Notes: a model not told the origin generated them from the letters alone. A stretch of DNA of 63,801 bases, filler included, from Octopus bimaculoides (GCF_001194135.2; 6 parts of 4 records of this genome joined end to end with filler, not necessarily neighbours in it), one strand, 5' to 3'; counted from the whole stretch's first letter, positions 1 to 63,801 are shown. Translations and numbers: made by a program.

Positions 1-1331
1 ACATTGATGAAGGTGTCGGCGCAGGAACTGCTATAGCTGTGTTCTGTATGTGTGGTGGTAATGATGTTGACAGTGGTAATGATCTGTTGAAACTTGGCGA
101 CGTCGGGGGGAATGCTTGTAGTTGGTAGTAGTAATTGTTGTCGTCACGGTGGTAATCTTGGTTGGCGCACGACGCTGGTGGCGAAAAGGCTGTTTGGTGA
201 TGAGTGTTTGAAGAGGTACGCTTTTACAGAACGATCGACAGACAAATCTCTGTACGATCATTAGCGAAAACCTCGAAGAAAAATTGTCTTAACCCAAGAT
301 GAAAAAACGACCGTGCGAAATGAATAACAAGAGTTATTGTGTGGCATAAAAGATGTATGTGTAATGTGAGAGGGTGAATGCGACATATAAGAACATAAAA
401 AGCAGGCCGTAATTCCTGTTTGTTTTTCGTGAGTGGAAAAAAATCCACTCTAACAGAGGCGAGAATAAAAACCGCTCTTGTTGAGTCGTGTTGACTATGG
501 TTGGAGACGTTGGTAATCCATAGTTCAGTCTCCATGGCCGTATTTGTTCTTTNNNNNNNNNNNNNNNNNNNNNNNNNNNNNNNNNNNNNNNNNNNNNNNN
601 NNNNNNNNNNNNNNNNNNNNNNNNNNNNNNNNNNNNNNNNNNNNNNNNNNNNNNNNNNNNNNNNNNNNNNNNNNNNNNNNNNNNNNNNNNNNNNNNNNNN
701 NNNNNNNNNNNNNNNNNNNNNNNNNNNNNNNNNNNNNNNNNNNNNNNNNNNNNNNNNNNNNNNNNNNNNNNNNNNNNNNNNNNNNNNNNNNNNNNNNNNN
801 NNNNNNNNNNNNNNNNNNNNNNNNNNNNNNNNNNNNNNNNNNNNNNNNNNNNNNNNNNNNNNNNNNNNNNNNNNNNNNNNNNNNNNNNNNNNNNNNNNNN
901 NNNNNNNNNNNNNNNNNNNNNNNNNNNNNNNNNNNNNNNNNNNNNNNNNNNNNNNNNNNNNNNNNNNNNNNNNNNNNNNNNNNNNNNNNNNNNNNNNNNN
1001 NNNNNNNNNNNNNNNNNNNNNNNNNNNNNNNNNNNNNNNNNNNNNNNNNNNNNNNNNNNNNNNNNNNNNNNNNNNNNNNNNNNNNNNNNNNNNNNNNNNN
1101 NNNNNNNNNNNNNNNNCATTTTTCTCTATTGTGCTTATGTGCATCCTTAGATTTCTAATGAAGTAAAAGGCAGTGAAGAGAAGCCGTCATAAGAAAACTT
1201 TTAACTACCTCTATTCCTTTCTCCCCCTCTCTCTACCTCTTCCTCTCTCGCTCTCTCAAAAGCATACACGTGCAAGTACACAAATAAAACTCATGTTCGT
1301 CAATGTTTTGTAAATATACCACGATTTTCAC

Positions 1332-1465
1332 TAGGGTGTTAGTGTTAGGGTTTTAGGGTCAGGGTTACGGTTTAGGGTTACGGTTATGGTTATGGTTAGG
1401 ATTAGTGTAACGGTTACGGTTTTAGGGTCAGGGTTAGAGTTTAGGGTAAATGTTAGGGTTGGGTA
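1332..1465 (+). repeat. Degenerate telomere-like (TTAGGG/TTACGG/TTATGG)n tract, interstitial
   Basis: Direct reading: ctagggtgttagtgttagggttttagggtcagggttacggtttagggttacgg... The same unit types occur on the opposite strand inside the MITE at ~33280-33345. Confidence 0.85.
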
Positions 1466-1522
1466 ATCGTGCGGATGTTAATCTGAAAAATTACAGATAT
1501 GTGAAAAGTACCGACCCTGCCA

Positions 1523-2050
1523 TCTATTATAACTTTTGTTTTGTTTAATATATACATAGATTATGCCTCCAAAGAAAAGAGTTTGCTGAGAAAAGAAAGC
1601 AACCGGTTTTGCAGCAATTCACCACATTCCAGAAGTTACTTTGAACATAATGCAAAATGGTGCATCAACATCTTCTGCCCAATCTGATAAAATTCTCGCA
1701 AAACTGTAGCAACAGATCGCCAGCAATTGCTTCATCACAAATTGCCGTCCTAGCTCCTACTAAAAGGGATTACCCTGCTATGTATAATCAAGGCAGCGCA
1801 AAAAGTTGTTTTGCACAAGCATTTCTATAGCCAATTAGACGGAGGAAATTTACGTACGCTTAATAATATTACGTAAAATAGCCTTCAGACTCTCCCTATT
1901 AATTTCATCGTCTTTTAAATTATGAACTTATTTACATCATAAGGGTTTTTTCGTTGTAAGGCTTTCTTTTTTAGTTGATTTTCACTTAGCAAGACTTATC
2001 GTAGATGGCGTAATAATTCACACCCAGACAAGGTCGGGTTATACAGCTAG
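1523..2050 (+). mobile_element. Non-autonomous Helitron (3' end firm, 5' end tentative)
   Basis: GC-rich hairpin ACCCAGACAAGGTCGGGT (2022-2039), then CTAG (2047-2050) followed by T, which is the canonical Helitron 3' terminus. Candidate A|TC 5' end at 1523. Contains a stop-interrupted MPPKKR-starting remnant at 1563. Confidence 0.6.
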
Positions 2051-2118
2051 TAGTTGTATAAAAATCCATGAGTCAGAATAAATGGACTCATATAACAATT
2101 AGCAGAACTAGTATGTCA

Positions 2119-2165
2119 TCTTATACTATAATAAGAGCCACATCTCTCCGTCCGTGTGTCTGAAG
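2119..2165 (+). mobile_element. Probable Helitron 5' terminus
   Basis: A|TCTTATACTATAATAAGAGC followed by ...CCGTCCGTGTGTC resembles animal Helitron 5' ends; it lies upstream of the Helitron Rep relic on the same strand. Confidence 0.5.
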
Positions 2166-3529
2166 CCATCAGTAATTAGATAGTAGAATTAGAGAGAGAT
2201 AGGGAGGTGGAGAAGTAGAGTTGACAAGGAGTGAGAAAGAAAGAGAGAGAGAGAGAGAGAGAACAACATATGCGTATGTAAAAGGAATGTATGTGATTGT
2301 ATGCATGGAAGTGTAAGATAATACTGAATGCTGATGCACGTGTGTGTGTGTGTGCGCATGTAAAAGGGTATGTTTGTATGTATGAAACAGCGTTTGTTGT
2401 CAAAATGAAACTGAATTTTTTTCCTTCTTCTTTCACTGTTTTGCAATTTTATTTCATATCATAAATTGTAACTGAAACATAATCCATTGTTTTCAATTGA
2501 AATATTTGCTTTGATAATGATAAAAGGAGAAAATATCATACATAGAAGAAAACAAAAAAACAATAATATTTCTTTTCTTCCTTCAAGTTTGTTTTAAGTT
2601 CTTGCCGAGTGATAAGGCTCATATAAAGAACGAATACCAGTTCTATCGCCTGAGATTTGAAACCACATCTCAGAATTACTGGTCGCACTTTTGCCCACCA
2701 AATCAGTTTGCAGTAGAAAAAGCTTCCTTGTCCTGTCAATTAAAACAATGATTGATGAGATTTTAATGACCAGCTAGATGAAGTTAAGTTAAGATGAACC
2801 AAATCTTGTCCATCTTTCTATTGGCTGCAGACTGTTATATAAATATGTAGGCACTGACCAGCCAAAGGGGTCAGTTCCCTGCTAGTGATCATGATAGCCT
2901 GTTCAGATGGTTTTGGGGGCTGAATGAGAAACGATGTCACTGGGTCAAATAAAAACTACTGCAAGCATCTTTCCTTTCTCCCCAACTTATTTGTTTCACA
3001 CTGACATTCATCTACTCACACTTGATTAATCTATCTAATTGTCATGCCTACCACATTTATAGATTACCCTTTCCATCACATCTATCACACAGTAATTGCA
3101 CAAGGCTAAGTAGATTGTCAATAAATGCCTATAGTTAAAATTATATGCTGATTTTCACCGATCCCACGTGGTTCACAAACACATCATCGTCAGATTTTCG
3201 GGCCTCTTCATTACAGATACTTAATTCTTGATATTTACCATTACATGTGTGTGAGTACCATTTCAATAGCTCTGTCAAAATATTCATTATACTTTTTAAT
3301 GTTCTTTCATTCGTTCCTATTTGTGAGTCTCAGATAAAAACAACATGCGTGTGTATGCATGCATGTGTGTGTGCAAATATGTATGTGAATGTTTGTGAGA
3401 AAGTTTGGTTATTTTTATACTTCACACTGTGTAAATAAGATATAAATATTGTCATCATAATACAATCGTCTGTCTCACTATTATGTTTTCATTTTCACAC
3501 TATTCCATTTAATTAATAAGTATTTAATT

Positions 3530-4304
3530 AAGATTTGTCCATGGAAGAGGAACGGTCCAATTATAGAAGAACTGCAAAACGCTTGAGCCAGCAACTATGA
3601 AGATTGAGACAAACTCAAGAACAGAAAGAAGAGCAACATAAAAGGAACACAGAAAGACGGTGTCAGCTCCATTTAGCACAGTCACAGGAGTGAAGAAAGC
3701 AAATTTTAGAACAAGATGCTGCTCAGCATAGAAATGCAAGGCAACAACTGTCACAAGAACGTGAGCAAATTTTAGTACAAAATGCAGCACAACACAGAAG
3801 ATGTCAGCAAATCAATAATAGGCTGACTTTTAATATAGCTTGACAAGATGATGTAGATGAACTTCTACAGGTTCCCGTTGACATTGCTCACCATAGTTGT
3901 GGCCTCATGGATGTGCGTTGCTACCACTGCAATGCTTTGATGTTTATTGGAGAGTATACAGGAGGAACAATGAACAATCCCAGTTTTGGTATATGCTGTA
4001 AATCAGGAATGATAAAAATTGAAAATATCTCAGAGTTACCGAATGAACTTGCTGATCTCTTTCTTTCTAATACTCCTGAAGCAAATTATTTCAAATATAA
4101 TATTTACAGGTTTAACAGCACCATGGCAATGTGTAATATGAAAGTAGATGACACTTCAATACTGAGAGGAATTATAAATTACGGAATACATGGAATTATT
4201 TATAGATTTATTGGAGCTCCTAAAAACTAAATAGGAACAGTCCCATCTAGCTTACAGACATATTTCTATGATCATGAAGAACAAATAAGAAGACAAATTG
4301 AAAT
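3530..4304 (+). pseudogene. Helitron Rep/helicase N-terminal region (charged repeats + Cys-rich domain), decayed
   Basis: ORF 3907-4230: CYHCNALMFIGE...ICCKSG...YFKYNIYRFNS...GIIYRFIG, continuing past a stop to QTYFYD; typical helitron_like_N motifs. Upstream in-frame R/Q/E-rich repeats with stops. Truncated by the RTE insertion. Confidence 0.85.
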
Positions 4305-5311
4305 AGAGTGTAAGTACCTTGAGAGAAAAGTTAGACCTTAGAAGCATCAGTTGTGGTGTGCAAGAGAGACAATTGCGCTGGTATGGACATGTGGCAAGAA
4401 TGGATGAGGATAGCTGTGTGAAAAAGTGCCACACCCTAGCAGTTGAGGGAACCTGTGGAAGAGGTAGACCCAGGAAGACCTGGGATGAGGTGGTGAAGCA
4501 CGACCTTCGAACTTTAGGCCTCACCGAGGCAATGACCAGTGACCGGGACCTTTGGAAATATGTAGTATGTGAGAAGACCTGGCAAAGCAAGTGAAAGCAT
4601 AATCTGTGATCTCTGCCAGAAGTGTAGCCAGCTCACTAATTTGTATCTTTACTTCATTGGACACTAAAAACCCTGCTTGTGAAGACCTGTTGAGGCTAGT
4701 GAATTTGGAATTTGGAATGTGAAATCTGAAATCGAAATCGAACTGAATCCGATGACTGGCACCCATGCCAACCTCTCCTTCATTGGACACTAAACTCTGC
4801 TTGCGAAGACCTGTTGGGGCAAGTGAAATCGTAATTAAACCATACTCGATGACTGGCACCATGCCAGTAGAGCACTAACAGCGCTGTCCGAGCGTTGTTC
4901 ATTGCCGGAGCAGCTGTCTGGCTTCCGTGCTAGTGGCCTGTAAATAGCACCATTTGAATGTAATCATTACCAGCGTCGCCTTCTAGCACCTGTGCTGGTG
5001 GCACGTTAGAAAATCATTTGAGCAAGGTCATTGTCAGTGCCGCTTGACTGGCTCCTGTGCAGGTGACACGTAAAAAACACCATTTTGAGCATAGTCGTTG
5101 CCAGTACCGTGTGACTGGCCCTCGTGCCGGTGGCACATAAAAGCACCCACTACACTCTCGGAGTGGTTGGCGTTAGGAAGAGCATCCAGCTGTAGAAACT
5201 CTGCCAGATCAGATTGGAGCCTGGTGCAGCCTTCTGGCTTGCCAGTCCTCAGTCAAATCATCCAACCCATGCTAGCATGGAAAGCAGACGTTAAACGATG
5301 ATGATGATGAT
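4305..5311 (+). mobile_element. RTE-clade LINE, 5'-truncated 3' fragment
   Basis: LRWYGHVARMDEDSCVKK...GRGRPRKTWDEVVKHDL (RTE RT C-terminus), internally repetitive 3' UTR, (GAT)n tail at 5297-5311. Confidence 0.9.
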
Positions 5312-6274
5312 AAACTGGTAAGGTAGTAATAGAAGATGAACAATTCACCACTACCATGGTAAAACAACTTTTGACTTATGTCCTAAGTAAAGAACTGTAC
5401 AATTATTCTAATGCATTTCTACTGGATGCAATTAGTGTTAGTGACCATCATTTAAACTGATTTCTAATGATTTTATAAATTTTGTAAATTTTCAAAATCA
5501 GACAAACTTCAGAATTTGTCTTCATGCATCTGCTTTAAATAATAGACCTGGCACAATAAACAGGTTCATGTATTGATTAAAATAACAGTTATTATAAATA
5601 ATAACTGGGTTTTTTTTCAGAATCGGTGCAGTATCATAAGAAGTACACATTATCATAGAGGAGTTCCAGCTGGAGCTCACCATTTAAACAGCTCAATATT
5701 TTTGTATTTTTATGTTTTTGGTGTTCTCAATAATTTTTTTCAAATTTATTTGTTAGAAACTCTTTCATTACAAATCAAAAAAACATAATTTCTTTTGACT
5801 AACATTGAACCTGATATAAAAAATTCAGTTAGATCTCATCAGGCATAGGGAAGTCATTAACTTGCAATGTATAAAGTAAATTTACAACCTTTGTCTTTAT
5901 TAATTTTCTATTATTTCAGTGTTAAATGCTTATACAAAGCATTTTTTTTGGTAAAATTTATAAACTATCATCCATATTAAGTTAGTTTATTTGTGATATC
6001 TCACTCACCACTAATGTAGGCATGGCATAACAACTACTTAAAAACGAGTGCTACAAAAAAAAAAAGGTTAAGAACCATTGCCATGGTATATGTATAGTAA
6101 TTTCCATGTAGTGTGTATTCCATTATATGATTGCTGTTGTGATCTTTTCCAAAAAGGTTGTTTCTTTGATTTACTCAACGAAGATAACCATTTCCAGGCT
6201 TGTATTAATGGCAAAAGTTATAGGAGATAGTTTTTCATTAGCCAGGAGAATGAATAGTTCTCTATGCCAGTATG

Positions 6275-7466
6275 TACAAGGTGGTATCAAAAAGTTCCCT
6301 GACTAGTTATGTTTAATAAAAAAAACTAATTTATCCAAGTTATTTATCATCATCGCTTTCACAATAGTCACCTTGTGTAGCAATACATCGGTATCAGCAT
6401 TCCTGCCACTTTTGGAAGTCATTATCTGTAAGCAAGTCGAGGACCTTCTGCAATTCGCTCTGGATTTTGACAATGGTGTTAAAACAGTAACCTATGAGCT
6501 GCATTTTCATCTTGGGGAAATCTTCAGGCACTAAATCTGACAAATAGGACAGGTGCAGAAGCAATACCATGCTGTTTTTGGTGAGAAACTCACAAGTGAG
6601 GAGAGCTCAGTAACAGGGTGCATTGTCATTGTGAAAAATTGGATTCTTCACGCTCCACAGATCTGGTCACTTTCACTGAATGTCCTCCCTCAAACACTTC
6701 AAAACACCGCAGTAGAACTCTCGATTGATGGTCTGGCCCTGGGGAACAAATTCTCTACACACAATACCATGGATGTCAAAAAAAATGATGAGCATACTCT
6801 GTCGTGCCTTCTTCAGTTGTGGAGATGAAGGCCTCTTCCATTGTGATGATTGCTGCTTTGTCTCAGGGTCAAACCCATAGAGCCAACTCTCATAACTGGT
6901 AATGATCCTCAACATGAAGGATAGGTCATCAGTGGCATGGTGACGGAGATCTTAACAGACTTTCATGCAATGTTCTTTCTGCTCAGTGGTCAGCATGTGG
7001 GGGACAAACTTGACAGAGACAGACTAACAACATCAGCAATATCGTTGACTGTCCTCTGACGATCCTTGTGCACAAGCTGATGAATTTTCTCCATATTTTC
7101 AGGGGTGATGTTTGTGGTAGGTCTTCCAGATCACTCATTGTCTTCCAGGGATATTCTTCCACTTTTGAAGCATCTGTACCACTTGAAACATTACATACAA
7201 CCCATTGCCTCATTGCCATAAGTTTGCTGAAGCATGCTCAATGTCTCTGTAGCAGACTTCCCAAGTTCAACGCAAAATTTCACATTGGCTCTTTGTTCCA
7301 GCTTCCTGTCTATAACAAAAATCACAGACTACAGCATATACATGATTACAAAAACACAAATTTCACAACTTCTGAAGTAAACACAGTGATGTCACATGGC
7401 ACACTACCTCATGAAAGTTCCAGCTGGCTCTCACTGTGCATGCAACTGGAATTGATAACAACATTT
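6275..7466 (-). mobile_element. Mariner-family DNA transposon, decayed
   Basis: Frameshifted transposase: LEQRANVKFCVELGKSATET (HTH), IITSYESWLYGFDPETKQQSSQW (first catalytic D region), MLIIFFDIHGIV. TA|CAAGGTGGTATCAAAAAGTTCC TIR-like end at 6275; the other end is degenerate. Confidence 0.9.
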
Positions 7467-7470
7467 TAAA

Positions 7471-8880
7471 CAGACAAAGGATTGGAATTTGGTCAGAAGA
7501 AATGTCCTTATTTAATTGTTGAATGGTCTTACTATCTCTTCTGTCCAACACAAAGAATGCTACAAGTACCTTAGTATTGATAAAAGTATATCATACCAAG
7601 GTATTGTGTATAAAGATAGAGTGACCCTAGAATATTACACCAGGCCAAGAAAAATATGGCAGCTTGAACTCTCCTTTTACAAGATAATATCACACAATGC
7701 ATTTGCAGTACCAATGCTGATTTCAACATTTGGAATACTCAACTGGTTTGTAGAAGAAATCCATTCCATAGACATTAAAACCCACGAGATACTAACATCA
7801 TCAGGCTCTACCTAAGAAGAGATAAAGTAGATAGAGGCTTGAGATCAGTGCAGACAACCTTTGAATGTCACATAGTCTCTCTCAGACAGCACTTGCTAAA
7901 CAGCAGTAAAAATATATACATTAGCTTAGTGTTGAAATGTGAAGAAAATATCCTATATGCTGGAAGTGAACTCCTCAGGAAGTACTTTCTTCCCTTTGAC
8001 TTCCCAAATCAACTGGACGAGCATACCTCAAAGCAGACCTAGAAGTGAAAAACTCAGCACACACAAAAAAAGACCATGCATGAGTATATTTCTTGTAGAC
8101 TTGAAGAAGATAATAACATTGATGTGCATTGCAATCCAAGGATAGGAGATTGCTACTAAATACCTAATCAACAAAAGAGACAATGAAGCCCTTGGAGTTC
8201 CAAGATGCAACCATAAATGTAGATTATGTCATATTTCTGTGGAAGACATCAAACATATGATTAGCAGCTGCCCAAAAATGTCATCAACGTACTATCTCCC
8301 TATACGACATGACATCACAACAACAATATACAATGCCATTCAGAAGAAAAACTGTTCTGGAATAAATACAAGGAATCACCCTGTTATTGAATACATACAT
8401 AAATACCAGCACAAGGAATACTGGTGGAACATTCCCATCAAAACATCTACCAAGTGTCAGCATAACAGGCTGGGTATTTTTGTTTGGGACAGACAAGAAA
8501 AAGTATGTACCATCATAGAGGTCAGCTGTTATGCTGATGTGAATATCTCTTTGAAAATCAAAGAGAAAGAAGATAATTATGGACAATTGCTTTGAAACCT
8601 CCAGTTTCTATATCTGGATTAGAAAGTTAAATTCATACCAATAGTAATTGAAGCACTTGGTTTTGTAAGTAAATGCGTAACTGTCTGTCTGGATATGCTT
8701 GGATTTTCAGGAAAAGATATCAACCGATTCGTACATTATAAATACAATCTTTAAGTGGAACAATAAAACTATTTAAGACTTTTCTCAGGTTTAAAATGTG
8801 ACATTGTTTTCATTTCTACATTCCAAAGATGAAGCTTTGTACCTTTGTTAGAAACCAGCTCCTTCTTCAGGGAGAGAGAG
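7471..8880 (+). mobile_element. R4/Dong-like non-LTR retrotransposon with restriction-like endonuclease, 3' fragment
   Basis: GLEFGQKKC, YKYLSI, IWQLELS, NAFAVPML (RT C-terminus); CRLC...EDIKHMISSC (CCHC); EYWWNIPI...NRLGI..WD...IIEVSCYAD..KEKEDNY (decayed PD-(D/E)xK RLE); FIPIVIEALG. Confidence 0.88.
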
Positions 8881-8924
8881 AGACACACACACACACACAA
8901 CAGGAGAGTAAAGAGAATATGGTC

Positions 8925-9770
8925 ACCAGAACTCTCAGCTTATAACACCTTTGGAGTGCCTGTCCTCATGCTTATGTTTGGCCTTCTGAACTAGCCACTA
9001 CAAGAACTCAATGAGTAAGCTGGTCAGCATTACAGGAAATTTCAACATCAATGCCAATGTAGACAGGCTATACTTCCCACACAAGGATAGTGGTCATGGT
9101 CTCAAATCTGTACCGATATCAAATGAATCACAGATTGTGACACTGAAATAGCAACTGCAGTAGAGGAAGGAGATCAGAAATTATCTTGCCCATGTTTGTG
9201 ACCATGAAATCAACAGCATAATTAGGACAGCTAATAAACTTGAGGAGTGGCATTAAATTAGAACTGATCTCTCCCCAACAAGCATTGGTAAAATCTATTT
9301 ATCAGAACAAGAGTAAAAAAAATGAACCAGTTCACAGAGAAAATAGTACATGGGTACTTGATATGTAAATACAAACCATAGAAGGGACTGATTATGTCAA
9401 AAGCTTGGTATGGAGAACTGATAAATTTATGACATCCCACTTTGAAGGTTACATCCATGCAATCTAAGAACAAGAGATCTACACCAAGTACCTACAGCAT
9501 AAAAGGCAGAAAACGTTGACAGACAACAAATGTAGGCTTTGCAAGACAAAGACTAAAGACATCAACTATATTATTGCCAACTGTGAGAGAATGCCTTCAA
9601 GATATCATCTTTCCATGAGGTATGATGCAGTGGCCAAAATGGTCTGAAATGGAATAGCAAAGAAAATACCTACAAATGAAGTTGACTATATTGAGACTGA
9701 TATATCAAAAGAATATTGGTGGAACTCAAAAATTAAAACAGCCACCAAGTTAAAACAAATCCATAAACAT
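8925..9770 (+). mobile_element. Second, divergent R4/Dong-like fragment in tandem
   Basis: NTFGVPVL, NFNINANVDRLYFP, FEGYIHAI*EQEIYTKYL, CRLCKTKTKDINYIIANC, EYWWNSKIKT; many stops. Confidence 0.8.
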
Positions 9771-9843
9771 TTGATAGTTCACACTAGTTTTGATTACTGT
9801 TCATGATATACAAGTATTATCAAAACAATTTTAAAAAATAACT

Positions 9844-10109
9844 TCTTGTAACATAATTTGTTACATACAATAAATAAAATAACCAGACAACAGTAAAGAC
9901 AATGTAACAAACTAACAAATCTCTTTATGAACCAACAATCAATATTCCTTGTGAACTAACCAGCCAACACCATCTGACTTGACTGCGCGAACTAACACAA
10001 ACTTCATTTGACTCCAAACTCTGAACTTGAACTCACTCAGATCGTTACTATCTATACTTTACTCAGACTAGTCTATTTCTCGCAATGGGGCATCATAACT
10101 CTCACCACA
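9844..10109 (-). repeat. 3' LTR of the Gypsy element
   Basis: Aligns by eye with 13594-13857, with numerous transitions and small indels. Confidence 0.9.
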
Positions 10110-11579
10110 TCTCTCCTTTTGAGATTTAGATGACATGTGAGAAAGTGGAATTTCTTTTATTTCTTTAACCAGCACCTCTCCTTCTTTTCTTTTTTTTGTT
10201 TAGCTGTGCCTGACTTTAAGGTAGTATTGTCAGGTAGTATAGTGCACACAGCACTCTTTCTTTCATTGTACTAAGCACTCTTGTTTTGTTTGTTTGTTTT
10301 TTGAAAATTGAATATCTTTTTTGTTTAGGTATTACTTCCAGATATTCAGTCTGTTTTCATTTTTTGAAGCTAGTTCTACAGGGTTCAATATCTCTTGGTG
10401 CTGGCTCTTCAAACATATCATAGGAAACTTCCATTGGTATTACCCTTACTTCTTCTGTATGTCTCATCTTTAACAGGTTAAGGTGTCTCTTATGTTCCGA
10501 ACGTTGTCCTTAAATTAAATACATCATGTTACCTAATATTTTGATTACACAGCCATCCTCCCAACCTTCTTTACCATTTTTTGCTATTTTTAAAATGAAC
10601 TTTATCTCTTCAAAATGTTTTGTAATATTTCTTGTATTTTCTCAAAATGTATTTTTTGTCTTTCCTTTATATGTATTTTTCCTAGCAATAATTTATGGAA
10701 GATCGATTTTATTTTACGTGCAAACATTAACTCTGCTGGTGACTTTCTAGAATTAGTATTTGGATTTGGCATTATTCTATATACTCTCAAAAATTTTGTT
10801 AATACCTCATTATTACCTAGCTCATTCCTAGCTTTTCTTAGAACTCTTTTGAATGTGTCAACAAATCTTTCCACCTGCCCATTTGATCTCAGGTGGTGTG
10901 GTGGGGTAAAGATGTACTTTATGGCATGTATTTTGCAGAAATTTCTTTATTCGTATCCTGTAAATTGTGTTCCATTATCTAAAACTAATGTGTCTGGAAC
11001 ACCGTATCGAGCAAATAACTCAAGTAGGAACTTTATTGTTGTCTTTGCTGTGGGTTTATTACATCTGCATACCTCTAGCCACTTTCTATAGCTATCCACA
11101 ATAATTAGATAGTATGCGCCGTTCACTGGTCCAGCATAGTTGATATGTACCCTGGACCATGGGCTCTCAGGTTTTGTGCATAGACCTACTTTGTCCACGA
11201 GTACTTGTGGAAACATTTAAAACAATTTTCTTTTTAACTCTTCAGACAAATTATTTTTAGAGGGACAACCATTTATGTTTTTACAACAGAGATTTATGGG
11301 GAAGTCCCATAAATCGAATAATTCTAACCAATCAGTGCCAAACAGATCGGTTGCATTTTTAACAATGAAGACTTTCACCTTGCATGTTTTCTCTCAAAAT
11401 GTGACATTAGTCCACATTTCACCTATGAAATTTAATTTGTTGCCAGTCATGCTACGAGCAGATTTAACTGTTTTTCTCAACTATAGGTTTCTCTATTTTT
11501 TATCATGTGTCCATATTTATTATTGAAATATCACTTCCAGTATTGAATTGAAGTTTAATATGTATTCCATTTATTTTTA

Positions 11580-12675
11580 CATCATCATCATCGTTTAATG
11601 TCCGCTTTCTATGCTGGCATGTGTTGGACTGTTTGACTGAGGACTGGCAAGCCAGAAGGTTGTAGCAGGCTCCAATCTGATCTGGCAAGGTTTCTACAGC
11701 TGGATGCCCTTCATAACGCCAATCACTCCGAGAGTGTAGTGGGTGCCAGTCAGGCAGTACTGGCACTGACCATGCTTGAATGGTATTTTTATGTGCCGCT
11801 GACATGGGTACCAGTCAGGCAGCACTGGCAATGACCATGCTCGAATGGTGCTTTTTACGTGCCACCAGTATGGGACTAGTCAGGTGGCACTGGCATCAAC
11901 CATGCTTGAACGGTGCTTTTTATGTGCCGCCAGCATGGGTGCCAGCCATGCGGTACTGGCATTAGCCATGACAATCACTTGATTCAACAGGTCTTCTCAA
12001 GCACAGTTTATTGTCCAATGATTGAAGGGTACTCTTAAATGGGCCAGTTATGCTACACTGGCATAGGGCACGGTTATGGTCTCACTTGGCTTGCCAGGTC
12101 TTCTCAAGCACAGCATATCTTGGTTGCTCATCATCGCCTCTGTGAGGCTCAACATTCTAAGGTCATGCTTCACCACCTCATCCCAGGTTTACCTCTTCCA
12201 CAGGTTCTTTCCACTGTTAAGGTGTAACACTTTTTCACACAGCTGTTCTCATCCATACACAACACATGACCATACCAGCGCAGTCATCTCTCTTGTACAT
12301 CACATCTGATGCTTCTTATGTCTAACTTTTTTCTCAGAGCACTTACACTCTGTCATGTATGCACACTGACAGCACACATCCAGCGGAGCATACTAGCTTC
12401 ATTTCTTTCAAGCCTAAGCATGTCCTCAACAGTCACAGCCCATATTTCACTGCTGTGTAGCACGGTTGTTCGCACACATACATCATATAGTCTACCTTTC
12501 AAAAGGCCTTTATTACCAGCAGAGGTAGGAGCTCTCTGAATTTTGCCCAGGCTATTCTTATTTTTCAGTCACACTCTCAGAGCATCCACCCCAACTACTG
12601 ACTTGGTCACCTAGATAAAGGAAGCTATCAACTACTTCTAGTTTTTTCCCCCCAGGCATGTGATAGAGCTGCGAC
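11580..12675 (-). mobile_element. RTE-clade LINE 3' fragment nested in the Gypsy element
   Basis: KLEVVDSFLYLGDQ, IRIAWAKFRELLPLL, LRWYGHVV; (CAT)n on + at 11580-11592. Same family as 4305-5311. Confidence 0.9.
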
Positions 12676-13593
12676 TAATTCTTTTGCAATTATAGCATTT
12701 TTGATTTTTAAATAGACAGTCTTTTCTGAAATGTATGCCCCCACATCTATAACATGGATTAGGACATGGCACTCTTTTTTGGTTGTACTTTTCCAGTCAG
12801 CATATCTGTATTTTTGAGGAATCCTTTTCTTGAATCTTTTTTTACATCATACTTCAGGTTTATCATCCTTTGGCATTCTTCAGCCATGGACTGTAAAAGT
12901 AGATCTTGGTTTGCTAATTCCAATTTAGAAAGAATTCTTACCTGAATTTCTGTATCTTCGTTTGTGTAAGACCTTGCATGAAAATAAGACACTTGAACAT
13001 CTCAGGTGTAAGTTCTTTGAGTTTAAAACTTTCACACATCCTGTTGACTGTTCCTGTGTATGTGATAAAATCATCATTCTCTTTTTTCGTTATATTCCAA
13101 CACTCCATTTGAGTATTAAATAGAGAAGTTTTATCACTGAATATGTTAGACAGTAATTCTATTGTTTCTTTAAAACAAATTTCATTGGGTTTTTGGGGCA
13201 ATATGAAATTACAGTAATATTCATGCTTTAGCAGAGCAAACATTTTGTTTGTCTGACCATGATTTGCAATCTTGCTTAAAAATCTCCTCATACCTTTTGT
13301 ATTACGATGCAAAAGTTATACCCTTCACTGGGTTATAACTGAATTCATTAATTGAAACACTGTCTGACGAAAACAAACTTACTTCATTCTTGGATTTCTC
13401 TGAATATAGCTCCAATAATTGTTGCTCTTGTAGTTGTTGCTGTAATAGTTGCATCTGCAACTCCTGTTACTGCTCTTCTTGTTGCTTTTGCAACTGTATT
13501 ATGGTAACCGATAAGCCTTCCATTATTTAACAAGTTGTATCACAAACAAATTGTTAAATAACCTATGTGAGCTTTGAAACCCTTGTCATCTGA

Positions 13594-13857
13594 TGTTGTG
13601 ACGTAATTTATGTACAATAAATAAGAAAACCAGCCAACAGTAAAGACAATGTAATGAACTAACAAATCTCTTTATGAACCAACAATCAATATTCTTTGGG
13701 AACTAACCAACCAACATCTTCCAACTTCACTGCAAACTAACACAAACTTTACTCGACTCTGGACTTTGAACTTAAACTCACTCAGATTGTTACTATTTAT
13801 ACTTTACTTGGACCAATCTATCTCTCATAGGGGGGCATTGTAACTCTCATCACAACA
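13594..13857 (-). repeat. 5' LTR of the Gypsy element
   Basis: TGTTGTGA...TCACAACA 8-bp terminal inverted repeat. Confidence 0.9.
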
Positions 13858-13864
13858 AACTATT

Positions 13865-15270
13865 GTGGAAATTTACTATAGTACAATATGATATAATGCT
13901 CTATATTTGTTGGCAAAAAATTCCTATCTTTTGCATGGATTTTTTCATCATCAAAAAACCGCATTCTATAGCACTTGAAATTGTATCAGATCTGCTTATT
14001 CCACAGGTGAAACTCTGGGGTTCATTGGTTGAAATATCAAATTTATTTGGTTTTTATTGAATCTAAAATCAATATAATTCATGATGCAACATGTGCCTTC
14101 ATTGAATTTCAATTTTTTGAGGCTTTTGTACTTTTGTAAGCATTGTAGATGGTGAAGGCTGTTGACTCATCTTTCAAAATTGATTCTTTCAACTGCAGAT
14201 AGTTTGAACAGATTTTGGGTGAGATTAGTCCTGATCTCATTATTTCACACACCTTCTTCTGCACCAAAACGCCTTCTTTCTTAAAACTCTCTACAATTTT
14301 TGTAACTTCTGCAAGGTTCTTGACAGTAATTTCAGGGATCCAGCTAGCTACCCTACCTGGTCACACCTGACTGAGGGGAAGTATCTGATTATTTTTAATT
14401 GCTCTCAATGGTGTTTGTTTTTTACAGGAGCTGCCTTGATCATGGCAATCAGACAATTGACTGTAGGATAGAAAGCCTTTATTTTTAGAGTACAGTTGTA
14501 CAGTAGGTGGGAGAAGCAGGTTACATGGAAGAGATTATGGTACATAACTTACAATGTTTCTCCAGCAGTTACCACATACTGAGCAGCATTAGACAATAAT
14601 AAGAGAAAATTTTCTCTTAAAACCACCATACTTCTTAGTGAACCATGAATGACCTGAGCAATGATTGCAGCAGTTAGAGCTAATTCAAGTGGCAAACATT
14701 CTATTAAGAATGTTTTGTGAGAATTTTTAACTGAACCAATAAGTACATTAACAATTTTTTGTCATCGACTTCACTTTCATCAACAATTAAAAATACATTT
14801 TGATCAGCAAGGCAAGTCTTGCAATTTTCAACCATGTTTGCACCAAGCATATCAACATATTTTTGGCACATTGATTGAGATGGCAGTGGCTTATAAATAG
14901 AATCAAAAAGACTTCTCAAATTTGGATTAGTGAGCTCGATAAGGCAATGATAAAAGAACTCCACAGTCAACTTCAAAAAGGTCCAGCAATACAGCAGCGA
15001 AAGAGAATGATCCAATTCAATTAATCTCAAATAAAAATTTATATAAAATAGTTAACAAATTTAAATGATCCATAAAAATATATATATATCTAAATATTGA
15101 GAAACAGCTAGCATACTGCACATTTACATATACTGAAAAGAATAGCAAGGAAAAGTATTTAATTTTGATGGTAAATTTAAAATAAATAACAGGTACAAAA
15201 ATTGAAACTGTAAGTAGATACATTTACAATTGGATGGTAATAAATAATTCTATTCTTAAAGAGGCCTGTT
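13865..15270 (-). mobile_element. hAT-related (CGGBP-like) transposase relic
   Basis: LTNPNLRSLF...LPSQS...VFLIVDES; LLLLSNAAQYV..AG..L..MYHNLFHVTCFSHLLYN; C-terminal TSSAIECGF resembles the hAT dimerisation motif. Multiple frameshifts; only one candidate TIR (CAGGCCTC..., ~15270). Confidence 0.75.
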
Positions 15271-15304
15271 TCATAACTCAAAAAGAGATGCAAATAATCA
15301 ATAT

Positions 15305-15538
15305 TTAATTCTTTATTGCCCACAGGGGGCTAAACTTAGAGGGAACAAACAAGGACAGACAAAGGGACTAAGTCAATTACATGGACTCCAGTGCATAACT
15401 GGTACTTATTTAATCGACCCCTGAAAGGATGAAAGGCAAAGTCGACTTCAGCAGAGTTTGAATTCAGAATGTAATGGCAGATGAAATACTGCTAAGCATT
15501 TCGCCTGGCGTGCTAACAATTCTGCCAGCTCATCACCC
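15305..15538 (-). mobile_element. tRNA-derived SINE (core resembling the Meta-domain)
   Basis: Reverse-complement homolog of 60049-60289, with core ...GTCGACTTTGCCTTTCATCCTTTCAGGGGTCGATTAAATAAGTACCAG. Confidence 0.85.
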
Positions 15539-16098
15539 TATAGTCAATATCAACAGTTGGTATCAATCACCAATAACTAATATTGGTAAAAGAACATTGA
15601 AGTTAGAAATTTGTCTTACACAAAAACTGTACGGACACGCAAATGACTGGACGTACAGGATGTCAAATAATTTTCAATATCCAAGGGTAGGACAAGCCAT
15701 AAGGAGTGTTAAAAATAGCTCCAAAGAGGTAATCCAATAAAACAGCTCTACTAAAAACTAGCAGAAATATATATCAAATTTAGGCTTAATCAATACATTA
15801 CTCTCAATGAATTTATTTATTCTTTTCAGCATCTAATAAAAAAAAGATGTCTTTTGTGAAATTTCCTTTTTTTTTTTAAATCTTATTTTAACTTTATTAA
15901 CCTTAAAAAGCGATTAATTACGATGATTAATCATAAAAATGGTTTTAACCTTGAAGCAAACATCTTTATGAAATTGAACTTTTTGGCAAAAAATTGCCTT
16001 CGTGATGAGTATACACATGAGTGTGTGTCTATTGTGTGTATGTTTATAAGTATGCATATGGACATATATGTATATGTCCCTATATATATATAGGGACA

Positions 16099-19000
16099 TA
16101 TATACAATCCCATTACAAAACCAAATATGAAGCAATCGACAGTCTTATTGAAGATGAAATATCAAAACTAGCAACCGGCAATGTAAAAGAAAAAATGCAC
16201 GAACTATGGATCAAAGATATCTCCAGAGAAGAGAACAAATCAAGAAAATTATGGCAGCAGAAACAACTATTCCTGGATAAATATTCTACCAACTATGGTA
16301 AAGAGTTTAGAACCCAGAGAAATAACAGTAAAAAAGAACAATCTCACCAATGTAAATAAAGCCAGAGCATGAGGCAACATGAACGCCCATTCCACCAGGA
16401 ATCAAAGAGGAACTACGGTAAGAACTCTTCCCTTTTTGTATGCAAACACCCTAATGTACACATTATAAACAAAAAACATGAACAAAATAAATATTTCTTT
16501 GACCAGACCATTAGATGTAGGAACACCAGATCATTTTCAAAACCTCAACAAAGATTACCTTCAAAAAACTGGGTAAAAAACCGACCTAGAACCAGAAACA
16601 ATACTAGACCATCCTCTCAGATCACTAAAACCAATACTTACAAATTGAAAAGGAAGATGTATAATTCCGAAAATAGGATAGCAAACATAACAATACCAGG
16701 TAAAATAACACAACAAAAACACAAACTTCAAGTCAACACTAACAAAAATAGAAACCATAAACAGAAAAAAATTCATTTCTTAATGTCAGGACAACAAACA
16801 CCAGAGAAAGAAACATCCCAGGGGGAAACATACCCGAAAACAACTGGACATATAGATCCTAAGATAATTAATCTTTCCAGAAGAGATCTTGACAATGATG
16901 AAACCCAACTTCTGTTAAAAGGCCTGAAATTTACACCTACACCAACAGTCAACCACCATGAACTAAAGGAAGATATCCAGAAATTCTGTCACAAATTACG
17001 ACTTGTGGAATTCTTCACCACCAATATTAATAATAAAAATAATAATGAAACCAAAGATTCTTTAGTGAAGAATAAATCAAATTTCACCCCACCAAAAGGC
17101 AGAAATATCTACCTTGACCAATATATTGACACCCTATCAAACTTCCCCCTAAAACAAAATACCAAAGTTAGGCTGAACATTAACAAATCAGAGATATCTG
17201 CACTTAAACGCATACAAAACGATGNNNNNNNNNNNNNNNNNNNNNNNNNNNNNNNNNNNNNNNNNNNNNNNNNNNNNNNNNNNNNNNNNNNNNNNNNNNN
17301 NNNNNNNNNNNNNNNNNNNNNNNNNNNNNNNNNNNNNNNNNNNNNNNNNNNNNNNNNNNNNNNNNNNNNNNNNNNNNNNNNNNNNNNNNNNNNNNNNNNN
17401 NNNNNNNNNNNNNNNNNNNNNNNNNNNNNNNNNNNNNNNNNNNNNNNNNNNNNNNNNNNNNNNNNNNNNNNNNNNNNNNNNNNNNNNNNNNNNNNNNNNN
17501 NNNNNNNNNNNNNNNNNNNNNNNNNNNNNNNNNNNNNNNNNNNNNNNNNNNNNNNNNNNNNNNNNNNNNNNNNNNNNNNNNNNNNNNNNNNNNNNNNNNN
17601 NNNNNNNNNNNNNNNNNNNNNNNNNNNNNNNNNNNNNNNNNNNNNNNNNNNNNNNNNNNNNNNNNNNNNNNNNNNNNNNNNNNNNNNNNNNNNNNNNNNN
17701 NNNNNNNNNNNNNNNNNNNNNNNNNNNNNNNNNNNNNNNNNNNNNNNNNNNNNNNNNNNNNNNNNNNNNNNNNNNNNNNNNNNNNNNNNNNNNNNNNNNN
17801 NNNNNNNNNNNNNNNNNNNNNNNNNNNNNNNNNNNNNNNNNNNNNNNNNNNNNNNNNNNNNNNNNNNNNNNNNNNNNNNNNNNNNNNNNNNNNNNNNNNN
17901 NNNNNNNNNNNNNNNNNNNNNNNNNNNNNNNNNNNNNNNNNNNNNNNNNNNNNNNNNNNNNNNNNNNNNNNNNNNNNNNNNNNNNNNNNNNNNNNNNNNN
18001 CCCAAAACCACTGAAACAAATTCAATCTTACTCACATGATTTAGGAATAAAGGCGATCGAATATTGGGTAGATAAACACAGAGAAGCAATTCCCAACAGA
18101 TTCACAGTGACATTTATACTAGAATCAGTGAGACTTATCCTGGAAAATAATACTTTCTTCTTCAATGGAAAGAACTATATCCAAATTAAAGGCACGGCTA
18201 TGGGAACGAGGTTTGCTCCCGTTTATGCGAATTCGGTGATGGGTTACTTGGAACAAAAACTCTACCAGGAAATAGAAGAGAGATACAACACTGAATTTAG
18301 AAAGTTTATAGAAAAAGCATGGAAGAGATACCTTGACGATTGCTTTATAATCTGGACAAAACCTCAAAACATTGTGGAAGAATTCAACACCCTCCTGAAC
18401 AACCTACACCCATCAATCCAATTTACAAAGGAGATGAGCAGTACCAAATTACCATTTCTAGATATAATGGTAGTTACAAAGAACACCGCCATTACCACAG
18501 ATATATATTATAAACACACAGACACACACCAATACCTGAATTTTAAATCGTGCCATCCCCCCCATACAAAACGCAATATCCCATACTGCTTAGCCAGGAG
18601 AATCTGTACTATTGTAGAGGATCTAAAGACCAGAAATCAGTGCCTGATGGAACTGAAAGAATTTCTGCTCAAACAAAAGTACCCGTCACTACTCATAGAA
18701 AATGGTATTCAGCGGGCTTCGAAAATACCCATACAACAACTGAGGACACTGCAAAGAAGAGAAAAACAGGAAAAGATCATACCATTTATATTGACACAAA
18801 ATCCATGCCACCAGAACATCTTCATTATCGCTAAAGCAAACTTACCAATCCTTGCACAAAGTAAGGAATTGAGAAATATCATTACAGATCAAAATATAAC
18901 TCTCAGTAAGAGACAACCTAAAAACTTGAAAAAGCTATTAACAAAGGCAAGGTTTGACCTCAGCAACAAAAATCAAACATTCACTGTATCCAAATGCAAT

Positions 19001-19185
19001 GATAGCCGATGCGGTACATGCCGATCAATTTATACCGGCCCATATATGAACACAAAAACATGGAAAATATTCACCAATGCGAACATGAACTGCAAAAGTA
19101 GAAATCTAATCTACTGCATCAAATACCCTAATTGTGAAGAACTGTACGTTGGCCAGACAGGTAATGCACTATCGGAATGCTCATG
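16099..19185 (+). mobile_element. Penelope-like element (RT + GIY-YIG endonuclease), probably Neptune-type; interrupted by gaps
   Basis: KIINLSRRDL...LLLKGLKFTPTP (PLE N-terminal motif); GTAMGTRFAPVYAN; WKRYLDDCFIIW; KLPFLDI; HPPHTKRNIPY; Cys linker CNDSRCGTC; LIYCIKYPNCEELYVGQT. One in-frame stop (16357-16359) in the visible sequence. Confidence 0.95.
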
Positions 19186-20128
19186 NNNNNNNNNNNNNNN
19201 NNNNNNNNNNNNNNNNNNNNNNNNNNNNNNNNNNNNNNNNNNNNNNNNNNNNNNNNNNNNNNNNNNNNNNNNNNNNNNNNNNNNNNNNNNNNNNNNNNNN
19301 NNNNNNNNNNNNNNNNNNNNNNNNNNNNNNNNNNNNNNNNNNNNNNNNNNNNNNNNNNNNNNNNNNNNNNNNNNNNNNNNNNNNNNNNNNNNNNNNNNNN
19401 NNNNNNNNNNNNNNNNNNNNNNNNNNNNNNNNNNNNNNNNNNNNNNNNNNNNNNNNNNNNNNNNNNNNNNNNNNNNNNNNNNNNNNNNNNNNNNNNNNNN
19501 NNNNNNNNNNNNNNNNNNNNNNNNNNNNNNNNNNNNNNNNNNNNNNNNNNNNNNNNNNNNNNNNNNNNNNNNNNNNNNNNNNNNNNNNNNNNNNNNNNNN
19601 NNNNNNNNNNNNNNNNNNNNNNNNNNNNNNNNNNNNNNNNNNNNNNNNNNNNNNNNNNNNNNNNNNNNNNNNNNNNNNNNNNNNNNNNNNNNNNNNNNNN
19701 NNNNNNNNNNNNNNNNNNNNNNNNNNNNNNNNNNNNNNNNNNNNNNNNNNNNNNNNNNNNNNNNNNNNNNNNNNNNNNNNNNNNNNNNNNNNNNNNNNNN
19801 NNNNNNNNNNNNNNNNNNNNNNNNNNNNNNNNNNNNNNNNNNNNNNNNNNNNNNNNNNNNNNNNNNNNNNNNNNNNNNNNNNNNNNNNNNNNNNNNNNNN
19901 NNNNNNNNNNNNNNNNNNNNNNNNNNNNNNNNNNNNNNNNNNNNNNNNNNNNNNNNNNNNNNNNNNNNNNNNNNNNNNNNNNNNNNNNNNNNNNNNNNNN
20001 NNNNNNNNNNNNNNNNNNNNNNNNNNNNNNNNNNNNNNNNNNNNNNNNNNNNNNNNNNNNNNNNNNNNNNNNNNNNNNNNNNNNNNNNNNNNNNNNNNNN
20101 NNNNNNNNNNNNNNNNNNNNNNNNNNNN

Positions 20129-20185
<57 letters not shown>

Positions 20186-20649
20186 CACACACGCATGTAT
20201 GTTTATAGATACTGCATGCATGTGTATATGAGTGTACATATCATAGGAGTTAAGAGGGTGTACATACACATGTACACATACATACACAGACATTTACTCA
20301 TATAAATTCACGTATGGACATGTCTGTCCATAAATTCACTTCAAGATATACACACATACACTCATATATACATGCATGCAGTATCTATGAACATACATGT
20401 GTGTATATATATACCCACTCCATGATGAACCACTTCTAGCCAGCTTTGATAGGCAACCTCAACACTAACCTGTTTTCAGCCAGCCAAGTAGTAAGCCAAA
20501 ATGAGCACCTATAGTACATAACTATTACATCATTAAATTAAAATCCTATATATGCATGTATATATAACATCAGTAAATCATAACTCCAGAAAAGAAGAAC
20601 ACTCTAAGTAATAAAGCAGTAGAGTATATGGATAAAGATAGATTTGGCC

Positions 20650-20722
20650 GGTTTATGGGGTTACTCTGGGTTTCACATCCATAAAGTGCTTAGCTTTACA
20701 GTTTTTCTTCAGACCCTAAACC
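20650..20722 (-). ncRNA. Type I hammerhead ribozyme fold (HHR-1)
   Basis: Minus strand: GGUUUAGGGU-CUGAAGA-[stem II]-GAAAC-CCAGA-GUA/ACCCCAUAAACC. Stem I is 10 bp with a 2-nt bulge; stem II is partly eroded. Confidence 0.75.
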
Positions 20723-21050
20723 TATTGACCTAAGGCCTCTCTTGAAAATGGAGGAGGAAAAGACTCCATTACTCTATGTCAATGACAAAGGATTGTCTCC
20801 TTTTGACTGCTATTCATAATTGACCTTATTGGCATGTGGATCCCAGGTTGCCAGTAGGAATTTCCTGAAGTGCAAGCAGGGTCCAAAGACTTCTATCCTG
20901 GAGTTAAGGATGTTCTCCAGGTCAAGGGAGTCCTTTAATATCCTCGTCTGTTTGGCTATACACAGTTTATAATGCTTGGTTCCATTTATGTAGGGTCTTG
21001 GATTTTCTAGGATCATCCATGATAATTACATGTGGTCTCGCAAACTTAAG
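20650..21050 (-). mobile_element. 3' end of a second Penelope-like element (GIY-YIG C-terminus plus pLTR-like region)
   Basis: LSWMILENPRPYINGTKHYKLCIAKQ..IL...LNSRIEVFGPCLHFRKFLL (ORF 20810-21016) matches PLE endonuclease C-termini; a hammerhead fold follows. Confidence 0.75.
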
Positions 21051-21200
21051 GACACAGTAATTGTGTCAAGGCCGACAGGAAGCGGCCCAGCTTCCTAGGG
21101 CTAAACGGCAGTAGTGTATTCCCTTATTGGGATTGTCACATTAAGTTGACAATATACTACAACTTTATCGATCCACTACTGCTTAAATCTCTCTGAGAGA
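21050..21200 (-). repeat. Dispersed repeat fragment shared with 63745-63801
   Basis: TTGTCAACTTAATGTGACA...AAGGGAAT..TACTGC occurs at both sites in opposite orientation. Confidence 0.6.
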
Positions 21201-21726
21201 TTTAGAAATATTATATATATANNNNNNNNNNNNNNNNNNNNNNNNNNNNNNNNNNNNNNNNNNNNNNNNNNNNNNNNNNNNNNNNNNNNNNNNNNNNNNN
21301 NNNNNNNNNNNNNNNNNNNNNNNNNNNNNNNNNNNNNNNNNNNNNNNNNNNNNNNNNNNNNNNNNNNNNNNNNNNNNNNNNNNNNNNNNNNNNNNNNNNN
21401 NNNNNNNNNNNNNNNNNNNNNNNNNNNNNNNNNNNNNNNNNNNNNNNNNNNNNNNNNNNNNNNNNNNNNAGGGTAAAAATTAGTAATTAATTAATAATTA
21501 ATCATTTTACCAAGTAGTTCGGTGTGTTAAAAAACCATTATCGGTAAAAGTTATATAAACAAAATTAAAATTAGGGTTAAGCAAGAATTGCTTCACCACA
21601 CACCAAAAATTAGAAATAGCAGTCAAAACTACTATTTCTCTGCCAAAATATAACTCCCAGACAGACAAATACTCGCAACTACAAAGGCAAAAAAGAAAAA
21701 ATAATGAATTCACCCGGCTTTGATTA

Positions 21727-21798
21727 ATTGTATACGTGTTTCAGAATTAAAGAGGTGTAAATTATATTACCCGAACTTATTTCCTTCATCAGTACAAT
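21727..21798 (-). ncRNA. Minimal type I hammerhead ribozyme fold (HHR-2)
   Basis: Minus strand: AUUGUA-CUGAUGA-[extended stem II]-GAAAC-AC-GUA/UACAAU. Perfect 6-bp stem I, intact core, 2-nt loop III. Confidence 0.8.
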
Positions 21799-21884
21799 AT
21801 TTCAAAATTATAAATCCGAGAATGCTAATAAAAGAATAATTAATTCGATTCATAATTTTAATTCGGATTTGTATAAAGCTTCCG

Positions 21885-23090
21885 TATGAACAGCAATGCT
21901 ACATGGTAGTGAGACATGGGCTCTGTTGGATGTGTTCTACATCAGCATGCAATGTTTTTGAGAAAAAAATTGGGTATATGAGGAATCAGATGTAATATGC
22001 AAGAGGAGACTATGCTAGTATGATCATATGATGTGTATGGATGAGCACAGTTGTATAAAAAGTGCCAATCAATTAAAGTGGATGAAACTTGTGGAAGAGA
22101 GAAGCCCAGAAACACATGGACTGAAGTAGTGAAGGCTCATCTTAGATGTTGAACCTCACAGAGAAGACCTGTCTGTTACAGTATAAATGAGGTTCTAAAA
22201 CCATTGTTTATGTCTATACTCTCACTGAACTCTACCCCTACACTCAATCTGATCATGTCAAGCTTTCACTACCTCTCATCTTCCTGGCAGTCATCCTTCC
22301 AGCACTCTTCTAATTATAGTACTATTCAGCTGATGTAACTATATGAGAGCAGTAGTGAAATCATGTGGCTTAGTGGCTAGGGTATATTCGGCTCATGATC
22401 ATAACATTACAAGTTTTATTCCTGGCAGTGCATTGTGTCCTTGAGCAAGACACTTTATTTCTTGTTGCTCCAGTCCAGTCAGCCAGCAAAAATGAGTAGT
22501 ACCTGTATTTCAAAGAGCCAACTTTGTCACATTCTGTGTCACACTGAATCTCCCTGAGAACTAAGTTAAGGGTAAGTATGTATATGGAGTGTTCAGTCAC
22601 TTACATGTTAATTTCACATGTGGGCTGTTCCACTGATTGGATCAAATGAAACCCAACCAAGTGTCAGTTTTTTAATGAGAGTAGTATGTGCACATAATTC
22701 ATCCCTTATGTACTACCAGTTGCCTCCCCCCGCCATCTCTCTTGAGATACTTCCTTTTAAAATCCATCCCTCATTCTCAATATCATCCCTTCTCACTGTT
22801 TTTTCCACTGATCACCCCCCTTTGTGCCTCTAGTTATCTCTCTTCCTCAGGGCTACATTACAGAACTGCCATATCTCATCTTTAACACCCTCTTACATCT
22901 GCTATCATTCTCAACACCCAGTACACTCTGTAAAGTGGGTGTTGGAAGGTAAGTGCACTAGAAAGACATTCAGCTGTAGAAATCATACAAAACCAGACTT
23001 TGAAACTTGATGTAGACCTCTGGGTTGTTGAATTCTGTCAAACCATCCAACCCATGCCAACATGAAAAACAAACATTAAAAAATTATTAT
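21885..23090 (+). mobile_element. Old RTE-clade LINE 3' fragment
   Basis: AMLHGSETWAL, CMDEHSCIKK, TCGREKPRNTWTEVVK; decayed tail ...CCATCCAACCCATGCCAACATG at ~23040-23065. Confidence 0.7.
22357..22640 (+). mobile_element. tRNA-derived SINE with CORE-like segment
   Basis: A-box-like GTGGCTTAGTGG, then TGTGTCCTTGAGCAAGACACTTTA. Confidence 0.7.
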
Positions 23091-23459
23091 GATACACACA
23101 TGAGGTGCCTTCCACGTATATATAACTCCAATTTTTGACTGTCACCTATTTTGTTGATTCCCATTGTTTCGATATTCTGAGCCAAACAGGAACTAGAAAT
23201 AATGACTTTAGCATGATATACTAAAGATATAAGAAACAAATAATTCATTGTTGAATTCTGGAATTACAAAACAAACTGAAATTACAATTAACTGCTTAAC
23301 TCAACCATAATTAATTGACAAAATTCAATTATCAATTTTGATAGAAATTCATTTTCTGTGAAATTTATATGAATGCATCATCTGGAGGTGGCAATGATAA
23401 TGAGATTTTAATGGGAATATTTTGATGAAATCAAACCTAAAATATTGTGAAACAATACT

Positions 23460-24170
23460 GCCTGCTTTGGAAGATAAGAGAAAAGAAAAGGCAGAAAAAG
23501 AAAGAATGAAAGAAAGAAGAAAAACAAAAAATAATGAAAGAAATAATTGAAAAAAGAGAACAAAAAAATAAAAGGAAGAAAAAGAAGAGTGAAAGAAATA
23601 CTAAAAAGATAAAAAGGGAAAGAAATAACAAAAGAAAGAAAAAAGAAAAGAATAGGAGAAAGGATAGGATGAAATAAAGATGAAATACAAGACAGAAAAA
23701 GTGAAACAGAGAAAGGGTGAAAGATATGCAGAGAAAAAAAAAGGGTGAAAAATTATTTGAAAATGTTAATTGGTTATTGATTACAAATCTGTAAATTTGT
23801 AAGATTGAGGTGGAGCAGAGGGGTAAATTTTTACAGCTGATTGAATCAGCTACTGTGTGACTGGTATCAGTTTTAATGATACTAAACTGTTGAAAAGTAA
23901 ATAATAATATTGGGAAGGGGGAAGAAATACTGAAGACAAAAAGATAAAAGAAACTTAATGAAAAAAAAGATGGGAAAGAAACAAAATGTGGAAGGAAGAA
24001 GAAAAAATGGAGCAGTAGAAATAAGGAAAAGAGACATTAAGAAAGGAAAGTCAAACAGGATGAAACTGGGAGGAAATAACAAGAGAAGAAGGGAGATGGG
24101 GAAAAGGAGAAAGAGAGAGGAGGAGAAAAGAAAAGAGATAGAAAGAAAAAGTAGGGAGGAAATTCAAGTA
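23460..24170 (+). repeat. Purine-rich (A/G) low-complexity tract
   Basis: Direct composition; explains the spurious K/E/R-rich and F/L/S-rich ORFs. Confidence 0.85.
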
Positions 24171-24639
24171 GAAAATTTCTCCATTATTGATTCATTAGAA
24201 AACATTTCCCAGAACTAAACACAGACCCAGCAGTTAAAATTTTAAAAAACTGGGTTCACCAAATAAAAAGATTGATGGGTTGTAAAAATAAAAGATTGAA
24301 TATTTTTGAGGTGTATTGCAGCAGTTTAACAAGAAACTAATTATGTTGTTTTTTCAGTCCAATGAGAAAATATTTAAGTCTATTTAATATGTTTATAACC
24401 TATATTCTTATATAAGAAAAATAGCATGATGTTACAACATATCATTGCTTTTATTATATTTACTATATCAAACTGATAAATCTACAAGTTCACAAACACC
24501 ATCAATGTGAGATCATTATTATTATTTTTCAATAATTTTGTTTTTATCACAAGCTTTCATTCCACAACCAGATACTCTTCAACATAATTTGCGTACATAC
24601 AGTGTTTTATTCCAATTTTGCATTCCCTTTAATATGAAA

Positions 24640-24830
24640 CTACTCTACATTATGTTTACTGTGCCAAGTAGCATGTTTTCTGCACATTGTGTATATATTT
24701 AAGTCCTGGAGTTTTCATTATGTATTTGTCTACATATTTTTTAATCATTCCCAAAGCACCTATTAGTATTGGGATTGCTTCTATTTACAATCCCTGCATT
24801 CCAGTTATCTCTCTCAGAAAAATGCCTGAT
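24640..24830 (-). mobile_element. R4/Dong-like endonuclease C-terminal remnant
   Basis: Minus-strand PILIGALGMIKKYVDKYIMKTPGLKYIHNVQK. Confidence 0.65.
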
Positions 24831-24994
24831 AGTATTTGTTCATGCTTCTGAAGTTCTTTACCTTTCATCCTTCCAGAATTGATTAAGTACCAGTAAAGTA
24901 ATTGGTCAATATACTTAACTGATCCTTACCCAAATTTGTGCCTACATTAGAAGCATTTGTTTTTAAGATGTTTTTAGTATTTTTCCATTATATA

Positions 24995-25169
24995 TTTAGT
25001 TTACCTCTTACCATTTGACAAGTTCTTGTAAAACCATTGAATTTAGAAATTCTTGCAAATTGCTTTTCAAATGTGAGCTGTTCTAGCTCACATTTGAAAA
25101 GCAATTTGCAAGAATTTCTAAATTCAATGGTTTTACAAGAACTTGTCAAATGGTAAGAGGTAAACTAAA
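24995..25169. repeat. Perfect inverted repeat, 85-bp arms, 5-nt spacer
   Basis: 24995-25079 is the exact reverse complement of 25085-25169 (checked base by base); spacer GTTCT. Confidence 0.97.
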
Positions 25170-25425
25170 ATCATATAGATTTGCATAACTTGTCACGTTG
25201 GGCCTAAATTAAATTAATAACCAAATTAGTCAATAAGGAAGATGGTGATTTAACAAAAATTGTAGAATGCCAAATACAGGGTTTATAGCATCTAATTCTA
25301 TTTCTACATGCTGGGTTCAAACACTACTTGGAATAATTTTTCTGTGCCATCACTTTAATTCTGATAAATTAAATTCTCATTATAAAAATAAAACAAAAAC
25401 TTTTTTTATTGGATTCACAATTTTA

Positions 25426-25490
<65 letters not shown>

Positions 25491-26122
25491 NNNNNNNNNN
25501 NNNNNNNNNNNNNNNNNNNNNNNNNNNNNNNNNNTTAATTAATTAANNNNNNNNNNNNNNNNNNNNNNNNNNNNNNNNNNNNNNNNNNNNATATATATAT
25601 ATATATATATATATATATACTTATTCAAAGGAGGAGCTCAGACGTAATTTTAGGGTATGAGTATCCAACTCTGAAGTATCAACTGATGATTCGGACTCAT
25701 TAAATTACGGCACAGGTGGTTGAGTATTCCAGAGGTAAGAATACCCACGTGAGAATTGTAGTGAGACAGTGTGAGAAGATTTTTTAATAGAATAGCATGC
25801 GAACTTGGTATTGCGGGCTGCTATATTGTTCCAGAAAAACTATTTTTAGGTACAGCTTGTGATTCGGCCTGTGGTTATAGTATATTTCGCTTGCCCGCGA
25901 TGACATACATGAAACGAAACCCATGTTGTTGCGATTGTGTATAAGTCTCCTCAAACATTCTACCACACTGTGCCTATAAACATTGACGGATAGACACCTA
26001 GAAATATAGATACCTACAAAAACAAGCGTTTACAAACGCAGAAACAGACACACACACATACATGCATACATACTTACACACTGATGCACGCATAGGTAAA
26101 TATAAATATAAATATAGATATG

Positions 26123-26182
<60 letters not shown>

Positions 26183-26915
26183 GAGGCATTCAGAGTCACT
26201 CGACACATTATTTCACAGCATACTTAGATGTAAACAGATAGTCATAATCATAGGTATATCGATAGACATAGTGAAATATAGGTGCCATAATTCATTTAAA
26301 TTGTTAATAGATTAATAAATCCATTATTGCTTCAGTAATAGCATGGCGATAATTAGTGACTGATCACTGATAATTATCTGCAGTATTTCTGCAAAGAGAA
26401 AACGATACTCTAGTTATATTTTTGTTTGTTTTCCAATATTTAAATATATTTATTTAATATCTTATTATTATTTTTTATGCATTTGATCTGAGTATATTTG
26501 TTGTTGTTTTTTAATGTTTTATCTTTTTCTTTATATATATCTTTGTTATTTAGTGTTGGTGCTAAATTTCTAGAGTTGTAGAGTGCTGGAAAAAAACTCC
26601 TTGCTCTATTTGTTTCGACATTTTGGTTTCGAAGTCGAAACCTCACTGAGATTAACTTTGATTTTCCTTATTCTGGGGTGAATAAAATAGTCAGCCAGTA
26701 AGTAGTGTGGTTCATAAAGTTAGTTGTTCGTGCATTCCAACTTTCTGAACTTGTGTCCGCATAAGAACTTTTTTCTAAATACGAGAAAGTAATGGCGTGG
26801 AGTTGAAACCCGGTCTGGTCTGTGCGATATAACTTAATTTGATTTTGCTCGAATTAAGTCTTCAGCATTTCGAAGCATATCTGAAAAGCAAAGACTGGCT
26901 CCAAATTGAGAATTA

Positions 26916-29082
26916 CACTGGTCTACAGAGGCAGGTACGAAAGTGCTCCTTGAGGCAAACGTAAAAGTAGTTGTTCTAGCGAAATTGTGGGGTGCTGATT
27001 TCAGATACAAAACCAGTTTTCAGTCATCACCTCTAGTTTTTGAAATACCCATTATCATGATTTTGTCACAATTCATGTAATTCAATTTTTATTTTGTTTT
27101 CCAGACTTTTGTGATTCATACGATACACATCTCTACAATGGCTTCAGATTCTTCAAAACACCAAAGATGTATCAACAAGGCAAATTCATTCTGCTACGTG
27201 TGAGGTGATTTCATGACAGTTGCACAGCACCAAACAATTATTCCCCTCCTGTGAACTGCCTACTTATTTTCGCTGTAAAATTGGAGATCAGGAAAACTCC
27301 TGGGTGCCACACATCTGCTGTAAATCCTTCTACAATGGACTAACTGCACGGTTTAACGGCAAGAAAGTAGCCTTCAACTTTGCTGTCCCGATGATCAGAA
27401 GAGAGCAGCGAAGCCATGCATATGATTGTTATTTTTGTCTAACAAATATAACAGGTTTCAATGCTTCTTCTAGAAAAAAGATCCACTATTCCAAACTTCC
27501 CCCACCTATGAGACAATGATCTCTCTGTCCCCACACCCTCAGCAAATAAGTATCTTCTTCCTTTATTCAGATAAAGAAATGCATTAAGGAGAAGTTTCTG
27601 CCAAGTCGATCTTTTCTAAAGACAATGTCTCTGTTTATTCAGGGGCAAGTGGCAATCAGCCTCACTGGATCACGCAGGAAGACCTGAATGTCATTACCTC
27701 TGATTTGTATCTATCTAAGCAGCAATTAGAGCTCCTGGCATCCCGGCTTAAGCAGTGGAACCTGGTCAATTCAGATATAAGGATCACCGCTTTCAGGACT
27801 CGGAATCATGGCTTTACTTCAGTCTTCGACATGAGAAACAGGTTGTGCTACTGCACAAATGTCTCTGACTTGTTCACCTTTTTGGTTTCTCACACAATCC
27901 CTCAGACTGGCGTGTTTTCAAAGACCTTTTCGAGTGAAACCTGTAGCCTGTGCTCTTACACAATGGGAATAAATACTTCAGCATTCTCATTGCCAACTCA
28001 GTCCATCTAAATGAGTCGTATGTTAATATGGAGCTGCTTTTGGAAACTGTCAAGTACAACACCAGTAATTGTGGAGTCTCTGCGTGGACCTCAAGGTCAT
28101 TGGGACCCTCATCGGTATGCAAGCGAGTTTCACAAAATACTGTTTCTGTCTCTGGGTCAGTTGGGCTGTATCGAAGCAGAAGGTCTGGGGATCTAGGAGC
28201 ACTTTCGTACCTGGTGAACACAGTGTCCAAGAAAATCTTCTGGTGAACATGAATAAGGTGTTTCTTCCCTTTCTTCATATCAAGCTTGGTTTAATGAAAA
28301 ATTTCGTGAAGGCTACGGACAAAAATGGGGATGCCTTCCAACACTTGTGCACTCTGTTCCGAGCTCTGACTTCTGCTAAGCTCAAGCAGGACATCTCCGT
28401 CAGACATCATATATGAGAGATGTTGAAGGATAAGGACTTTGAGGAGCGTTTTATCTGAAAGGAACCCGGAATATGAGAATCATTTAAGTCAGTCTGCCAT
28501 GGCTTCCTTTGTAACACACGGTTACTAGATTACCAAGAGTATATCGAAAGGTTGTTACAATCTTATGTGGATACGGATTGTCACTCAAAATTCACTTTTT
28601 TAACCCTCCAACTTCTTCCCTTTGAAGCTCGGAGCATTGTGTGATGTGCATTGAGAAATATTCCACGAAGATATTACAAAGATGGAGAGCAACTAGCAAG
28701 GCAAGTGGTATCGCAGCATAATGGTGGACTTTTGCTGGATGCTCTTGCGTGACATCCTGGAGGCAAAGGGCACAAGATCGTCCAAAAAGTCACTTCCAAC
28801 ACTCTGCTCTACCACAATTTTTGTGTATTCTATAATACAAGTAATTTAGTTTCAACAACGTTCTGTATCTATGATGTTTTTTCTCTTTGTAATATGCGTT
28901 TGTAACGGATGAAATAAACACATTAAAGTTTGAATTAATATGCAGTATAATTAGAATGGGATATATGGAAGCAAAAAAACTAGAGCAAAACTGCTCAAAA
29001 AATTAAATTTTCCACATCAAAATTAGTAAAAATCACCTATTTATATCCTTGCCTCAGAGCAAAAAAATGTTGTAACCCATTG
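26916..29082 (+). mobile_element. Chapaev3-like (CMC superfamily) DNA transposon, full length but decayed
   Basis: WVPHICC...DCYFCLTNITG (Chapa-type Cys domain); GMQASFTKYCFCLW; FLPFLHIKLGLMKNFVKA; SAKLKQ; SKFTF...; ends CACTGGTCTACA / TGTAACCCATTG; 3-bp TTA duplicated at 26913-26915 and 29083-29085. Confidence 0.85.
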
Positions 29083-29329
29083 TTATAAATAACAGGGTCT
29101 AATCAACTTTGTTATATGGTGCAGACGAATAGTGAGTCAACGTAAGTATCTTCAGGAAGCTCCAAACAGTCAACAGTAGATGGATCTGAAATATAAAATA
29201 TACAGAAATTATGAGCAGCAAAACAGTGCTCGTGGCCCTTATGAAAGGGGTCCTAGAAAAAAGCGAGGAATAGTAGATGTGTAAACTATCCATTACGAAG
29301 AGCAGACGTTTTATATCTTTTGTTTATTG

Positions 29330-29480
29330 TCCCAGTCATGGAATGGAGTCTAATGGGAAAGAGGTCATTGTGCCATGAAGGGATTATCATAAGAGACACA
29401 ATGTCTGTTATCTGCTTGCAGCACAGTCGGGATTGGTGGCGCTACGAGCTGATTTCAGATGTATTTACACAATTTGTCTG
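29330..29480 (+). pseudogene. Possible very old LINE RT thumb remnant
   Basis: EGIIIRDTMSVICLQHSRDWWRYELISDVF weakly matches the CR1/L2 'GLSYEERL..L.L.SLE.RR.RGDLI.VF' pattern. Confidence 0.3.
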
Positions 29481-32400
29481 CGAGCGAGAAATTTTCTCCG
29501 TTACAAAACACAGCGAATGGATGTCTTACTAGTTTGAATATGCCCCAAGCATATTTAAACTGTAAATAGCCATGTACTATACGGCTCATCTGAGAATAAC
29601 CAAACTAAGGTCAGCAGAGAAAAGTTAAAGGCACAGATCACAGGAAAAGTGTCTGTAGAACCCCCAATGTTCCGTCAGGAATCAAAACATGCCAACAAAA
29701 ACCAGTCCAAATGCGACCGTCCCATCCCATCCCTTTTCTATGCACATATATCTCCGGACCAAGATTTTTCTGTGTTATATGAATGGGATTTGGTTGATAT
29801 ATATATTAAGTCGTTTACATTATAGAGGCTACCTCATAGAGTTATACCTGTTGTTGAAAGATGGTGAACCGAGCCCTGCCTGACCATTACCAGAGTGCAT
29901 TCTGTTGCAACCATCCGAAATAACTCTTTTGTCTAAGAATAAATTCTATTCATACCTCACCAATCTCAGACACAAGACTAGGGTGCTACTCCTCTTTGCC
30001 TGAGGAATGAAATGCTCAACACCTTTCGTGATGGAAGAAACATAAGATGAACTCTAATCTAGTAATAACTATCTTGTATTTTTGTACATTTAGGATTGGC
30101 TCTCTCCATGCACGAATTTTTGTTGTGTATATAAACTATGTAGGGTTTGTTTTGAGAGATATCAGACTGCTACATCGAAGAGGGCAAGTAATCATGGCGA
30201 TGTACAGCTCCTGATATAGTGTTTTGCTTTGCGTGTGTATATGTCTGCAAGTACATAATTGGGGATCTGAATATGTGTGCGCATGCGTTCATGCATGCAT
30301 CCGTGTCTGTGTGTGAGTCTATGTATAAATCAGCATGTATATGCACCCACACTTGTGTTATTATAAGTCTTATATGTTTTCATAAGTGAATAAAATTTCC
30401 ATTTAGCTTTTATCTTTTTGCATATTCATCTTCCGTATGTTGTAATACACGTGTGCTGTTGGTTTAGTTTTGCTTCAAATCATTATTGAACATTCATTTA
30501 CTCAAAAGTTGCAAATGGAAGAAAGGCTAAAACAGCAAAAACAAAACAAAAAAATGGAAAAGATGTCGCAGTGAGATAATAATTCTAGTAGTAATGTATT
30601 TTAATATAATGTATTTTAAAATGAGTTTCAATTGAAAGTTTGATGAAATCATATGACAACTAAAATGAAAACAACCAAGAAAAAAGTTAAGCCGCCACCA
30701 TGTAGGTGGAGAAGGAGAAGCTAACGAAGTTATTATATGAGCACGGAATCAGATATGAAATTAAAACAATAAATTTCAAGTGGAAATAAATTCAACAAGT
30801 ATAATTTTAAAGAACAGGAACATCAACTTTTACTGTAAAACCAGCAACAATATAAATATTAAAAGTAATCATAATAATATCAAAAACTAAAACCATAAAC
30901 AATAAAGGATTAACCATCGATATCAAGAGGAACATGTGTTACGAGAACAAGAAAATAAACTAAATTAACACTAATAACAACAGCATGAGAACAATCAGAG
31001 CAATATCAATATCAAACCAAATAACACGAACACCGGAACAATCAGAATTATATCGGTATCACAAAAGTAATATCAGCATCAACAGTAGGCACATTATCCG
31101 GGGAACGATTGAGAGCAAGCAGCATCATAATCACAACAAAAACAACAACAATACCAGCAATAGCAGAAGAAACTGCTGCACCAACACACGATTTAAAGCA
31201 GAACATGTGTAAAGGGGACAAAAAAATTAACAATTCTCTTAACAGTAATAAAACATTTAAAATGAAAACGATTAACTGCAATTAATATCAATAAATTATA
31301 GAAATAATCACGGCAAGTACTGTCTGCAACATGAAGAATAAAATTTTCAACAGCAAAAAGACTTGTAATACAAACAACAGCTGTTTCTCTAGTACTTCAA
31401 CAATAGCAGCAACAGCAACGACGGCGGCGGCGGCAACAGCAACTACAATGAATGCATAAATTACAGCAGAAACATGAAATATTCCCACAAAGACACCTTT
31501 GGTGTGATCAATTTTCTTTCAAATCTTACCAAACCGTTTTATAAAGGGGTGAATAGTTGAATGAAAGAAATTTGAAAATAATTCGTCAAAAAAGAAAACG
31601 TTTTATCACATCATAAATCCCTGTCGAATATAGTCGCACCACAGTCACTGCACCGATCTGCGTGTAATAATCCTGTTCGTTTTGCGGTGACCTGGATTTA
31701 CATTAAAACAACAAAAAACATGCAACTACAAACACTAAAATTACTAAACCAGTGATAGTGAGTATGTTTATGGTTCAGTCACGGAAATATAACTGCCCCA
31801 TGAAACTTCACAAGGTTCATGACCATTCAGTTGCGAAATTCATGCGGTTTTTAAGTGGATAACTACACAAAGAATATGACTGGAAACAGAATACCAGAGT
31901 GTCGCAGGTTTGGGAGTACAAAAAGTCAGCATAGCTGTTAACATGGATCTGCAGAAGTGAGCATAGTGTAAATGTTGAAGAGAGAGGTGACAAGTGTTTC
32001 GATATTGTTTGAGTAGACTTTCGGGCCTTCTGCCTTGAGTAGTAAAGGAAAGGATATTGTCAAGAGTAGACGGGCATGAAATAAGCTACTTAATTGAGTC
32101 TGTTTTAGGATGGGCAGAAATAGTAATGCGGTAAGAATGCAAATCTGTGTGCTAGACGTTCGATAATATTCGCGAAAGACCAGATGACAAATATTGGCTG
32201 CCTTTTTTTCATGTACTATAGAATTTACTATAGAAGTATTTTAACAAAAGCATTATCGTTATAGAGAGTAACTAATTTTTAGAAGCTAAAATATTGCTTG
32301 GCTCTGAACTGAAAAAGTAGTTTGTATTGTATGGTTTTTACTACGTTACGAATATTAACTCGCTGGGATTGACTATTATTAATCAGAAGCCTTAGTATTT

Positions 32401-33040
32401 ATATTGATTTTGACTGTTTTAGTTGCGTGTTTTCCAAGACTAGAGGAAATGGGGTAGAAAATTGTTTCCTTGCCATGTGTAATCATTGAAACTGACATTG
32501 ACGTGTCCCCATTGAATGATATTTTCCAGGAAAATGCTCGTGGATGTAAAGTAATATCAGCTGAAAGCAATGAATTAGAACAGCTACAAAACCAACGGCA
32601 ACAGCTCTTGCAGTTCCACAACTACAGCAACAAATTTATGCTGCAAGAAATTCATTAACAACAGCCATCTTAAAAATACTACAAGGTAGACAATGCAGTA
32701 GATTATAATCGGTCATAGAAAATTCTACATTAACATAAAAAGTTGCGTCAATTATTAAATCATCGGTCAGCGTCACAACAACGAAAGCAACAGTAGCAAC
32801 AACTGCAACACTCACAACTGCAACAACAGACACAACAAAAAGACCAAGCTTAACTCCAATTATATCAGCAGTAAGACGTTACGACCATACTAACAACAAT
32901 AATACGATTATCACCAACATATTAAAAACGACAAACCTACAGACATAGCATGCTACAAAAGCAGCAGCGAAAACAGTAATAGCAATAACAGTAAGAGATG
33001 CGATAGCAACTAGGTCCTCAATGATCATCATCGCAGATGT

Positions 33041-33656
33041 GGGATCTATTTCAAAACGGGGGCACCAGTTTTCATTTATGTTTTATGTAGTGTTTTTGGT
33101 ACGGAAAGACTTTCAAACTTCGTATACTTATCTATTTTGTGTTATAGAACAGAAAAATATTTTTGTATTCGAATTTATTTCATGTAAAAAATTGTCTTAT
33201 TTCCATAATTTCTACTAATCACTGACGTCTATTCAGTTGAAAACAGTTAGCGCTGTAACGGTGTATATCGTATTAATCCCCTAACCCTAACCCTAACCCT
33301 AACTAGACTGTTAACCGTAACCGTAACCGTAACCCTAACCCTAACTCTAGAATCCGAACTCTAAAATTGTTACACGCATAGATACGCACAGCGTAATTTA
33401 TTATATAAACAATATATGCGTATAAATTACGATTAAACCGGATGAAATATGACACAGGGAATAACATTTTCATGACCGCCCAGCAGTAACTCTATTGAGT
33501 TGAATAGACGTCAGTGATTGGTTGAAATTACAGAAATACGACAACTTTAACATGGAATAACTTGCGAATTCCTTTTTTTTTGTTAAGAAGACTAAGAGTA
33601 AAAGATGTTTTGTTTCGTTAAGAAAATACTGGCGCCCCCGTTTTAAAATATATCCC
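33041..33656. mobile_element. MITE with long imperfect TIRs and an internal (CCCTAA)n core
   Basis: GGGATCTATTTCAAAACGGGGGCACCAGT at 33041 and ACTGGCGCCCCCGTTTTAAAATATATCCC ending at 33656. Inner IR AATCACTGACGTCTATTCA at 33217-33235 and 33501-33519. AGATGT duplicated on both flanks. Confidence 0.9.
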
Positions 33657-35152
33657 AGATGTGTACCGGCATGAAATAATCACTAAGTTGCGCACAATAG
33701 AAAAGGCGTTGTCTTAAAAAGTGGAAGGAAACAGACCATAAGGTTCAGTGTCTGAAAACCTCACAGTAATAAAAACACGAAAGCATCAAAAGCAATCACA
33801 ACTGTGAGGATAGTGGCAACCACAGCAATAACGACGAGAATCGCGGCAATAGCAACTACATTATCTAACACAGTAATAGCAATAAATCATTATGCGCCTC
33901 AGTAAGAAAAAGAGTATCAAGGAATATAGCGTCTACAATAGCAATTATATACAATAGCATTTATAATAAAAAAAAAAGACAACAAAAAAAAAACAACTGC
34001 CTGAATAATAGTGATAACATGCAGAAAACGGAAATCAAATTAATAACCTCAGACATCATTATCAAGACCAGCAACAACAATAACAACAACGGCAATGATA
34101 GTGACGATTATCAGCAACAAGAGTAAGAGCAAGTGTAGAAGTTTCAGTAGAAAATATCAGCAATAGCTATTGTGGCAAGAGGGGCATTATAAAAAAAAAA
34201 CAACAACAACAACAGTAGCAAGCGTAGTAGCAACAGCAGCAATATTAGCAATAACAGTTGTGACTACGCCAGTAATAACCACACAATAGCTGCAAGCATA
34301 TCGAAAACTTTCGAAAATAACCGAACAAAATAATCAACAAAGTCAGTAACAGCAGTGATTGGAGGGACATCAAATGAATAGTATAAAATGTAGGACTCAC
34401 AACAACGGCAGCAAGATCAATAGGAAAACTTCATCAGCAAATTTATCAATTCAGTCCCAAACTTCAAAATACCACAAGGAATAACAATCAACCACGAGAG
34501 CTTTCTGAAATTACGCCATGTTTTCTTGAAAAAATAAACGAATGGTATATTGGATTACGTAGTGTTAAATACACCATGTCTGAATAAAATGCTAGACGAC
34601 CATGAGTAAAACACTTCCAGTCATAGGTCTCTAAGATCAAACCTTGTCTTGAACAAAATATAACAACATTAGCAATTAATCACACCAAATACAGTAAGAG
34701 AATATACGCAGCCGAAACAGTTTTAAAATATCACTAGAGTAATTGAAACATGCAGCTGTGACAATGAGAGAAAACATCAGAGATACGGTAACATCTTGAA
34801 CAAATGACTCAAATAATTTTAACTGTTCAACAAAAATACTAGAAACATAAGCCGTATTTTTTAATTAATTGATCAGAGGTAGAAGGTCAGAAACCATTGG
34901 ACTTTTGACTTTCGTTTACGCGATAATTATCGCCATTAACACAATTGCCTCTAGATTGAAAGACGATAACATCGATAAAAAGTTAATAAAAAATATAAAT
35001 CCATAGAAACAACCCTGAAAATGTAATGAAAATACAAGGGTTTGCAACAAAACCAGCAATGACAAGAAAGATCATAGCAGTAGCGAAATTAACAGCGATT
35101 AACTAAAGGTCAATTGACTCTATAAAATCGCAACTGTACAGCCGACATAACG

Positions 35153-35334
35153 AATATTGGTTTCAAATTTTGGCACAAGGCCAGTACTTCGGGGGAAGGG
35201 AAAAGTTGAATACATCGAGTCGGAAAGGATGACATGCAAAGTCAACACGGTGGAGTTTGAACTCAGAACGTAAAGATGGACGAAATGTCGTTTAGCATTT
35301 TGCACGTCATGCTAAGAATTTTGCCAACTCGCCA
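35153..35334 (-). mobile_element. tRNA-derived SINE (same head and core as 60049-60289)
   Basis: ...GGATGACATGCAAAGTCAACACGGTGGAGTTTGAACTCAGAACGTAA... Confidence 0.8.
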
Positions 35335-36243
35335 CTTGTTGCATATCAAATATTGGCATCTAAAACAAGGACATATTGAATAATATGAATAATAAATGGT
35401 GTTAAGTACTGAATGAGGACCCTAAAATTTCTCATTTTCCGGTTAGTATAATTTGCATTATTAAAAATGAAAACGGCTTCACTGAACTCAATTATCCAAT
35501 GACATGTCAAGGACCAACATTTGTTATTTCTCTTAGCTTTTTTATTTTTTGATGGTTAAATAACGGACTCGCTCATAATCGAGCAATCATAACGGTAACC
35601 AACTCTAATATTTACGATCAATGTTGAACAGCGAACAAATATCAACAACAATAAAGAGAACAACAACAACGATAACGAAACCAATACCATCGGCAGCAGC
35701 CATTGTAAATGCAACTAGAATAAAAAGAAAAATATCAGCGAGAAACAATAAAAAGGATAAAGTAGCAAGCATCTTTGCACCTAGGGATATAAGAAGCAAT
35801 AGCTACCGTAAAAAAACAACCGCAACTGCTGCAGCCGTCGCAACAGAGACAGCATAGGAACAGGAAAATGTGCATGGACAATAGTCAGTTCAACTGTAGC
35901 AAGGGCAATAATAGTAGTAACATGGGAGCCTGAAACAATTATTGCCTCTCTCTCTCTCTAATTCCCCAACATGCTACGAATGGTAGTCAAACTTCTCTAA
36001 TCGCCACTATTCTTGTAAGAAAAAACGGACAAAATGATAATGCTAGTTCATCCGTAGAGGTAACAAATACATCTAATTTCAGCTTCCAATGCAGCCTTTA
36101 TTGCAACAACCAAACCCCTAAATACATACACAATACTCCTGAACACAATTTTCACTTAAAAACGTAGAATTGCTTTCACTGTACTTTGATAAATATAAAC
36201 AATATATAAACGCTTACAGAAAAATATTTGGAGACTTTGTAAA

Positions 36244-36719
36244 ATGAAAGTACTTGGCCACGTGAATTATATACTGAGTGACACAGCTGCACTTCTTTTT
36301 GCAAGGCTTAAGAGTCATTGCTGCTGTCTACTCAAAGATCTTGGACAAAGTTGTGAGCTCTTGGATAGACAGAGAGTACGCAATAGAAAGCCGTACGTCT
36401 TCCAACATGACCCTATTCTGTTTCATAAGTCTAGGGCAACCCAAGCGTGGAAGCGAGGCAATCTCCATGGTTATATTCTGACTGACACATGTACTTTTAG
36501 CTCGCCAGACTAGATTATTGATCCAGTAGATTATTACGTATGGGGCGTGGTCAAGAGAGAGTTCAATAACACTCTCATGACAACGTACAATCTCTTAAGT
36601 CCGCCATAACCAAAATAACTAAGTTCAAAATTGTTAAAGATCATGTTATTCGGGCATGTCAAAGTTTCCGACCTGATACTGAAGTAGCCATTGATGCTAA
36701 CGTTGTATTCATTGAATAG
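36244..36719 (+). pseudogene. Tc1/mariner transposase C-terminal relic (DD37D/maT-like)
   Basis: HFFLQGLRVIAAVYSKILDKVVSSWI; KPYVFQHDPILFHKSRATQAW; SSPD*IIDPVDYYVWGVV; VIRACQSFR...FIE*. Confidence 0.8.
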
Positions 36720-39154
36720 GTGTGATGAAAGTATTCTCAAGATTATTTGTACCAAATTATTTTCACATACATATTTTCTTCGGTGAGCTATGCGTCTTTT
36801 TCTAAATTCATACAAGCGACCTAAAAAAATCTGTTTCATATTGTAAAGATACAACTTAATAACTGTTCTACCCAATATGAGTCTAAATAACATTGCAAAC
36901 AATATAAACCATTGAAATAATCATCCTAGAAGATCAAGTACCAACTGTGGAATAGTAAGCACAGCATTCACAATAACTAGAAGAAACATATTAATATGCT
37001 TGTTTTCAATGTCTGATGTTCTACTGGTGACTATTTCTTATATGTTTGTGCATTGGGGACGTATAAATAAGACCAGTGGAACTCAACATTTATTTCAATC
37101 TACTGCTGCAGGTAAGGATAAGGATAGTACTGCAGACGAAGGAAAGATGCGTCGCAGGTATATCACCTTACAACTGGGGCAACTATTCTCAGTTAATCAA
37201 GAGTGCTATAACTGCTTTGCTCCATTAATGGCCAAGGTGTGTCGATAATGAGTTTCCAAATACAAATATTTCAACAGGCTGTTGCATCCCCTCATTGACA
37301 GAAATAACTCACATTTGTTAACCCTCACCCCAGTTAATATAACAAAATAACTAATATTTGTTAAACTCCACTCCAGTCAATGCAGTCATTAGCAGCTGAA
37401 GTCTGTCAGTGTACCATTCCAATATATTATATACTAGCAAAACAAGAAGAAAGAGAATTTCAGTTGATATAGAAATGATATACAGTGTAAAGGCCTTCTT
37501 AGTGTAAAGGCCTTCTTAGGCATGAGGATCTAATCTCCATTTGAAAAGTATTAAACAGGGAACTTAGAAACTTACTGGATTTCTTGAACAAAGCGTCACT
37601 CTATCTTAAGGTAATATTTCAGTCTTATTTCTCATCTCTACCTGAGAGCTATGTAAGCAGAGATGTTAGAATACTAAATACTTGGATAAGTCGCATATCT
37701 TCACATACAAGGCAAATATCGGAGAAATATTTGGGAAATTTTGCCGGAAGCTTGAAATTAGAGGAATTAATTCTACTTCTTTACAACATCGCACTAAATT
37801 TCTAGGCTAACACAGAAGGTACTAAAACATTAAAGAGAATTCTTAATATATAAATGCCTTCTTGAAAAACTACAGCTGTTCCTGTTTTATGTTGGTATTC
37901 GCTTATTATTTTAAGTGAATTAGTGGCGTTTCCTGAAATATCCGCTTTCAAAAAGAATGTATTTGGTAATGTAAAACAAGATGTATACATGTCATATTTA
38001 TAGCTGGAGTGACTCTGAAAGACGTATCCTCGAATAAGAGTTATGAATTAAGGCAAATCCACTAAAAGAGGCCCTTCCGGTGGTCTCTCATCCAACTAGC
38101 ATGAGAATAAATGTTAACCCTCAAATTACAGAAATGATATGTTGGATAATAATGTCTTAAATGCACAGCTTGAATTAAAATGTGCGATGAGTAAGGAAGG
38201 AATGCTTTTGATCATAGATTTGCTTGACCCAAACTGTTGTAGGACTAAAACCGCTCCGCTACAGATTTATAAGTTTAGGGAATCGATATACAACGGACCA
38301 CTGATGGTTTACAGAGTAACGATATCATAACTTATTTTCGAGTAACTTGTACGTACGTATAGATGTTTTAATAGGGTATCCAACAACTATTTATTATCTG
38401 GGATTGTATCGATAATCATTCAGGAAGATATTCAATCGGTTAGACCAGTGATTGTCTCAAACATAGTATGCCAAACACACATGCGTGCTACAAGGTCTTG
38501 CTAGGTGCAACATAAAAATGATGAAAAATGTTTTAAAAATGTGAAAAGTACAAACTGAAATTATAAAACCTTGGTAACTATAATTAATTTATTGAATAAA
38601 GAATGATTATGATATAATTTTATGTGTTTTAAATTATAGTGTTTGAATGCATTCGTTTGCGCCTCGTCATTTGAAGAATTTTGTAACATTTTTTTTAGCG
38701 TGGATTCTCTAACTCATATAATGACGTGCTCTAAATCATTTCTATAGATATGACTTTGCCCTTATAGTTTATCATACAAATCTACTTTGATAACTGACAT
38801 TATATTCCTGTCTTCTGTCGTAGCTGCCACATCTCAGTTGCTATTAAGGTAATCAATTTTAATACATGGTCGAGGCAAATGTGTTTTTATGAGAAGTAGT
38901 AGGTATAGTCAGAAATAGACTCTAGATAAAATTTGAAAGAAACTCGAATGAAATTTGTAGAAACAAACTATTAATTCACCTCAAATTCGGAAAGACCTGG
39001 AAGATTTATTAAGACGAAATTCTTGTGATATTAGAGTGAATTCTAACATTCGTGTAACGGCCTGACAATATATCGCTGGCGAAAACGTGGGTATGTTTGG
39101 AGAATGTTTGCTTGATTGGATATATACACACGTGCACGTACAACCAAACACGCG

Positions 39155-39185
<31 letters not shown>

Positions 39186-53538: not shown

Positions 53539-55251
53539 TTAATGTTTGTTTATATCTGTCGTCTTGCATGCAAAACGTCGTCACAAAATCTGTGCTGGTT
53601 ATACTTTCTATAGGTTATAGTTTCTCTAGGTTATACTTTCTATAGGAGTGGTCAAAACCATATTCTAAAAATTCAGTTTGGAGCGTTCTAAAGTTGTCAA
53701 AAATTCAACTGTCAGTTAAGCTCATTTGAAATCTGATACTCTATGTATGAAAGTACGAAAGCCCCAATTTAAATTTATGTGCATTAGGAAATACTTATTT
53801 AAAATACCATAATAAGAAAATGTGAAAACCAGACCATGCTTTAACTTTATTCAACTGATATATATAATAATAAAAATATAAGGCAACGAGGAACTTTGGG
53901 GAAATTTGAGCACACTTGTATTTCTTAAATGTCAGGTGCTCTTCAATTCCTGCCAAAGTACCTCGCTGAATGTGGGAAAGTAAATTTTATTTAAATATAT
54001 AAGGTTATTGGGTTGGAACATACACGGATATACATGTATACATGCATACATACATTTCACATACCTACATATGTACTCACGGACGCGTGCGCACACACAC
54101 ATGCAAATATAATGCTATATATATATAGCGTTATATTCCGTGATGATAATTCTACACCGAAACGATGGATTGGGTATTTCCCATGGGTATGACACACCCT
54201 TGATAAATTTTGGAAAAAAATTGTCAATTAGGCCTTATAATTACAGCCGCTACTAATCTATCAAAACTAGGATTTTCAGATTTTCCCTCCTCTTAATGCT
54301 CATATTAAATATATAATTAAAAAAGAAAATTACAGCGTTGTACATCGGACGAGATTGAAGAGTACTTGGCAGTTGAATGTCTATATGTGAGTTCAAATTC
54401 GTTAGACGTACGTCGCAGATTTTACCAGAGTTCTTTTTTTTCTTCATAAAGCATTAATAATAAAATCATAAAATTTTGTCACACCTATACAAGTACTTAA
54501 TAACTCGCTTAGTTTTCAACGTAAATTATAGAATAACATAGTCTAAATAAATTACATAAATCCAAGATAAAGTCAGTATAAGATAAATGTGATTAAAAAA
54601 CATGAAAAACTAAATATCTGCATGTCTGAAACGAATATTATTTGTGGCCATTATACATGATGTTGATAACTAAGGAAAATAACTGAAATCTTCACCAACA
54701 TTTCTGGATATTTAACGTTATATGTATACTGTATTTAATGTGTCACGAACTATATGTACGATATATAATTCACTAAACATTATATACATTGTATCGTATC
54801 AAAAAGTATCTTGCAGGAAACTGTATGATGTATATTCAACCTAAGATTAATTGGAATAAATGATATAATCTACAAAATCAACATTAATTTTCTTCGATTA
54901 TAACATCGTAATATTGAAGTGTCCGCTAATAATTTATATTTTAACACGTCGTGACTCAAAACAACACAGTTTCGAGAAAAGTTTAGCTTTGTTATGGTTG
55001 TATTACATATGCGAAGTTCCAAATGCGAATTCGTGTGCGTTAATAACAGCGGTTCATCTTTTATTTTGAATCGTCCCCATTGACCATATACGGAATATAT
55101 CTTCGAATTACGTAATAAATTTACAAGATTTTATTTAAAAAAAAAATTACGCTGAAGATTAAGCAGGCTATCAATTACCTATATACGAGTAACAATATTA
55201 CATATCTGGATTTAGGCGAGATATTAAAAAAAAAAATCGAAAAGGTTATTC

Positions 55252-55335
55252 AACTTCACCCTTACGTCGTAATTGAACTCATATTCAGACATTCGAATGT
55301 CAAGCCTCCGTCAATTTCGACCAAAGGGTAAAGCT
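55252..55335 (-). ncRNA. Candidate Pol III small-RNA cassette, copy 1 (84-nt panhandle hairpin)
   Basis: 12-bp closing stem, A-box TGGTCGAAATTG, B-box with one mismatch (GTTCAATTA), T4 8 nt downstream. Confidence 0.45.
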
Positions 55336-56020
55336 GGTAGCGAGGATAAAATTTACGTTTAAGAAAAAAAAAACGNNNNNNNNNNNNNNNNNNNNNNNNN
55401 NNNNNNNNNNNNNNNNNNNNNNNNNNNNNNNNNNNNNNNNNNNNNNNNNNNNNNNNNNNNNNNNNNNNNNNNNNNNNNNNNNNNNNNNNNNNNNNNNNNN
55501 NNNNNNNNNNNNNNNNNNNNNNNNNNNNNNNNNNNNNNNNNNNNNNNNNNNNNNNNNNNNNNNNNNNNNNNNNNNNNNNNNNNNNNNNNNNNNTATATTT
55601 ATATATGTATATATAATAGTAGCACCACAAACACTGGCAACACAGAAACAACCAACCTTTCATGGACTGAGGCACATCCACTATAACTATCATGGCTAAC
55701 ACTACCAATAATAACAAAGCTCTGTTTCCAGAAAACGGGGAAGGATTGGCCCTTCTCAGTTACAGAGAAGCACAGTACAACCGTTTTAATTTATAGGAAA
55801 GCAACCGCTGAAGTTGCGAAGAAATTCTTCTTCTCAGATTGACCATATATGGAATATATCTTCACAATAAGAAATAACTTTATACGATTTAATTTTTTTT
55901 TTAATTACGCTGAAGACTAAGCAGATTATTAATTACATTTAATAGAGTAACAATACGACTTATTAGAATTTATGCTTGACAAAAAAAAAAAAAAAGAAAC
56001 AGAATAAAAAAGATGAGACA

Positions 56021-56102
56021 GTTTCGCCCTTCTGTCGGAATTGAACTCACAATCCAACACTCAGATGTCAAATCTCCATCAAGTTCGACCAAAGAGCGCA
56101 AC
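56021..56102 (-). ncRNA. Candidate Pol III small-RNA cassette, copy 2
   Basis: Closing stem GTTGCGCTCTT/AAGGGCGAAAC, A-box TGGTCGAACTTG, B-box GTTCAATTC, T6 downstream. Confidence 0.5.
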
Positions 56103-56818
56103 CGACAACGGTGCTATAAATTATGTTTAAGTAAAACACTTATTTCATTTAGGTACACTCGCGCGCATGCACACACACGCACACACATATTCAAAAGCAC
56201 GCGCTACCAGAAATATATTTGAATATATGTGTATGTATATACGTCTACACATATATACACGTGTTAACACCTGTGTGTGTTCGTATACGTAGTGGGATTT
56301 TCTGTCGATAGGTATCATTGACAAAACAGACATAGTTTATCTCACTCGTTCTCTTGTGTATGTATGTGTGTGTATGTGAGTGAGCGTGATTGTGTGTGAG
56401 TGAGTGTGTATTTAATTATTGAGAATTTTAGTTAAATAAATCAACCCCAGTACATATTTTAATCCCAGTATTTCTTCCACCGGTTTGTAGTAATAGAGTC
56501 ATTACATACAATATATGTATAAGGATGAATATCTAAACATGTTTAAAATATACCTTCTCTCTCCTTAGTTATTTGCATCTTGTAGAATGTCCTCAAAGAG
56601 TGTCCGTTTAGGACCAACAGAAGTTCATCTTTTATTTTGTATCGCTCCCATTGACCATATACGGAATATATCTTGGGATTACGTAATACATTTGCAAGAT
56701 TTTATTTTTTAAAAATTACGATGAAAACTAAGCAGGTTATCAATTATCTATATACGAGAAACAATATTAAAAATTAGAATTTACACTAGATATAAAAAAA
56801 AAATCGAAAAGCTTATTC

Positions 56819-56902
56819 AACTTCACCTTTATGTCGGAATTGAACTCATATTGATACATTCAAATATCGAGTTTCTGTCAAGTTCGACCAAAGGGTGAAG
56901 CC
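56819..56902 (-). ncRNA. Candidate Pol III small-RNA cassette, copy 3
   Basis: Closing stem GGCTTCACCCTT/AAAGGTGAAGTT, intact A and B boxes, T4 downstream. Confidence 0.5.
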
Positions 56903-57361
56903 AGTAACGAATGTAAAATTTACGTTTAAGAAAAATAATTATTTCATTGATGTACACGCGCGAGCTCAAACACACACACACACACACNNNNNNNNNNNNN
57001 NNNNNNNNNNNNNNNNNNNNNNNNNNNNNNNNNNNNNNNNNNNNNNNNNNNNNNNNNNNNNNNNNNNNNNNNNNNNNNNNNNNNNNNNNNNNNNNNNNNN
57101 NNNNNNNNNNNNNNNNNNNNNNNNNNNNNNNNNNNNNNNNNNNNNNNNNNNNNNNNNNNNNNNNNNNNNNNNNNNNNNNNNNNNNNNNNNNNNNNNNNNN
57201 NNNNNNNNNNNNNNNNNNNNNNNNNNNNNNNNNNNNNNNNNNNNNNNNNNNNNNNNNNNNNNNNNNNNNNNNNNNNNNNNNNNNNNNNNNNNNNNNNNNN
57301 NNNNNNNNNNNNNNNNNNNNNNNNNNNNNNNNNNNNNNNNNNNNNNNNNNNNNNNNNNNNN

Positions 57362-57402
<41 letters not shown>

Positions 57403-58062
57403 ATATATACCTGTTAGCAGGTTTGTCTTTTTAATACGGAATGAGATAAATATATGGACACCCACAAGCAATGCAATTTTATTCAACGAAAAGTTCACTT
57501 CCCAACGTAAAGTTAAGCTATCAATACTACAAGAATTATTGACTGTCAGACAGAATTTTCTAGGGGACTTACTAATATAAAGTTGAACTTTACATACTAA
57601 GAACGGAAGCATGACTTTTGAGACGATATCATATTTTAGTTGGTTGACGGAATGTACGTATATATGTATACATATATCGATATGATACATTTTGGATATA
57701 TTTTACTGAACTGTATACAGTGGAGTAATGGAGACATTATATACAGTATATTTATAAGGATAAATATCTAAACATGTTCAAAATTCTTCTCATCTGTCCC
57801 TTGTTACTTGCTCCCTGTAGAATGTCCTCAAAGAGTGTCCATTTCGTACCAACATAGGTTGAGCTTCCATCTTCTTTTGCGCACATTGACCATGTGTAGA
57901 ATATATCTCCGATTTATGTCATACATTTACACGAAGTTTATCTAAAACAATTTACGCTGATTACTTAGGAGGTTTATCTATTACATATTCTAAAGTAACA
58001 ATATTTATATAGAATTTACGCTTCATAAAATGTAACCCCACCCAAAAAAAAAAAGTTTATTT

Positions 58063-58146
58063 AACTTAGCCCTTATATCGGAATCGAACTTATATCGACA
58101 CTTTCGACTGTCAAGCCTCCATCAAGTTCGACCAAAGGGTAAAGCT
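58063..58146 (-). ncRNA. Candidate Pol III small-RNA cassette, copy 4
   Basis: A-box TGGTCGAACTTG, B-box GTTCGATTC, T11 downstream. Confidence 0.5.
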
Positions 58147-58411
58147 GATAATGGGGATATAAATTATGTTTAAAAACACCAATTATTTCATTTATGCACA
58201 CACGCGTGTTCGCACACACACACACATGTACGCTCGCGCGCGCAGAATTGTATTTGAGCATGTGTGTATGTATATATGTATACATGTATGTGTTTGCACG
58301 TGTGTTTGTTTGTATACAATGTAGGAAATATTGTGTGAAACGGGTAAAGAATTTTCTGTCGTTAGATATCTTTGACAGACAGATATATGAACTCTTACAA
58401 GCAATTTTTAC

Positions 58412-58745
58412 ACATTTTAACCGAATATTCGGTTAAAATGTCTTACGTTTAACCTGGTTCCCATGCATTTCCCTGAAGAGAAGATTACATTCTTAACATC
58501 ACCGATTCCTATGGAAGGTATAATTTGTAATCTTCGAAACATATGTTGAAAATAAAAGTATGCAGTTAACATATGCGTTTTACTCCATTCACTAAATTTA
58601 TATATACTCAAGTACCCAAAATAACAAGGCGTTTCTACCTCATAAACAGGAGTTACACCACAGTCGTTTTGTGATCTTTGCTACCCTGGTATCTATTAAC
58701 CAATTTATTTTGTCCGAGTTAATTATTAACTTGGAGAAAATAAAT
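58412..58745 (+). mobile_element. Short hammerhead-bearing element, copy A (PLE pLTR-like or retrozyme-like)
   Basis: 30-bp palindrome at the 5' junction, then the hammerhead; its 3' ~200 bp is homologous to 60822-61000. Confidence 0.65.
58467..58553 (+). ncRNA. Type I hammerhead ribozyme fold (HHR-3)
   Basis: AUUUCC-CUGAAGA-GAAGAUUACA...UGUAAUCUUC-GAAAC-AUAU-GUU/GAAAAU: perfect 10-bp stem II, palindromic stem III ACAUAUGU, stem I 5 of 6 pairs. Confidence 0.85.
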
Positions 58746-59416
58746 ACATATAATAATATATATATATATGCAGTTTCTTCATCTAGTTCACAGCCTATAC
58801 CTCTTTATTGAAGGTGTTGCCACGTTTTGAGCATACACTCACATACGCACGCTCACACGCACACACACACACATGTGATTCAATGCAGATAAGGTTTATA
58901 AATTGCATACAGTAACTGTAGTTCTTGAGACATTCCATACAGTATAATTTTAATACTAAATATCCAGACATGCGTAAAATTTACTTATTTTTCCTTAGTT
59001 ATCTGCAGCATGGAGAATGGCCTCAAAGTTTGTCTGTTTCGGACATACAGATATTCCATTTTGTATTTTATTTGCCTCTCAATGCTCATGTACTGATAAT
59101 GTCCTTGATTTACGTAATGTATTAAGAGAATTTTATTAGTAAAAAATATACCGAAGTCTGGGCGAGTTATTACATACCTGTATAAGGGTAACGAAATTAC
59201 ATAATTATACTTTAAGCTGGATAAAAAATAAGAATATTTCCGCGTCACGCACAGACATTCAAATGTCAAGTGTCTGTCAATTTCGACCACAGTGCAACGC
59301 TGTAGTCTACGGTGTANNNNNNNNNNNNNNNNNNNNNNNNNNNNNNNNNNNNNNNNNNNNTTAATTAATTAANNNNNNNNNNNNNNNNNNNNNNNNNNNN
59401 NNNNNNNNNNNNNNNN

Positions 59417-59493
59417 ATATATATACGATGGGCTTCTTTTCAGTTTCCGTCTACCAAATCCACTCACAAGGCTTTGGTCGGCCCGAGGCTATA
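59417..59493 (-). mobile_element. SINE fragment
   Basis: TTCAGTTTCCGTCTACCAAATCCACTCACAAGGCTTTGGTCGGCCCGAGGCTATAG; homologous to the older SINE at ~59905-60048 (+). Confidence 0.7.
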
Positions 59494-60048
59494 GTTCCTT
59501 CGTCTGAGATAAAATACATTTCCTAGTTGAAAAATTTCTTTCTCTCAGAAGATCAGATCTCTCTTCTTCCTACTGCATACGAACATATCCAAACTCATAA
59601 AATTTGTAAATGCTGACTAGTTCTTTGGGAGTAGTCGCTTCTTGGAAATATAATGTTTTTCTACTGTTTATGAAGTATATTATATAATTAGGTTATTTAC
59701 GACTGGACAGCTTCCTTCAATGACAAATTTTAGTTCGTAAGGATGTCGCTCCTTTCTCCAGAGGTTTTGCTGTCTTGTCTTGTTAGTTTGTTGCCTCACG
59801 TTGATGACTTTGTAGAATTCCAAGATATTGTCTTTCGTTAAAATTGTTTTTTTTTGCTTGTTACTACTTCATAAACATATATCACAGCAACACCAAAGAA
59901 CATCAAACATAGTTGTGTGGTTAAGAAATTCATTTCGCAACTACATAGTCCTGGTTCGATTCCACTGTGTGACACTTCTATCAAGTATCTTCCACAATTT
60001 CACAACTAATGTCTTGTGACTTAAATTTGGTTGGCGGAAACTGTATAC

Positions 60049-60289
60049 AGAGCATAAAGGCGACGAGCTGGCAGAAACGTTAGCACGCTGGGTGAAATGT
60101 TTAGCGGCATTTCGTCTGCCGCTACGTTCTGAGTTCAAATTCCGCCGAGGTCGACTTTGCCTTTCATCCTTTTGGGGTCGATAAAATAAGTACCAGTTAC
60201 GCACTGGAGTCGATATAATCGACTTAATCCCTTTGTCTGTCCTTGTTTGTCCCTCTATGTTCAGCCCCTTGTGGGCAATAAAGAAATAA
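60049..60289 (+). mobile_element. Full-length tRNA-derived SINE with 13-bp TSD, nested in an older SINE
   Basis: GGAAACTGTATAC at 60036-60048 and 60290-60302; A-box-like GAGCTGGCAGAAACG, B-box GAGTTCAAATTCC, core GTCGACTTTGCCTTTCATCC. Confidence 0.92.
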
Positions 60290-60760
60290 GGAAACTGTAT
60301 ACGAATCAGTCTGACCGTTTTGCTTTTCTATAGTGATGGTGTGGGGCTACACTTAATTCATCACCCGGGTTAATAACAGCACCTGTCCTTGGAGTCTCTT
60401 TAATGAAATCTTTCTGTTGCACGCATTCGGCTAAGGTCTCTGATAAGAGGATAACTTCTTACCCTTCTGCTAGTCGTAGTGATTTTTTTTCTATTTCTTT
60501 ATCTTTTTTTCTTTTTGCTGTGTTAAATGAATTGGATCATTTTCTCTGAAATCATAAAATTTTCTCTTGGATAAGATTCCTATTCTTTATGAAAAACTTT
60601 CCTTCAAACATTTGGTATCTAATACCATTCGTTGAGTAATGTATTATGAATGGAATGTCTTACGAATTTGTTAGATGGAAACTGTGTAGAAACCTGCTGC
60701 CATGTGTATGCGTGTGTGTGTGCTCTTGGGTGTATATATATATATATATATAAATAAATT

Positions 60761-61000
60761 TAATAAATGGAGTAATACGCATATAATAAATGGAGTAATA
60801 TGCATATGTTAAATGAATTCTTATGTCGGAAATAAAAGAATTCATTTAACATATGCGTATTACTCCATTTATTAAATTTTTATATTTGAGTTTCTAGCTT
60901 ATAAACAGGAGTTACACCACAGTCATTTTGTGATCTTTGCTACCCTGGTATCTATTAACCAATTTATTTTGTCGGAGTTAATTATTAACTAAGAGAATAT
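60761..61000 (+). mobile_element. Hammerhead-element copy B, 5'-truncated near the cleavage site, with fold-back inversion
   Basis: 60822-61000 matches copy A from TATGT(C)GGAAATAAAAG onward; 60784-60822 and 60836-60874 are 39-bp inverted arms with 1 mismatch. Confidence 0.8.
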
Positions 61001-62330
61001 ATATATATATATATANNNNNNNNNNNNNNNNNNNNNNNNNNNNNNNNNNNNNNNNNNNNNNNNNNNNNNNNNNNNNNNNNNNNNNNNNNNNNNNNNNNNN
61101 NNNNNNNNNNNNNNNNNNNNNNNNNNNNNNNNNNNNNNNNNNNNNNNNNNNNNNNNNNNNNNNNNNNNNNNNNNNNNNNNNNNNNNNNNNNNNNNNNNNN
61201 NNNNNNNNNNNNNNNNNNNNNNNNNNNNNNNNNNNNNNNNNNNNNNNNNNNNNNNNNNNNNNNNNNNNNNNNNNNNNNNNNNNNNNNNNNNNNNNNNNNN
61301 NNNNNNNNNNNNNNNNNNNNNNNNNNNNNNNNNNNNNNNNNNNNNNNNNNNNNNNNNNNNNNNNNNNNNNNNNNNNNNNNNNNNNNNNNNNNNNNNNNNN
61401 NNNNNNNNNNNNNNNNNNNNNNNNNNNNNNNNNNNNNNNNNNNNNNNNNNNNNNNNNNNNNNNNNNNNNNNNNNNNNNNNNNNNNNNNNNNNNNNNNNNN
61501 NNNNNNNNNNNNNNNNNNNNNNNNNNNNNNNNNNNNNNNNNNNNNNNNNNNNNNNNNNNNNNNNNNNNNNNNNNNNNNNNNNNNNNNNNNNNNNNNNNNN
61601 NNNNNNNNNNNNNNNNNNNNNNNNNNNNNNNNNNNNNNNNNNNNNNNNNNNNNNNNNNNNNNNNNNNNNNNNNNNNNNNNNNNNNNNNNNNNNNNNNNNN
61701 NNNNNNNNNNNNNNNNNNNNNNNNNNNNNNNNNNNNNNNNNNNNNNNNNNNNNNNNNNNNNNNNNNNNNNNNNNNNNNNNNNNNNNNNNNNNNNNNNNNN
61801 NNNNNNNNNNNNNNNNNNNNNNNNNNNNNNNNNNNNNNNNNNNNNNNNNNNNNNNNNNNNNNNNNNNNNNNNNNNNNNNNNNNNNNNNNAATTGCCAAGA
61901 TAATCTGCAACTCGACTGAGGAAAGAAAACTCCGAATGACCCGTCCTTGTTTTCTTTGTATCGTCTGTCTGGATGTTTTGTTGTCCCTTTTTTGTATCAC
62001 CTAACTGTCTGGATGTTTTGCATTCTTGTCCCATTTTGTTTTTTTTTATATAAGATATATATATATAGTTCAAATTTATAGAAAATTAGAGATAAAGACA
62101 GGTGAGGGAACAACAAGATGGTATATTAATTTGCCGCTCGGGAAGAATGGAAAAGTCGTTGACGCTTTGAGTCTTTGACGTTTAGTGGAAAAAAATGGAG
62201 AGTTTGTTCATGAGTTATTTAACCTCACCCGTGTTTCACTAGCGAATTCAGATACGTCATGCGATAATTGTTACCTAAACTATTGCTTAACGTGATTTAA
62301 ACACCAAGTGTTCAGGGGAAACCTCTAATT

Positions 62331-62495
62331 CGTTAGCACGCCGGGCGAAATGCTTAGCGGTGTTTCGTCTGCCGCTACGTTCTGAGTTCAAATTCCGCCA
62401 AGGTTGACTTTGCCTTTCATCCTTTCGGAGTCGATTAAATAAGTACCAATTACGCACTGGGGTCGATATAATCGACTAACTCCCTTCTCCCCAAA
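62331..62495 (+). mobile_element. tRNA-derived SINE, 5'-truncated
   Basis: Nearly identical to the head and core of 60049-60289. Confidence 0.85.
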
Positions 62496-63801
62496 TTTTC
62501 AAGGCCCTACCCTCCTATTCCCCTATCTCACCTCCTCTCCTCATCTTTCACATATATATAAACATGCACACATCATTCCCACAAATTTGCTTATGTATCG
62601 ATTAAGTCACTTATACAACACCCTCACATACACGCATACACATACATGCTCACATGCGTACGCATACGCATANNNNNNNNNNNNNNNNNNNNNNNNNNNN
62701 NNNNNNNNNNNNNNNNTTAATTAATTAANNNNNNNNNNNNNNNNNNNNNNNNNNNNNNNNNNNNNNNNNNNNATTTGTCCATTTTCTGTATTTAGCCCTG
62801 TGTGGCTATAATAAAAAGATGTACCAATATAATAGATAAGCTGGTATACTTAAGTTGTAGTAGTGTGCTTTGGCTAAACTGACCACTCATCACAAGGATA
62901 TCATATTTCAACTTTACTCTAGCTAAGACATTATTTATGACCCCCCCCCCCCCCACTATTCCTGACCAGGACAGCATCATGTATGTCTGTCATTTAGGAA
63001 CTCATCTCTTTAGATCTCTTTTATCTTTTTATCTCTCTTTATTTCTCTTTATCTCTTTTTCTATTTTTAGGTTTTTTCTTATTCCTCTTTCTGTTTACTT
63101 CTGTTATTTCATTTTTTTTTTTAATTTCTTCTATTTCTTTAGCCAATTTCCTTTATTTCCTTTATTACCTTATTCCAACCCTACTAAATCTTTTATATGC
63201 ATCTTACTTTATTATCCCTAATTTTTTCTTATATTACCCTTGATCTGACTTCTATTATTTTTGTATTATAATTGGTGTATTTTATGTCTTATTTTATATT
63301 GCTTTTTTCGTATTTTATATTGTTTTAACCTCCAGCTTCTTTCTTTTTTTATCCTCACCTTCTATCTCATATACGTTAGTTATATTTATTTATCATTCAC
63401 TCTACCCTGAATTGTGGTACAATATGGACAGATTTCTGAATACCGAAGAACTTTTTTGTAAATATAACAATTTAATGGATAAGCATATTACTATGGATTA
63501 TACCAAGTGGACTTTCCCATTTTCTCTCTCTTTTTTCTGTGTGATTTCTTCTTTGTGATGTAATCTTGGGACGGAATATATTTGCGGCTGAAGATAGCTT
63601 TAAACCATCCTGTATATCAATTATATACTCATATAATGATGCAACGACTGTTTGTGTATAAAGCTTGAAACACATGTACCACGGAATCCTTTGTGTTTTG
63701 TTTTAATTTTACGCTTTATATATATATATATATATATAAAGCAGTTGTTTCTTGTCAACTTAATGTGACAGACCCATTAAGGGAATCATACTGCTGCTAT
63801 T

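Follow-up and report, generated by a model that had tools for sequence, protein, structure and literature searches.

A stretch of Octopus bimaculoides DNA with the same short hairpin again and again raises the question of whether it holds a cluster of small-RNA genes or a palindrome copied passively along with its surroundings. The window that we analysed is 63,801 nucleotides long, filler included (GCF_001194135.2). A preliminary description of its sequence had reported, in an old, indel-rich local array, four complete hairpin copies and a partial fifth, and had likened them to vault RNAs. Here we describe the repeat family to which these copies belong, the fold of its hairpins, and the explanations that could account for both.

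Results

The locus consists of AT-rich, non-coding DNA with at least eight copies of a local repeat, in six of which a hairpin of ~86 nt is kept. Five of the eight hairpin cassettes are those first reported, all on the minus strand and one of them without its 3' arm; the others are an inverted copy (cX), a divergent copy (c0) and a relic. The five copies reported previously are all real, but they undercount the family by the three just named, with which the feature extends from 52644 to 59316. It probably continues beyond the right edge of the sequence piece. The array is indeed old and indel-rich: repeat units measure 0.5-1.2 kb, copies diverge from each other by about 16-40%, and the hairpin units are spaced ~0.8-1.2 kb apart. 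The units are homologous throughout (upstream region, hairpin and a body of ~420 nt), and since these flanks are common to all copies, an origin by duplication rather than transposition is indicated within this piece. Tandem duplication with one inversion probably produced the family. The surroundings are rich in microsatellites and contain other perfect palindromes too.

Two of the eight copies are dead, and one of these opens the array. This relic (52644-52737, minus strand) is similar to the cassette over its full length and scores 21 bits (E about 9e-5) with covariance model R1, which was trained without it; its hairpin fold is lost (z +0.09), which shows that the fold disappears once a copy degenerates. 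The most divergent intact copy, hairpin c0 (53884-53968, minus strand), is followed by a T5 run (53872-53876) and preceded by an upstream region (53969-54053) with a TATA-like TTTAAATAAAATTTAC and a GCGCACGCG/(CA)n block; the nhmmer whole-unit profile matches it at 54053-53927 (E=5e-7). Its box-like motifs are degenerate (TTTGGCAGGAATTGA / GTGCTCAAATTTCC) and its stem is retained (MFE -35.3 kcal/mol, z -5.9), and MAFFT places its pairs into the columns of the other copies. Unit X (54253-54810) is inverted, on the plus strand, and comprises an upstream region, hairpin cX (54335-54416; z -1.97), T-runs (T4 at 54420-54423, T8 at 54434-54441) and a homologous body of about 380-460 nt. Both its cassette (nhmmer, E=1.8e-7) and the whole unit (E=5e-112) are matched by the family profiles, and blastn aligns 54434-54795 with 59234-58877 in unit 5 at 70.7% identity.

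The remaining units are all on the minus strand, and re-reading of the sequence bore out the coordinates and motifs reported for the hairpins of the first four. Unit 1 (54899-55375) contains hairpin c1 (55251-55336; -34.8 kcal/mol, z -5.16), T-runs (T4 at 55240-55243, T11 at 55226-55236) and a body, and its upstream part ends at an assembly gap at 55376. Unit 2 (55793-56329) has microsatellites, GCGCGAGTGTAC, AATGAAATAA and a TATA-like block upstream of hairpin c2 (56019-56104; z -2.33), T6 at 56006-56011 and a truncated body. In unit 3 (56443-56987) the upstream region holds (CA)n, AATGAAATAA (about 56939-56948) and a TATA-like CTTAAACGTAAATTTTAC (56913-56930), followed by hairpin c3 (56818-56903; z -3.51), T4 at 56807-56810, T10 at 56794-56803 and a body. 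The longest upstream region is that of unit 4 (57676-58382), with hairpin c4 (58062-58147; z -4.29), T11 at 58044-58054 and a body. Unit 5 (58861-59316) is the second dead copy: a deletion of ~48 nt removed its 3' arm, leaving the 5' arm and apical part (59246-59302) next to an intact body, and it does not form the family hairpin fold (z -1.18). This unit ends at the edge of the sequence piece.

Both assembly gaps (55376-55593 and 56988-57361) miss every hairpin. In the sense direction the former lies upstream of hairpin 1, starting 40 nt from it next to a T10 run; it spans the place where the AATGAAATAA motif of that copy would be expected, and the sequence beyond it is a TA-rich microsatellite. 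The latter is bordered by (AC)9 where it begins and by (TA)24 where the sequence continues. In the complete paralogous units 2 and 4, (CA)n followed by a TA/TG microsatellite occupies the position matching the gaps, so that the edges of both gaps are compatible with one continuous unit in the same orientation. Continuity across the gaps would fit the sequence, if unproven, and the copy spacings of 768 and 1244 nt contain estimated gap lengths.

All six complete copies fold into the single long hairpin that had been proposed from the near-complementarity of the two boxes (z -2.0 to -5.9), a rod of 23-28 bp in which the arms pair with each other and the tip is variable. The RNAalifold consensus is likewise a single rod, with 28 pairs, 39 nt of 5' arm and a 14-nt terminal loop. 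Copy 1 has an 8x9-nt internal loop, and ~13 of the 22 positions of a would-be miRNA duplex are paired in it. The covarying pairs described previously could be confirmed: columns 11-82 hold A-U in c1 and c3 but G-C in c2, and at columns 10-83 the U-G of c1 is replaced by C-G in c2 and c3. In a sequence-only MAFFT alignment 88% of the main-helix cells are paired, against 30-44% when the partners are slid; 8 of 23 stem pairs have changed on both sides (reached by 3 of 500 shuffles), with 11 cells showing both-side changes (0 of 500). Set against its own 5' arm, the 3' arm of cX, like that of c0, forms 19 of 23 pairs; set against the 5' arms of c1-c4 it forms only 14-16, and the own-arm pairing total was reached by only 6 of 720 arm permutations. 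Between c1 and c0, five of the eight pairs changed on both sides are still paired, where chance would give about 44%. Strictly taken, these covariation statistics are weak given only about three independent lineages (c1-c4, cX and c0).

Consensus folding favours the cassette strand over its complement (-23.1 kcal/mol and 28 pairs versus -14.7 kcal/mol and 19 pairs), and so does single-copy MFE in five of six copies. G.U cells number 17 versus 4 A.C cells. Significant folding is also seen on the complement strand of several copies (z -3.6, -5.5 and -2.9).

The oligo-T tract had been placed 8-9 nt past the cassette end and is found there in all four of the complete copies first reported, three of which (copies 2, 3 and 4) also match TRGYNNARYNNG-N(25-45)-GWTCRANNC, the reported A- and B-box pattern. 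The pattern has no other match on either strand and none in 300 dinucleotide shuffles; as copies 2-4 are paralogues, this amounts to one event. From the start of TRGYNNARYNNG to that of GWTCRANNC there are 44 nt in each of the three, a tRNA-like spacing, and the upstream motif GCGYGTG...AATGAAATAA lies ahead of them as stated. A TATA-like block and a T-run flank all six complete copies, including c0, the downstream flank of which is non-homologous apart from its T-run. In cX and c0 the box motifs are degenerate and the stem is kept, which suggests that the hairpin has been maintained rather than a Pol III promoter.

In sequence, the hairpin is largely no better conserved than its flanks, an outcome that the preliminary description had listed among those that would speak against a small-RNA locus; what distinguishes it is structure. 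Across units 1-4, 47 of 82 hairpin columns (57%) and 93 of 178 flank columns (52%) are invariant (p=0.50), and some body blocks match the hairpin in conservation. The two box-like cores of these units are modestly better conserved (23 of 31 columns invariant, p=0.03 in a post-hoc test). Since hairpin conservation equals that of the homologous flanks, the promoter-like and terminator-like motifs could persist via shared descent alone. The hairpin is nonetheless set apart by its co-varying arms, by the absence of gapped columns (0 of 82 in units 1-4; 15 of 157 for the body, 12 of 41 for the segment just downstream) and by higher GC (0.37-0.47 versus a background of 0.26-0.35). Along its length, both arms are conserved, the loop varies and the basal stem co-varies.

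Discussion

We tentatively interpret the locus as a partly decayed family of hairpin RNA genes of Pol III type that is specific to its lineage. Each unit would have a TATA-like block (TTAAAYRTAAWTTTA, A/T-rich) 10-27 nt ahead of the stem base, a putative A-box (TGGTCGAAMTTG) within the 5' arm, a near-canonical candidate B-box (GTTCAATTCC) in the 3' arm, 44 nt after the A-box and thus spaced as in tRNA genes, and a presumed oligo-T terminator 4-12 nt beyond the stem. From this arrangement we infer transcription, the polymerase and any function of the hairpins: each unit would be transcribed independently, starting near the base of the stem and ending at the T-run, into a hairpin RNA of ~95-100 nt with a 3' U tail, either a structured small RNA or a short-hairpin precursor. 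Of the eight copies, six seem intact and two are dead. Comparable Pol III precursors are known, namely endogenous shRNAs from tRNA-like transcripts that fold alternatively, clustered pre-miRNA hairpins of some retroviruses and the rod-like, A/B-box-containing adenoviral VA RNA; they share with the octopus units A/B-box elements inside the hairpin arms, a T-run directly after the stem and adjacent, self-contained units. The known ones differ in being 55-70 nt or about 160 nt long, viral or single-copy and of documented processing, whereas the candidate units here lie in host DNA at intervals of ~0.8-1.2 kb.

Alternatively, a non-functional palindrome (a MITE-like inverted repeat or a degenerate tRNA/SINE-head relic) could lie in a ~1 kb segment that was duplicated tandemly and inverted once. 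Its A/B-box, TATA-like and T-run features would then be inherited baggage, and the arms would remain complementary through the youth of the copies or through DNA-level template switching between arms. We regard this as rather unlikely, yet several observations agree with it: the entire unit is homologous, with the hairpin sequence conserved no better than the rest, one of the eight copies is broken and another decayed, the complement strand folds too, both-side-changed pairs remain paired only somewhat above chance, and the region has its microsatellites and other perfect palindromes. Octopus vulgaris, moreover, has many unclassified SINE, MITE and Tc1-mariner families, with hundreds of unclassified SINE families in a repeat survey. 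On the other hand, own-arm pairing beats cross-arm pairing by 3-5 pairs in two divergent lineages, the hairpin lacks gapped columns in units 1-4 amid indel-rich flanks, and the cassette strand is favoured via G.U pairs, which would not be expected of a purely DNA-level palindrome. Like tRNA-derived SINE heads and palindromic MITEs, the cassettes have A/B-box-like motifs at tRNA spacing and form a short palindrome present in both orientations. A SINE head is continuous with body and tail and is dispersed among unrelated flanks with target-site duplications, whereas here T4-T11 comes 8-9 nt after the head in the sense direction, incompatible with a head driving transcription of the body, and homology between the copies extends into both flanks, hence duplication and not transposition within this piece. 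No cloverleaf is possible, and no clear target-site duplications were seen. A MITE has terminal inverted repeats bounded by target-site duplications at unrelated insertion sites; the arms here are inverted repeats within homologous flanks, with only ubiquitous TA dinucleotides at their borders. They co-vary, which is not expected of MITEs. It is very unlikely that the cassettes are tRNA pseudogenes, whether as a decayed tandem tRNA array or as arrayed tRNA-derived SINE heads. The 44 nt between the starts of the A- and B-box do correspond to tRNA positions 8 and 52, TTCAATT suits a T-loop, equivalents of U8, A14 and G53-C61 can be read from the sequence, and the T-run comes a few nucleotides past the 3' end. 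However, D-stem and T-stem cannot form, the terminal stem is 2 nt off the acceptor-stem register and the copies keep the rod fold instead. In agreement with the non-tRNA fold claimed earlier, ARAGORN found 0 genes in 52397-59316, and the Rfam tRNA model had no match at E<=10 in the whole piece or in single 126-nt cassettes.

A lineage-specific microRNA cluster formed by tandem duplication would predict a longer, Pol II-transcribed minus-strand RNA cut by Drosha and Dicer, with T-run and boxes incidental; we consider this improbable. The stem of an animal pri-miRNA is ~35 bp, to which the 28-pair consensus rod with its 14-nt loop comes close, and in tandem lineage-specific miRNA clusters, too, duplication of ~1 kb units repeats a hairpin whose arms are conserved, whose loop varies and whose basal stem co-varies. 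On single cassettes Rfam gave nothing but noise-level matches to generic miRNA hairpin models, among them mir-955 (19.5 bits; gathering score 50). MirGeneDB asks for at least ~16 paired duplex positions, and copy 1 falls below this, with its internal loop at the expected duplex end. The duplex region is poorly paired in some copies, and further differences are that one copy is on the opposite strand, that candidate seeds differ in cX and c0, and that a TATA-like block and T-run of its own around every copy are left unexplained. Many novel miRNAs have been reported from coleoid cephalopods (Zolotarov et al., 2022; PMC9699675); the hairpin arm sequences were absent from an incomplete set of the supplementary files of that study, which is weak evidence against a miRNA.

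That the cassettes are cephalopod counterparts of vault or Y RNAs, and hence panhandle RNAs made by Pol III with major vault protein or Ro60 as their partner, appears very unlikely. The layout is that of a vault RNA gene: folds, motif scan and T-runs give a panhandle with paired ends, internal A-/B-box-like motifs, a variable centre and oligo-T, with a predicted product of ~90-100 nt, an upstream TATA-like element (as in the mixed internal and upstream Pol III promoter) and several clustered copies. The 5' arm also has UGGUCGAA, which differs from the vertebrate Y RNA UGGUCCGA by one missing C. A specific kinship with vault RNA, as the earlier vault-RNA-like label might suggest, is nevertheless not supported: the Rfam Vault and Y_RNA models had no match at E<=10 in the whole piece or in single 126-nt cassettes. 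A bulged-C helix is missing from the expected position, UGGUCGAA lying in the stem without the bulged C; the box regions pair into a continuous rod, whereas in true vault and Y RNAs they are unpaired with each other; and dead, divergent members without sequence constraint beyond the flanks would be unusual for such RNAs. "Vault-RNA-like" hence fits the layout only, and family membership is not supported. For the giant squid genome, an ncRNA annotation based on Rfam names tRNA, rRNA, RNase P/MRP, SRP and snRNAs but not vault or Y RNA, and such RNAs may therefore still await identification in cephalopods. As no known RNA family was matched, the repeated hairpin of O. bimaculoides may represent a new small-RNA gene family, for which it is a reasonable if unproven candidate.

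Organization of the hairpin array

The array lies within positions 52397-59316 of the window (NC_068989.1), an AT-rich piece (GC 0.26-0.35) in which (TA)n, (CA)n and (TG)n microsatellites are abundant and the long diverged repeats, upon self-comparison, form one family. Multiple alignment and a whole-unit profile delineated six units of ~450-700 nt each: unit X on the plus strand (54253-54810) and units 1 to 5 on the minus strand (54899-55375, 55793-56329, 56443-56987, 57676-58382 and 58861-59316). The profile also matched a shorter homologous segment at 53927-54053 (minus strand). On the strand where the ~86-nt hairpin, or cassette, reads sense (the cassette strand), a unit runs from microsatellites through GCGYGTG, AATGAAATAA and an A/T-rich TTAAAYRTAAWTTTA block to the cassette, followed by oligo-T and a ~420-nt body. 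Pairwise identity between units is 66-84%, therefore we consider them old paralogues and not haplotypes or assembly duplicates. Tandem Repeats Finder misses the array, reporting microsatellites only, because the period exceeds 500 nt and the units are rich in indels.

The feature is a structurally maintained hairpin family, more extensive than originally noted. The preliminary description listed the hairpins of units 1 to 4 (c1-c4) and a partial fifth copy (59246-59302, minus strand), in which we find the 3' arm to be deleted. These copies stand, and their coordinates, box motifs, upstream motif and two named covarying pairs were all correct on re-check, as was the T-run 8-9 nt from the cassette end. 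Three further copies had been overlooked, making the array larger than stated: an inverted hairpin, cX (54335-54416, plus strand), the most divergent intact hairpin, c0 (53884-53968, minus strand), and a decayed relic (52644-52737, minus strand).

Two assembly gaps, at 55376-55593 and 56988-57361, touch no hairpin, and unit spacings that include them are estimates only. The first begins after T10 and the second after (AC)9, both resume in TA-rich repeats, and complete paralogous units have microsatellites where both gaps fall. Given that the gap edges match the microsatellite position of complete units, the flanks are consistent with continuity. The simple sequence at the gap edges suggests that assembly broke down there and that no mis-join took place.

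The surrounding DNA holds other repeats as well. A 16-nt unit (GGTTATACTTTCTATA) is repeated 3.1 times in tandem at 53597-53646. At 55616-55825, ~210 nt without homology to the other units take the place of the distal body of unit 2 and could derive from a different repeat, a piece of which was inserted here. Palindromes unlike the cassette occur at 53504-53525 (22 nt, perfect), 58412-58441 (30 nt, perfect, with a ttaaccgaatattcggttaa core) and 58703-58745 (43 nt, 88%), indicating that the region is prone to inverted repeats.

Maintenance of the fold

The six complete copies (c1-c4, cX and c0) all adopt the same rod fold, with an MFE of -25 to -35 kcal/mol and z-scores against shuffles of -5.2, -2.3, -3.5, -4.3, -2.0 and -5.9. 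When the copies were aligned with MAFFT on sequence alone, the most divergent ones had their pairs in columns matching those of the others, and 88% of main-helix cells are paired, as opposed to 30-44% when the partners are slid by 1-3 columns. Changes on both sides are seen in 8 of the 23 pairs, a value that 3 of 500 shuffles equal, and in 11 cells, which none of 500 shuffles reaches. These changes are concentrated in the fast-evolving basal stem, the independent lineages are effectively only three (c1-c4, cX and c0), and when distant copies are compared the pairs changed on both sides are still paired in only 5/8 or 5/9 cases, where chance gives ~44%. A further test, on which unequal rates among sites have no bearing, compares how each 3' arm fits its own 5' arm and those of other copies: in cX and c0 the 3' arms form 19/23 pairs with their own 5' arms but only 14-16/23 with the 5' arms of c1-c4, and only 6 of 720 arm permutations reach the observed pairing total. 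From the covariation and arm tests we would put the significance of the structural signal, as a rough estimate, at about 1% and no better.

The relic aligns over the full cassette and has lost the fold (z +0.09), thereby showing how an unconstrained copy appears. Additionally, the GC content of the six hairpins (53884-58147) is 0.37-0.47 versus 0.26-0.35 in the background. On the cassette strand the RNAalifold consensus has 28 pairs (-23.1 kcal/mol), on the complement 19 (-14.7 kcal/mol), and the cassette strand has the better single-copy MFE in five of six copies. G.U outnumbers A.C among stem cells (17 versus 4), a count biased by the structure having been derived by folding that same strand. 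The evidence leans towards a constraint at the RNA level on the cassette strand rather than a symmetric DNA palindrome.

Gene-like layout

In all six complete copies, including the inverted cX, an A/T-rich TATA-like block lies 10-27 nt ahead of the first paired base, an A-box-like motif lies 8-12 nt past the stem base, and a T4-T11 run starts 4-12 nt past the stem. The stem base is where, judging by type 2 promoters, we presume that Pol III would start. Copy c0 retains the TATA-like block, the stem-base spacing and the T-run although its downstream flank is otherwise non-homologous. The A-box and B-box starts are 44 nt apart, the same distance as between tRNA positions 8 and 52. The combined A-box...B-box pattern, found in copies 2-4 only, did not occur in 300 dinucleotide shuffles; these matches count as one event because the copies are paralogues. 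It is mainly because of this coherent geometry that a small, self-contained gene seems to us likelier than a hairpin that is incidental, yet much of it could reflect shared descent. The A- and B-box motifs are degenerate in c0 and cX while the stem is retained, hence the maintained property is the fold and not clearly the promoter boxes.

Coding potential

We found no sign of coding in 52397-59316, where ORFs do not exceed ~100 aa and none has a Pfam match. One minus-strand frame is open through hairpins 1, 3, 4 and 5 (...YQLYPLVE[IL]DGGLT...SSI[PT]T*; 55262-55375, 56829-56987, 58073-58285 and 58985-59290). We do not regard it as coding: Pfam yielded no match and numerous residues differ between the peptides read through copies 1, 3 and 4, which suggests that a protein product would be under no constraint. 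Similarity at the DNA level most likely accounts for the open frame.

Alternative readings

A palindromic repeat might have been duplicated passively with its surroundings, a possibility that we take seriously while thinking it unlikely. The preliminary description expected a genuine cassette to be better conserved than its flanks, and this largely failed: among units 1-4, invariant columns number 47/82 in the hairpin and 93/178 in the flanks (p=0.50), and several body windows are as identical as the arms. A modest advantage is seen only in the two box-like cores (23/31, p=0.03, post hoc). Passive duplication sits less easily with the gapped columns of the same units (0/82 in the hairpin, 15/157 in the body and 12/41 in the segment just downstream), or with cX and c0 arms fitting their own partners best. 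The ancestral palindrome could conceivably be of MITE origin. A SINE organization was rejected, as the head is followed by a terminator and the copies have homologous flanks.

The hairpin layout resembles that of vault RNA genes, of Pol III short-hairpin or pre-miRNA genes, and of adenoviral VA-type rod RNAs. A pri-miRNA-like cluster would share the consensus rod of 28 pairs with a 14-nt loop, but with only ~13 of 22 duplex-region positions paired in copy 1 we find it improbable. Rfam searches of the whole piece and two single cassettes with the laxest filters gave no family near threshold, and the tRNA, Vault and Y_RNA models were absent at E<=10 from both. The vault-RNA-like identity proposed earlier is thus not upheld as membership in the vault family, Y RNA membership is not upheld either, and a true vault or Y RNA counterpart seems hardly probable at all. 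Descent from a tRNA, to which the box spacing might point, is very unlikely: ARAGORN found no tRNA, and no cloverleaf can be drawn, with D- and T-stems unpaired and the terminal stem 2 nt off the acceptor-stem register, in agreement with the initial judgement that this is not a tRNA fold. Cassette matches to mir-955, CRISPR-DR40, SCARNA18 and similar families are noise far below gathering scores. The equally sub-threshold mir-297 and mir-3149 matches (E 0.001-0.1) are low-complexity artefacts, all on TG/TA/CA microsatellites (52404-52517, 54015-54102, 56155-56387 and 58186-58327).

Outlook

Full-text literature searches with the arm sequences returned a single irrelevant plastid match, and the arms are absent from one part of the supplementary data of an octopus miRNA paper (PMC9699675). 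Two pattern scans of metagenome contigs gave 0 matches and then 1, a 3'-arm 22-mer (L001, 976-997) inside bacterial rpsD (ribosomal protein S4) of an rpsK-rpsD-rpoA operon; the covariance model was negative and we dismiss it as chance. An Rfam-based ncRNA annotation of the giant squid names neither vault nor Y RNA, and a repeat survey of Octopus vulgaris reports hundreds of unclassified SINE families; therefore, both readings, RNA gene and repeat, have a plausible prior in a cephalopod host.

We tentatively read the locus, at somewhat less than an even chance, as a cluster of hairpin RNA genes of Pol III type that is specific to the lineage and in which several members are no longer alive. A bolder and rather doubtful version is that Pol III transcribes each hairpin autonomously, that the A- and B-boxes are the two strands of the stem, and that these RNAs make up a lineage-specific family not described before, which might serve as the missing vault/Y-type structured small RNA of the lineage or might supply small regulatory RNAs independently of Drosha. 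If untranscribed, the array would be an ordinary segmentally duplicated palindromic repeat, and mainly a warning that duplicated DNA can carry along A/B-box-like motifs, T-runs and apparent covariation as a set. The hairpins can credibly be put forward as a candidate new family of small RNAs, in a lineage where annotation is poor. If transcribed, they would add a novel family of structured small RNAs to an animal lineage whose ncRNA annotation is very sparse beyond the universal families, and would exemplify, in a host genome, a Pol III gene in which the promoter boxes base-pair with each other to make the stem of the product.
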